DNA of 63,176 nt, counting the filler, from Choristocarpus tenellus KU-1152 (Eukaryota; Protista; Phaeophyceae), in assembly GCA_964200185.2 (NCBI GenBank). It is 6 parts of 6 records of this genome, joined end to end, with 100 filler letters (N's around TTAATTAATTAA, not from the genome) between each part and the next. Parts side by side here need not be neighbours in the genome. Positions count along the whole stretch, not along the records: positions 21,568 to 33,525 come from CAXNAD020002050.1; 5 more parts are not named here. One strand, given 5' to 3'. Under the pieces are notes generated by a model. That model saw nothing but the letters and a program-made list of their open reading frames with translations. It ran no database searches and was not told the DNA's origin. The position numbers and the translations under genes were made by a program. Positions 1 to 63,176 of this stretch are shown here, piece after piece. Every line of letters starts with the position of its first letter. Position 1 is the stretch's first letter.

Positions 1-1830
1 GTTGACATTCCGAATTACTCCTGGGTACCACTTCTTCCCACCCTTGTATCTGGCCTCCACTTCATCCCCAACAACATGCTTCTTATCCAGGGTATCTGTA
101 GAGCTTGAACCTGACACCACCTTACGTTCAGGACTCTTACTGCCATCTCTTTCTCCTTTCACACTGCGAATGAGATCCTTCTCTACTGTCCTCTCCTCAT
201 CCCCATCTGCATAGTGAAGGTAGTATGTGCCATCACGGTTCTTATGCTGGACAGTTGCCTTGAACCAGCGTGAGCGTCCCCCAAAGCGTGCCTCTACCTT
301 CTCTCCCTCTCTGTAGTCTCCCCCACCATCAGATGTGAGGGAATCCATGCTAGCACCACCCTTGTTCCGAACCAAGCTCGACTCAACATCCCTTTCAGTG
401 TCTCCATCAGAGTAGCGGATGTCATAGGTCCCGCCCCTGTTGACATTCCGAATTACTCCTGGGTACCACTTCTTCCCACCCTTGTATCTGGCCTCCACTT
501 CATCCCCAACAACATGCTTCTTATCCAGGGTATCTGTAGAGCTTGAACCTGACACCACCTTACGTCCAGGACTCTTACTGCCATCTCTTTCTCCTTTCAC
601 ACTGCGAATGAGATCCTTCTCTACCGCCCTCTCCTCATCCCCATCTGCATAGCGAAGGTAGTATGTTCCATCTCGATTCTTCCGTTGGACCGTTGCCTTG
701 AACCAGCGTGAGCGTCCCCCAAAGCGTGCCTCCACTTTATCTCCCTCATTGTAGCCGCTGCCACCATCAGATGTGAGGGAATCCACACTGGCTCCACCTT
801 TGGTTCGCACCAGATCACCCCTTACACTTTGTTCAGTGTCTCCATCAGAGTAGCGGATGTCATAGGTTCCATCCCTGTTAGATCTCCGAATTACTCCTGG
901 GTACCACTTCTTCTCACCCTTGTATCTGGCCTCCACATTATCACCAATACTATACTTCTTGTCGTGGTTACCTGTGTCAGAATCTGTCCCTGACACGACC
1001 CTACGTCCAGGACTCTTGCTACCATCTCTCTCTCCTTTCATGCCACGAATGAGATCTTGCTCTACTGCTCTCTCCTCATCACCATCTGCATAGCGAAGGT
1101 AATATGTTCCATCACGGTTCTTGCGCTGAACTGTTGCCTTGAACCAGCGTGAGCGACCCCCAAAGCGCGCCTCCACTTTATCTCCCTCTCTATACTCCAC
1201 CCCTCCGTCAGAGGAAAGGGAGTCCATGCTGATCCCACCCCTACTCCGAACCAAGCTCGACTCAACATCACTTTCAGTGTCTCCATCGGTATAGTGAATG
1301 TCATAGGTTCCATTCTTGTTGACACTCTGAATGACTCCTGGGTGCCACTTTAGTCCTCTCTTATATCTTGCCTCCACATTGTCCCCAATGCTGTGTTTCT
1401 TATACTGGGTATCATTGTCAGAATTTGCACCTGAAACTACTCCACGTTTAGGGCTCCTGCTTACAGCTCTCTCTCCTCTAAATTTGCGGATAAGCTCCTT
1501 CTCTACTGCTCTTTCCTCATCACCATCTTCATATCGAAGGTAGTAGGTGCCATCACGGTTCTTGCGTTCTATTGTTGCTTTGAACCAGCGGGAGCGACCC
1601 CCAAAGCGTGCCTCCACTTTGTCTCCCTCAAAATACTCCTCAGACCCCTCAACAGGGTCGTCATAGCTTAGCTTCCGCATAAGATCTTCCTCCACACCAT
1701 TTTCCTCTTCTCCACCCATGTAGCGTATATCATATGTGCCATCTGAGTAGACCCGACAAACAACACCCTTGACCCATTTGGTCTTAGCATGGTATCTCGC
1801 CTCGATCTTCTCTCCCAAGCGAAAGGTATT
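1..1830. repeat. Coding tandem repeat, ~438-bp period (two Tudor-like units per period)
   Basis: 1-214 and 439-652 are nearly identical; more diverged copies continue to ~1830. Confidence 0.9.
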
Positions 1831-3247
1831 GGGTCTTCCACCAGAACGAATTTGGTCTTCATCAGTAGACTTAGTTCTCGACGTTCTGGTCCTAGATGGA
1901 CTCTTGCTCCCTTGCCTGTCTGTTGCCATAATACGGATCATCTCATGTTCAACTCTTTTTTCTTCATCTCCATCCTCATATCTGACATCGTATGTACCAT
2001 CCCGATTCTCTCCTACAACAACCCCTCGGTACCATCGCATCTTTCCCCTATAACGTGCCTCCACCTTGTCCCCAAGGCGAGGGAGACCAATGTTACTACC
2101 ACCTCCTCCGAATTCACCAGGATTCTCAATAACTTCTTGCTCATTGTTGTGGGCTGCTACAGAGCGGATTGCCGATGTATCAAGGGACTTGCCCTCATCC
2201 CCATCATCGAACCGGACATCATAAGTTCCATCTAGGTTAGCCCCAACAATGCGACCCTTGTACCAACTTGTACTCCCACGGTACCGAGCCTCCACTTTCT
2301 GACCCATACGAAATTTCGCCTTTGCAGTCCTGAGAATGTGCACCCAGCGGAGTGAAGGTACTTGCCTGAAATCTGGGTATACATTCATCTTTGGCAAAGC
2401 TGGGTTGAATTACGAAGGATAGATTTGCCTTTTGCGCATCACAGACGATTTATAACTTAAGATACTTGAACTATTGGACAGAAGGGTAGAAAAACATAGT
2501 CCAAAAACGATTGTATCAAAACATGCCGACAATCACTCTTAAACCAATAGCCAGTTACTCAGAGAGGTAAATTGGCCCAATTGCGACCCTCACCTTTCAT
2601 TTTTGGGGGAACCGAGGTCAAAGCTCTCTCGTCGTCCTGTGCCACCCCGCGGTGATGCAGGGTATCCAGACCTTCCTCGAATGGAGGGTTTAGATGCAGC
2701 AGCTATAAGGTCGTCGTCATCAAATGATCCTCGGCCACCAACAGCCGAAGAGCCCCTCCTTTGTCGAATGGATGAATCGTTACCGAAGTAATCGCCTCCT
2801 CTGGTACCACTACCACCATGATTCGACCGTAGCCCTTCTCTAGACATCGAACTTGGACGTCTTACCCCCTTTGTCCCACTTGGCATCGGGTCTGGATCGG
2901 GTGCCTTGGAGTCCGCGCGGCTGTGAGAGAGTCGAGAAGGTCGTTGAGTAAGACACAAGAGATACAACGAGGTTGTGGGAAGTGATCGCAATGTACCCTC
3001 GTAGGAGTCGCCTTACCCAAGCCGAAAGTTGGCAGTGTCGATTTTACACATAATCAAAGTATGAGTATCTGCTCAACAACTCATTCTGTAGTCAGCAGAA
3101 TGCCTACCCTGAGGGAGGTCTTGCTCGCTGTCTTGATTCCGTCCCCTTTACCCCTGTGCCCGAACGCCCAGAGACAAGCCTGGCGGCAATCCTAGGAGGG
3201 GGTCGAGTTCGCCCTTCCTTCATATCAAAGTCCATGACGTCTCCCAT
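1..3247 (-). CDS. Tandem Tudor/Agenet-like repeat protein, 3' end truncated by window edge (exons ~3247-3108, 2920-2594, 2329 or 2365 to <1)
   Basis: ATG at 3247 with phase-compatible GT-AG junctions. The last exon reads open to the window edge and encodes 11 copies of a Tudor-like motif (e.g. FRMGQKVEARYRGSTSWYKGRIVGANLDGTYDVRFDDGDE; GDKVEARFGGRSRWFKATVQRKNRDGTYYLRYADGDEE). It is absent from the ORF track because it has no stop in the window. Confidence 0.85.
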
Positions 3248-3632
3248 AGTTTATGTCTCTTTCCTGCCTCTGCGCTCCTTACCGCAACGAGTTCTTGCTG
3301 GAATGATGATAGAGCGACATGACCGTGAAACCGTGGACCGTTACGTATGTCCTCAGGCGTAATATGGCATGGTATTCAAGACGTACTTACACAATTCCTC
3401 ATGGTAGATTGTGACTCCCCGAGCTACTCGTTTGGGCTCAAGCTCACACATCCTAGTGAGTAATTGACGATCACCTTAACAGTTCTCTCAACCGAGAGTT
3501 TCTTGCGTGAATTCAATGCTAGGTGGATTCGCACAATTTCTTGCCGCCTTCAGAGAATTTGGAACGATATGAGATGGGAGCATTCCTAGCAATGTACCTG
3601 AACTACCGTAACTCGATTTTTCTCTGCACAAA

Positions 3633-6410
3633 ATGTCAGCAACGCTTGTTCCGGGCCCTGGGACCTATGATGTCTGTGAAAATAGTGCGGGGACTCATGG
3701 ATTCATCGTGGGGACTCAATTTTCGCGAACTGGGGCTCGACCAAAGGTCGGCCAAGCCAAGATAAATAGACTGACATTTGATGAAGGTATGAGTGGAGAT
3801 TGCTACCCAGTACTATAGGTAAAGCTTCGAGCGCTGTCGTACACCACAACTTTAAGTACTGGATGATCAGGTTGATGATCGCTTCGAAGTAAAGGATCTT
3901 CGCTTTGGCACGTCCTGGAGAGGAATCTAGTACACATAATCCCAAATGGTGGGGAGCACGTGGGCATGACAAAATTATGCCTTAATCGAGATTTGTGCAT
4001 ATCATATGTTTTTTTGTAGTCTTTGCATTAGAGCTATATGCCCCCAAGTCTTTCACATTCACATTCCCGACAAGGCAGAGAAGGAGCATTGCAGGGGGGA
4101 CAGGCCTGGTCCTGGTACCTACGAGGTCCTCGACTTGCTCGCGCCTGGAACACCACGGTGGAATGTCTTTCCACCAGGTGACTATTGCTCGTGGTATGGT
4201 GCTCATGTCAACCATTGGCGATTGGCAATGGCCCAGTAATCTTGAAATATGACTTAAAAGTAGGATACCATCCTCTATATGCTCTTGAAGGTGGCAGCAA
4301 TATCATGCCCGTAATCACTACCTGGCAAAGGCACTGAAGAGTCAAAGTATCTTAGAGGGTAGAGCCACGTCCATTTGGGGGTCAAAATCCAAAGTTACAA
4401 TTTGATCTAATTTTGGCTATCATATTTGTTAGGAGACGACAATATCCTTGTTCTGGACACTCCTTTTCATAACGTATGCATTTTACCTACTCCAAAGCAT
4501 TTTGGAGTAGGTAAAATATCATTAAGAACCCGTGGGAAACCGAGCCCCAAATGGACAAACAAGGAAAAACTTGTACCCTCTAAAATACTTTCACTCTGAA
4601 CTATGACTTGATTATTGCTGAGTGTCCAGTTGGGCAGGAGGGTGCCCCAAGGTTTCCAGCACTGGAACAGGCCGGCATGCCAGGTCCAGGAGACTACATC
4701 TCAGCCACTTTTGCCAGCAAAGGACCTGTAGCCCTACTGACTGGACGCCCAGCCGAACCTCCCAATACAATTAATTCCCCAGGGCCTGGCGACTATACGA
4801 GTATGTCACTCTCTCAACAGGTGGATGAAGTGGTGCCTGGGGGATTTGGTTGTATGACATCCCCTCGGTTTCCAGCAGGAGATCTCGGTAAGGGATAAGA
4901 ACACAAACCCTTAGAGAAATGAAGGCTTCTTTTTATCATAGCACTCATCTCAATCACACTAGTGAAGGGCTTGTGAAAATCCTGAGATCAGCTCCTGGAA
5001 TCTTTTCAGCTTCGATTTTTCTACCTGCAACGCCAACTATCTGTCCCCTCTCTTCCTCTACCTATCTCCTGTTTCTGCTGGAATGCTTTGTTCATCCATG
5101 TCATATCAGTCTCAGCCACCCCAGGCCCAGCCTCATATCAGTCCCCAAGATTTGAGCCTAGTGGCAAAAACTTCACCTTTCGTCATCTGACTACATCGCC
5201 AGGACTAGCTTCTAGGGTTAGGGACATAACAAGGTTCTCATGGGAGGACGACGACAGGATGAAAGAATTGTATCATGGTGGTAGTAGCTCACATCATAGG
5301 GGTTGTAAACCACATTTACCAAGGCAGCAACGCCATCAGCGCCATGCAACCTCAGCACCTCCTTCCCTCCGACTACTCAGGGCCTGTGCCCGTGGCTGTG
5401 GCAAGGGTTGGCAGCACCAACTCCACCTAGCCAGATCCTTGGTAGAGGCAGCTTCCACTGGAATGCAAAGGAAGTCTCGACATCCCTCGATAAAAGCAAC
5501 AGCAGCCTTTGGGACTGCCCATCGTATACCTACGGAGGTCCAGCGAGCTCCTGGCCCCGGGTCATACCAACCACCTACGTTGGATGAGGCAATTCGGACC
5601 AACAGAGTTGTGGGTATTGGTGGAATAGGAAGGCGGGATCTGTTTCCCACCAGCCCTTCCACCCCTGGTCCTGGGTTCTACACTGTAGACATGACAGGAA
5701 AGTGGACAGAGTGTAGTAGGAGAATTGAAATTACACCAAGAGTAGAAGAGAGGTCGTCAACAAGACCTAGTTATAATGCAAATAGAACTATGGGCAACAG
5801 AGAAGGAGGAAAGGGCAGAGTAGGTAGGTTGGTGGATGTAACACCTGTGAGAGGTAACAGAGGAACCTTTGGCATGGCAAAACGGTTTTCTCCTTGTAAC
5901 CGCCATCCTGGCCCTGGTGAGTACAATGTTGAGCTTGCCTCAACAGCAACAAAGCCAAGTGTGGCCCGCCCATTGTCCTTCACTGGGCGACCTCGAGTTG
6001 CCTATGACCCCAGACTAAACCATTTTTTTTCATCCATTTACATGAATCGAGCTGCAGCAGCCCCCAGTGCCCACACCTATAAACCTGGGGTGGAAAGCAG
6101 CTGTCATGCACCTCCCTCATGGTCCTTCACAAGTAAGATCCACATTCCCTCAGCCCCCGTGGGTCCAGGACCTGGGCAGTACATCTCACCCCATTATACA
6201 AGGAAGGGGCCTGTGCACAGCTTCAGGGGAGGGCGGAGGGTGACCCCTTCAGCTGTATCACATATTCTGTGGGATATACCAGGGGAGCCTGGGGCAGGGG
6301 AGGGAGGAGGAGGGGCACTGGACCGTTTCTACAACCCTCTCAGGACAAGCCGGGGTGCGCGGATCAACATGACATCAAGATGCATTCCAAGGTGTGGGAG
6401 GCGGAGATAA
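3633..6410 (+). CDS. SHIPPO / sperm-tail PG-rich repeat protein (ODF3/STPG-like, flagellar), about 4 exons
   Basis: Repeated PGPGxY motifs in successive exons (VPGPGTYD, RPGPGTYE, MPGPGDY, SPGPGDY, TPGPASY, APGPGSY, TPGPGFY, HPGPGEY, GPGPGQY) with interspersed FGxAxR motifs. Stop at 6410. Exon borders are approximate. Confidence 0.8.
4339..4596 (+). mobile_element. MITE family A, full copy (intronic)
   Basis: 258 bp with ~23-bp terminal inverted repeats (GAGTCAAAGTATCTTAGAGGGTA ... TACCCTCTAAAATACTTTCACTC), TGAA on both flanks, and homologous copies elsewhere in the window. Confidence 0.85.
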
Positions 6411-6484
6411 GTTGAGAGAGTGGGTTGTTGGTCATGTACTACACATTGGATCCTATGGTGACCACTATGTTAGTTGGGGGTAAT

Positions 6485-6743
6485 GAGCCAAAATATCTTA
6501 GAGGGTAGAGCCGCGTCTAATTGGGAGCCAAAATCCAATGTTGTAATTTTGGTGTAATTTTGGCTATCGTTCTTGTTAGGAAGTGTCAATATCCTTGTTC
6601 CGTACACACCTTTTCAAAACGTATACATATTACCTCCTCCGAAATATTTTGGAGTAGGAAAATGTCATAAAAAAACCCGTGGGAAGCCAAGCCTCAAATG
6701 GACAAACAGGGTAAAACTTGTACCCTCTAAGATACTTTCACTC
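6485..6743 (+). mobile_element. MITE family A, full copy
   Basis: Collinear with 4339-4596 over the whole length; TIRs GAGCCAAAATATCTTAGAGGGTA / TACCCTCTAAGATACTTTCACTC. Confidence 0.85.
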
Positions 6744-9169
6744 AATATGATTTTTTTGGTGTGGGAGTGAAGTGTACACATGTGTGAGTGTGTTTGTGAA
6801 CATACAGGAAATTATACTGAATAAAATACTCCACGGTTGCGCTGTATCTTAACAAGGTAATGCACATATCTGACAAAGATATAGCTATTGCTGATGCCTT
6901 CGGTCTCTCCTTGAGGTTCCCAAGAATGGAAGAGAGGTGCCGCGCAGTCCAAACAAACGGAGTCATCATGGAAGTGTGGGGCATGTTGTATGTATCAGAA
7001 GAAGAGTGAAGGAGCGGAGACAATGACAGGGGCAAATGCGGGCCATTCCATTCCTAATTTTGTTTTCATCTATAAAGGGGCAAAGAGACAGAGTGCTGTC
7101 ATTCATTTCACACAAATCCTCCAGTGTGAGATGGAAGTGTGGCAGGGCTCTATCAGTACACCACAATTATAAACCAAACTCCTAACACCCAAAGTACAGC
7201 AGTATAACCACTTGCACAAATCTACACAAAAGGTATTTGTGAAAGTGCCTGTATGGTAGAGAACAACACATGCATAATCTGATGGACAGCCTTTTGACAA
7301 TAACGGATGCCTGCTGCTACTACCTCAATCATTGTGCATCTACCGCACTTGTCCAGAGAGGCTAAAGCAAAGAGCATCACATTGCTGTATTGTTTTTCCG
7401 CACCATACACCCAGAAGTCCATCTAACTGCAACTGGTGTGACAGGAGAGGATACAAACATCATCAGGTGGATGTAAACTACCACAACTATCTAGGAACTA
7501 CCATCTATTCTAATACACTCCATTGTCCCCCTCCTGAAGAATCCATAAGAACATAATATGATACTGAGTACATCCACCTGCACATAAACCCACCAGTAGG
7601 GATCATGCAGATTATTATTGTGTACAAAAGCATTGTGCAACCACTTCACCAATACTCCAGGCCTCGGGGGAGTACATACAACATCTGCCAAACTCTTACA
7701 TCTCCAAGTGAGGTATTGTTTAGAAGCAGGGCTTCTCTATCCACCATCACCGACCCACATTCTGGAGCCAATCCTAGTCCTGTATGTGAAGCATGAAAAA
7801 TATCATTCCCTTCCTCCGTATTCTTCGGGGATACGCAACTGGACCTTTCAGTCCGTAGAGAGATGTGCCGAGTCAACAATATCACAGGCAAAAGATGGAG
7901 GTGGTCGTTGTTAGGATGGGGGGGTAACATTCCATGCGCTACCCATCTAACCCTGCACCTGATTATTCGTATCCTGCACAACCACTTTGGATCAAAAACT
8001 AACAAGAGTAAGTAAAACACTGTAGTATGTAATCCTCTTGTGACATATTCTAGGAGCAACATGTCGCAGTGTGTTCAGTGTCCAGTGCATCACAACACAT
8101 GCACAAGTAGTGCTTTTGCTGAAAGAGTAGTCTAAAGTAGAGGATCCATACATGTGTTCAACTCAATGTTTTATTGCTCAAATTTTAGTCAAAAGATCCA
8201 AATCAATTCTCTGAGCAGCAAAATGTACAACTTTTCATCTCAAATTTCAAAGTAGTAAGAGTGAACGCTTGCATTTACAGGAGCAACATTCATCACAGAC
8301 GATTGTTATTCCAATGTGCCTTGAGCGTAGTAATTCCTTTTGAAACTGTCTCAAACTACTTACGCGGGCCCTGGCCATGTCTCTGGACACATCTCTAACA
8401 TGTTGCGGAAAATGTTACCCCTTGCAACTCCATCGAGTACCACAGCATGGCATTGTCCCTAAGATCTCGTCTTGGACCTTTGAGTGGAAAAAACGAAAGG
8501 AAGTCTCTTAAATTTGATGTATGATATGTTTTGGAATAGGGAGACCATTCTCTCAATGATGCTGTCACCCATTAAAAAAAAATGATCCACCAAATGCAAG
8601 TGACAGTCACCGTTTCTCGTAATACCAACAAAATACAGTACACCGCCTTGCCTACATAGACCCTCAGATCATCGATTTGGGTCCATTTCCCCGGCGCCAT
8701 GATCAGTGAAAAAATGTCGGTTGAATGGGTGTGTGGAACCCTCTGACCATCAACCAAGGACAGCAGTGCCCGTTGGACATCTCCTCTGATACATGCATCG
8801 TATACAATACTGAGTAGTGAGAGAGTAAAAACATTACCAACCTACCTTGCTGTGTAATGGTACGGGATCTTCCTTTGTAACAACACAGACTTGCACCTGT
8901 TCCATGTGTAAAACCTCAGGCCCTAGAGAGCAAGCTTGAGAGTCGGAAATTCACAAATAACAAGCATCCATCCAACCTCGAGAACACTTGCAAGAACATT
9001 CACCAGGTCAGAGAGCATCAAGCTTCCCATCAATCCAATTACGTTCCACAGCCTGCCCAAGCATAGAGTCATCCTCCTCCATCACTACTCCATCCACTGA
9101 CTAGTGGCATCCCCGCAGGCTCAGTCACAGGCACCACCAAAATTTCCTCAATAATATACAGTGCATACA

Positions 9170-12100
9170 TTAGTCCTGTGCAATAGACTCAGTAACAATA
9201 TTCAACCGAAGGTCATTTTCCACCCCTGCACGACGCACAATCATACTGATCCCCCTCCCAATCTCCAATCCAATGAGGTCCAGAACCTCCCCTGTGGCCT
9301 TGACTTTCTTCCCATCAAATTCAACCAAAATATCACCAAACACTAGCCCAGCACGGTCAGCAGGTGAGCCTGGTGTAACCGATAGAACCTTCCAAAATTC
9401 AAACACAGGCAGCGATGGAGAGAGAGAGGGGACCCCAAATAGAGATAAGAGGGCATATATGATAGGAGCAGAGGTATGGAGCGATGAGACAGGATCAGAT
9501 GGAAGCAGCTGTACAGGAGAAACTGGTACGAACATAGGGGTCACGCTGACTGCAGCAGAGTTGAGTGACTGTTGCTGGTGTTACCTCTTAACTCCGCCAC
9601 AAACAAGATCCAGGTGCATAATTCTTGCCAACTTAACCTGTACAGAAGGGGAGTGAAATCAACACCTCCAACCTCCCGAAGGTCACTCTAGAACAAGTGC
9701 GGAACCAATGCCACTCTGCACCTCTTACCCCCTGCCCTTCCCCCTATTTTCCTCTTCTAATATGGTACCACAATGGGGGAAAACCCACCATTACACCGTC
9801 ACCACTCTTGGACTGTGAATCACTCTTGGACTGGTCTTGGTGGCGGCCATCAACAGTGACCAACCGCATACCAAGGTGTGGACGATCCACCCGCCCCTGT
9901 GCCCGCAGCTGGGTGATGACCTGGGTGGTGAGACAATTCACATTTGGGAGAGGGTTGGAGCTTCAAAGGAGGTGCAGGGGAACATCATGGATGAATGTGG
10001 CGTGGGGGGAAAGAAGGAGACGTAGGTTGGGTAAGCGCGAGTCAATCTCCCTGCCTGCAACATGCACATACTAGATGAACATGACTCACACCACAATACC
10101 CCACCGTTCTGATTTTGAGAAAGAAAAAGGAAGAGTAATTTGTGCTATGGGCTGTGATTGTTTGGACTACTGTGTTGTGTACTATGCGTGTGAAAGGGAA
10201 GAAAAAAAAAAAAAGACAAGGAAACATTACCCCTCTCAAAATTACACAACAGTGAAAGGGGAGAGCAGGGCATCGAAAAGATGTAGGGTAGAGATATTAG
10301 ATGGGAATGTAGGGTCACTGACACCTGAGAGTAGGAGGAGAGGTCTTCACAGTGTGGAATGGGGCCCACTGTGTTGAGCATGTTTGATATTGACACATGC
10401 TTGCACATTACCACTCAGACTCAAAAACCTTTCCACACCACTATTACAATGGCAATCATCGAAACTGTGAGCTGCCTTGTGTACGGATATTTGAATGGAA
10501 TGCTACAGCTCCAACATGCTCTGTAAGTATATTTTATTTGACACACACTATGATAGGCACATCCATACAAAAACGCCAAAACGCCCTTCGCGCTTCCCCA
10601 ACGATTCTTCTGTTTTTCATTATACCTTCCAGGCGGTGTCTATTGGGATCGCGAAGCTCACGCCTTCCACACCATGCATCTTCAGAGAGTTGATGCCTTT
10701 TTGTGTCACCCAGAATTGGAAAAAGGTACAATAGGTGGGCCAGCAACATCAATACAACGGGAGTAGGGTAACCAAAGGAAAAAAGTCTAGGAGTTCAAGC
10801 ACACATATGCTGCATGGGGGTGGGGGGCACTTGGGGTAAGGACCAAGGTACCAAACAAAGAAACAGGGGTCACGGTAGCTGTGAGAGATACAAATGAGAT
10901 GTGGGAAATACACACTTCTCTTAGACAATTAATGCAATTAATAGGCTTGGTGACTAAAGTGCATGAGTTCGCCAGAGGAGAACCTTAACAATGGGCAGTA
11001 CCGACCATAGGTATCACAACAGCAGGTTCTTGATCAAAGGTTCTTGATCAAAGGTTCTTGATCAAAGGTTCTTGATGAAAGATCAACCTTTCACATAAGA
11101 ATGGCACCCTCTTGACTACCACTCAAAGCTAGTGGTGAGAGTCAGCACATATTGGTGACCCTGCATTGTTATAGCTGACAACAACTGCGCCCAGCTCAAT
11201 GCTCATTGGAACATAATCCTCGTGCAGGTAATAATGGGTGCAGATTGCTGATACCTTCTCAGCTCTCCCTTGTCATCCAAGGTTCTACCACCTTTCTCTT
11301 CTTCGAGCATCAAATTTCAATACCTAAAGACCAGGGATGCCCCTATAAAATGAAGAGCATAATCAATCCTTACCCCACCCCTTCTCACAAACATATACCA
11401 GGAATATCACACCAAGGAGCCTGATACACACATCATATAACCAGTTGTTGACCCTCAAAAACCAAGACTAGAGCAACCCACTTACTAATCCTCTCTCTTC
11501 ATTCTGTGTTCCCTTCACACCTCTCTACCACAATTCAGTATCTCTGATTGGTCAAAAACGGCACCCCATCTCCCCCCCCCAAAAAAAGACCCCCTGTATG
11601 ATTTCAATAGCTGGAACTACACTCCACAAAAAAAAATCGCCCCATGGATTCGATTTGGAATAACTGACAGATATTTCTGTCAAGAGATCTGAAACAACCC
11701 ATAGGATTGCCACTACCCCAGGTGGAAACCCCGTACAAAAACATTAAAAAACAAAAACAAAAAAGAATACTTAGAGTGAAGAGTAAAAAAAAAATTGCAA
11801 TCTGAGAGAAGAAGACCAGTCGCCCCTGACTGAAGCAATGCTTCCCATCCAGCAACAATATAGAGGTAAGCTCTTATAGCACAAAATTAAAATCAGGAAT
11901 GTCCTTTTCTAATTTCTTCATTAATTTCTTGACCAAAACTAGGCAAAAAATACATATTTATCAGACTTTAGGACAAATTATATCAACCCTTCGAATTAAC
12001 AGGTGCTGGACTACAGGCAAAAGCAACCGGTTTCTGTATTTGTGGTCACTTTGGGTACAGAGATAAAAAAACAAATAAATTCAATCAAGGCTACCTACCA

Positions 12101-14867
12101 ATGGAACGTTAGTGCCATTTATCCTTAGTGCGTTAGAGCTGCTCTACAGCATACGACAGAGTAATGTAAGCATAAGCAGTGGTGATTGCTGCGGAAAAAT
12201 GCATCCAATCATCTCAAAGTGGCAAACAAAGCCATCCCATTCGTGCAAGTGTTAACTTTTCGCACATTTCCCCTACCCCCCACACTGTTGGCATCATCCT
12301 CATTAGTGAAAATCTTTCTAATTGGTAGTCTCCGTAAAATGGTAACATTGAAGATAGAGCCAATAGGGAAAAATTGATCTTTATCCCAATACACCCAACC
12401 ACCAGGATTAGGTGTAAAGGGGAAAAAGGTAGTGAAATGCTCTCCTCCAAATTCTTCAACTTCTCACCGATGACCTTGCCATCAAGATCAATCAGCGGCC
12501 CGCCAGAGTTGCCTGAGTTCACCGCAGCATCAGTCTGTATGTAGTCACCAGACTCGGTCAGACCTGTAGGGTCACACAGGTCCCGTGGAGATAGGTCTCT
12601 TTACCGCTTGTTTCTACTGTTGGCCTGCATATTCCAAAAACAAAAATCCGGGGAGCAAAATTCCACACAAGCCACTGCAAAATACAATCAGCACAGGTTT
12701 TGAGCCCCCTGGGCACACTTGCATAATGCATCCCCATGCAACAGGCATGTAGGAATTAGACAAGGGTTTACACTGAACACTGAACTAGACTTGGTGTATA
12801 TTGGTGTATAGAAGTACATCAAGTAATGTATACACACACATACCCTACCTTATGGAATAGCAAGGTACACTATCCCATGACCAAAACCCAGTTAGCCTCA
12901 GCGTGAACATAAACCTCAGGGAGGACAAAGATTGCCAACGATGGCACTTTGCAATCACTTGTCAATCGCCAGTACGTGCAGTATGCCCCTGTCTGGTATA
13001 ACCTTCAACTGTCTCTTCGGGGGACAACACAATATTGAGCCTTTGTGCAATGGTAGTGGTAGTAGCAAAGACACTACGAAATGTCATCGCATAGCCAAGG
13101 AAGCAGGCTCCCCCAACCTCACAAAGGAAGGCTTGCCTGCACCTGAACCACTCTGCAACTCTGAGAAAGGCAGGCAATCCGTCGATTATTGTAACAACCT
13201 TATATTGAAAACCACAACATATTACCCAAACAGTTCTCTCAAACATTTGACATAATGTGAAATCAGTTCAGTCAAAATATTGAAAACCCAACTCAAATCT
13301 TTCTTATCTCCATTCACCATCTGTGAGTGCCTGCAGCCAAAATTGCAAAATGAGACCAAGATGTGGAAGAAAAGGCAATAAGGGACTTACCCAGCTCACT
13401 CCTCTGTCGGGCTGTAGCGCTGACTATCCCTGCAGTGCAGGTGTTGGACAGGCCCCGAGGGCTGCCCAGAGCTACCACCCATTCCCCTGCCCTGAGGTCT
13501 CCTGATCTCCCTATCGCTGCTACTGGGAGGTGTTGTCCATCCTGCACATCTACCTTCACCAGGGCTAAATCTGATCTCTCATCCATTGCTCGGACTCTCC
13601 CCTGAACAAAAAGTTGGGTGAATGAAAGAGGGGAGATTCTTCTCAGCAATCTATCAGGTGCAGTGATAAAAGTTCGTAAGTCTAAACTACAACAAAGTGA
13701 TCCGTGTGTATTCATCCTGACTGTTCTATTTTAACGATCGCCTTGCCCCTTTCTTTCACCTTTCAAGTTCCAACCTTCAACCTACTGGTCTTAAATCCCG
13801 AAAACTCCTTTCATTATTGTCTAACAACGCCGTACCTGATAACGGTTCCCGTTAGTAAGTGTAACCACTACCGGGCCGTCCGTATGCGCGGAAACGACGT
13901 GGGCATTGGTCACCACCAATCCGTCGTTGGATATGATGAAACCAGAACCAGAGGAAAGCACGACACTTGAGTCCCCTAAGGGCTGACCTAAGCCGGGGGT
14001 GGGCATGGAGGTGCGTTGACGATATTGATTGAGGGGGACACTACGCCATTTCATATCACAGCTCTCATCAAAGTTCTGTCTCTACCGAGAGCGCCTGCAA
14101 CATTACTAGGTAGGGCATTGTAATGGTAGTACAGCACATAATGGGACACTATGCAATATTTTCGCATCCAGCACGCGCCAACCCCATCTACAACTACCAG
14201 TACCAAATATCACGAATGCATTGATAGTTCAACCCTATAATTTCAGGACGCACCATTGGCAATAGCGGTAAGGGAATCGCTTCCGAGACCCACCCGTCGT
14301 CATACCACACAGTACATTCACCACCCATGGAGAAGCACTTGCCACTGCATCTGAGAACGAATGGCGGTGTAGCGGGGTGTGCGTCTGGAGGACAGGTTGG
14401 CAAAGGCAAGAATCGTGATAGAACGACAGGAGGAGTGGGTGCATCGTCCCCTGTGAAAGTGGCTAGGGAAGTGCTATTTCGAGGCGTTCAATCGTTTACA
14501 TTTCACGGCTCCAATCACAGATCCAATTTAAGCAAAATTGTCCCTTTCATAATGGAAATTCCTCTAGTCGATCTGGGAACTTGTCGCTCAAGCCTAGACT
14601 CACATGTTCTCCTTCCGCCACTACCACAGCAGAAGAAAGAGCAACGCACATTGCCATTCCACGCCAGATCAGATCTACATTAGTATCCCCGCTTGATGAA
14701 CTAGTGCACCATGGGTGACAAGCCCGACCAACGTTCACAGAACGCACAAATGGTGAGATAGGTTGCAGGCTCAGTCTTTGTCCGCAGAATTCAGTACTCC
14801 TTTTCCCCGAAGACAACTTTGTGGATAATGGCACAAGCCGGCGAGCTAAGATCTGCCCGACGTTCAT
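9170..14867 (-). CDS. HTRA2: HtrA2/DegP-family serine protease with C-terminal PDZ domain, about 8 exons
   Basis: Spliced exons give [15 protein letters not shown] (His), SDLALVKV (Asp), [38 protein letters not shown] (Ser), [14 protein letters not shown] and [30 protein letters not shown]. The basic/hydroxylated N-terminus resembles a mitochondrial presequence. Confidence 0.9.
11024..11080. repeat. 14-bp tandem repeat (AGGTTCTTGATCAA) x4, intronic
   Basis: Directly visible. Confidence 0.9.
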
Positions 14868-15047
14868 GCCTCTCTCTTGAACCTCTACTATCTATAGGAT
14901 ATCAATGTCAGGTTTTGAACTCATATCAACATAAAATATCAAATAATGGTGATACAATCAATCTTCACATGTATGCAAGTCGGATTTCTTTACCAACTCC
15001 AAAACTCTGTCCCAAATACCAAGAGGAGGAAACACGGTAAGAGAAGT

Positions 15048-16475
15048 ATGAGCGACCATGATGATGAGGAAGAAGGATACTCGGATTGGGCAGAGGTACC
15101 CAAGAACCTCAAAGGTCTACGAGCCTGCAAGCGTTGCTCCCTTGTCAAGTCGAACGACCAGGCGAGCCTACAGATATATCAACTACAGTGTTTTAGGTCC
15201 ATAGACTACGTGAAGGGATACTTTCAACATGTGTGAAAAATTAGTGACCTAGCCGTCCGTTCCTGTATATTCTCATCGTTTTAGAGAAGCTTTGTGAATG
15301 TACATCTCTTGGGACGGGAGACAGCACACTCGAGTAAAACATCCTTGTCGGTGTTGTGTGTTGCTGCGTTACGATATTGTGCAACTTCTGTCCTTAGTAC
15401 AATCTCTACTCTCAGCAGAGGAAGCACTTGAGACCAACAAGAGGAGAAGGTAAAATAAAGCTCAGGAAAAAATTCTTCGACTTCGACCCTCGAGAGGCAA
15501 TGGATCCTTCACTCACACTATTCAGATTTTTACAACTTTTTTTCCCTCTATACTTCAAGCAGTTTGTCAACACCGGATGTGAGAACTGTGACTTCCTGGA
15601 GATGGAGAGCGACCAGACTCGTGTTCAGGAGTGCACCACCACTTACTTCTCTGGGTGAGCCTCTTGCTACCTCTCTAAGACGAGCTTTTCGTAGTTTCGC
15701 TATAATACCCACTCACAATTCTTTAGGACAACTCGATTGTATTTTAACTCGGTATTTATTATGCAACATTTCGGATTTGAAACCCATCAGGTTTGCAGTT
15801 TTATCGAGGACGATACTTCTCATTTATCCTATGGGTACAACTGTAAATCCAGTTAAATATAGCATGGACTCTTCCCCTGGTACTCGGCATATTGTATATA
15901 CATACATGCTTGCCTCGTCCCTTGAGATCTGTTTCTGTTCCCCTTTCTGCTAACTAATGTTGACTTACAGCGAAGAATATCTTACGAGTTCGAAATGCGG
16001 CCATCTACTGATTATTCCCTCACTCATACTGGATTCTTGTGGGCAGGTTGATGTCCATGATCGAGCCAGATTCCAGCTGGGTCGCCAAGTGGCAACGAAT
16101 CAGTAAGTCGTGTATTAGTGTACTATTGCATAAAGAGTATGTTTCACTTCTTGAAGATAAGGTCAACATTGAAAGGCACTTCGACTTTTCAATTTTTTGC
16201 AAGTTTGTGTCAACTGTCACATTCAGCGCCAAGAAGTCATGTAGAAGCAGGTTGCCAATTTCTTTTACCACCAGAAATATCCCTTCGTTGGTTTCACAAT
16301 GGCAATGCCAACTGTTCTTCACTTCCTGTCACTGCTTACACACTCAAAACGTTTGTGTGTGAAAGATGGCTGTCGTCCAGGCATGTATGCCATTGAGGTT
16401 ATAGGAGAGCTACCACGAGACGCATTAGAGCTAATGGAGGAGAAGGGGATTCCTTATCAGTGCAAATCTGCATGA
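15048..16475 (+). CDS. SPT4: Transcription elongation factor SPT4 (exons 15048-15161, 15563-15654, 16047-16102, 16366-16475)
   Basis: Spliced product: LRACKRCSLVKSNDQ|FVNTGCENC..VQECTTTYFSG|LMSMIEPDSSWVAKWQRI|NGCRPGMYAIEVIGELP..., the typical Spt4 zinc ribbon. Intron 1 needs a GC donor. Confidence 0.95.
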
Positions 16476-17015
16476 CATTGTTCGCATGCTAACATCATGG
16501 GACAGATAAGCCAGAGCTGAAAACACAGCACAACTGCATGAACAGTTGACAAGCGTATAGTCTGGGCACCCACCCCATGCTTATCTGTATAGCCAAGTGA
16601 CTAGTGTGGCAGTAGGGGGTCCTTTATGGGTTAGCAACCCTTTCAAAAGTCACGAAATTTGTTAGGAAGGAAGGACTAGCAAATGGTAGAATCATAAATG
16701 TAAACATAAAGCTTGCCTTATCAGGTTAATGTATATTTTTACTTCAATTAGAGTGCCACATCGTCTTCAACTGTAAAGTTGAAGTTACTGTTCCCCCACC
16801 ATTGTTCCATCCCACTCGCAAGTTTTGCCATGAACATCATGCTCAATAGAGAGAACAGAAGTTCCCAACCGCCATCAATATTGATAGACATTTATGTTGC
16901 ATCTACACACATCGCATTTATTTGATACGTAGTACAGATGAGCAGTATCCCAGACCTTTCATGCCAATGAATCAGAAACAAAAATAGTGAGTCTAAACAA
17001 AACATCATGAAAGCA

Positions 17016-20000
17016 TTAATTCTCACAACCCCCGCCACCCATCAGCCTTCCAGCAGCATACCACTGCCGTAGAACTTCATATAGTACCACAGTGCATGCT
17101 GAGGCAACATTGAGAGAGTTCTTCAAACCATAAACAGGCACTTCTACCACCCTATCACACAAAGAGAGAACCCTTTCATCCACCCCAGTCACTTCATTCC
17201 CCAGCACAAGGGCCACACCGCCCCCCTTCTCTCCACTGTCAAAAGCCCTTGCATCACTACCAGTGGAAACTGCCTCAGTCTCCACACTTCGAGTCTCAGC
17301 TATCATACCCCCTTTATCATTGGTAAGGTGAGACAACGCACCAATAGGTGCTGGAAGGGGGAATTGCACATCAAAGAGGCTCACAGCACCCTCGGTGGTC
17401 TCAAGAGCCCAAACCTGCCGTCCCTCAGCTCTCAGAGCCAACACTGCCTCTGCTGGATCCTGGAAGTGCCTGTGGCGAACTGCATCGATGCTCCCAAAAC
17501 CTGTCTTGCGTACCTTGTCTTCCCCATGTCCACCTGGGTGAGGAGTAAGCCCACAGGTGATGACCTCTGCAGCACGAGCAGTATCAGCAGATCTGTGTCA
17601 AGGGGAGTACACACGCAAGTGACCAGTAGAGGGTTAGGGATGCAAATATGAGCAGGACAAATTCAAGTTGGACACTCAATTACAAAAATGGGTTGGAGCA
17701 AGGGTACAGGTGATAATGTAGGGCGTCTGCGTGGGATAACAAATGCTACCTCTTCCTAATAGTGAGAGTGGTTTCTTGGTGAAACACTACCACCAAGAAA
17801 AACATAAACTCTCAAGGGGATTCAGACCACTCTGAGTCAGTATAGTCTTGTCCATGCCAAGCACAGTTGTCCTCCAAAAATCAAGAGGACTCAGATCCAG
17901 CTGTTTCTTCACACAATTAACAGTCCCAAAAGCCAAAAAAGAGACAAACTTCAGAACCCAACAGATCAATTTGACCAAAGCAATTCCAAGTATCACACAA
18001 TTCTTGCAGTTTACGATCACTTTTTTGTTGCTTCCCTGCCTGCCCTGTCACATGTCACTCCATCACAACACTCCCCTTAATAATTGTGCATTTCCCATTC
18101 TCATTCAATTTTTATCACCCCAAACGACTAGTGGTGAGCAAATTCATGCACACTAGGGCATGTTTGAGGGTAGTGTACAATGGCCAGGTACACAAAAATA
18201 GCTTGTGTTTTGTAAAACAGGATTTCACAAACTAATCCACAATGCTATGAAGCGATCTCGTGTACTTAATAAGAGTACCCTCATCTTGCTAAACAGAAAT
18301 GAATACATGATACATATTTAATAAATACAAAGATCCTCAACTGGAGTGTTACATACTGTTGTGGTTTGCTAGATGTGAGTGGACTTTCCCTGTTGCGGTC
18401 TTTTAAAACCAAACTACTAAATGCAGATACACCAACAAGGCTAGAGTACACAACTGGGATCTCAAACAAAAACTGAAATTATGAATGTAATATGTGCATA
18501 GATACCCCAGAGGATGGACAGCTTGCCCCATAAGGGTGGAATTTTCAAGCAAGTTGGGTTACTGAAGTAGTTATTCAGTAGTCATTCCCCAAGCAAAAAA
18601 GTCAGAAAATTGAAGATGTAAGCCATGCAGTACCTATCGAAGGGTATAGAACAAGAACACATAGATACGAAGACATGAATTTCCTACTATGTGCCTGTCA
18701 CAAAAACGCAAAATAAGTTCAAACTGTGCTTTGGCGTATTAAAATGATGCAGTGTAGGCATGGTCTCACATAGTTCAAAGTATCATCCAAGCACATCATT
18801 TACAGGTCATCAAATAAGAAGAGATAGGATTGCAGTCTACACGTGAATCAACTATGGTGTGGTGCTGAGAGAGCTGTATGTCCCTTCAAAGTTTCATCTG
18901 CACAAGGTTTTCCATATTTGCTACAACTTTGCATTTATTGTGTTGCCTCACTGACCTGAAGATTGACCCTATATTGTAAGCCGATCTTGGAGGTAGGAAT
19001 TGAGAGCAGCAGCACAAACGGCACAGCAATAGGATATATGCAGCAGGTCAAGTCAGGCGAATCCAATGAAAGACATCGAATTATTTTCAGTGTAGCATTA
19101 CCATGCTGCAGTGCACAGCAGTCATCCTGACAGAGAGAGTGAAAGGTCACTGTCTGACAAATTGTTTTTAACAAAAGTATACCGCAGAACAGAGAAAAGG
19201 CTTGGAAAGGGTCCTAGAGGCCACTCCATCCACCAATTCATAACACAATTAAAACCACCCCTCTGCACCATCTGCATCGCAATCTAAACATGAGCAACAG
19301 GTCAACTCACTGTGTAAGAGAGCAGTAAATTTACCTCAATCAGCTCAATCTTTGCACAGAACATGAAACATGAGGTTTCATACACTTGAACCTTGAGAAG
19401 AGTGGTGCACTCACCTAACATTATCACATACCAGGACAACTGGGTGCGGCTTTAGACCCCTTCGCTGCACCTCACTCAACGCAGCATCTTTGTTCCTGAG
19501 GTATTCCGCACGGTCAGCCCGATGACGTCGCACCAGGAATGCCACTGAGTGTGCAGTGCGCTCAGCTGCCCTGCCCACCGGCTCTTGCATCACCTTCAAG
19601 GATTACAGAGAGAAAGTTTCACACACTAAACATTTTGGAGAAGTGGACTAATTTAGACAAGCGCAAGGCATAAGGAATCGCAGATATACTTAGTAAACAA
19701 CAAGGCTAGTTTCATGGCAACCCTGCTAACAAACCAATGGAGTCCCAACCGAGCCCCTGTTCTCTTGTTACATAACAAGAAACTAGCCCACGTATGAAGT
19801 ACTTTTGGAGAGAAGGCGAGAAAAACTGGCAAATAGGGGATCAGCTACCTTGGCCAGTTGTTTTGGCCTTGGTCGCACAAACGTGTTGTAGGACTTCAGT
19901 GCTGCTGTCCCGAAGAACTCATCTGCCTCGGTCAGCTCACGCACATCCACACCCATATCTCCCAGTGCCTGAATGTTTTGAGGGGAGCGGTCGGTAGTGA

Positions 20001-20941
20001 ATCTGAATCATCTCTTTCAGGCGGTGGTTGAACCAGAGGCTCAACAGCCTGTGAATCCTGCCCTGCAACCTCCACAGGATCTGAAAGGGAGTTGGTAAAC
20101 TTGTTTGTCACCATTGGGCTTCATGTAGGCACCTTGTCTAGAGCCTCCTGGCGCATGGCAGAAAACTCGTTAAGGGGGCGAAGCTCTCCTACGACGTGGC
20201 CCCCCGCTGGACCGAGACTTTGCCCATCATTAGTGAGAGTGGTAGTGTCGTCTTTGTGAATGAAATTCACACGGTCTGAGGAAGAGGCGGAGGAGTCCCC
20301 ACCACCAGTGATGTGATCAGACCCTGACCAGGTGAAAAAGAAGTCGAATCTGTGAGAACCCCTTCTGTGGACGTTGAGTCCTTTCAGCTCAGCATTCTCC
20401 CCGTCCAGTGACAGCCATATGTCCTGTTCAGAACCCAGCACGACCTGGCCTGCTCGCAGCGAAAGCACCACGCTGGTAGAGATCCCACCCTCACCACTTG
20501 GAGCAGATCCTAACGACAACGACGACGATCCGTTCACAATCTGAAGCACGCCAACACCACAACCGACCCCGGCCAACAAGGGACCAAGGCCATTTGTGAC
20601 AGCCTTGGTCGCTACTCGATGCGTATCGACTGGGCCTTGTGGTGGTGGCAGGCAGATTGAAAATCTTGCTTGGGTCCATTCCATATCTGTGAAAGGCAAT
20701 ATTTGGTCCGCTGCAGAGCGAATATTTTCCCATTGTGTACGTTGGCCCCCTCTGATCGGTCTCCATTGCCATGCAGCGATCTATGTGGGTCATGGCGTAC
20801 AGAGGAAAGAAATGAGTGACGGATCACATTCAGATTGGGAACATACGATTGGTGGGAACCTATTCTCACCTCCAACGCAACACTCAGCACGACAAGGATC
20901 GTGACAATCAGAGCGCACCTAGAGCGGAGATGATTGGCCAT
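17016..20941 (-). CDS. SpoU/TrmH-family RNA 2'-O-methyltransferase with long N-terminal extension
   Basis: Exons give VVLVCDNVR|SAYNIGSIFR|SADTA, ALVLGNEVTGV and VPVYGLKNSLNVASA (SPOUT motifs 1-3). The 5' exon structure and start codon are tentative. Confidence 0.88.
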
Positions 20942-21467
20942 ATCAACGCAGCATCACAGACCTCAACCTCGGTATGCAGGTCGTGATTTAACAGTGCGTC
21001 AGTCCAACGTCTGTGCTTCCACTGTTTGGCGGCGCAAGGATGTCCCTCTACATGAAGTGAACTTCACACATCAAAAGAAGTCCAAACAAAAAAAACGGAA
21101 ATGGAAAAAGAAGTAACAAGGGATACTATATACTTTGTGGCGTATATGTAGTATATAATACGTATAAAAATATCCAACACATTTTCAAAACCTTGATGAT
21201 GTGTAGTACTTTCTACAAAATACTCTAACTTACCAATTTTCACAATGCACAAACTATAAAAAATGAGGCCCAACACCTCCCAAAAAACGAATATCTGCAA
21301 CAAGTAACCATCAACCAACAGGTTCCTTCTGAAGAGTTTTGACCAAAATTGAATTTTTCAGAAGCATTTTCCTTTCTACTACAAATATGTACTTCTGTGA
21401 CGGACAGGTCCCTTCGGGAGCTGATCTTAGTCCAAATACACATCCGCGCGAACACACAAAGGTATTG

Positions 21468-21567
21468 NNNNNNNNNNNNNNNNNNNNNNNNNNNNNNNNN
21501 NNNNNNNNNNNTTAATTAATTAANNNNNNNNNNNNNNNNNNNNNNNNNNNNNNNNNNNNNNNNNNNN
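21468..21567. other. Artificial contig linker
   Basis: N44-TTAATTAATTAA-N44 (stops in all six frames). Confidence 0.98.
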
Positions 21568-21651
21568 AAAAAAAGGTTTCTTTTCCTTTTTTTGTTCCAA
21601 GGGGACCCTCTGGTGTAGCCCCCCCCCCCCCCCCCCCAGATACTTTGGGTC
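21568..21651. mobile_element. MITE family B end fragment abutting the copia pol
   Basis: ACCCTCTGGTGTAG-poly(C)-CAGATACTTTGGGTC matches the right end of the 27013-27205 copy. Confidence 0.65.
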
Positions 21652-22922
21652 TACCCCATGATATCTCAAGGACTTTGGACAAGAGTGAGAGAATCATTAA
21701 AGTGTTGATGAAAATACACCGTACAGAGACAGTTTGTAGTTTGATGAGGGCATCTGTTATGGCTAGGCTTGACATTGCAAATACAGTTTGTGAAATTGCC
21801 AAGTATAGTAGCAATCCCAAAGTCACACATTGGCGTGCAGTGAAATGTATTTTAGCATATTTGAATACGTCTCCCAGATTGAGTTTTGGTGGGTTTGATA
21901 CTGAGTGTGAGTTGAGTGCGTATGTTGATGCTAGTTATGCTGGAGACTGGAATGGTCGTAGATCCGTGACTGGAGAAGCAATAATGTTTGCAGGAGCAAT
22001 ATCTTGGATGTCAAAGGTACAAAGAGCTGTAGCTCTGTCTTCAACGGAGAGTGAATACATAGCTCTTAGCAGTGTGGCAAAGGAATTACTTTTCTTGAGA
22101 AGCGTTCTTGAGTTTATTCAGTCACAGTTTCCTAGGCGTTGCATTGACATGTTGGAGGACAACGATGGCGCATGCAAACTAGTACGAAATGCCACAAGCT
22201 TTACTAGAACCAAGCACATTGATGTCCGACATCATTTTCTGAGGGATTTTTCGAGAAAAGGAGAGGTTCGTGTTGTTTTTGTTGGTACTGCATATCAGAG
22301 GGCAGATGTGCTGACTAAGAATTTTCCAATTCGAGTTTTTAGACAGTGTGTGAAGGTTTTGATAAACATGCAAGGTAACATGTGTGTTGTATTTTTTGTT
22401 TGTTATGCAATTGTATGTGAGTTAACATTTGTTTTCAGCAAGGGGAGGATGTCGAATAACCCAGTGTTATCCTTACGTTATCTGTGCTGATACAAAGTAC
22501 GAACGTGCATAAGAAGATAATAAATCAACATTCATTCAAATGTAGGTGATAATGGATGACTGGCGGGCAATGAATGATTCAGTGTATGTTTTACCATGAA
22601 ACTCAACTACTAGCTTTCGGCGACAAGCCTCATATACGCCAAGTTATTCAACAGAGTGGAGACGAAGACGATAACACGACTAGCCATGTTTGTATGTATT
22701 CTGCGGTTCTCTTGTTACGTTTTTAGTAGCACCAGCCTCCTTAGGCCGATGAGTGTGCAGCTATGCTTCTACGTTACGGCTAACGAAGATGCTTGCTCCA
22801 GAAAGTAGGGACGAACTCCAAGCACCTCTCACTCTATTGGTCAGGCTTGTCACTACTGCTGGAAAGAACAGCCACCGTCTCTCACACTAATATCTAAACA
22901 TTATAAACCCCCCGTCACAACA
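21652..22922 (+). mobile_element. Ty1/copia LTR retrotransposon 3' part: RT C-terminus/RNase H, PPT, 3' LTR
   Basis: ORF 21645-22490 has LSAYVDASYA..RRSVTG, ISWMSKVQ..VALSSTESEYIA, EDNDGA, RTKHIDVRHHFLR, QRADVLTK. Polypurine tract AAGGGGAGGA at 22440-22449 is followed by TGTCG; the likely LTR end is CAACA at 22922. Confidence 0.9.
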
Positions 22923-23203
22923 CCTTACACTTTTGAAGACTCTGCCACGGCGAAATCTTAGTGCTTTGTAGTATCCCAAAGAATACACTAGTTGCCAGCT
23001 CTACTGCAGCTAGCAAGACAGATGTGGTATGGACCGTAAAGAAGCACGCGTCTATCACTACTGATGCCACAACCCAAGGTTAAGGCATCACACCAGAGTT
23101 CAACGTGGCAGCACTGATGACATCAAATCAAATGTTAAATAGGTTCTAACAACTTGTTGGTTCTCTCAAGTAAGTGTGCAAAACCTTTCATCTGTTCGGA
23201 CAA

Positions 23204-23809
23204 CTAAGGGTTTGGTGATCTCAGTTGTTGTTCTTTTATAATCGCCCATTCCATGCTGTCCCTCACCTCCTCGCCGTCTCCCCTGACCTTATCCCACGTC
23301 TCGCATAAGAATTTATGCTGGTCAGAACGGTACTCGCTGTACTCCTGGAGTCCATTTTCAACATAAAAGCCCTCCCGATAGTACCTGGCCACGTCCAGAG
23401 GTTCCACGAGCTGACGATACTCGTCACCCCACCTCAGCCACTGACCTCTTTCAAAGAAGTTCTTTGATAGGGCCCCTTGTCGATACATTTGAATGGTGAT
23501 CTTCCAAAACTTCCCGAGCTTGCTCCTCGCCACCTCGATCTCCCTGCGTCTGTTGTGGCGAAAGTCATAGTAGTAGGCCTTCGGGTCTCCGTTATTCTCG
23601 ATCTGATGGGACAACTGGTACTCCTGGATCTCTACCACACACTGGGAACCACCAATGTTCTCGAAAGCCTCCCACCGATGCACCGATCGGTCAATGAGCC
23701 TGGCCTCGGCGTCGTCAACCTTGGCCTTTTGTGCCTGCCACAGTGCCAAAATAGAAACAACAAGGCCAACAGTGCCAAACGCTAATGCGATTGCTATCTC
23801 TATTTCCAT
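23204..23809 (-). CDS. Intronless 201-aa protein: N-terminal transmembrane helix plus EDS1/PAD4/SAG101 EP-domain-like region
   Basis: ATG-initiated uninterrupted ORF with hydrophobic aa 5-24. Collinear motifs: EIQEY, AYYYDFR, RSKLGKFW, WLRWGDEYRQLVEPLDVARYY, DSMEWA. Confidence 0.75.
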   Translation of the reverse strand: MEIEIAIALAFGTVGLVVSILALWQAQKAKVDDAEARLIDRSVHRWEAFENIGGSQCVVEIQEYQLSHQIENNGDPKAYYYDFRHNRRREIEVARSKLGKFWKITIQMYRQGALSKNFFERGQWLRWGDEYRQLVEPLDVARYYREGFYVENGLQEYSEYRSDQHKFLCETWDKVRGDGEEVRDSMEWAIIKEQQLRSPNP

Positions 23810-25861
23810 GTTCCTTGCCTCTTGCTATTTCTGTTTGCGTCGTACGTCAGAATTGGTACTCATTGATGGTGTGATATTGAGCAGCCTTCCCTCCTTCCTG
23901 TGCCTCCTAATCACTTGACAGAATTGCCATCTTCCACCCTTGACACCTCTACACATTCAATACTGATAAGAGATTTTGGAAGTTATAGTGTGTTTCTTTC
24001 TCCCTCCTTCAGAATGTTCTGTTTTTTCCCAACATCGGAGTTGACGTGGAGGATGGTCAGGACCAAACAAGTGGTACTTATTATTATATCTTGTTCTAGG
24101 ACTGGTAGTAATAGATTGAACTGTTAAAGGAATTTTCGCCAATAACGAGTAAGAGGTACTCATATAGCAAGAATGAGACAATTGTTCGGGGATTGTTCCA
24201 CAAAAGTACACTTTTCATGACGATTCCTGTTCGCCGAACTATCATAAGGGGAGGTATTGTCCAACCCTCTCAATCACCCTAGCAAACAATCTTACAAGTT
24301 ACCTAACAATATATTTCCCAGAACATTACTTGAACATCACAATATTCAAATGTTCCTTTCCATCACTCATGAATCATTCTAGTCGCACTATATTGTTACA
24401 AAGACATTAATTTATTACTTCATGTATACTAATAACAACGTTGAGTGCGTACCTTGAAAGTGTTTATTTCTCTGTTGTTTCCAACTTTTCCGACACTATT
24501 AAAAAAAGTTGCGTTACAAATTTGTAAAAAAAGGCAATTTTTACACCTATTTGTTAGCATCCTCAAAATGCAACTCTGGGTGCCTCTCGTTTACCTTGAC
24601 TCGCACGCAAAATTGATACTCCCCCTGTCCATAACAAAGTGACATCACAATTAAACAAAGAAGGCTCATTCTACAATTTTACAATATGGCATCTTTTTCG
24701 ACCTTTCTCGTGATCCTTACAAAGAGATCCTTGCTATCTCTCAATCGGTTTGGCTCATGTCAGTCATGAGATGCACCCTAAACAACAAATATTCAAGCGT
24801 ATAGATCCCAGGAAAGCTTTGTCGACATCAGATTATCAACACAGCAAACCTAGAAAGCACACAACATGGGCCTTCATTGCTGTAGCTACCATGGCAATCA
24901 TAACCAGAGCAAAAGAAGAGGTTAAGTTCATGGACTGCACAACAACAGGGACACCATTACTACTTCGTGAAAATAAATAATAATTCACAACATAACACGG
25001 TCCTTCCTCTACTCAGCATACTGCAAAGTCCAGAGTCACAGTCTTCAAACTTCTGATCAAGCAGAACAGAGTGACACTATCAAAGAGAGGTGTGTCGTTG
25101 AGTTTTAGGGTCCATATGACTGTATTATGGTGTAAGCGTTTTGAACAATTTGTGGAGAAAGCTTTGGGCTAACAATGTGCTAACACCTAGTACTCTGCTT
25201 CAACCACAACCTACCGAGGGGAGTTGAATTTATTCCAGGTTATATGAAGGTATCCCGAGATGGCAGACCCCAGGAGTAAGGACACTGATGTCAAAACTAG
25301 AATTCCTCAATTGCCGGCAGACTGCAATTTGGTCAGGGTTGAAGTTGAAAGCGACCCTAGCAAAGTCTATCCAGGAGGAGAGAAAATTTCAAAACACACA
25401 ACACAAGCATCCAATTTTGATCATTATTTTGATTGGTGGGGGCTAGGTGACGCACACTTTCCAGAAACATTCACTTCTTCATTGAAGTTGAGGTGGTCTC
25501 ACGAGGGTGCAATTACCCTTAATATACTTCGCCATAGCATTCATCATTCATCATCAATCGGGGGACAGATTATGTCCGCATTCATATTATTTTTTAGGTG
25601 AGGCTTAGGTTCAGAAAAAATAAAATGAAGGATGACCTGTCTGATTCATCCCAAAAATTGCGATGAACTGTGCAAAGCTCTTCCCCTATGAAAGAAGATG
25701 TAACGACTCTGGGGCCTTTTCCGTACTATGTGCCGCCATCACCATGAGACCACGGCCTTAGAACCATGACCTTATCTACCACCACCTCGTCATTTGCTGC
25801 TAGGGTGTTACTAATAACAACTCAGTCGCTATCTTGGTAGAGTAGATTGGTTGGTCAGGAC

Positions 25862-28800
25862 TCAGTCCTTTGTGCCTGCACCACCAAACACATCTTCAAT
25901 CGTCTTGGCAAGGCTGATGCCCGTACCCAAGTATCCAGACTTTTTGGTCTTGATAGAGTAGAGGAACAGTGCTACCGCCTGAAGTGAAAAGAAAAAAAAT
26001 ACATACACGCATGACACACACACACATGCAGACACAGACACGCGCGCGCACACACACAGTTGTGAGAGGAGGTTGAAGGGCACGAAATGGGAAAGTAACA
26101 GAGTGGGCGTAACGAAATGGTTTAGCTCATACAGTGACAATAATTTCCCAACCACTCCCTCACCCCCCTACCTAGGTAGAAAGTTGGCGGCAATCTCCGA
26201 TTTCCCACAAAGTCGGCACACCCTACACAAACTGTACATAAAAAATAGTAATAATGATAATAATAGTGAAAGCATCTTAGAGGGTACGAGTTTCGCCTTG
26301 TTTGACATTCGGGGCTTGGTTTCCCATGTTCTTTTATTAATGATATTTTCCTAATCGATAATATATCGGAGTAGGTAAAACGTGTACATTATGAAAGGTG
26401 TGTTCGGAACATGGATATTGACACTTCCTAACAAACACGATAGCCAAAATTACATCAAAATCGCAACATTGGATCTTGGTCCCCAAATGGACGTGGCTCT
26501 ACCCTCTAAAGATACTCTGTTATAAAATAATCAAAATTACATTTAATTTTTTTTTACTGTTTTACCGGTTGGTACTGTGTTTCTGATGAGAGGACAAATT
26601 GGGGGTATACCTTATATGTGCAACTAATTAAACTAATTTTCTCTTGCAATATTACTATAATAAATAAATTTATCATGCCTTCCATTGTATTGCTATCAGT
26701 CTTGGCCATTATTGTGGCGGATTGGATATTTTCATGTCACTTTTAAAACTCAACACCAACAATGATGCTTTGGACCAATTCATTGCATCAGATTGACCTT
26801 TCAAACTGGCCAATCACAGATACGATATATCTAAATAAATATATTTAAATACTACATACTATATACTCAGTATGAGGAACTCTCATCAAATATTTATGGA
26901 AATCACAATTGTTGTCTTGAGTAGAGTCAAAGTAGGGCATAGTAGTACATTTTAGTTTTATTATTGTTAATTAAAATATGTATGTATATATATGTATATC
27001 ACACTACACCTGGGGCTCGAAGTATCGGGGGGGGGGGGTGGGAGCTGCCCATTCAGGGGCCGTGTTTCCATGTCGTGATTTTTGTGTGATTTGGTTGCAT
27101 CTGTTGGATGGATAATGTAAGTGCACTTCTCCTGGTCAGGGCCCAAACAGACACCCTGGTGTAGACCTCCCCCCCTCCCTCCCCCACCTCCAATACTTAG
27201 AGCCCTGATACAAAAATAACATTTTCAACTAAAAAATAAAGCATTTTTTTTTCTTCAACAAACATTCCAATGCTCCTTTACATGTATAGAGTTTGAGATT
27301 CAGGAGGCATAGGCGAGAAAAGAGTCGATCATAACGCCTTCAGTCTAATAAGAAAAACTGGAACAATAATCCTCTCGACAGTAAAATCACACAAGTACAT
27401 ACATATTTTCCTTACTCGAGGAAGAGAAAACAGCAAATAATTCAGTAAAACAGAGTTGGTGACAAAATACCTCTCTCCCCCACCTTTTGTATTGTATACC
27501 TTGTGTACTGTATACTCAGTGCGTAGCTGAGGTTTAACAACCCCCCCGACTTTCTGGTAGCAACATCTCAATATATATATATGTGTCTCTTCACAAAGTC
27601 TGCAGGTGTCAAGTGCATTTCGATTGGTGCTGTCTTGTTCCCATCTTCAGTTTGTTTCTTTTCACTAAACTTTCAAAACTTTCAAAATTACTCTAACCTT
27701 TCAGTCTTTTTACCTTTCAAAATCTCTTCAAAAAAAGAAACCTTAACCTTCACAAATCGATATGCCCAACCCCCCCCCACCCTTTACTTTATTTGTACCT
27801 GGAATACATTTGCCGGGCCCGGCAACGCCTCCCAAAACTCCCCGTTGGCCACTACAGAGAAGTGTGGAGGTTGCTCTCCCATCTTCATGAGCAGGAACCT
27901 GTCCACCAATCGGAATTTTCTGGGAATGTCCATATAAAACTCGTATACCCACAAAGAATGCAACAAGACCTTTGCAATGAGATGTGGGTGTTCACATTAG
28001 CTACCTGAGCAAGGTCCTGCCTTGCACTGTATTGAGATGTCACTAATAATACAAATATTGTAGTCCACTAGTGCCAAGTGCAACAAAACAACCACATCAA
28101 AAGATCGATAATACCTAGGTCAGGTTCTTATGCTATGTATGGCGGCGTGTGTGGAAGTAGGACTACAGCAGCAGTGCACTGACCGAGCAAAAGACCATCC
28201 AAGATCAAAATAAAAACCAAATTATATGAGCATGGAAGGTGTTATGGGCGAGTTCATTGAATTAATGGGTTAGACCTTGACAACATACTACCAACCAGGC
28301 TTGTTTGATATCTCACCTGTTTACATCATTATTGTTATGTGGGAAAATTCTTATCGTTTTCTTACAACAAAATAAAATGGTTGATACTAATAAGAAGAAG
28401 AAAAAAGCAATGAAAACACTAATCTGAAAACCGTATTGGTTGTACATGTTAAAAATAAATAAATAGCACTAATAAGCACGCCACTATCACTACTAATACT
28501 ACCATAGCACTACTCCTGTTGTAGAAGCAATCATTATAAAAACAGCAATCAACCCCCAACCCTAACCCCCCATATCTAGAGTCATTATAATAAGAAAAAT
28601 CATAAGAATAATAGGGGTTAGGGTTAGGGTATTGGGGGGATGGGGCAAGTCACTGACCAAGCTGCAACCTTAATAACCCTTTCCTGAGAGGAACATTGGT
28701 TATTGAAGCAGATTCTACTATGGCACATACATGCGTATATATACATACATTTGAGACACACATTCCACTCCTCTACACTCTACATGGAACACAGTCCAAC

Positions 28801-31800
28801 AAAGACAAGCAAAAAAAACAAACATCTTGTTGTGTCGATATAAAACACCAATCAATCACCCTTTTCCTACCTAACTACAACCAACACAATCTGACACCCT
28901 ATCTGTTCCAAACCCGACAAGAAGGAATGCGACATTCTATCACCAAGAAGGCATTTTCAAACAAGCAAGAAAGACTTCATCTCGACAGAACACAAAGACG
29001 TACGTCATTATTCCCACACATACTGTTACATACTGTTCACACACACAGGCATCAAACATCAAACACATGAAGGCAATCAATCACACAAGGACCAAACGGA
29101 ATGGGTGTATGAAAAAATACCTTCTGTTGCTAGTACTGCAATGAACCTACAAATTAACATAACTATACTTAGGATTAGGGTTAGGGCTAGGGCGGATTGA
29201 AAACAAAATAAAACAAAAAGGTTGCCACTACAAAGTAACCCCTTTGAGACTTGAGTAGGTGAGAGGGGTGTCCAGGTCTGTCATGCAGAGGAGAGGCCGT
29301 TTGGCACCTAAAGCCAGTTTTTCAATCTTTTGCAATTCAACCACATTGTCGTTTCAAAATGTTAATTTTCTCATTTTTGTTTGGGGCAGGGGGGGGACGT
29401 ACGCCGTAAGCCATAGAGCTAGACAAAATAAGTTATAGGACAAAACAGTGGCACACGTTACACCTCCAGAGGACAAATAAAATAAAATATATACATTAAA
29501 CTTAAAGAAAAAAAGAAATACGCTCAAATATCACCTCGCCATTTTTAATAAAAAGAATAAATATACTCCCCCCCCCCACATCAAACTAAACCTTGACCCT
29601 ACCTACATATTGACACTACTAAAGCTCTCGAACAGTGCATAACAAGATGTTCCCAAAAGATTGAAGGCGGCGGTACCTTCAATATCAATACCATGAGCAC
29701 AGTCCATACACTCTCACTAACAACCCAACTCTCTAACCCTCACCTCCCCCTGAGGTTTTCCTCGCCCCTGACAGGTGGTGTCTCCATGAAGTGTGCCCTT
29801 GAGAACGGTCTATCCTCTGGGTATTCCTTGGAGAGGAGGTCATCGCTGCTGCAGACATAGACGTGCATTACCACGGCAGCATCTGTCGCCAGCTGGGGAC
29901 CCCAGTCCCTCCCACCATACCTGAAATAATATATTAGGTTTAGGGTTAACAGGATCCGTTGGAGGTTTAAGGTTAGGGTTACCTGAAACAACAACAAAAT
30001 ATTATTAATTGAAAAAAGGCATCCAATGAGAGGTCTTGGATGAACAAACCATTCATCCATTGTACATAGTATATTTATTTGTCTCAAGTAACCCTAACCC
30101 CAATCTAAAATATAAAAAACCAAGAAGCCCTTGCCTCAACTCTGCCTTTCATCTCCAACCCTAACCCTAACCCTAACTTGAATCTATATCCCTAACTTTA
30201 TCGCCTGTAGGTACACACTACTAATGCATAATACACATCAAAGCGCAATCCTAATCCTAGCCCTAGCCCTAACCCTAACTTACACTCTGAGCTCGCAAAA
30301 ATAAACAATAAACATTTTTCTTCCTTAGTAATACACACACACAACGTTTTTCAATTATATAGTAATATATACACACAACGTTTTCAATTATATAAAGTCT
30401 CAACATAAAAAAAACTCCGCCCCCCCCAACCTCCAAAAAAAGACTGCTTAATTTGAATAATAACTCGTTAGTTACTCGTTAGATACTCGTTAGTTACTCG
30501 TTAGTTACTCGTTAGTTACTCGTTAGATACTCGTTAGTTACTCGTTAGATACTCGTTAGATACTCGTTAGATACTCGTTAGTTACTCGTTAGATACTCGT
30601 TAGTTACTCGTTAGATACTCGTTAGATACTCGTTAGTTACTCGTTAGTTACTCGTTAGTTACTCGTTAGATACTCGTTAGTTACTCGTTAGTTACTCTCT
30701 GCTTTACTCGAAGAGCAACTAACACAGCTTTTGAAGGACTTGGACAGAGATAGGCCATTTGTGAAAATTTCTAATAACAGTGCCATACATACTGCTTTAA
30801 TTCATTTATATTGCTTTGTGTCTCCAGTTCACAGGCAGTAAGTCCATCCCAATAAATTCACCTAAACCTTTACGCATTTTTTTAACCCTGTGAAACAACC
30901 CGGAGGGACAAAGGTACTCTATGAGTTAGGGTTAGGGTGTGAGTAATAATAATAATAATAATAATAAAACAGATGAAAATACTCTAAATAAATAATTATA
31001 TATTTTTTCTTATGCATTGTGCAACATAATTCTACCCTAAACCTAACCCTAACCAACAAGGTAGCCGATTTCAGTTTCAAACAATATTGAACTCGTTCTA
31101 CGTCAACAAAATGCCTTTGTGATATTACAATCATACATCATACCTCATACATCATACTGAGGATAACATAAGGCACTAGTCATTATAGTAATCTACCTCC
31201 CTCATCAGTGCACTACTAGACTCTCAGTCTTACCTGCTCCAGGGTAACAGTGTAATTCTACTTATTAATATTATTATATTAATATTATTTTCACCATTAT
31301 TATTATTCTTAAGGTGACACACCTGAAACATACAGATCCCCATAAATGTACAGAAAATAATTTCTCTGTATATTACATGTCCATTACAAAGAGGTGACCT
31401 TCACTACTTCATGTGCCAAGTGACACAATGCCTTCACTTGATATCATTTTATTTTATTCAGTCTCTATTCTACAGGACATCTTCAATGATTTTTTGTTTT
31501 TCTGGGGGGGGGGGGGGAGAAGATTCTATTCCACCCGTAAAAAAATAAGGTCTACTGCACAGGAATTAAACAAAATATGTCAAAGTGACTGAAAGAGGTA
31601 TCTATACCTCTCAGATGGTATCAATAATCTAATAGTGTGACTCTAGAGAAAGAGAGATGGATAGATAGAGAGAGAAAAAAAACTGATCAACAAACCTTCC
31701 ACCCTTGTCCCAAATAAAAGTACTCAGAAAGTCATCTTCAGCCAACGTGCGTAGCCTCTGAAGGACATAGCCGGCTCCAGAGCCAACTCCGGTAGCACCA

Positions 31801-31877
31801 ACGCCAACGCCAACATGCAAAGCCTTTTCTAGGTACTGGCATGTTTCCATAGCAACATTGCAGTCAGTGGGCGGTAT
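25862..31877 (-). CDS. TMEM209: TMEM209 (CytochromB561_N family nuclear-envelope protein), 3' four exons (31877-31696, 29920-29744, 27898-27799, 25978-25862)
   Basis: Phase-consistent splicing gives YVLQRLRTLAEDDFLSTFIWDKGGRYGGRDWGPQLATDAAVVMHVY...PPHF...NVFQAVALFLYSIKTKKSGYLG, matching the conserved TMEM209 C-terminus. Confidence 0.85.
26264..26517 (-). mobile_element. MITE family A, full copy in reverse orientation
   Basis: Reverse complement is collinear with 6485-6743; ends AGTGAAAGCATCTTAGAGGGTA / TACCCTCTAAAGATACT. Confidence 0.8.
27013..27205 (+). mobile_element. MITE family B, full copy
   Basis: Imperfect TIRs GGGCTCGAAGTATCGG+poly(G) / poly(C)+CCAATACTTAGAGCCC; the internal part is the reverse complement of 33340-33500. 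Confidence 0.75.
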
Positions 31878-33001
31878 CTTGTTGGTAAAGTTCTTAGGGT
31901 TAGGGTTAGGGTCAGGGTTAGGGTTAGGGCTGAAATTACTTTCTCGAAAAGGTCAAGAAAAGGTACTAATGTACATGCATGCTTGAAGAACTATGTGATC
32001 AACTGACTACTCCCCACTTTGTTGGGGGTGAGAGGAGTTTGGGATAATGAGCCATAGTTTCAAGCACTACAGAGCACTCTTGTGGTTCAGCGGCTAGATG
32101 GAGGATAGAGGGGGAGGAGGGATGGCATTCTGTAATTACATTTTTTGATTATTTTCATTGCTACTTCAACATCTTCAAATGTATCTTAAAAAATGGATAG
32201 GGTTAGGGTTAGTTACGCCGTCTCATACACAAAATATATGTAACAAATTTGAAGATGTTGATAATTATTATCATTCTAAGCAAAAAAAATGTAACAAGTT
32301 TTTGAATCCCTAAGCCCATAATATCCTGACAAAAAACTTGAAACACCTAAATCGCCACCAATCAGGAAGAGCTTATGTGGACATTTCCCAGAGCTACAAG
32401 AAATGTGAGCTGTATCTATTTTTAACCAATTACAACACATAAAAAGTCCAACCTGAGAGAACCACTATTCAAAAAATTATTTCAGTGTTCTCTAATAAAA
32501 AGAAAAATACTGCAGTTGTCAGCATATTAACACCGCCTGGACCACTAACCCTAACCCTAACCCTAAGCACCCTCACAATCAATAAAAATTCTTTCACCTG
32601 TCCATGGGTTGTAAGTGTGTCCAGGTTTTATTAGAGGATCAACCAAAATTAATGAATAAATTGTTAATTTCAGACATCAAGTAAGAGTCAACCAGGGGAG
32701 GGGGGGGGCAAATCAATCAATAAAAAAAAACCCATGAATATATATATATAACAATGTTTACACCATCAACATCTTGTTGTGACTCTGAGCAGCAGGAAGT
32801 GAAGTGTGCGAAGAAGTGGGCAGGCGTTTCTTTCTATAGCATACACAAAGGCAACAATAACCCTAACCCTAACCCTAAACATGATTCGGGTGGAAACTGT
32901 GCAATAATAATAATAATAGTAATAGATTGAGGTCAACGAATTGTCAGAGAAATCATCTCCAGAGATATATGTCCAGGAAAGGGCTTAGGGTTAGGGTTAG
33001 G
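28555..33001. repeat. Cluster of short interstitial telomere-like (TTAGGG/CCCTAA)n tracts
   Basis: About 14 short tracts in both orientations, e.g. ~28615, 29170, 29935-29980, 30160, 30260, 30925, 31035, 31895-31930, 32200, 32550, 32860, 32985. Confidence 0.85.
30463..30697. repeat. 11-bp minisatellite ACTCGTTAG[T/A]T x21
   Basis: Counted directly; units differ only at one position. Confidence 0.95.
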
Positions 33002-33324
33002 AAGTTTTTTTTTTAATGATTTGGAGGGCAAGGGCATATGACTAAGGGTATGTGAAGCAGTCAGTGACTTATGATGGTCTACTCTTGGGAGGTTAACATA
33101 TGTTGAGATATCTTATGACATGTTAAGGTATGTCATGACATTAACTCCCCTCTGCTGCTTCAAGGTAAAAAAATAAAATTAGTAAGTACTATAATAATAA
33201 TAATATTACTAGCTGTTATTAGTGGTGGTAAAAGTAATAACAATAGCAATGGCATTAATCGCGATAGTGATGGACTGGCTGATGCAGAACGGGCAGTTGG
33301 ATCTCAACATTTTTTAATTTACAA

Positions 33325-33510
33325 GTCTCAAAGCGTCTGGGGGGTGGGGGTGGGGGGGATCTACGCCAGGGTGCCCATTCTGGCGCTGACCAGAAAAAAG
33401 TGTGCTTACATTATCCATCTGACGCATGCAACCAAATCACACAATAATAGCAACATGGAAAAATAGGCCCCGAATGGACAGTCGTCACCCCCCCCCCCCC
33501 CCCAAACATT
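33325..33510 (-). mobile_element. MITE family B, diverged copy in reverse orientation
   Basis: e.g. GCTTACATTATCCATCTGACGCATGCAACCAAATCACACAA versus TTGTGTGATTTGGTTGCATCTGTTGGATGGATAATGTAAGT at ~27082-27122; G-run and C-run ends. Confidence 0.75.
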
Positions 33511-33525
33511 AATCCACCACCTCTT

Positions 33526-33625
33526 NNNNNNNNNNNNNNNNNNNNNNNNNNNNNNNNNNNNNNNNNNNNTTAATTAATTAANNNNNNNNNNNNNNNNNNN
33601 NNNNNNNNNNNNNNNNNNNNNNNNN
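33526..33625. other. Artificial contig linker
   Basis: N44-TTAATTAATTAA-N44. Confidence 0.98.
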
Positions 33626-33681
33626 CAAGTCCCAAATGGACAAACAGGGAAAAACTCGTACCCTCTAAGATACTTTCACTC
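33626..33681 (+). mobile_element. MITE family A right end (truncated by contig start)
   Basis: CCCAAATGGACAAACAGGGAAAAACTCGTACCCTCTAAGATACTTTCACTC. Confidence 0.85.
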
Positions 33682-34205
33682 AGTTCTTGAGAAGGGTGAC
33701 ATTTCACTTGAGTAGGACAGTCAGTTGCTGAGCATGAGGATGAAACAAGTAATGCTCATATATATATACTCTGAAGTAAGTACATTTGGGAGTTGTACTC
33801 CAGAGAAGCAACCTGTGACTTTGCAAAGCAGAAAACAGACAGGGTACTTAGATGGAACAGAGAGTGCATTAGAAATGGAAAAAACTCATCTTGGACCGAA
33901 ACATTTTCAGAGAGCAAGATATGGAATATCTATACTGAAGTGCTTTCCCTCTTCTCCTCCTAGAGGGTCAGTACAGTTGCTGCATTGGCTTGAACCAGTT
34001 ATCATAAAAGACATAGAAGAAAAATACATACTTCTCGAAAACCATCTTGATGTGAAAGTGTGGGAATTGCCGTGGTGGAGCTGCAAGAGTCGATGATGCA
34101 TTCTGTAATTTTGTCTCTAAGAGCTTACTTCTCATGCTGTCTTCATGGGGTGTCACATTTGCACTATAGAAAGGGCAACTGTTATCGCATGGGTAGGTGT
34201 ACTTA

Positions 34206-35830
34206 CCATTAACAGTCAAGTTTCGCAGAGCACGCGCACACTGAGACTGGAGATCTATACATGGTGTTGAAGCACCATCAAGGATAGGCTTGAGTCCGCC
34301 CAACGCCACTATTGTGAGCTCACTTTCATCTGTAATGTTTGTGTGTGAACATCCTCAAGATTGGGTTTGTGTGTGGTATTATTGCAACTATGGTAAAGTG
34401 TAAATAATTACTTTTGATACAGGGAGCATTTTCCTTCCACCTCTAGTGTTTGTGACACTCTTGTCAAAGGATGGTGCACATAGGGTTCAGGAGCAGTAGG
34501 GCATTCAACGCAAAGAGACAGAGAAGGAGATAGAGTGATAATGGCGGTGGTATGGGGATGATGAGTCGAATAAATGTGTTCGAACCGATTTCTTAATAAT
34601 AATAAAAAAATAATGTGCGAACAGTGTTCCCCTTCTGTGCAGCAGCTGGCTGAGTTTAGATACTACTAATATTAATACCAGTCACAACAAAATACTACTA
34701 TTAGTGTTGATACATATTTAATCTCTCAATACTTTTTTGGGTGGTTCCTCACCGTTCACTGCCAGGTTGGCAAGGGCAGCGATGGCTTCAACAGCAACAG
34801 ATGTGTTCTTAGAGCCAGCCAAACGGATGAGTGGTGGTATCCCCTTCGCTCTTGAGATTAACTCTTTGTTGTGTGTGTTTACCCCTAAGTTGGCTAGAGC
34901 CTTGGCACCCTGCCTCTGCAGATTAATATGATGTGTGTCCAGAATGGCCACCAATGCTTCTATTCCTCCCTCTTCCGCCATGAGTGTTTGGTTCTCAGCT
35001 GGATCGGAGCAATGGTGGTATGACGTAAAATTAACAAACGCTCTTTTAGTACAGTCAGTTTGATTGGGTTTCGTGAAGTACCTGCTAGAAACAATGAGAA
35101 GATCAACACTTCAATTGGAAGAGATTTATGTCTCGTGTAGAAGTGATTCCTGTTTAGTATAAGGTAGGGGTTGGCATATGTCATGACAACAATGAACCGT
35201 TGTATAGGGGTTCTCCTCCTTCTCAACACTCCACCGCTTAGCTACTTGCTCCACGTTCTATGAAGCGACCCTATCATACCTACCATTTACTGAGAGGTTG
35301 GCCAAGGCATGGACGGCAAGACGCTGGACTTCGACATCTGTAGACTGTGCAAGAGGAAGAAGAAGTTTTAGCCCACCCAAAGCCACGATCTGAGCTTGTC
35401 GACTCGCTAAAATTGACGTCGAGTGGGGGATTCGTGAAGTAGGAGCAAAATACTTGGTTAGGCGGGGGATTTCTTGGTGTGACACAACATGTTGAGAACA
35501 GCAGTGCCGGGTGATATATATATATATATATATGAATACATCACAATGATGCAATCATTCGCAGCTAGCATGGATCGGCTACTCACGCTGTACAGCCTCG
35601 TTTGCGAGCTTCTCGGCAACCTGTCGTTGGAGTTGTGGGTCGGCGCTCCTGGCATATGAGATCAGTCGTGTCAAGTTGACCCTTAGCATGTCTGTCAGTC
35701 CCTCGTCTGCACACGACATTGTGGTGGATTTGAGTAAGTAGATAAGATATTCATCGAAAATTCCTAAAAGAAAATATCCTCCGGATTTCTGTCCTACACA
35801 TATACCGAACCGGCAGCGAATTTCGACCAT
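34206..35830 (-). CDS. Armadillo-repeat protein (Vac8-like); final exon uncertain
   Basis: Successive exons encode ARM repeats: LISYARSADPQLQRQVAEKLANEAV, GGLKLLLPLAQSTDVEVQRLAVHALANLSVN, GGIEALVAIL..QRQGAKALANLGVN, GIPPLIRLA..AIAALANLAVN, GGLKPIL..QCARALRNLTVN. Confidence 0.88.
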
Positions 35831-36164
35831 GGCTGGTTTGCCCGGTTGACGATCAGAGAATTGTAGCGCAGACAGTCAAAATCGACCCTTTTTGATGGAG
35901 CAAACAATGTATCGCGTACCCTGTTCCTCGAGCGTGAGCTTGGACTCTTCTGATAATTTCGACTCAGAGGTGCCCATGTTCCAATGTCGAGAACTCGCCC
36001 AAAATGAGAGTATCAAATTGTGGTATGTGTATGTAGGACATAAACACCACCCTTTCTTATTGCCAGTTACACCTCAGGTTCTCTTAATCTGTTGGGAAGC
36101 CTTCACAGCATCTTCACCAAACACCTCTCTCTACATTGGACTTAGTCCTGCGAGGGTTTTGGAT

Positions 36165-39050
36165 ATGGTTTGGCAAAGAGGACGACCCCTCCATCCGCTC
36201 TTTATTATCCCCTGGGTCTTCCCCCCAGCCTTTGGCTTTGTTCAACATCATGTTTGCTTATTAAAAGCAGTCGCAGGCAAATGTTATTCGGCATCAACCA
36301 GGTTGCACAATCAACATGGTCCCTCCTCGTCAACATCTTCGATCAGACCTGGGACTGACCTTGATACGGAGTGGGACGAAGGGAGGCAGTGGGAGTATGG
36401 GACCTGGAAGGTGACGAAAATGGACCTTGAAATGCACCTTCTTGCACAACCGTAAGATCATGTCGCTCTACTCTACAAGCAGAGGGTGGGAAACTTCAAT
36501 GTATCTCGTTGATCACAACGGCACCCCGCGCACAGATGAATACGCGCGCTGAGATTGTGGCCGAGGAAGCTGCTCGAGAAGGCGAATCTGTTACCCTACC
36601 GAAAAAAATTGGAGCAGGAGTAGGACTGGATGTGGATGGGGCGGAACTCGATCGGGCGATCGAAATCCTGGAAACCTTCATCTCGAAGGATCGGGTCGAA
36701 CGGATGCAACGGGTTCTGGATCAGCGCACTATAAGCACGACAGTCATGTTCGAGAACCCGAGCAACCCCAACAATGTAAAGTAGCTTGTTACGGAGTAAT
36801 TATTGGTGAATATTGGAACACAATTTACGTTTATCTAGGGAACTTACTTGACTGTTGTAACATATAGTATGGGGCGTTTTGGGTCCCATCATTGTGTCAT
36901 TAATGAATGGGCAATATCAGATTTTCCCCTATTTTCAAGTTCCTATCCTGACACGAATATAATTGCTATTTCAGCAATTTTGACGCATGGATAACTTGAA
37001 CAGGTATGGGCATGCCTACGCACGCTTGATTCCTTCGGCATCCAACACGGTCACATCGTGTCGGACCCGGATTCGTACAGCAAGAAGGCAAGACTCGAGA
37101 CAATGGTCACAGCGATGGGCAGGTGAGAATAGTTAATTTGAGGTGTGTAAAAAAGATTGGTGGTGGTTCCAGACCTTTACGGTATCAGCATGAAGCCCAG
37201 TGAGATGATGTTGTCACTCCATCTATTTTTAGCCTCAACCACTATGCTTCCGGTGCATTTGTGTACTTTTCTCAACAACCCCCTCCTACCCTTGCTGGAT
37301 CTTCATGGTGTAAATAAATTTCACCAGTCAGAAATGGATGACATTGCATGGTCATGCATCCCCGGAGGCTGCAGTGGAAAAATTGAAAGCAGAGGGGTTT
37401 CAGGTATGTTTATTGGGCTAGAGGGTATTTAATTAACACCGTGTTATGGTTATTACCTGTCTACCACCTCCCCTCGACCGAGTACAACATCTCTAGTTGG
37501 ATATCTTGAACCGGTTACATTTTACCTTTTAATCTTTTAGTGGATGTTGCTACAAGTACCCAGTTTTGCTCCTTCAGGTGCTTCCCATCTTGTTGTGGTA
37601 TGCAGTCCCTCTTGATGTCACATGATCTATCTCCTGTGACCTGGCTGTATTTTCGAACAAACAATGATGACCTAGTTAGGTCTGCACACTTCTGATTGTG
37701 AGCCAAGGAGGTGCAATATCAACATTATTTCAAGTGTTTTGTCATGGTTGACTCAACGCCTTCATACATGCTCTCCCACACCTTCTTGAGCACTTGAACC
37801 AATACATGATTCAGCCCTTCATAAGTTACTTTCCACTTGTTCTACACGAGAAGGTTTAAAATAAACTTCAGTACAAATTTTTTGGCCTGATTGTCTCCTT
37901 TCCTGCAGGTGGTTGCAACAGACCTCTCGCCATCTACAGTGTCGATAGACCAAATCGATTGGTCAGTCAAGACAGCTGTGGTGATGGGCAATGAAAATCG
38001 CGGTATCTCTGATGAAATGAGGGGGCTGGCGGACAAGACCTTCCAGATACCTATGCGGGGCTTTGCAGAATCGTTCAACTTGTCGGTGGCGTGCTCAATC
38101 ATACTTGCCCATTTAAGTGCCACGAGGTTAGTACCAGCAAGAGCTATGATCAAATGCTCCCTCCTTCTATTGAGGATCAACCCATCACCACTGCAGTAGC
38201 AGTGTGCCCGTCTTACACTGCCTAGGGTTGTTGCTCAATTTGCTCTTTCCTGACGTGTTGGACATGGTTGCGGTCATGCCTTGTGTGCGCTGTGTGTAGT
38301 GAGGACATTATAAGAAGACAAGCTCCACATGGAAACCACTGCAGTGTTTATTGTGCACCTATTCTAGATGCTAGCACACCAATCCTAAGAGTGATGAAAG
38401 ATGCTCAACTCTTTTTCTGAACTTATTTGCTCCATCTCGCAGTGTTGTGAAAAGTGTCCCTTATGATTATAGGAATTCCACCGTCTGCTGCCTGTCTGTA
38501 GTCAAAACCACACATGTTGAATTTGGAAGGATCAAAGCATGATCCTGTACTACATGGTGGACCAATCCAAGCATAGGCCCCCATTACAGATGGCGGTGGA
38601 CAACCAAGAGCGATCACTTTCTCTTGTATCCTGAATACATCTGGAGCACCTGCTTGTGAAGTCCAAACTATATACAGGATGGGTATTGACAGGAAACTGA
38701 CCACAATAACATGTTTTTGTCCTACTGCAGAATTTATTTTTTTCTCTCCCATTTCTGTTATTTCCATCAGTAAATATTGACAAGATTTACATCTGCTTGG
38801 CACTAATTCCCCATCAACTGTCCATCCCCAAATAAACTACCCATTGATTCATGGTTCTGGACCTCTCAGGGCATTGAGGCATGGGGATCTTCCTGAGGAT
38901 GAGCGACGTAGGATTAATGCCACCTGGCTCATGCAATGTGTCCGTGGAGCAGACAAAATTCTTAAGAGGGAGGGTATAACGGTGTGTGATAGGGTGTGGG
39001 GGCCTCTCCAGCGTGGCACCAGTGGCATTGCTGGCTACACTGTGAGATAA
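36165..39050 (+). CDS. TrmH-like tRNA (guanosine-2'-O)-methyltransferase (SpoU family)
   Basis: Spliced: RMQRVLDQRT..VMFENPSNPNN|VWACLRTLDSFGIQ..|SQKWMTL..|VVATDL..AVVMGNENRGIS..IPMRGFAESFNLSVA|..LPEDERRRINATWL. Start codon is tentative. Confidence 0.9.
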
Positions 39051-40974
39051 CCAACCCTGTGCTGAATGAGTCTGACTTGGGCATGTTCAAGGGGCAGGAG
39101 AAGTCAAAATCAGATAGTTGAGATGAAGAAAGCCAACACTAATGCCCTCGTGTGTGCACTTAAGGATTCCACAGGAGTCTCGTGCAGTTGTAGATACAAT
39201 TTGCAAGTGTTACACTTGGCAGAGTGGGGCATTTAGAAAAGTGGACTGTCAGTGGAGGGTTACTTGTAAGGGAAACTCTGTTAGAACTGATTGTTTTGTT
39301 TCATCTTGGTTACAATACTGGGTCGTCTTACATCTCTCATCCTGCGGTGCACTGAATGCAGTGACCTCAATGTTGACAAGAAGCCGATAATTAGGGCTAC
39401 TTACACATTGGTACTTAACACACTATGTGCTCAGAAATGGATATCCAACTGGTCCTTTAAACTATGCTTAAGACCCTAGGTGAGGATGTCTCTTAAATGC
39501 CGAGGACACCACAATGCTTGAATGGCACAAGTTCAATGTCTTATCTAATACTACACCATGTAAGATACTTCCCAATAATGGCCAATACAGAGCAAATTTC
39601 ACCGAGTGCTTGAATGAAAGTTGCACAATAATGTTTTAATTTTTTTTGTGCCACACTTTCTTCCACTACCTCTGACAACAAAGAGTTCAAAAATGTGTAT
39701 GAAGTGTCAAATCAGCAAAATAGCTGCTGCTATTGTTCTATTCTAACTTTTCTGATCCCTGAACGTTTGTTGCGCACCGGATGCTACTTGTTCCATGCGA
39801 CTTGAATGTTCTGTCCATAGAATAATGCTATTAATAGTTTTACTCTGTCCAGGGTGTGTTTCCCTATTATTTTTATAGTTGAATTTGGATGGAACTGATT
39901 TGTTAATCAAAATATTTACACCTTGGAGAAAAAAAAATGAAAAATGAGTGGTTAGATCTTTGCACATCACATGGTTTGACTGAAATGAAGCAATAAAGTA
40001 TAATCATTTCTCTCCCCGTTTTATCTACCACGGTCTTGGGAGCATGTTCCATCCCACCTACTCTGTATACTGAGTAATATATGTACGTAACAGAGGTCTA
40101 GAGCACTCCAGTAGGAGTATTGCCCCAGTGAGGTGTGATGACTGCATGTTCCATTAGTGCTCTGTAGGGATTCTGTCTTGCCTGGACGATGCAAACTGAG
40201 CAATGTTTCTGTGAGATGTTGGATAACTAATAATTTGGTGAAGATGTTTGTCAAGCACAAGAATGAATCAAATATGGCTTGGTGATGACTCCACTCTTGA
40301 AAGGTGAGGGGTTTGTGGTGCAGGAATGATGAGAGTTGGGTGTCTTGCAGTGCAGTCAGTAGCAGTGAGGTCGTGTACCAAGAAATTCATAATATAAGAG
40401 TGTGTACTACTTTACTGCTCCACGGGAGTTGCAATCGTCTTGTCCGCATAGCAAGAATCCGTTTGACCTCTCTTCTGTTAGATACTCCATTCCCAATTCA
40501 ATGTATTTGTTCCAACAGATGTGCTCTGTGATTCTGACAGTGTATGCTTCTCAAGCACCATTGAGTGATGTTATAATGGAGTGGAATGGACCAGTGTAAC
40601 ACAATTTCCCTTCCTACCTGCAAAGGGGGAAAGCCGGTGCGATATGCACTGCGGTCAAACGCGTGAGAATACCAGAAGTTAAAAAGTGTCACGCCTCTTT
40701 TTGAAATGGGTAAAAAAAGGAAGAGAATCATCATATCTCCAAGGAGATGCTATGAACGGAAGATGTTTTCCGTCAAACACTGAGAGGTCTTCACTAATAC
40801 AAAATGTACAAGCATCAACACTTCACGCCTGACTGCTGAGGATACAGAAAAGTCTCCCCCGCACCAAATATTTCTCAACGCACACACATGTGGTCCCTAC
40901 ACCCACAGGTAAGTCAACAGAAGCAAGAAACTGAGCCTGTACACCCCTCCCTCCTGGTACCCCCATTCTCTTGC

Positions 40975-41453
40975 TCACGCCCCTATGCCCATCGCATATA
41001 TGCCATCAGACCTTCGGAATGCATGGCCCTTCTCCTTCGCGTGGGCATTGCGGCCACGGCTGTGGCACTGGCCACATAGGTCAAACCCAAAGCACTCTCG
41101 GCAGGAATACACTGCCCCCTCAACAACCTTGTCACAGGCGTCGCTGGATGGATGGATCAAGGGGTTGGTTGGTTTCAAAAGGTTAAAAGGCCGCCTCTTT
41201 GGTCGTAAATATGGAGGCGTCACTTACTGACAGGATTTGGAAATGAGGAAAAATACCATACACGGTTAAGTCCTTTCTAATATCACCTGAAGATCTAGGT
41301 CAAGCACAGTACGATACCACATGATGGTACCCGGGTGTGCTTTGTTTTGCACATGTTGTATGCTACTTACTGCAGCTCTTTGATCGAAGTATACCTATAC
41401 CTGCCCACGGCTTGAGGAGAGCAAGCAATACACCCCCCCGCTATTTATTTTGG

Positions 41454-41484
<31 letters not shown>

Positions 41485-44400
41485 TTTTTTTTTTCACAGG
41501 GTTAAGCACTGCTGGAATTGATGCGAAGCAGACCGTCTAGGATGAAAGCCTTTTATCGACAGCTGAAAAAAAGTGTTTTAGACAATTTGCAGTCTGATGA
41601 TGGCTACCCCTACAGCTTACAATGGACGAAAGGTGCTGATTTCACCTTGGTACAAACACTCAGCACTATCTCTTTTGGACCCCTCTGCATTCAACGTAGC
41701 CATGATCTACATTGACATTCTATCTAATACATAGAGTACTACTTGTATCTAGAATGGGGGCAAAGAATCATCTCTGCTGAGCACTCATTCTATATCATCT
41801 GACATTATATAACTCTGACTCAAGACTGAGGAAAAATATTTCGAGGGTGCAAATCCCTTTATCTCTTGAGTTTCTTTCTGAGCAGTGAAAAATCTTATAG
41901 GTGATTGCTGTTCGCCCTATACCCACTTGACATAGTTACAGTATTCAAAGTCAGGCATTACTTTTTTGTACCAGGCTTTTTTTGGGGTTGTGTGATATCT
42001 ACAGTTCCCTCACTATCTCCCATCCCAACACCAGCAGAAAATTTCGCTGGGAAACATTGTTCCAGGGATCCTACACAGATTCAAGCCCCCAAAACAGGCT
42101 AACCACCAGCACTGCCTTCAAATAGGTTCACTCACCATGTCACAACTTCTTCAAATTCCTCCTCTTCCTCCTCCTCCCCCTCTTTCCCTCTCTTCTCCTT
42201 TGTGCATGCTGCGACCAAGTTGCCGTCAAAACTTCCCCCTGCCCCTTTAGCCCCGGAGGCAAAGACAAAACTGTTTGGAGGTATGAACACAGGGGGTGGT
42301 GGCTCTCCCTCTTCAATGTTGTCTCTCCTGTGTTCCCCTTCCACCTGTCCTCGAACCCTTTGCTTCCCCTTCCCCTTCCCCTTTACCCCCTCCATTTTTC
42401 TCCCTCCCTCTCCAGCTCCAACCCTACTACAAGCAGTGTCTCCTCCAGGAAGTTTCCACCCCAAACGATCACATATGTGATTCACCACTGTGTCACAGTC
42501 CCCAAGGAGGTGCAGATCAAAGCCATCTGACATAGACTTCAGGGGGTGCACGAGTTCTCGGTTGATGAGCACCTGGCTCGATCGTGGATGGGTCAGGCAC
42601 AGAGCGTGGGAGAGAGCGGAGTTGGCAAACATAGGAACAGGTGCCTTGCGTGTTTAAAAAACGTGGGAGGGAAAGAGCACCATACATGGCAGGTGTTTTG
42701 TTCTCATAAAAAAAATCTTGAGTTGGGGAGAGCACAACCATACTGCTTTCTGTGTGGTGACACAGCAGCAAAGGAGGGTATACCCTCCCCTGCCACAACA
42801 CTGCAAGGAGGAGACAAGTTTCGATACAAGCACTACAAATGGATTCACCCCTCAGCATTCGATTGCAGCACAGCAAGATGTTTTGCAAATAATGATTTAA
42901 TTTTCCCTCATCATGCCCAACGCTGACCAGTACTAACTTGCCTGGGGCACATCCCGTGGCATGTAGTGGAGAATCCTGGATACTGGAGCCACCTTTAAAG
43001 ATGTTCCCATCACAATAAGGAGGTCCGCCTTTTGTGTATGGCATGTAAACATATATTGTTTGTGTGCATGTATTAGAGGGTTCCAAAAGAGGAGGCATGG
43101 GGCTACAAAGAAAAAAGGGGAAACATGAGTTCAAGATAGACAACAGGGAGAGTTGTAGTTCAGTCCACTGTGGATTTCCCATGCAGAAGGGTTTAGAACG
43201 TAACCAGCTCTTTGTTCCACTGTTATCTCGCATACTACATTGTCATATCTGCTTTAGACTTGGTGCTCACCGTAGGTATATCCCTATCTTTCTGAGCTTT
43301 CCATGGGGGTGGGGGAGGGGGAGGGGGAGTACAGGAGGGNNNNNNNNNNTTTTTCCCGCCAATACTATTTTTTTTTTTTTCTTTGATCTGGGGCTCCCCC
43401 GGGTGTTATCCCCTTTTTTTTTGGGGTTTTCGGGGGGGGGGGGGGGGGGGGGGGGGGAGTACAGGAGGGGTGTTCTTATCAATGGAAATTCAAGGGCACC
43501 CCAGGCAAACAAAGGAACACAGGAAACATAGCCTTTACAAAAGTGCAATGTTAACCTCTTCACTACTATCAGGGCACACCTGCAAGGAACACTACTGGTA
43601 AGATATCAAGAGTTGGTGTTGACTACCCAGGGGCAGAGATTCTACCTCCCTGGCCAGTGCAGTGTGAGGGAATCACAGGGGACGCTCTCTTCATGGCAGG
43701 CACGGGTTTACTTGTATTCATTCCATATCCATCCATCCCATGACTGCTGACAATGCTGGAGAAAAAGAGCCTGCCAACAGCACACAAGATATGTTGAGTC
43801 TTGAGTTGGCCTCCTCACATGGGACAGACACAGCACAGTGAACCACAAAGCTTCCAGATATCATTCCCACCGACGCCCTCTCCCTTCTCCTTTCCTACTC
43901 CCTCTGCGGGGTCATGATGCTCAAATAATCCCAAAAATGAAATAGTTTGCAGTCCTACATACATATCGCCCAAATTATTAAAAGGGAGGCAAAAAAAAGC
44001 ACTGATGCAGTTTTTCATTTGACTCTGGGGTGAGAGTCTTGGACAGAACTACAACATTATGGCGTTGTGACTGGTACTACAGGTCCGGATCTTGAACTTT
44101 CCCCACGTACGCCTTAGTTTGCAATATACTAACTGCCGCACTATGAACTCTGTGCACATACAGAGTGCAGTTTGGAGGCACGAGGGCAGAAGCACCATGC
44201 TTTACAAAGTGTAAAATAACCGTGAGCTTAAGCCGTAGATGGTAGTAGTACACTATTGGGGTGGTATGGTAGTGGTAACACGAAGAATGTGGAGTGCAAT
44301 GGTTGTATTAATGGTGGTATTGGGAGTGTTTTTAAAATAGGTTTCTAATGAAGAGGAAGATAAACCAACCATATGCTTCAACTGTACTCTACAAAACATA

Positions 44401-46560
44401 CACAACTCAAATGCATCACTGGCAATTTTCTGTACCATTGTGAACTACTCAAAATAGGGAGGGCGTTTATTGCATTTGTGCTTCTGTGTGGATTAATGGG
44501 CTCTTGATGTTTTGGTGCCTCTTTTTGAATGCTGTAGAGCCTAGATCAAAATTTATGCCTCTGAACAAGCTCTTTGTTTCCTTTTGGCACTGCAATTAGT
44601 ACCTCTTGTTTGACCTTCCCTGATTCCACCCCTTGTGAACATCTCACCTTTTTTTGGTCTGCCTCAAGAGATCGGTTGACAGTTGTACTCAGCTTTTCCC
44701 CAAAAAATGTGATGTCCGGCTTAATCACACCCCCACAATGACAGTGGGGCACCTGTTGGTGCATCACTTCTTCCTGGAGGAAAACACAAATATTAGTGAA
44801 TTGGCTGCATGTTATCCATGAAGCAAGTAAAGCTGTTGCAGGCGGGGGCAGTCCTATCCATGCTATTACTGACTGTGCTACAAATATTGTATACTCAGTA
44901 CACGCCCTCAACACTGGTAGGCTAGAGCCCAAACGGTTATCACAAGGGTTTTGAATCGAAAGAGGACATGAGTATAAACCACATGGATCAAAACACTTTA
45001 GATGCATTCGATTGAATCAAAGTATGCATGCAGGAACACGTGCTGCATGGGATTTGTAGCAGAGGGTGGACTGCATACACATAAACACACATGTACGAGA
45101 AGATAGTAGACTAATTGAAAGGTTTCAATATGTACTCAATTAGGTTAACTAAGCCGACTCACAGGTCAACACCTGCCCTGACATCCTGCACAACAGGATG
45201 CGTTGTTTGTGTAACTGTGTCTGATAGGGGGGGTTTCACCTTGATGTCTTCCGCTGCTTTCTTGGCCTTGCAGGACAGGCAAGATGCTGTGAGGAAGGAC
45301 CCGTGGCACGGAATGTAACGTTTCAGGCCCACCTGTGCCTCTGGAAGACACATAAAAGGAAAATAGGATAGAGACATGGCAGGGGAAGTAGAGTGGAGTG
45401 GGAGAAAATAGCAGTGGGGACACACACCTATGTGCGTACATTTAGGGATAGGGATTAGAAATTGTTACATTCGAATGGTAGTATAAACTTGTACTGTGCC
45501 AAAGGAACGAGTTGAGATTTTGTGAGGATACTTACACCCATTTCATGTTCCCACAACACAAGTTAGGCTCTTCAATCTGTTGAGACCAAGTTTGGCACAT
45601 TTGACTCAAGGTCAATTGTTTGAAGTCTCCATCTGACTATCACAAGAATCCAATATACATCTTCCTCTATCATTCCAATCCCTCTGACTTCTCACCAAGG
45701 CCATCAATGTTTTGTGTATAGTTCTTTAAAAGTTTTCCCTGTTCCTCCAGTACCCTTAAGAACCTATGTGTCGGTGAGGGGTTATAGTTCCCAGGATACA
45801 GTGCCTGCAGAGGTCAAGTAAGAAACAACCATGGTCAGGTTAGTTTTCCCTTCCGTCAGTCATCAAACCGACTAATCAGCATTTATTCCTAAGTTGTCCT
45901 TTGCTAGGATCTATGCTCAGGTTCTAGCTCTACACAGGCAAACTTAAAAAAAGCTTGTGACCGACATGTGCACCAATCCTGAAAGTGGATCAATTGTCTT
46001 TCCAATAAATCATTCAAGGAGATTGGGGGTTGAATGGGTCATCGGCGGGCGAGCCCTGGGAGCATAAACCTTGGCGAACTTGAAGAAAGGTTTGGGGTCC
46101 TCAGTGAAGAATCCCAGATCGAATAGATCTTCAGGAGAATCAAGGCCAAGGTTGAACTGCTGTACAAGCTGATACACACCATTCTCGGAACGGAAGTCGG
46201 GGATACCGCACGAAACACTGCACACAGAGCGGATGAGCCAGGGTGTTGGCAGCACGGGGAAAGCATGGGCTGTTTTAGGATTTTGAACGAGAAGAGGTAT
46301 CTGGATTTTGACACCAAGGGATGATTACTGCATGGGAACTGATCCAAGGTTATCAACACCTATAGATGCATGTCAGGACGGCTTGTTCCAATCAACCTGA
46401 TGCCTGCACCAGTGATGACAACGATCCGCTTGCAGGTTCTCAATGCCTGGAGTAACGTCTCGAAGCTGTTAAAATCGGACAAAACTGTCCGTGGTCCCTC
46501 TTCCTCTTTCGACTCCCGGGTCGTCGCAACAGACAGCGATCCAATCTTCCTTTTAGGCAT
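40975..46560 (-). CDS. Class I sirtuin (Sir2/SIRT1-like NAD-dependent deacetylase) with C-terminal ZZ zinc finger, about 8 exons
   Basis: IVVITGAGI|[71 protein letters not shown]|[16 protein letters not shown]. The last junction yields [21 protein letters not shown]....H. Confidence 0.9.
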
Positions 46561-47268
46561 ATTAGCCTTCAACACTGCTCTCGAACCCGTGTACCAACCT
46601 TTTTGTCTCCCTGATCAAAACCACGTTTACTACTTTGGGTTTGTCGAGAACTCCCTCGCGCACAATCACGAGGTATCGCGCGCGGTAGAACACCTCCAAC
46701 AACCTTCACACCAATAGATCTAAGAGACACTGCTGAGCCATTAGGACCTAAATAGAGGAACCTCTTACACACGAGCCTTCATTAAGCCAGGGCATTGGTT
46801 GCAAGTTGCACAGTACTCCTGCAGTGGCATTCACAAGGTATTTGGGAGCGTTAAACCCCAGACTTGGTACCTGAACAATGCTGTGGTCGTTGGACACTGT
46901 GGTATCAGTTTAGGTGGATTAAGAACCCTGACAATGACAGCGCACCAGTTTAATCACATGCTTATAAATTGAAGTAAACATGTTGTGTCGAATCGAGAGA
47001 TGTGCTGTAATCCCTCCAGCACAGAGGCTAGAACCTCATTTGTGATCAATCCTTACTGTCCTTCCATGGGAGAGGAAGGCTTCGCCATATTCGAATCCCC
47101 ATTGACTCACCCTTGAGCACAATTTTCATTCTCTTCCACCAACTATCGATATTATCTATGGATCCTCCTTTGTTTCATCTGTGCCACACAGATCCTGGAC
47201 CATCCTACGATAACACAGTTGAGGCGAGGAAAAGGGAACTTCTAGAAAGCCAAAGCAACCAGGAAACC

Positions 47269-48378
47269 ATGGCAAAGTCCATGGGGATGAACCTGGCCTC
47301 CGGGCTTCAGGGTATGCTGAAGGAGGGGCACAATTCCTATGAGGGTGTAGATGAGGCCATATTGAGGAATATAAACGCCGCCAAGCAGCTGGCTGCAATC
47401 ATCAGAACATCCTTGGGACCAAATGGTACGCTGATTTGGCTGCCAACTCTGTGAACCGAACTCCTCCCACACCTTTCGTGTTGTTTGACTTGACCATCTT
47501 TGTGGACGAACATTTGTAAGGGAGTGGCTGAAGGCTACTTGCGAGTAGCTGAGTGCTGATATTATTATGCTCTGGTCAACTGGTGTTGGGGCCCATCAAC
47601 GCGTGCAGCTCTCTTCCCTTTAGGCAACAATAGGATACTTGGATAAGCCAAATTAAGATATTTTGGACAGTCTCTCTTTTCGACGTGGGAGTGTTCCTTG
47701 TGCTTTAAATGGAGCCATCGATATTTCCCTAATACTCTTGTCACACTAGATCGTGTGACTGTCAAGCACACACCTTCGTGACTAGGATCATTTGTATCAT
47801 AGTGTCGAACATTCTACTAAATATGCTACTACCTCCTATACCGTCCACTTGCATCTGTTGGTGCTGCAGTGGGTCTAGAACTGCCAAACACATTGACTAT
47901 TATGCTCTTCCATTGAGTATTCCTTTCTTCGTTCTTATCTTGTTGAGAGTCCTTTTCCCCACAAGACTGAACTGTAAATCCATCTCTTTTCTCCTTTCAA
48001 GGTATGAACAAATTGGTGGTAAACCATTTGGATAAGACCATCGTGACCAGTGATGGGGCCACCATTGTACGTGAGCTGGATGTCCTCCACCCTGCAGCCA
48101 AGATGGTTGTGTTGGCCTCTCAGATGCAGGAACAGGAGTGTGGGGATGGCACTAGCTTGGTAGTGACCTTCACGGGGGAGCTGCTGAGACTTGCAGCAGA
48201 ACTACTGCAAGAGGGCCTACACACTGCAGAAGTACTGGAGGGCTATCGGGCAGCATACAACAAGGTGCAGGAAGTGCTGCCCTCGCTGGTGTGCCACAAG
48301 GTTGAGGATGTGAGAGACAAGGATCAGATTGTGTTTGCAATCAAGACTGTCATTGGATCCAAGCAGTATGGATTTGAG
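47269..48378 (+). CDS. CCT8: T-complex protein 1 subunit theta, first two exons (rest lost at contig end)
   Basis: MLKEGHNSYEGVDEAILRNINAAKQL..RTSLGPNG|MNKLVVNHLDK..VTSDGATI..HPAAK..QEQECGDGT..IGSKQYG is CCT8-specific. Confidence 0.95.
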
Positions 48379-49225
48379 GTGAGTCCTTGCATATGTCCTG
48401 GATTGTTAAGCGGTGAAGAAAGGGCAGGGAGAAAGTGGGGGTTACGGTGGTATTCATGCAGAGGGGGAGGAGGAAGGGGAGGATTGTGTGAGGCTGCATA
48501 TACTCTACCTCTCAAATCTTTCAGCAGACAATTGAGTCCAATGTAGTGACTGATATGTCATCTACCATATGCTATTCTATGTTATGATATTGAGAACTAA
48601 TATGTAGAAATCTACACATTTGATGTTCCAAACCTGTGGTTCCACTACAACCACAGTAAACTGTGTATCAACTCAATATGCTACAGTCTCAATACTTCAG
48701 AGTCATATACTATGTATTATCATAGAGTAATCAAGCACAAACCTTGACGACCTAGTGCTTGCTTGTGCTGTGATTAGCCGGTTCTTGTGTAGGTTTCATG
48801 TGCACAACAAGTCTCCACAGTTTCATGTTCACATTGTAAACATTTGCCCTCAAGTAGTAAGTATGCCATGGTGTTGATTGTGTGAATTGTGTGCTAGCAC
48901 TGTGATCTATTGCTTTTCTAGGGGAGCATGGTTCCGTTCTGTCACCAATATGCACAAAGGAGGGTATTAGGGTTGTCTGATGAATTTTGCATATACCGTA
49001 CTTGAGTAAATTTGTGATGTGATGCATGGGTTCTTTCATGCTCTGCAAATTTGCTACAATTGACTTTTCCTGTCATTGCAAACAAGAGCCCCTGAATTTT
49101 AACGTTGCATTAGGATCTCTTCTAAGAATTGTAATTTTGAATATTTGGTGCTCTTGATCCCTTGTTTTTCCTCCTCTTACCCCCCCCCCCCAGATACTTT
49201 AAGCGATTTGCACTGATATGGTAGG

Positions 49226-49325
49226 NNNNNNNNNNNNNNNNNNNNNNNNNNNNNNNNNNNNNNNNNNNNTTAATTAATTAANNNNNNNNNNNNNNNNNNN
49301 NNNNNNNNNNNNNNNNNNNNNNNNN
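49226..49325. other. Artificial contig linker
   Basis: N44-TTAATTAATTAA-N44. Confidence 0.98.
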
Positions 49326-49448
49326 AATGTTTTGTCCAGAAGCTCCCTTTTTTGCGGCGAGTCCTCCTTTTTACCCCCCCCTCCCCCCCCCCCTCATCTC
49401 TCCCACACATGCATTTCACTGCCACGGGCACATAAATGTCTTTCCCAG

Positions 49449-49559
49449 GTTGGCTTCGGCTGGACAAATGGGGTGGCACTGGACCTCCTGGTGGAAGCAC
49501 ATCATCACAAGGATGGTGAAGCTAAGACAGGCAATGGTACAATGTTGTCCAATATTTGA
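49449..49559 (+). CDS. Terminal exon of a trehalase (GH37) gene
   Basis: Acceptor TTTTCCCAG followed by VGFGWTNGVALDLL...stop; GFGWTNGV is the conserved C-terminal trehalase motif. Confidence 0.75.
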   Translation, partial: VGFGWTNGVALDLLVEAHHHKDGEAKTGNGTMLSNI

Positions 49560-51743
49560 TACACCAAGGAACCATCACCAGAGGCATGGTTAGGGAGCCC
49601 TTTCATTTCTTTATTTTTTTCTACAACACACGATTGGTCTACATTGGGGGGGGGCAGGTGGGGTTTGGCTTTAATACCCATTCTGTGAAATTGGAAGGTA
49701 ATTACATAGGTATGCAAGGGGGTGTATACAGATGAGGTTTTTGCAACCAGTTACATATCATCCTGTGGGCAACAACGCCTGTCTATTTGTTCTAGGTGAC
49801 AAATCGGGCTTCAAGACTCTACTTTCATGATAGTGAGCCTCTTTTTTTTTAGTAGTACAGTAAGAAAAATAATAATTTGACCCCATTTTGATCTTCCTTC
49901 ACTTGATAAGAGTAGGGAGGAAGTGACTGTCCCCGCACTTGTTGAAATAGGTTACATGAGAGGGAGATGTCTGTGGGGAGGAAGCGGAGCTAACTATTAC
50001 ACGCCATTTGAATAGGGAGGGGGAGAACGGGGGGGGGAATCGGCAATGGTGCATTGGGTATGTGGAGATATTGGCAAGGGGGGCGAAGGGGCAAAAAGGC
50101 TTTTTTGTACGAGATCAGCGTTCTACACAATACTTGAGCAATTTTGATTTGCTTGTTTGATATCAGTTTGGAGCCCATAGCTCCTCACACAGGTCTTGTG
50201 AAGAGAGTGGAGGGCTCCCAAGACGGCGTCATAGTCTAATTGACTCATCAGATAAGGGTGCCCTTGCTGGAAGCAGGGGGAGGAAGGGAGGGAGGGGGGG
50301 GGGGAGCGGACATGATTCGAGAGGGTTTGTTGGTATGCATAGTCAGAGGGGGTACGAAGAGACGGGTTGGTACTTTGTGCACGGAGAGAGACAAAGAAGG
50401 AGAAGAGCATCACTGTTGGCATTGGGTTGATGTCGGTTACTTGTTTTTGTTGTGAGGCATTTTTGCCCTATTTGTTTTTTTTTAATTGGGTTTTGCTTTA
50501 GTATTGATTTTTTTCATTTTTCTTTTTTTTTGTGCGGTCTCTCTCTCTCTCTCTCTCTCTCTCTGGAGCTAGGTTTTATATTATTTATACTTTATTGACT
50601 CTTTTTCCCTCCCGATTTTGTCCCTTTTGGGGTTTTTTGTTTTTTTTGTACATGGCAAGAAAAGTACTACATGCTTTGAAGTACATTCGTGTATGTTACA
50701 CCTCAAGTGTATGTTATTATTTATATCCCTGCGTGTATTGTGTCCACTATGTTTTCTTTTATTATTTTTGCCTCCTTACGTGTACGAGTCTGTTTTTTGG
50801 TGCCCTAGGGTCGCCTGTCTGGAGTGGTATCTATCTGACCACGGTGTGACAATAGGTAGGAGTTCACCCACCACTGTTGGCGTGATGATTATTTATGCTG
50901 ATGAACAGCACATTTGTGAATTGGGGTTGGGACTGGATGAGTAGTTGTTATTTTATAACGTTGTTTGCTGGATAGGTATATCTCCCTGTACGAAGAGGCC
51001 ATGCATGCCTGTGTTTTGATGGGAGAGCACACTGTATACTTGTGTTATATGGGGGGGGAAGGACCCTTCTGCTAGTTCTTGATACATAGTTATTATTTAC
51101 CCTATACTACAAGCATTGCAGTAGTCCTGGACTTCCACGAGGAGAAAGAGCAGCAGCAGTAGTGTCCAATGATGGGTACATGAGATACAGTATAAAATAA
51201 CAGTAAAATATAACATCCCTATTTCCAAAGAAACTTAGACACAGGAAACACGCCTCGTGGGAGGACGCTATTTTCCGTCCATCTGCCCAGTCCATGTTTC
51301 CGTCACCTTCATCATCTCCACTTACCAAGCAAAAGCCCTGCATGGTGGCTACAATAAACTTCTAACACCAGCACAAAAATTACTACGAGGTATTGATCAT
51401 CATGGGGTTACACAGAGTGCATGCACAAATGACAATTTGTCATTGAAAAGGCTCAATGTTGTTCCGCACAACCAATCACAAGATTGGAACTGTGCAGCCA
51501 ACCCGTCCATAGTCCCTACAGGCGAAAGATTCTTGCTTGGCTGTCCGCTGACAACTCTACCAGGCCATTTTTTTTAAGGCGATCCACAAACTACCACCCA
51601 CGGAGACTAGCTAGTCATCCGGCAGGAAAATGGAACCAGAGTCAATGCTCACTTATCCATACAATGATACAATTTACAATTCTTAATGATGGTGAAATGT
51701 CGTACAGTGTAATTAGAGTAGCTTGTAGTACAAGTCATCTCAC

Positions 51744-53300
51744 TCATCTGGCGACTCCCTGATGAGCGGATTTCTTTTCCCAAGCCTGCTGCATGTGTTT
51801 CCTTTCCCCTTCAATCTCATGCAGGCGACGTAAAATATGGGCTCTCTCTGCCGAAATCCCCCCCTCAAACTCTCCCCCTACATGACTTTGTGTTGCTATC
51901 GCACTGGAGGATTCTTTTTTTTGTTCACCTGCCTCATTTCCTCGCTTGACCACCCCAATCTTCTGGTCCAATCCACCTACTTGTCCGACACCTGATCTAT
52001 TGTTGTTTTTACTTGTTTGGCAGCCATCACCATGCCTATTGTTCCCTGTGGACCCATCATTCCCCCCTCCCCCTCTGCATCGCCCTCTTCCTCCTCCCAC
52101 TACTACACTATCAGGTGCCCGATCCCCCCTAGCCTTCCCACGCTCCTCCTTGTCTTGTTCCTTTTTCGTACTGCAATTGTGACGTTTTTTTCTATTATTA
52201 TCCCGGTGGGCCAAGGGCAAATGCTGGCGTTTATCCCCTTTCCCCATCACCCTTCCTTTCTTTACTTTTCGACAAGAGGACCAGCAATCAGGAGGTAGGG
52301 TTAGGGTTCTTTGAAGAGGAGGAAGGGATAATTGTGGATCGGGGTCAGGTCTTCCATGTAGTGGGAGGGAAGTGGCGGAAGGGTGGGGGGGTGCAGACCC
52401 TGGGCTGAGGAATATGCTATTAGAGAGCTCTCGATAGTCGAGGGTCTTGGAGGCGTTTCTGTCAAACCAGGTAACAAGCTTCTCAGTTTCAGCTTTTTTC
52501 AGGCTCACCCGCAGCTCCTTCCATACCTTGTGAAGAGAAAATGCAAAATGATAATGATAATTTATGGTGAATGGTAAGGAGTTTAGGGGAGATGAGGCAA
52601 AGGGGAGAAATGTTTGCGTATTGTGGTTTGCTGGTGATAGGGACTGTGCATCGAATTTTCCGCCAATGATCACAGACAAATGAGATGGCTGTCCTGTATA
52701 GAATGAATAGGGAGAACGATTATCTGGCTTTGTCACCTCGCTAACATCAATAATAATAATATAAATAAAAAAATAGCATACAGTATTTTACACTATGTCC
52801 TTATCTAAATGTTTACTCCATCGTGTGCCTATAAAATTGCCTTCTTAGATCATCTATCTGATCGCATTAAACCTCACCAGTATTCATGCTATATTGAGAT
52901 ATGTGCATAACATCTCCTGCCTGTGACAATGCAGTGTTTCACTCCCTAATCCCATCTATGTCCCCTTGCGGTGAGTCTACTCTGCACCCCCCTTAATTCG
53001 ATGGCAAAAGGTGACTGTAGTTCAAAATGAAGGTCAAATACTAGTATTATCAGTACTGTTACATGTTGAGGTGAGAACTCAATGTATTAGAAAGGATCAA
53101 GTACTGCTTATTACATTACACGTATATACCTGGCACAGTCCATCAGAGCCAAGAGAGCCCTTACTGTCCCGATCAAATCTGAGGCAGGTACCTAGGAAGA
53201 GATCACGGGGGTGGAACCTTGATTCGGCCTTTTGGCTGGCCTTCAAGACTCCCTGGCAAATGTCAGATGTGATGCTCTGGATCGCAGGGGGTACCCGCAC
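51744..53300 (-). CDS. EF-hand-containing protein, last two exons (53300-53130, 52526-51744); upstream exons unresolved
   Basis: In-phase junction gives CLRFDRDSKGSLGSDGLCQ|VWKELRVSLKKAETEKLVTWFDRNASKTLDYREL (EF-hand pair), then a low-complexity tail ending in a short coiled-coil-like segment. Confidence 0.65.
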
Positions 53301-53435
53301 CTTCAATAAAACACAACCAAACCATATATAGAGACGAGAGGACGTTTTTGGTGCTTTTTATGGGGTCCACTTTAGGGGAAGTGGTGTTAGCAAGTGGAAG
53401 GATATAGAAAATGGGGAAGCAAAGTGTCTTGCTGC

Positions 53436-53437
<2 letters not shown>

Positions 53438-53467
<30 letters not shown>

Positions 53468-53481
53468 CATACATACATACA

Positions 53482-53510
<29 letters not shown>
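53438..53510. repeat. (TACA)n microsatellite
   Basis: About 18 perfect units. Confidence 0.95.
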
Positions 53511-53512
<2 letters not shown>

Positions 53513-53766
53513 GACGAGAACATTTATGTACATACTGCGGACCAACGGAAGGTCTCTCATTCGTTCCGTAAAGTCTGTTCCCAGAACATCCTAGGCCACT
53601 TGATCTGTAAATATCCATTTTCTAGCAAACAAATGTTCAAGCCCAATTAAATTGCCTGTTGGCTGGACCTATGTTTATGGCTAATGTCCATTTGCCAGGA
53701 CAACTCTTAGGAATGTTTTTTCTGTATCATCTGTTGTCCCACATGTGTCGTTGGTTGATTGCTTTG

Positions 53767-53825
53767 AGCCAAAGCATTTAAGAGGGTAGGAGTTTTGCCC
53801 TGTTTGTCCGTTCGGGGCTTAGTTG
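53767..53825 (-). mobile_element. MITE family A degenerate end fragment
   Basis: GAGCCAAAGCATTTAAGAGGGTAGGAGTTTTGCCCTGTTTGTCCGTTCGGGGCTT resembles the reverse complement of the family A right end. Confidence 0.6.
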
Positions 53826-54286
53826 CTATCTCTAGATGCAAGGTCGTGCATAAGAAGTGTAATTACTATCATCATACCGCCTCCTTGCCTTCTTTGTATC
53901 TATTAGTGTGAATCGCAATGTCAATGCCCTTTCTTTCTACCTCCGTAGATAATTGATGAATTCGAAAAACAAGAAGATATGTTTTCTCCGTCAGAATGGT
54001 CCCACCTCTACATTTATTTAAAAAGGATTTGTACAGTGTGCTGTCGTGAGATTTAAGGCACAATAGTGACCACAGCCACCTACCTGGACATCCAGGGCTA
54101 TATATATGTGTGTGTGTATGTGTGTATATATATATATGTATTGGAGGGGTCAGAATAGTTGCATGTCTAGAAACATGGTTCAAAAAACAAGAAGGCTGCC
54201 CCCATTCTCGCAGTAAAAGCAAATCCTTACCCAATTTAAAATGCTCCTCTCCACTTTGCAATAATTGATGAAGGGCGTGTTACAAA

Positions 54287-54494
54287 GACCCAAAGCATTC
54301 AAGATGGTAGGGCCGCGTCCGCTTGGGGTCATAAATCCAATGTTGCGATTTTGATGAATTTTGGCTATTGTGTTTTTGTAAGTGTCAATATCCTTGTTCC
54401 GGACACACCTTTCATAGTCGTACACAGTTTAGGTAACTGTGTTCACGCAGAAAACAAAAAAAGGGCATAAAAAAACCGTGGGAAGTCAAACCCT
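54287..54494 (+). mobile_element. MITE family A diverged copy lacking right end
   Basis: AAATCCAATGTTGCGATTTTGATGAATTTTGGCTAT...AAGTGTCAATATCCTTGTTCCGGACACACCTTTCA...CCGTGGGAAG matches 6485-6743. Confidence 0.75.
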
Positions 54495-57412
54495 TTGCGA
54501 GGAAACATTCTGGGTTAAGACTGGTTGTACTGAGATATGGGCAGCTCGCAGGTAGGTGTGGAATTGACTCCTTAGATTTAATTTCACAATGTATTAGTCA
54601 TGAATTGTTTTTGATGATGCCTTAGCCAAAAGGTGTCAGAATAAACCTACAAGCACACATTGATAGGCAGAAGAGAAATTCTGCCATATCCCAAGAGACA
54701 ACGTGACACTGTAAACACTTGGGAGCTGTCCTCATAATGTCTCCTGTCAAGCAAAAGTGTGGGGCCCACTTGCTCTGTATCAGCTGCTGTTATCCATGGT
54801 AACACCCTCCCACAACGTAACACGTTCGGCAAACACTTTAGGCCGTTTAATCTGCAGCAACATCCGTTTGTTATTCAGCACACACTTGGTGCCATTTGCA
54901 CTGTAACATTAATCTTTTGTTGTGGCACGTCCAATATCAGGACAATGATCGGGCCAAGTTGACACTATCCAAGATCGATTTGGTTTAAACAGTCTTCTGT
55001 TCGGCGTGATTTAACCGTTTCTAACAGAAGAGGCAAACGATATGTGAACCCTGATAAAGAAACCAATATATTTTCCATTTTGTCTGGTACGCTGGTTTGC
55101 CCCCAGGGGCAACCACATTTTGTTTTCATCTTGATGTAGTTGTCCATGTGGAGGATTCGGGGGGTGAAGTCTTAGTTGACCTGGTAGAATCATTTGTGAG
55201 GAGTCCCAACCTCAAAGGGTAGGATGTATTCTTGAATATTGAGACATTTTACATACCCACTCGTTGATACCATTGTGACAATGACAATCACTAATGGCGA
55301 AGAATCGACTAACACAAGAGGAACTACCATTGTACACAGAGTTCGTCGAACAAGAGAGACTTACGTTGCAGGCACATGGTGCTACAAGGTGAAGCTGCTG
55401 CAGGGACCAAGTAAGCTAGAGTTGAGGTAGAGAAACAAATCTTCCCTCAACGGAATTTAACTACGGGTGCCAATGTTTTGGGGGGGGGAAATAGTTTCAT
55501 AACAATAAGAAATGAGTGTTAAAACTATAAAAATAGCCAGGAAATAAAATTATAATTTTTGGGCACATGTGTTAACTGAGGTTGGCCAATGAAAAATGTG
55601 GATTGTAAGCAGACACTATCAGCTACTGGGTGAGAGATGTCCGACCTGTCATTCCCATAAAATTAACTCAAAAGAGTGTAACGACATGTCAACAGCTTTA
55701 TTCTGGAAGAGCAGTCGCAGCTGTACTTGGTAAGACGTAAAAATGCTTTGCCACTGTGCAGGATGGTGTGCACGAGTGGGGTCAACAATTGAGTCAAGAC
55801 TCACCTGCTAAAAAATATTTTACTTAAGAATAACGAGCGCTTGTTTCACTTACTGACATTTATATATATATATATATCCCTTGAATAAGGAGGGCTTACC
55901 ATCCTGAGATAGGCGTTCCGACATTGCCATTGTCACCTCATTCATGAGGAGATACTCGTATGTAGGGTTAGGGATGTGATAGAGACCAAAAAGACAAGCA
56001 CTGACTGAAATGTTGCTAGATGTACCTCAAGGCTTCTTCAACAAGTAAGGGATAAACCCGGGAGTGTAGCGTTCTGAGGGGCCTACAGGGTGCTTGCCAT
56101 GTACAGTACATGTTAGGGAATTTTCAATATGTGTATCCATGAAGATTACTTTCATACACAGATAAGCTGTGGGAGGAAACCATGTCTTTGGGGCAGAACC
56201 GTTCCCTAACATCACTTTAACCAATTGCAAAGATTCTCAACCTAAAACTCATTTGATATCAGACTGGTATATGTGAGGGTCAAATGGTTTAAATATTGGC
56301 GTGATACTTTGATATATCGAAATCTACATGAATGTCCAACTCTTTGTGAGGTGTTTTGTCGGTCCAATACTCATGTGCGAGTCTTGATAATGATGACGAA
56401 TCTAGTATAATAAACCGAAATTGGCCTCCTCCAACAAAAAAGACAACGAAGAAGGTTAATCGGTGCGCTGTCATCACGGCATGTCTGCATACACTACATA
56501 TTATATCATAAATTATGATTGAATTATAACCAAAACACTATCGTATCGAACTATTTTTGAAAACGTCTCAATAAAATATAACAAAAAAGACACAATTAGA
56601 TCAAATTTTGATATTTGAATTTGAATAATTTTTTTAAAGATCAATCACTACAATCTACCTCCCACCTTCCTAAGCTATCACTGTACTGGTTCATGGGAAG
56701 ATATTACTCTTTGTGAAATAAGTCTGCACTCCAAAGCACAAAGCATGTATGTTGATAAAATCTGGGGTTTTCTAGCTCTGTCTCTCTCTGTAGGATACAT
56801 ATTTATCAACGTGACAGATTCATCCACCAACCATTGTGTTGTGTGATATTGGAGGACATCTACCATAGAACACAAGAGTTGCTGTAGGGTAATGCATTTA
56901 CCTCTACAATTTGCGTGGTGTCACCATCAACAACAGGCATGTGGGCAGCGCCATAGGTTATCTTAGCTTGAGGCCTCTAAGGTCCACTATTGTATAAAGT
57001 AAAAAATATATAGAGACTCCGGCTCAACCTCTGGTGACCGCACATCCAGAAGTCAATATCTCGTAGAGATTGAAATGGCAAAAAACCCTACGTTTTATTG
57101 ATAGTGCATGAAGTAGCCTGGACATGGATCTTGAGTCAGAGTAAATGAGAGGTACCAGTCTTGGGGCGTTTTGCATTTCAAGTCAGTTTTTAGATCTTTT
57201 GTGATTCACTCATATTTCAATGGATGAGGTGCTAAGTTTGAAGTGAGAGGATTTTTTTATTGTTTGGAAGGTTTATTTGCAATCTGGAAAAAAAATCAAT
57301 ACGCATTTTGCACAAGAAAACGAATTGTACCCATAGTTGTCAATATTTTTAATTTGTAACTCTGGGTGTCTCTTGTTGCTTCAATCCTTTAGGGTTGCTC
57401 AGCAAGCGAAGG

Positions 57413-57561
57413 GAGCCAAAGTATCTTAGAGAGTAGAGCTGTGTCCATTTGGGGTTCAAAATTTAATGTTGCGATTTTGAGGGTCAAAGTATCTGGGGGG
57501 GGGGGGGGGGCGGCATCCGTTTTTCCCCCTTTTTTTTTTTTTTTCTTTTTTGGGGTGGTTT
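57413..57561 (+). mobile_element. MITE family A left end interrupted by a family B end (nested)
   Basis: GAGCCAAAGTATCTTAGAGAGTAGAG...GCGATTTTGA, then GGGTCAAAGTATCT+poly(G) at 57481. Confidence 0.7.
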
Positions 57562-57661
57562 NNNNNNNNNNNNNNNNNNNNNNNNNNNNNNNNNNNNNNN
57601 NNNNNTTAATTAATTAANNNNNNNNNNNNNNNNNNNNNNNNNNNNNNNNNNNNNNNNNNNN
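57562..57661. other. Artificial contig linker
   Basis: N44-TTAATTAATTAA-N44. Confidence 0.98.
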
Positions 57662-58148
57662 GGGGGGGCTGGGGTTACGACGTGTGCCCCTCCCACCCCC
57701 AAAAGGGCCCCCTGGGGTCCCCCCCCCCCCCCCCCCCCCCCCCAGAAACGTTGGATCAGGCATGTTATGTATGTCAAGTTGCTATCTGGTAGGGAGGTAC
57801 AGTACCCTAACCCTTCAAACAGACCGTCCCATGTTGTAACACCAGAACGCCGTTTGTTTGACAATGACCTGCATTAAACCACCAACACCACGTGTGTTCA
57901 ACGCACAAGAAACATAATATATATATTTATATTTATACATATTTTTCTTATTTCTAGTGATCCTTGATAACCCTAACCCTACATTACACCCCTTCACACA
58001 ATTTAGTATTTTTATTTTTATATATATATATGCATCTTTCTCATGATAAGTCAGTGCCATCAAATATGTTCGAATTTCACCAACTACATCAAAAGTACAG
58101 CACACTATTTTTTTTGTTATTGTTGAGCAGCCAACTGCCACTACCAAG

Positions 58149-58514
58149 TTAACCCACCTCAGCGGAGAGAGCAGCCTCAAGCGTATCAGCACGCTTTGGA
58201 CCCTTGTCCTTCTTGAACAGATTCTTTAGTGATGGACGCTTGCGATGTGGTGCAGGAGCAGGAGCAGGAACCGGTTCAGGTTCTGGGGTTGACAGTTCCA
58301 GCACTGGTTCAGGTTCAGGTTCTGGGATTGGTAGTTCTGGCACCGGTTCAGGTTCAGGTTCTGGGGTTGGTAGTTCTAGCACCAGTTCAGGTTCAGGTTC
58401 TGGGGTTGGTAGTTCTAGCACCGGTTCAGGTTCAGGTTCAGGTTCTGGCTCCGGCTCTAGCGCAGGAGCTGCTGGCAGTTCCACTGCAGATGTGGGGTCC
58501 TGCTCTGTGGCCTG

Positions 58515-58551
<37 letters not shown>

Positions 58552-59008
58552 CCATTGGGCGATTCCAGGTCCAACTGTTGACCCGGGTAGTCATCAATTG
58601 TCTTGGGGGAGGAAGGAACGACAATCATCACAGAAATAATAATAATAATAATAAAAAGATAAAATGTACAAAGGGAGGTCACGCACAGGGCGGGCAGAAA
58701 GAGGTACAGAATCACAAAATAATAATAATAATAACAACAATATTTGTGCTATGATTGCTATCGTACAATAAAAAAAAAGCCTTGTCCTTCTTGCCTCTCT
58801 TCCGCTCCATGACAAAAACCCCCTCTCCCCCTCCCCCCCCAGACACGTAGGTCACGACCACTTTACCCCGTCTAATCTACAAGCACCAGCCTGCTATGTT
58901 TACCACCCCTCCTACTTACCTCTGTAGATGAGGACAGGGGATCTTCACCATCACCATCACCATCAATGTCAGTATCGGTAGAGGGGGTGGCTGGGGCTGA
59001 CTTGCCTA
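58149..59008 (-). CDS. Partial gene: acidic, Pro/Glu-rich repeat protein ([13 protein letters not shown] repeats), two visible exons
   Basis: GC-rich coding-like islands at ~59008-58920 (donor GAG|GTAAGT) and ~58600-58149, within AT-rich intron-like sequence. No recognisable domain. Confidence 0.5.
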
Positions 59009-59263
59009 CTGTTCCACAACAGTAAATAAAAAAACAAACCAAAAAAATAAGTTTTTATTTTTTATTTTTACGGGGAAAAAGGCGTGTGAGCAGGGGAAGT
59101 CGAGAGCTGTATTGACATGTTTTAACAAAAAAAGAAAGAATGCAATTCGATTTTTGCGTGCATAGCATCACACTCTAAGAGTTGACTAAAAGTAAAGCAC
59201 ACACACACACATACATTAATAAATATACTGGTTTTATAGCCGGTGAACCGACTCCATCGCTGT

Positions 59264-59307
<44 letters not shown>

Positions 59308-60365
59308 TATTTTTTATTTCTTTTTTTTTAAAATATTTTTTAAACTTTTTTTTTTTTNNNNNNNNNNAACAAAAACAACCATTGTTTTTTTTTTTTTTTT
59401 TTTTCGTTTTTTTTTCGTTTTGCGTAGTTTGGATTCCTAACTTCATTTTTCGAAAAAAAGCATTAAAACTATTATTTTTATCAATAATAACAATAGTTGC
59501 AAAGTGAAAGCTGTGTTGATTTGGGCACACGCCGGTTGAGTTTGAACTAACACAACAAGATCAGTTTCTCTCGGTGTCTGCAGCAGAATAGAGCCAGTGC
59601 CATCCCACCCCAATTTCCAAGACAAGAATAAATAATAGTAAGAATAATACATGCACACATAGCCAAGCCTCACATTGATTTCCTTGTCCTCAACAAAAAA
59701 CAAAAAATGTACTACATAGTAATACATTAGTGCTACAGAGCCACGCAGCACACACACCAACTCCCCCGCCCCCCTTAAAACAGTGACCAGATTTGACTTC
59801 ATTCCGCCATATTATTCAGATCATGCATCACCTTTCTCAACCAAATACTAAATATATATATACAGATATCTTAAAAGAGAAAAAATGACCCGATTTCAAG
59901 TCTATTTAAAAAAAAGATAGTATGATAAATAGAAAAAAAGATCAAGCTGCCTTGACCACCTTGAATGGAACAGGTTAAATCACCGCCCACAACCCAATCA
60001 AATACATACAGGCACACAGGCACACACATATATATATATACATACAAAACACACTGAAGGTAACCCCACCCATGAGGCAAAGGAAAAAAAATCAAGGGCT
60101 TTAGATTTCTGTTCATTCCCTTCAGTCAACCACCTATTTTAAAAAAAAGTAATGAAAAAACACCAGTACAGTGAATCGCATTATTAATCATAATTCCACC
60201 CAGAGTCGTAAACACGCCCCCTTAGTTATTAATGCCCGCTACAGGGTACACCTTAAATCGCACTGCAGTAACATCGATGAAACAATTGTTCGAGTGGATC
60301 TGATGGGGGGGGGGGGGGAACGGAAAAAACGAAAAAAGGGAAAGGGAAAATTCGAAAGAAAAAAA

Positions 60366-60465
60366 NNNNNNNNNNNNNNNNNNNNNNNNNNNNNNNNNNN
60401 NNNNNNNNNTTAATTAATTAANNNNNNNNNNNNNNNNNNNNNNNNNNNNNNNNNNNNNNNNNNNN
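60366..60465. other. Artificial contig linker
   Basis: N44-TTAATTAATTAA-N44. Confidence 0.98.
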
Positions 60466-63149
60466 TCAAGTCATCTATTGGGGAGTGTTGTGGGAATAGT
60501 GTTAAGGGTGGTTGGAAGACTCACTATCCCTTACTATCACCTCCTCTTCAACAACTTGCCTCCAAGGTGCTTGGACAACCCGTAAGTCCGACTGTTAATT
60601 TATATATATATATATGTATATGTGCACAGTTTGTTTACAAATAATGAAGTAAAATATTATACCGGAGGTAAATAATATTTTGATTGGTATGTATGCTTCT
60701 CACAGATAGGTCCAACTTGTGTTTGTTCCGGATGAGAGCAGTCTTTCTACTTCGTGAGATTCATATTGCTAACTAGATCAGCTCTGATACTACCACCCGG
60801 GCTGAGTCATGGTATGGTCTTCAAGAATATATCGGCGTCGCTTCACCCATCTTGGTAGTAACAAAGGACCATCTTCTCTATTTGTGGAATCTGGTGGCAA
60901 CTCACCAGGCCGGCAACCCACTAGTATAGAGGCATTCATCGCACTTTCCGGTCCACAAGGAGGGTCGTCACAAATACTTGAGGAGGCTTGGTTGCTATTA
61001 GGTGTATGTTCGGTTGGCGGTAGCACACATTCTTCGGCTGTTGTAGTGGCAGGTGTGTTTTGATTATGACAAGTCGCTTAGTCAATGGCTCTTACATTAG
61101 GGAGGTCCAACTTGTTCTCATCCCTATAGGCTGTGATCATCTCTGCACATTCAGGTATTTCAGCGGGTTTGCGTCATACATCACTGGCCGATGAATATCC
61201 TTGAAGGCGAAGCCGGTACAAATAATTGCGGGTGGATTTTCTTCCTACCCCACGTTTATGATCAACAATGCCCTCTACATTGTAAGATCCAATAGTTGGC
61301 TGTGCCTTTGATCCCTGATCAAGGTCCGGTTCAGGTAAAATCCGGCCTAAAAAGAGTGAATTAAAGGCATCTGTATCTGGCTCTGTAGCTCTACCCTCCT
61401 TGTAAGGTTTAAGTCTGGCCAGATGAACTGTCACTTCCCGTCGATCTTCCGAGTGTTTTACGCGATATACAACAGGTGTTATAGGTGCTTTCACTTCATA
61501 AGGTCCTCTCCATGGGGACAACAACTTGGGGTTTGGTGCATCAGCTGACGTATGTGGTTTGTGAAGCCACACTTTATCACCAGGTTCGTATAGTGGGAGT
61601 TTATGGTTCACGTTCTTCGATTCGTTTCTTCAAACCATTTCACCAATATTACGCCGGGCTAATTCATAGGCTAGCTGTAAATTCTTCGCTGTTTTCATAC
61701 TGTATTCTTGTGCAGTTACGGGGGTGGCCTCAGGGACCCCCAAAATACGATCAATTGGTAAAATAGGGCGACTCCCAAACACGAGAAAAAATGGCGTTTC
61801 TTGAACAGTGGAATTATAGGCTGTATTGTGTGCTAGCTGGACAAAGGGCAGCAATGAGGCCCAGTCAGATTGGTCCATATTTGAGTACATGGCCAGCATA
61901 CCATGCATTGTGGAGTGAATACGTTCACATATACTATTGCCTTGTGGTCGGTATGCCGTTGTCTTGGTTTTATGATATCCATACANNNNNNNNCCAGGAG
62001 TTTATTCTCACATTCTTCGCCTTGGTCAGAGTGGAGTGTTTCAGGAGGACCAAAGATGGAAAAATACGGCCGACAAGAGCTTTAGCCACGGTTTTTTCTT
62101 GCTTATTTGCAATACCAACCAAGATTGCGAATCTAGTAAGATGGTCCACAGCGGATCGCACATATTTTGCACCGTCTGAAGTGATATTACATTTAACTAG
62201 GTCAATAGGAAGTCGTTGAAATGGACGTGTGACAGGCATATGTCCTGTTGGTAATGGGGTTAGAGTGTGCGAGGTCTTACGCCTCTGACAGGATTGGCAA
62301 GATTCACACCACTCCCTCACGTCTTTATGTAAGGTTGGCCACCAAAATCTATCACGAACTCGGTCAAAGGTGTGCTTGAAAGCAAGATGGCCGGCAACTT
62401 TATGATCATGTAGGGCATGTAAAATTAAACCCTGAACCTCTGTTGGGGTTACTAACTGATCTCGAAATTCTCCGTTTTTTCGAAGGTGACCAGGTTGATA
62501 CGACCGGTAGAGTAAGAGTCTATTTTCTCGTTCTTGAGTGAAAAAATATGACATGGTGTAGACCGTTTCCTTACTGGGTAATGCTGTATTGTTAGGGTCT
62601 GCCAGGTATTGAAAAAAAGCTTCATACTGCTCATGTTGGGCCATGGCTAGAACTTCCGTATCAATTACAGGGAACACATTGATGGAGCTTGCAAAGAGCT
62701 CAGAGTCATTTGCCACTTTAGTGATTTCACCTAGTCGATCCACTGACAATTCATAGGCTACCTTACTTGCTTGAGAACTTGCATCAGTGGTTTTTGTACC
62801 CACATTTCGACATATAGGACTTAGGGGTGCTGGTTCAGATTCATGTTTACAAAATTCTTCCAGCTGAGGACGTGACAACATATCTGGGATGTAATGTAAT
62901 CTGCCAAGCTTATGAAGGACGGTAAAATCAAAACTTTGCAAAGCTAAGGCTCATCGAGTTAACAGATTGGACGTATCTTGCATCGTATGCAGCCACGGTA
63001 AGGCTGAATGATCAGTGATTACTGTGAAATGTTTACCCCAAACATATGGTCTCCAATGTTGGATTGCCAGAACAACTGCAAGGCACTCTTTTTATGTGGC
63101 AGAATATTTACGTTGGGAGGGGGAAAGTAAGGCACTATGGGATGCAATG
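60466..63149 (-). mobile_element. Degenerate Ty3/gypsy LTR retrotransposon with chromodomain: RNase H-integrase-chromo, PPT, start of 3' LTR
   Basis: ECLAVVLAIQHWRPY..FTVITDHSAL (RNase H), H..AGHL..FWWP..C..CQ (integrase HHCC), IDL/VDHLTRF core, WASLLP..HNTAYNSTVQETPF, WRGPY, VHLARLKPY, YNVEGIVDHK..Y..RLQGY (chromo). Contains stops and frameshifts. PPT GAAGAGGAGG (60549-60540) is followed by TG. Confidence 0.92.
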
Positions 63150-63176
63150 ACCCAAAATATCTGGGAGGGGGGGTTG
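63150..63176. mobile_element. MITE family B end interrupting the gypsy RNase H region
   Basis: GACCCAAAATATCTGGGAGGGGGG is nearly the reverse complement of CCCCAGATACTTTGGGTC at ~21634-21651. Confidence 0.6.

Follow-up and report, generated by a model that had tools for sequence, protein, structure and literature searches.

The closest described relatives of the protein reported here are EDS1, PAD4 and SAG101 of plants (PDB 7XEY, 8ZF0 and 4NFU), which share a helical EP domain. A recent study found robust EP homology only in seed plants, mentioned short EP-like sequences in green algae and stated two open questions: TIR signalling in lineages without EDS1, and the origin of the EP domain (10.64898/2026.05.20.726525). 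For brown algae, the accessible part of Kim et al. 2025 (PMC12089773) defines 'EDS1' genes by InterPro IPR044214 and IPR041266 and gives counts of genes carrying these EDS1/EP signatures: 13–19 for Sargassum, 3 for Saccharina, 1 for Undaria and 0 for Ectocarpales. It treats them as salicylic-acid regulators and places GFP fusions of Sargassum EP proteins at endomembrane vesicles; within that part, a missing lipase, a membrane anchor, a green-algal class and a TIR link go unmentioned.

Here we describe mini-EP, a short protein encoded in a window of 63,176 nt (the whole stretch of DNA analysed, filler included) from the assembly of Choristocarpus tenellus KU-1152 (GCA_964200185.2), on the piece derived from CAXNAD020002050.1. 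Like EDS1, PAD4 and SAG101, it has the collinear motifs, the EPLD(I/V)A helix and, in its predicted structure, the EP helical bundle, and it keeps the equivalents of EDS1 D469, Y473 and R425. Unlike them, it has no lipase, and hence no LLIF dimer interface, and no C-terminal EP half; it carries a predicted N-terminal membrane anchor, is encoded by a single exon, has the PAD4-side and several EDS1-side pocket contacts replaced and falls in a separate clade. The original prediction had placed this EP domain far outside its known range, a claim that yields to the two studies above: brown-algal EP genes had already been counted, as the accessible part of PMC12089773 shows, and short green-algal sequences had been mentioned. 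The presence of EP genes in brown algae is therefore published; in the literature searched, which was thin in subscription papers, we found no account of the mini-EP architecture, of a class uniting brown-algal and green-algal members or of EP–TIR fusions.

The gene and its probable transcript

The encoded protein consists of a transmembrane anchor, a linker helix and the N-terminal half of an EP domain (Table 1). An in-frame stop lies six codons 5′ of the ATG. In run X3 a single contig covers the coding sequence together with about 125 nt before the ATG and about 600 nt downstream; its depth is 619, against about 1–17 in the unique bins that belong to neither of the two high-depth contigs. 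Such a contrast is expected of an RNA run, so the contig is probably an unspliced transcript, with X3 as RNA and the strand both presumed. Runs X1 and X2 show 0 differences across the gene and a single-copy depth equal to that of its unique flanks. Compared with homologous coding sequences, synonymous sites are saturated (pS 0.86–0.99) at a dN of 0.40–0.44, and the gene is under purifying selection. It is intronless within an intron-rich genome and lies 714 bp from a Copia remnant. Mini-EP is a real host gene. The nearest named relative, from Ascophyllum nodosum, and the repeat-rich eukaryotic surroundings point to a brown alga or a close sister group, and the genome is very probably brown-algal.

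Table 1. Features of the mini-EP locus and its surroundings (window coordinates)
Feature	Position	Strand	Basis or remark
Mini-EP gene CDS, single exon, 201 aa	23204..23809	minus	ORF call, Pfam
Pfam EDS1_EP match, aa 76–164, profile positions 14–108 of 211	23318..23584	minus	Pfam
Hydrophobic helix aa 5–23, predicted signal anchor	23741..23797	minus	hydropathy
Central helix aa 124–147 with EPLDVA hallmark	23369..23440	minus	alignment
EPLDVA motif	23404–23387	minus	
R95, EDS1 R425 equivalent (phosphate contact)	23525..23527	minus	alignment; invariant in brown family
Probable unspliced transcript	22601..23934	minus, strand inferred	1334-nt contig, run X3
Last exon of upstream spliced gene	25110–25981	minus	AG acceptor at 25981; X3 depth 200
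Further candidate exons of that gene	near 27799–27945, 29746–29919, 31722–31898, 32011–32091		
Degenerate Copia-type retrotransposon end	21645–22490	plus	RT/RNase H-like; present in many copies; matches the Copia element of L003/L004 (tblastn E 1e-11)
Short interspersed repeats	26248–26637, 27028–27222		>ten-thousand-fold single-copy depth, run X1
Related C-rich repeat copy	21580–21637		
Tandem array	30467–30698		12-nt unit, about 19 copies

An EP domain without a lipase

The sole Pfam match of the protein is EDS1_EP (PF18117), at 57.9 bits (E 1.4e-15) against a gathering threshold of 23.1 bits. In the PDB, phmmer finds EDS1 (2.7e-9), PAD4 (4.4e-7) and SAG101 (2.1e-5), and the family/class profile matches EDS1 at 1e-25. 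The predicted structure contains the EP helical bundle, with a match spanning about residues 33–201. All eight motifs that the original prediction had picked out, EPLDVA among them, lie at the residues it gave, and these scores bear out its argument that their collinearity is not due to chance. A botulinum-like protein also appeared in the phmmer search (E 0.017–0.075), was lost with a profile search and was set aside as a chance match.

The EDS1_EP profile is covered in part, and the full domain length is not reached. Its EP domain breaks off about 60–100 residues before the point at which a plant EP domain would end. The EPLD motif is followed by 66 residues, whereas most full-length plant proteins have about 125–165 there; the EP domain of mini-EP thus lacks its C-terminal half. 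Lipase queries found no match in the window piece or in four Ascophyllum-type loci (L001–L004); together with the upstream in-frame stop and the unspliced transcript-like contig, this shows that mini-EP lacks the lipase-like domain with its LLIF dimer helix. It is an EP-domain protein but not a member of the EDS1 family.

At the other end, the hydrophobic helix has a mean hydropathy of 2.58, an acidic N-terminal flank (net charge −2) and lysines after it. By the positive-inside rule, this pattern predicts an N-out/C-in anchor with the EP domain on the cytosolic side, and all 9 full-length brown homologues (P0001–P0009) have it. Neither this helix nor the shortened EP domain was among the features that the original prediction listed as seen. 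The vesicle localisation of the Sargassum fusions, as given in the accessible part of PMC12089773, fits such an anchor; that those constructs belong to the same architecture we infer from the InterPro filter used there, not from their sequences.

A class that spans brown and green algae

The 12 nearest proteins, from a search covering lengths of 0.55–1.75 times the query, are 48–56% identical and are all stand-alone EP proteins of 115–250 aa. The nearest named relative, CAN0350155.1 of Ascophyllum nodosum, belongs to one of the nearest clusters, and other near relatives lie on 560–630 kb transposon-rich eukaryotic contigs. A further 51 metagenome loci are 28–38% identical over long matches, and a profile search of the 90% database added one protein. 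An exhaustive search recovered lipase-less short EPs from Chlorokybus atmophyticus (P0027, P0034, P0083), Elliptochloris bilobata (P0045), Myrmecia bisecta (P0114) and metagenomic contigs; the green-algal short EP-like sequences mentioned previously (10.64898/2026.05.20.726525) are of this same class.

Most complete short EPs have an N-terminal TM helix 110–150 residues ahead of the EPLD motif. We define the algal TM-mini-EP class by this helix and spacing, the lack of a lipase and a short C terminus, all of which mini-EP displays; Chlorokybus P0027 and P0034 and the eukaryotic P0023, P0029, P0030 and P0061 also have the TM-EP architecture. Against the seed-plant limit proposed for robust EP homology, 24 of 24 aligned class members match EDS1_EP (best E 1.2e-20). 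The Sargassum and Laminariales 'EDS1' genes, which resemble mini-EP in coming from brown algae, carrying InterPro EDS1/EP signatures, being multi-copy and lying near transposons, are very probably the same family, a grouping made from their description in the accessible part of PMC12089773 and not from their sequences.

In a tree that leaves out long-branch or fragmentary sequences (P0029, P0078, the second EP of P0083, P0089, P0094, P0060, P0096, P0100, P0010, P0011) as well as most plant rows, the brown-type sequences form a clade (100/98) separate from the lipase-EP land-plant clade (100/98), which excludes mini-EP. A sister pairing of the brown and plant clades is not rejected (p-AU 0.36), and the trees point to no particular donor. 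Profile, phmmer and fold matches, the Ascophyllum nodosum relative and the tree together uphold the original prediction of an EP-domain homologue in a non-plant genome.

The family is multi-copy and includes truncated paralogues, a state common in immune families. Two Ascophyllum-type paralogues (L001:10001-10600 and L002:10001-10600) differ by dN 0.13 and dS 0.11, a ratio of 1.17, and several copies are truncated or frameshifted (P0010, P0012, P0022), a picture of rapid birth-and-death turnover.

Three further loci were also noted. L070:2-2598 (P0026; SRR36092047, SRR22405887; GC 44%) encodes a lipase and a full-length EP domain and is placed in the tree as the sister of every EDS1, PAD4 and SAG101 sequence sampled, the rest grouping at 97/95; should it come from a non-seed plant, the gene would represent the EDS1 family before its duplication. 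The divergent short EPs of L012:758-1294 (P0089) and L066:2839-3792 (P0078) lie on contigs that are compact, rich in AT (GC 37% and 42%) and closely packed with ORFs, and that could be protist, giant-virus or bacterial DNA.

EP–TIR fusions in green-algal relatives

EP and TIR domains are linked in green-algal relatives of mini-EP. Chlorokybus P0083 (Chrsp5S06985) has a TM-EP-TIR arrangement plus a second EP, which may be a merged neighbouring gene; in its predicted fold the EP and TIR parts are good, and the second EP has a pLDDT below 50, with no EP–EP packing readable. Myrmecia bisecta P0114 (WJX72_007249) is an EP-TIR protein, and L013/L014 have EP followed by TIR exons (L013:7622-9034). 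The EP domains of these three fusions form one subclade (99/84). L067 (8249-10232) carries a TIR_2 ORF and an EP ORF in divergent orientation, about 590 bp apart; this EP falls outside the fusion subclade, and the locus is likely a second link. Because the fusions share a subclade, there are at most two independent EP–TIR links, neither of them in the brown clade. As read from alignments, the TIR domains of the fusions and of L067 keep Glu at the catalytic position.

Searched with TIR profiles, the window piece and the surroundings of the four Ascophyllum-type loci, out to 10 kb, gave no match, nor did the 51 metagenome loci. With no TIR near mini-EP or the Ascophyllum-type genes, mini-EP is linked to TIR domains by kinship alone. 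The fusions strengthen the relevance to the origin of the EP domain that the original prediction had claimed.

A partly kept, partly remodelled candidate pocket

Contacts of the plant ligand pocket were taken from Huang et al. (10.1101/2022.04.01.486681) and mapped by profile alignments. On the EDS1 side, R425, D469 and Y473 are identical in mini-EP (R95, D139, Y143); N472 becomes R142 (Asn in most non-brown class members), H476 becomes Glu, K478 Phe and R493 Gln, and T482 is not alignable. On the PAD4 side, R314, K379, K380, Y383 and F387 are replaced by Val, Gly, Gln, Arg and Glu, the last two being R126 and E130; other brown proteins have Arg at 130. The analogy with the plant pocket drawn in the original prediction is thus partly borne out, with 3 of 8 EDS1-side and 0 of 5 PAD4-side contacts identical. 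Within the central helix, 16 of 24 columns are invariant across 13 brown-type sequences, and in the brown family Arg is invariant, or nearly so, at positions 126, 130 (Glu here) and 142 of the ligand-facing helix. Equivalents of EDS1 D469, Y473 and R425 are widely conserved across the short-EP class.

These alignments suggest that the part reading the phosphoribosyl group is partly kept and that the remainder is remodelled, yet basic and invariant in the brown family. Such a pattern is consistent with a ligand that is related but not the same, and just as consistent with a structural role; the kept residues sit in the hallmark motif and may themselves be structural. Since several contacts differ, any ligand would probably be other than pRib-AMP/ADP itself.

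A possible membrane-anchored receptor

We propose, with a probability of roughly 45%, that mini-EP is a membrane-anchored receptor for a TIR-type, NAD+-derived nucleotide signal, with a stress, defence or cell-death output. The N-out/C-in helix would hold the EP half-domain at the cytosolic face of the membrane, two or more EP domains would build a cleft equivalent to the EDS1–PAD4 cleft of plants, and a TIR-type nucleotide would bind in it; binding would then drive oligomerisation or partner recruitment and so the output. Topology, self-association, ligand binding, a brown-algal TIR partner and the output are each steps that we infer. The EP–TIR links of relatives, the kept D469, Y473 and R425 equivalents, the Arg residues of the brown family, the vesicle localisation and desiccation-time transcription of Sargassum EP genes and the multi-copy state with truncated paralogues count in favour of a receptor. 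The lack of a TIR near brown-algal loci, the replaced contacts and the absence of the lipase that dimerises EDS1 count against it, as does the fact that the ADR1 and NRG1 helpers are plant proteins. STING of animals, the Thoeris TM-Macro ThsA and the CBASS TM-SAVED effectors are membrane-anchored second-messenger receptors; the resemblance to mini-EP would be one of logic, a TM anchor and a cytosolic nucleotide-sensing domain downstream of a signal-making enzyme. We found no sequence or fold relationship to them, and mini-EP has one helix as opposed to two to four.

More tentatively, TM-mini-EP proteins may be ancestral stand-alone algal receptors of TIR signals, TM-anchored homo-oligomers coupled to TIR long before EP and lipase were fused into EDS1 in land plants. 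They would have reached brown algae by ancient transfer or deep survival, with a possible link to prokaryotic DUF4760. If so, lineages that lack EDS1 would have in TM-mini-EP a candidate for their missing TIR receptor. The green-algal EP–TIR fusions suggest that the plant pathway may have grown out of a receptor that was older and simpler. An anchored EP protein of 200 residues in a single chain, together with natural fusions that join enzyme and putative receptor in one protein, makes both stated questions directly testable and provides a candidate signalling part for seaweed immunity.

Alternative readings

Mini-EP could instead be a membrane-tethered helical adaptor that works purely through contacts with other proteins, such as NB-ARC-TPR or trafficking proteins, its nucleotide binding lost or never present. 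The pocket contacts, of which 3 of 8 on the EDS1 side and none on the PAD4 side are identical, favour this reading, as do the brown loci without a TIR neighbour and the finding that most NB proteins of brown algae are of the NB-TPR type and bear a transmembrane signature (PMC7145615). We consider it somewhat unlikely, given that the ligand-facing helix is invariant and Arg-rich at its two ends in the brown family and that relatives are tied to TIR.

It is improbable that mini-EP is a functional equivalent of EDS1 that promotes the build-up of salicylic acid during desiccation, the role proposed for Sargassum by Kim et al. 2025 (PMC12089773). In the accessible part of their paper, desiccation of Sargassum is accompanied by transcription of EP genes and a rise in salicylic acid; that evidence is correlative, and brown algae lack SARD1 and CBP60g according to the same part. 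Mini-EP itself has no lipase, has half of the EP domain and appears membrane-anchored, findings that correct the published reading of brown-algal 'EDS1' proteins as full salicylic-acid regulators.

The lack of introns, the nearby Copia remnant and the ratio of 1.17 between the two Ascophyllum-type paralogues would be explained if mini-EP were a passenger of little use to its host, gained by horizontal transfer or retroposition and carried about by transposons. Such a passenger would also suit the overlap of most Sargassum copies with transposon annotations and the patchy distribution, with absence from Ectocarpales, described in the accessible part of PMC12089773. However, the signal of purifying selection, with saturated synonymous sites at a dN of 0.40–0.44, largely refutes it for this copy, and the single-copy depth, the transcript-like contig and, on the same partial source, the occurrence of the family in both Fucales and Laminariales make it decidedly improbable.

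DUF4760 (PF15956), a prokaryotic family that combines an N-terminal TM helix with a helical domain of similar size, offers a further reading, in which mini-EP belongs to DUF4760 and EP descends from it or merely resembles it. An Atlas feature search using a language model returns DUF4760 clusters at 0.93–0.94 with 181–183 shared features, and Chlorokybus P0027 gives a weak match below the cut-off (E 0.03–0.04). Against this, every one of the 24 class members matches EDS1_EP and one matches DUF4760. No prokaryotic or viral relative emerged from pattern scans of 185,579 genomes and viral contigs, which require conserved words that remote kin may not have, from tblastn of phages and plasmids, from PHROGs, PADLOC and NCBIfam or from fold searches in BFVD and the Atlas. 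DUF4760 fails to replace the EP identity, mini-EP having no DUF4760 match in Pfam and the Atlas fold search no DUF4760 row, and we judge the reading as a whole highly improbable; as a remote ancestor of EP it is a lead, from language-model features and one sub-threshold Pfam match.

Land-plant or green-algal contamination, which the classical description of EP from seed plants might suggest, has a negligible chance, and for land plants it is refuted by the 48–56% identity to nearest kin that include Ascophyllum nodosum, by the separate brown and plant clades and by a gene depth equal to that of unique flanks, with the neighbouring repeats at high copy in the same run. The original prediction had named a missing profile or fold match, a DUF4760-like family and land-plant contamination as ways in which it might be wrong, and none of these was found.

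Surroundings of the gene

A spliced gene lies upstream on the same strand (Table 1); searched one by one, its five candidate exons matched no family. The piece at 21568–33525 has a GC content of 40.5%, against 46–51% in the Ascophyllum-type loci, and carries 2.9 telomere-like TTAGGG/CCCTAA hexamers per kb, against 0.2–0.5 in those loci.

Follow-up and report, generated by a model that had tools for sequence, protein, structure and literature searches.

A membrane-anchored homologue of the plant EDS1-family EP domain in the brown alga Choristocarpus tenellus and its algal relatives

Papers on plant immunity take the EP domain to be the hallmark of the EDS1 family and an innovation of seed plants alone (PMC9806590, PMC10834447), and a 2026 preprint reports robust EP homology in seed plants only, along with 'short EP-like sequences' in green algae. 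The sole characterised function of EP domains is the binding of a ligand between two of them (bioRxiv 10.1101/2022.05.02.490369; bioRxiv 10.1101/2024.10.29.620780). The contacts with pRib-AMP/ADP involve D469, N472, Y473, K478, T482, T492, R493 and K440 on the EDS1 side and R314, F375 and K379 on the PAD4 side (bioRxiv 10.1101/2024.10.29.620780), with further support for the plant pocket in PMC6377607 and bioRxiv 10.1101/2022.05.02.490369; EDS1 R493 and PAD4 R314 are each individually required for ligand-dependent signalling in plants (PMC6377607; bioRxiv 10.1101/2024.10.29.620780).

The existence of EP genes in brown algae is already published (PMC12089773, Genome Biol Evol 2025). In that work, 'EDS1' genes, chosen solely by the InterPro signatures IPR044214 and IPR041266, were counted in Sargassum (13-19 copies, mostly overlapping transposable elements [TEs]), Saccharina (3) and Undaria (1), with none in the Ectocarpales; basal brown algae were not sampled. 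The Sargassum genes with the EP signature are transcribed under desiccation, GFP fusions of the Sargassum proteins localise to endomembranes or vesicles in Arabidopsis protoplasts, and the genes are treated as EDS1 orthologues that act in salicylic-acid synthesis (PMC12089773). The terms 'lipase' and 'EP domain' are absent from the text of PMC12089773, 'transmembrane' appears there in unrelated GO terms only, and ligand residues are not mentioned. In the literature searched, we found no description of an architecture that combines a transmembrane (TM) helix with an EP domain (hereinafter TM-EP), of relatives in Chlorokybus, of the truncation of the domain or of the missing ligand residues.

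The gene analysed here lies in a window, that is, the whole stretch of DNA under study, of 63,176 nucleotides (filler included) that joins parts of six records of the genome of Choristocarpus tenellus KU-1152 (GCA_964200185.2), an alga that NCBI files under Sphacelariales. The piece at 21568-33525 is AT-rich, repeat-laden eukaryotic DNA with 40.5% GC, compared with 51% GC and 63% GC3 in the TM-EP ORF, which resembles its homologues in GC and differs from the surrounding DNA. The ATG stands in a Kozak-like context (A at -3, G at +4), and the encoded protein retains all family-invariant residues at about 50% identity to its relatives. The ORF has been shown to be a genuine single-exon gene for a bitopic protein of 201 residues (Table 1). 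A preliminary description, made from the sequence, had pointed to a membrane anchor in place of the lipase-like domain, and this observation was correct because the ORF, the helix, the in-frame stop and the GC and GC3 values all agree. The hydrophobic N-terminus followed by Gln-Ala-Gln-Lys-Ala-Lys is confirmed (23723-23809 encodes residues 1-29); there is indeed no alpha/beta-hydrolase in frame upstream, given the stop six codons 5' of the ORF and the tblastn search without a lipase match; and the end of the protein, placed about 12 residues after DSxxWA, lies 13 residues past Asp-Ser-x-x-Trp-Ala by our count.

Table 1. Features of the Choristocarpus TM-EP locus (positions counted from the first letter of the window; residues are those of the encoded protein)
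Feature	Residues	Position	Strand	Remarks
Complete intron-less CDS, 201 codons plus stop		23204..23809	minus	ATG at 23807-23809; TAG at 23204-23206
In-frame stop TAG, 6 codons 5' of the ATG		23825..23827	minus	
Predicted transmembrane helix	5-24	23738..23797	minus	KD19, column conservation, AlphaFold helix 2-51
Juxtamembrane 'stalk' helix, continuous with the TM helix	25-51	23657..23737	minus	
EP-type helical domain	37-201	23207..23701	minus	superposes on AtPAD4 295-464, OsPAD4 415-592, AtEDS1 365-561
Pfam EDS1_EP core	76-164	23318..23584	minus	profile 14-108 of 211; includes Leu-Val-Glu-Pro-Leu-Asp
Probable transcribed unit		22601..23934	minus	1334-nt collinear contig of run X3, word depth 619
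Ty1/copia pol (RNase H end) fragment, cut by piece edge		21568..22490	plus	TE neighbour of the gene's 3' end

The protein carries a homologue of the first part of the EP domain of EDS1, PAD4 and SAG101, as shown by comparisons of both sequence and fold. Its lone Pfam match is PF18117, EDS1_EP (E 1.4e-15; 57.9 bits against a cutoff of 23.1), and the significant sequence matches in the PDB are EDS1, PAD4 and SAG101 and no others. In an hhalign comparison, a profile of 20 TM-EP sequences matched a profile of 25 plant EP domains at 99.8% (E 6e-30, 135 columns). AlphaFold2 predicts a continuous helix at residues 2-51 followed by seven more helices, with a mean pLDDT of 92.4 when plant sequences were present in the alignment and 93.5 when they were not. 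The first 23 Foldseek hits of the model are all EP-domain chains, and in an exhaustive VIA fold search of 48,161 PDB representatives, for which the plant-free AlphaFold model was the query, the top match was OsPAD4 (Z 16.6; rmsd 2.1 A over 152 residues, model 37-201 on 415-592), along with AtPAD4 (Z 16.1) and AtEDS1 (Z 14.9, model 35-201 on 365-561); EP domains are alone above Z 8, the next chain, an unrelated one, scoring 7.4. Altogether, the fold matches to plant EP domains have rmsd values of 2.1-3.2 A over 152-160 residues. The homology spans only the first ~170 residues of the plant domain: its last 60-100 residues are absent, such that AtEDS1 562-623 and OsPAD4 593-659 have no counterpart and the plant profile runs about 100 columns past the end of TM-EP in the hhalign alignment. 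The truncated form offers a minimal, single-chain EP domain of 170 residues for biochemical work.

The helical domain is homologous to that of the plant proteins, and the core motifs Tyr-Tyr-x-x-Phe, Phe-Trp, Leu-Val-Glu-Pro-Leu-Asp, the Arg of Arg-Pro, and Asp-Ser-x-x-Trp-Ala are shared. However, the algal protein, from a brown alga rather than a seed plant, is shorter (201 residues compared with 530-660). Its EP domain lacks a counterpart of the final 60-100 residues, it has other residues at the key ligand positions of EDS1 R493 and K478 and of PAD4 R314, and its N-terminal TM helix occupies the place of the lipase-like alpha/beta-hydrolase. Because there is no lipase-like domain, a dimer interface of the LLIF type is lacking as well.

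The N-terminal region consists of Met-Glu-Ile-Glu (residues 1-4), an uncharged hydrophobic segment (residues 5-24; the Kyte-Doolittle mean over 19 residues peaks at 2.58 at residue 5, with 1.6 being the usual threshold) and the stalk helix, which carries K28, K30 and R37 together with conserved Ile-Asp-Arg and Arg-x-Glu-x-Phe-Glu motifs. Among the ten full-length brown-like members, which are about 50% identical overall, A8, L9, G12, G15, S19 and L23 do not vary and Ala or Ser occupies position 22 in every case, so that the small residues (A8, G12, G15, S19 and position 22) form a stripe with 4-3-4-3 spacing on one face of the helix. The TM helices of the Chlorokybus proteins are Gly-zipper-like, and a 14-residue juxtamembrane duplication is found in three family members. 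The conservation of the stripe exceeds the need of a passive anchor and hence suggests helix-helix packing; the oligomerisation-prone anchor of the preliminary description is accordingly plausible as far as sequence can tell. There is no Lys or Arg before the helix, and K28, K30 and R37 all follow it, so by the positive-inside rule the EP domain would be cytosolic; the same proposal in the preliminary description is very probably right, judging from this charge distribution. A plastid-targeting interpretation of Ala-Leu-Ala-Phe-Gly was considered and rejected, given that the stretch lies 7 residues from the N-terminus and that green-lineage members share the helix.

The Choristocarpus protein belongs to a small algal family, which means that the EP module is not confined to seed plants and occurs unaccompanied by the lipase-like domain found there. 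About a dozen homologues of 198-250 residues with 50-55% identity came from word-indexed searches and exhaustive HMMER searches, and all of them have at their N-terminus a Met, two acidic residues and this helix; one of these is an annotated Ascophyllum nodosum protein of 199 residues. More distant are two annotated proteins of Chlorokybus atmophyticus (P0026 and P0033) and several from eukaryote-like contigs (P0022, P0028/P0104, P0029 and P0060); these are only 23-30% identical to the Choristocarpus protein and possess one N-terminal or near-N-terminal TM helix rich in Gly, Ala and Ser, followed by a short EP domain, at 200-310 residues. All 15 TM-EP members tested match PF18117, and the layout of a single N-terminal TM helix, a stalk and a short EP domain with no other domain (180-310 residues) recurs among them; the TM plus EP architecture without a lipase-like domain that had been described for this one ORF is real and common to the whole family. 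What emerges is a high-confidence EP fold in a brown-alga-type genome and a coherent family with a conserved TM helix that includes Chlorokybus. The 'EDS1' genes of Sargassum, Saccharina and Undaria, with which the Choristocarpus gene shares the brown-algal EP-domain signatures and transcription and which are TE-associated (PMC12089773), almost certainly belong to the same family, being likened by InterPro signatures. The present findings correct the reading of these genes as orthologues involved in salicylic-acid signalling, for they lack the lipase-like domain and key ligand residues.

In an unrooted maximum-likelihood tree (199 columns, LG+C20), a branch with support of 99/98 separates 21 short TM-EP rows, including those from Chlorokybus and the contigs on the same side as the Choristocarpus protein, from 25 seed-plant lipase-EP rows and one fragment. 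The 12 brown-like rows form one group (99/96), in which the Choristocarpus protein is the sister to the other 11 and the most divergent member known. In molecular phylogenies, Choristocarpus and Discosporangium make up the Discosporangiales, the earliest-diverging brown algae. This placement, combined with the sister position of the protein, suggests that the family dates back to the base of brown algae. Whether TM-EP is the ancestral form of the EP domain, as the preliminary description suggested, cannot be read from the tree because the tree is unrooted, but this is possible. An origin from prokaryotes was rejected, as a pattern scan of 185,579 prokaryotic genomes (the GTDB species genomes) revealed no relative and PADLOC gave no hit; so was a viral vector, with no relative detected in IMG/VR by pattern scan and only noise from PHROGs. 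We also judged spurious a protein of 707 residues (P0024) with nine tandem repeats that match residues 2-29, i.e. the hydrophobic stretch alone. A scan of JGI metagenomes returned 52 loci with 28-56% identity over short best segments; closer inspection of one of these (L015) showed a normal EDS1 gene of a plant, and the others look like plant-type EDS1 genes from plant-associated samples.

So what could such a protein do in an alga? The explanation we prefer, and consider reasonably likely, is that it works in stress or defence signalling as an EP adaptor or receptor module that is tethered to a membrane and oligomerises; the stress or defence role itself is of low certainty, and immunity would be an extrapolation from plants. 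In favour of such a role are a divergence hotspot on the coding sequence of recent Ascophyllum-like copies (described below) and the EP-signature genes of Sargassum, which are multi-copy, TE-associated and transcribed under desiccation and whose GFP fusions reach endomembrane vesicles (PMC12089773). In the protein, the 4-residue acidic N-terminus precedes one TM helix that continues as a long stalk and leads into the compact helical EP domain. Under this scenario, the TM helix would act as a signal anchor with the N-terminus out and the C-terminus in, so that the EP domain would face the cytosol on an endomembrane. The invariant stripe of small residues would drive homo-oligomerisation, or hetero-oligomerisation with paralogues, and the helix would thereby take over the dimerisation that lipase-like domains provide in plants and place EP domains next to one another in the plane of the membrane. 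Through a conserved face (R95, F101-W102, W124, R132, E136-P137, D139, R142-Y143 and R161), the protein might then bind a small ligand or another protein, rather than by the chemistry of the plant pRib-AMP/ADP pocket.

A housekeeping role as a membrane scaffold is equally compatible with the sequence, and the strongest competitor of this explanation, although an unlikely one in our estimate, is that TM-EP proteins are membrane-tethered helical scaffolds without any immune function, involved, for example, in organelle or vesicle tethering or in protein sorting, and that the EP domain was recruited to immunity later and in seed plants only. This would fit with the conservation of the family among brown algae, between a basal lineage and Fucales-type sequences, as well as among streptophyte algae, with the strong transcription that is apparent without any known challenge, with the lack of conservation of the plant ligand residues, and with the location of the Sargassum homologues at prevacuolar or multivesicular compartments (PMC12089773). 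It is harder to reconcile with the absence of the family from the Ectocarpales and a copy number that varies from 0 to 19 (PMC12089773), and the TE association and a hotspot of divergence with dN/dS of about 1.2 would be unusual for a housekeeping scaffold. The hotspot was detected in two Ascophyllum-like loci (L001 and L005) that share more than 10 kb, with flanks 95-99% identical and coding sequences only 87-89% identical: 43 of the 199 residues differ, mostly in the loop 63-85 and the C-terminal third, and dN/dS is 1.17 at dS 0.11, compared with 0.10-0.48 for deeper pairs. These recent copies reflect either diversifying selection or relaxation, set against long-term constraint. The Choristocarpus copy itself reads Tyr-Arg-Ser-Asp where the family near-universally has Asn-Arg-Pro-Lys, a loss that may represent relaxed constraint.

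The mechanism put forward in the preliminary description, a one-component membrane receptor for ADP-ribose-type nucleotides made by TIR proteins, which was considered here for pRib-AMP/ADP, ADPr-ATP and cADPR isomers and with oligomerisation on ligand binding like that of the TM-containing Thoeris effectors, is possible but disfavoured for the brown-like clade, and we regard it as improbable. Its appeal is that the only characterised function of EP domains is the binding of such ligands between two of them, and the TM stripe suggests oligomers. Equivalent columns were tabulated from an HMM alignment to AtEDS1 and AtPAD4. Several pocket positions are conserved, namely D139 and Y143 of the Choristocarpus protein (EDS1 D469 and Y473, both pRib contacts) and F118 (PAD4 F375); R95 and R161 (EDS1 R425 and R490) are universal, and the Arg of the R493 column, present in 22 of 25 plant rows, is also found in 7 of the 9 other TM-EP rows, both from Chlorokybus included. 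However, in the brown-like clade, R493 is replaced by Gln in all 11 rows aligned there (Q164 in the Choristocarpus protein) and K478 by Phe in the 11 sequences aligned (F148), and the position of PAD4 R314 is occupied by Met in 11 of the 12 members and by Val (V58) in the Choristocarpus protein; moreover, R493 and R314 are the very residues that plant signalling individually requires. PAD4 K379 corresponds to Gly (G122), EDS1 N472 to Arg (R142), and EDS1 T492 to Asp in the Choristocarpus protein (D163) and to Lys in most relatives; most of the Chlorokybus and contig proteins, in contrast, keep Asn at N472 as well as the Arg at R493. The protein also stops 60-100 residues short of the C-terminus of the plant EP domain, and it resembles neither SLOG nor Macro domains nor any of the PADLOC models. 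Because the equivalents of R493, K478 and R314 are not conserved, the plant nucleotide pocket is not preserved in the brown-like clade, which might have a different ligand or a protein partner. The basic pocket that had been suggested fares accordingly: of the residues named, R95 and R161 are conserved, whereas the HNRRR stretch falls in the most variable loop of the family, and the residues that bind pRib-AMP/ADP are mostly not conserved; the plant pocket, moreover, is one formed between two EP domains. In terms of sequence, then, the idea of a TIR-signal receptor gains no support, the equivalents of R493, K478 and R314 and the C-terminal part of the EP domain being missing. The analogy with Thoeris did not hold up either, with no similarity of sequence or fold: what is shared with TM effectors that respond to TIR signals, such as the TM-Macro ThsA, is the concept alone, membrane helices plus a cytosolic nucleotide-sensing domain, whereas the Choristocarpus protein has a single TM helix, has no SLOG or Macro domain and is matched by no PADLOC model. 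No TIR gene is present in the 12-kb piece 21568-33525.

A broader conjecture, which we find about as doubtful, is that TM-EP is the ancestral membrane-tethered EP module, predating the seed-plant fusion of lipase-like and EP domains, and that these proteins are ligand-gated oligomeric receptors for nucleotide-derived messengers. In such a history, the module would have existed in algae from two eukaryotic supergroups, the streptophyte or green algae on one side and the brown algae on the other, and an ancient gene transfer may account for this distribution. If it is true, EP-based immune signalling is neither an invention of seed plants nor dependent on lipase-like domains. TM-EP in any case provides a specific candidate for what the EDS1 family looked like before the fusion, and with such a candidate the question of how the plant TIR-EDS1 pathway arose can be put to the test.

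Another group of similar size and layout is DUF4760 (PF15956), bacterial and viral proteins of about 150 residues with an N-terminal TM helix, which is the nearest set in a language-model feature search (Atlas; 0.94, 183 of 256 features). One Chlorokybus member matches the DUF4760 profile (3-101 of 141) with E 0.043 and 14.4 bits, below the gathering score of 25 bits, whereas the Choristocarpus protein itself is not matched by this HMM, and no structural match (TM below 0.4) came from the fold search in Atlas. The resemblance may reflect merely the combination of a TM helix with a helical bundle.

Could the gene, instead, be a decaying or TE-captured passenger ORF that has no function for its host? 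We consider this very improbable, notwithstanding the setting of the gene, a 1.5-kb unique island between a copia element, whose pol fragment ends about 700 bp from the 3' end of the gene, and a very high-copy repeat that starts about 460 bp upstream of the ATG. The copia fragment has its ten best protein matches in Choristocarpus tenellus (62-79% identity) and the next in Discosporangium mesarthrocarpum. Most of the Sargassum copies overlap TEs (PMC12089773), and the deviation of the Choristocarpus copy at the Asn-Arg-Pro-Lys segment would also be in line with decay. However, the ORF is intact with a host-like GC3 bias, every family-invariant residue is kept, and deep pairs show dN/dS of 0.1-0.5. 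A location inside a mobile unit was considered and rejected: there is no flank homology between this locus and the other family loci, the EP core alone (about 70% nucleotide identity) is held in common, and no direct, inverted or terminal repeats bracket the gene, so that it is not visibly part of such a unit.

The gene is, furthermore, single-copy at genomic depth and apparently highly expressed. Public runs were compared over 22600-24600, where the depth is flat in runs X1 (23.7) and X2 (6.75), the behaviour of genomic DNA. Run X3, which has no RNA label, under-represents high-copy repeats about 6-fold relative to X1 and over-represents the gene 26-fold, and because of this depletion and enrichment it acts like an RNA library. 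Its contig, which like the others gives neither strand nor exact ends, includes the CDS, preceded by a 5' UTR of at least 125 nt and followed on the 3' side by about 600 nt that extend into the adjacent repeat; X3 coverage is zero at 23940-24207. The contig has the appearance expected of a plentiful mRNA that is not spliced and begins near 23934, and the gene is, by all appearances, strongly transcribed. Splicing to upstream lipase-like exons, which the preliminary description had itself raised as an objection, has no counterpart here: the probable transcript is collinear with the genome over 22601-23934, with nothing upstream.

Finally, the proposition that the ORF is the 3' exon of a canonical lipase-EP, EDS1-like gene with lipase exons upstream draws on the domain homology itself and nothing beyond, and is effectively refuted by the in-frame stop six codons upstream, by the lack of any lipase-like match in the 9.7 kb upstream on the same strand, by the probable transcript contig that stops at 23934 without a junction, by the start at the same Met and helix in all homologues, the annotated Ascophyllum and Chlorokybus proteins included, and by the non-coding upstream regions of four other loci. 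Stops interrupt every frame across the 500 nt 5' of the ORF and all frames upstream of the four homologous loci. When 30 full-length plant EDS1-family proteins were compared with the piece 21568-33525 by tblastn, no lipase-like exon was found and their sole target was the EP part of the ORF (E 1e-7 to 1e-12); the remaining matches all had E > 0.1, and their translations contain no lipase hallmark and no GxSxG. Putative upstream lipase exons among these were dismissed as chance matches, which fall on both strands, with one query segment at three different places. A conserved upstream ORF was likewise rejected: two loci (L001 and L004) share about 400 nt at 73% identity with stops in all frames, and this conservation is therefore ascribed to a UTR or a promoter. 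A scan for bacterial promoters and terminators at the locus gave results at chance level and is irrelevant for a eukaryote. In the positive control, the plant EDS1 locus L015, a lipase exon with GHSSGG was recovered 200 bp upstream of the EP exon.

The possible wider affinities of the TM-EP protein lead to DUF4760 (PF15956), a family of bacterial and viral proteins of about 150 residues with an N-terminal TM helix. In a language-model feature search, the window protein (23207-23809, minus strand) adjoins bacterial and viral DUF4760 clusters with a score of 0.94 and 183 of 256 features, and residues 46-138 of one Chlorokybus atmophyticus TM-EP protein (P0026) give a match to PF15956 at E 0.043, which is below threshold. 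A fold search of the Atlas brought no confirmation of the DUF4760 resemblance. DUF4760 may be a remote prokaryotic relative, or the two may have only the 'TM plus helices' layout in common.

Among the homologues, three brown-like proteins (P0004, P0005 and P0008) carry a tandem duplication of a 14-residue juxtamembrane segment immediately after the TM helix (columns 44-57 of the homologue alignment A1). Two Ascophyllum-like TM-EP loci, L001 (9220-12724) and L005 (9215-12721), have flanks that are 95-99% identical, whereas their coding sequences show only 87-89% identity and form a divergence hotspot between near-identical flanks; 43 of the 199 residues of the encoded proteins are changed, with a dN/dS of 1.17. 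A LINE ORF comprising endonuclease and RT ends about 3.5 kb upstream in L005.

The TM-EP gene of the window lies between a copia fragment on its 3' side and a high-copy repeat whose near edge is about 460 bp away from the start codon on the upstream side (see the table). The ten best protein matches of the copia fragment all come from Choristocarpus tenellus (62-79% identity), with Discosporangium mesarthrocarpum next, a ranking that suggests an early-diverging brown alga as the origin of the DNA. In the sequencing run X1, word depth in the repeat reaches 22,000, compared to 23.7 for the TM-EP gene, and diverged copies are numerous. Two 151-nt contigs from run X4, which is labelled as a different organism (organism B) within the same study, are identical to window 22780-22930 and 23095-23245 at a depth of 3. 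They stem either from carry-over in trace amounts or from an organism very closely related to that of the window.

Repetitive features of the piece that carries the TM-EP gene
Feature	Window position	Strand	Remarks
Ty1/copia pol fragment (RNase H end)	21568-22490	+	truncated by edge of piece
Dispersed repeat, very high-copy	24271-24600 and beyond		from word depth in run X1
Inverted repeats	27027-27128 and 33398-33499		102 nt each, 80% complementary, 6.3 kb between
34-bp repeat	30326-30394		immediately upstream of minisatellite
Minisatellite	30463-30697		11-bp unit, 21 copies, 94% matches
Interstitial telomere-like repeat	31894-31929		(TTAGGG) x 6

The inverted-repeat pair probably consists of two copies of one dispersed element.
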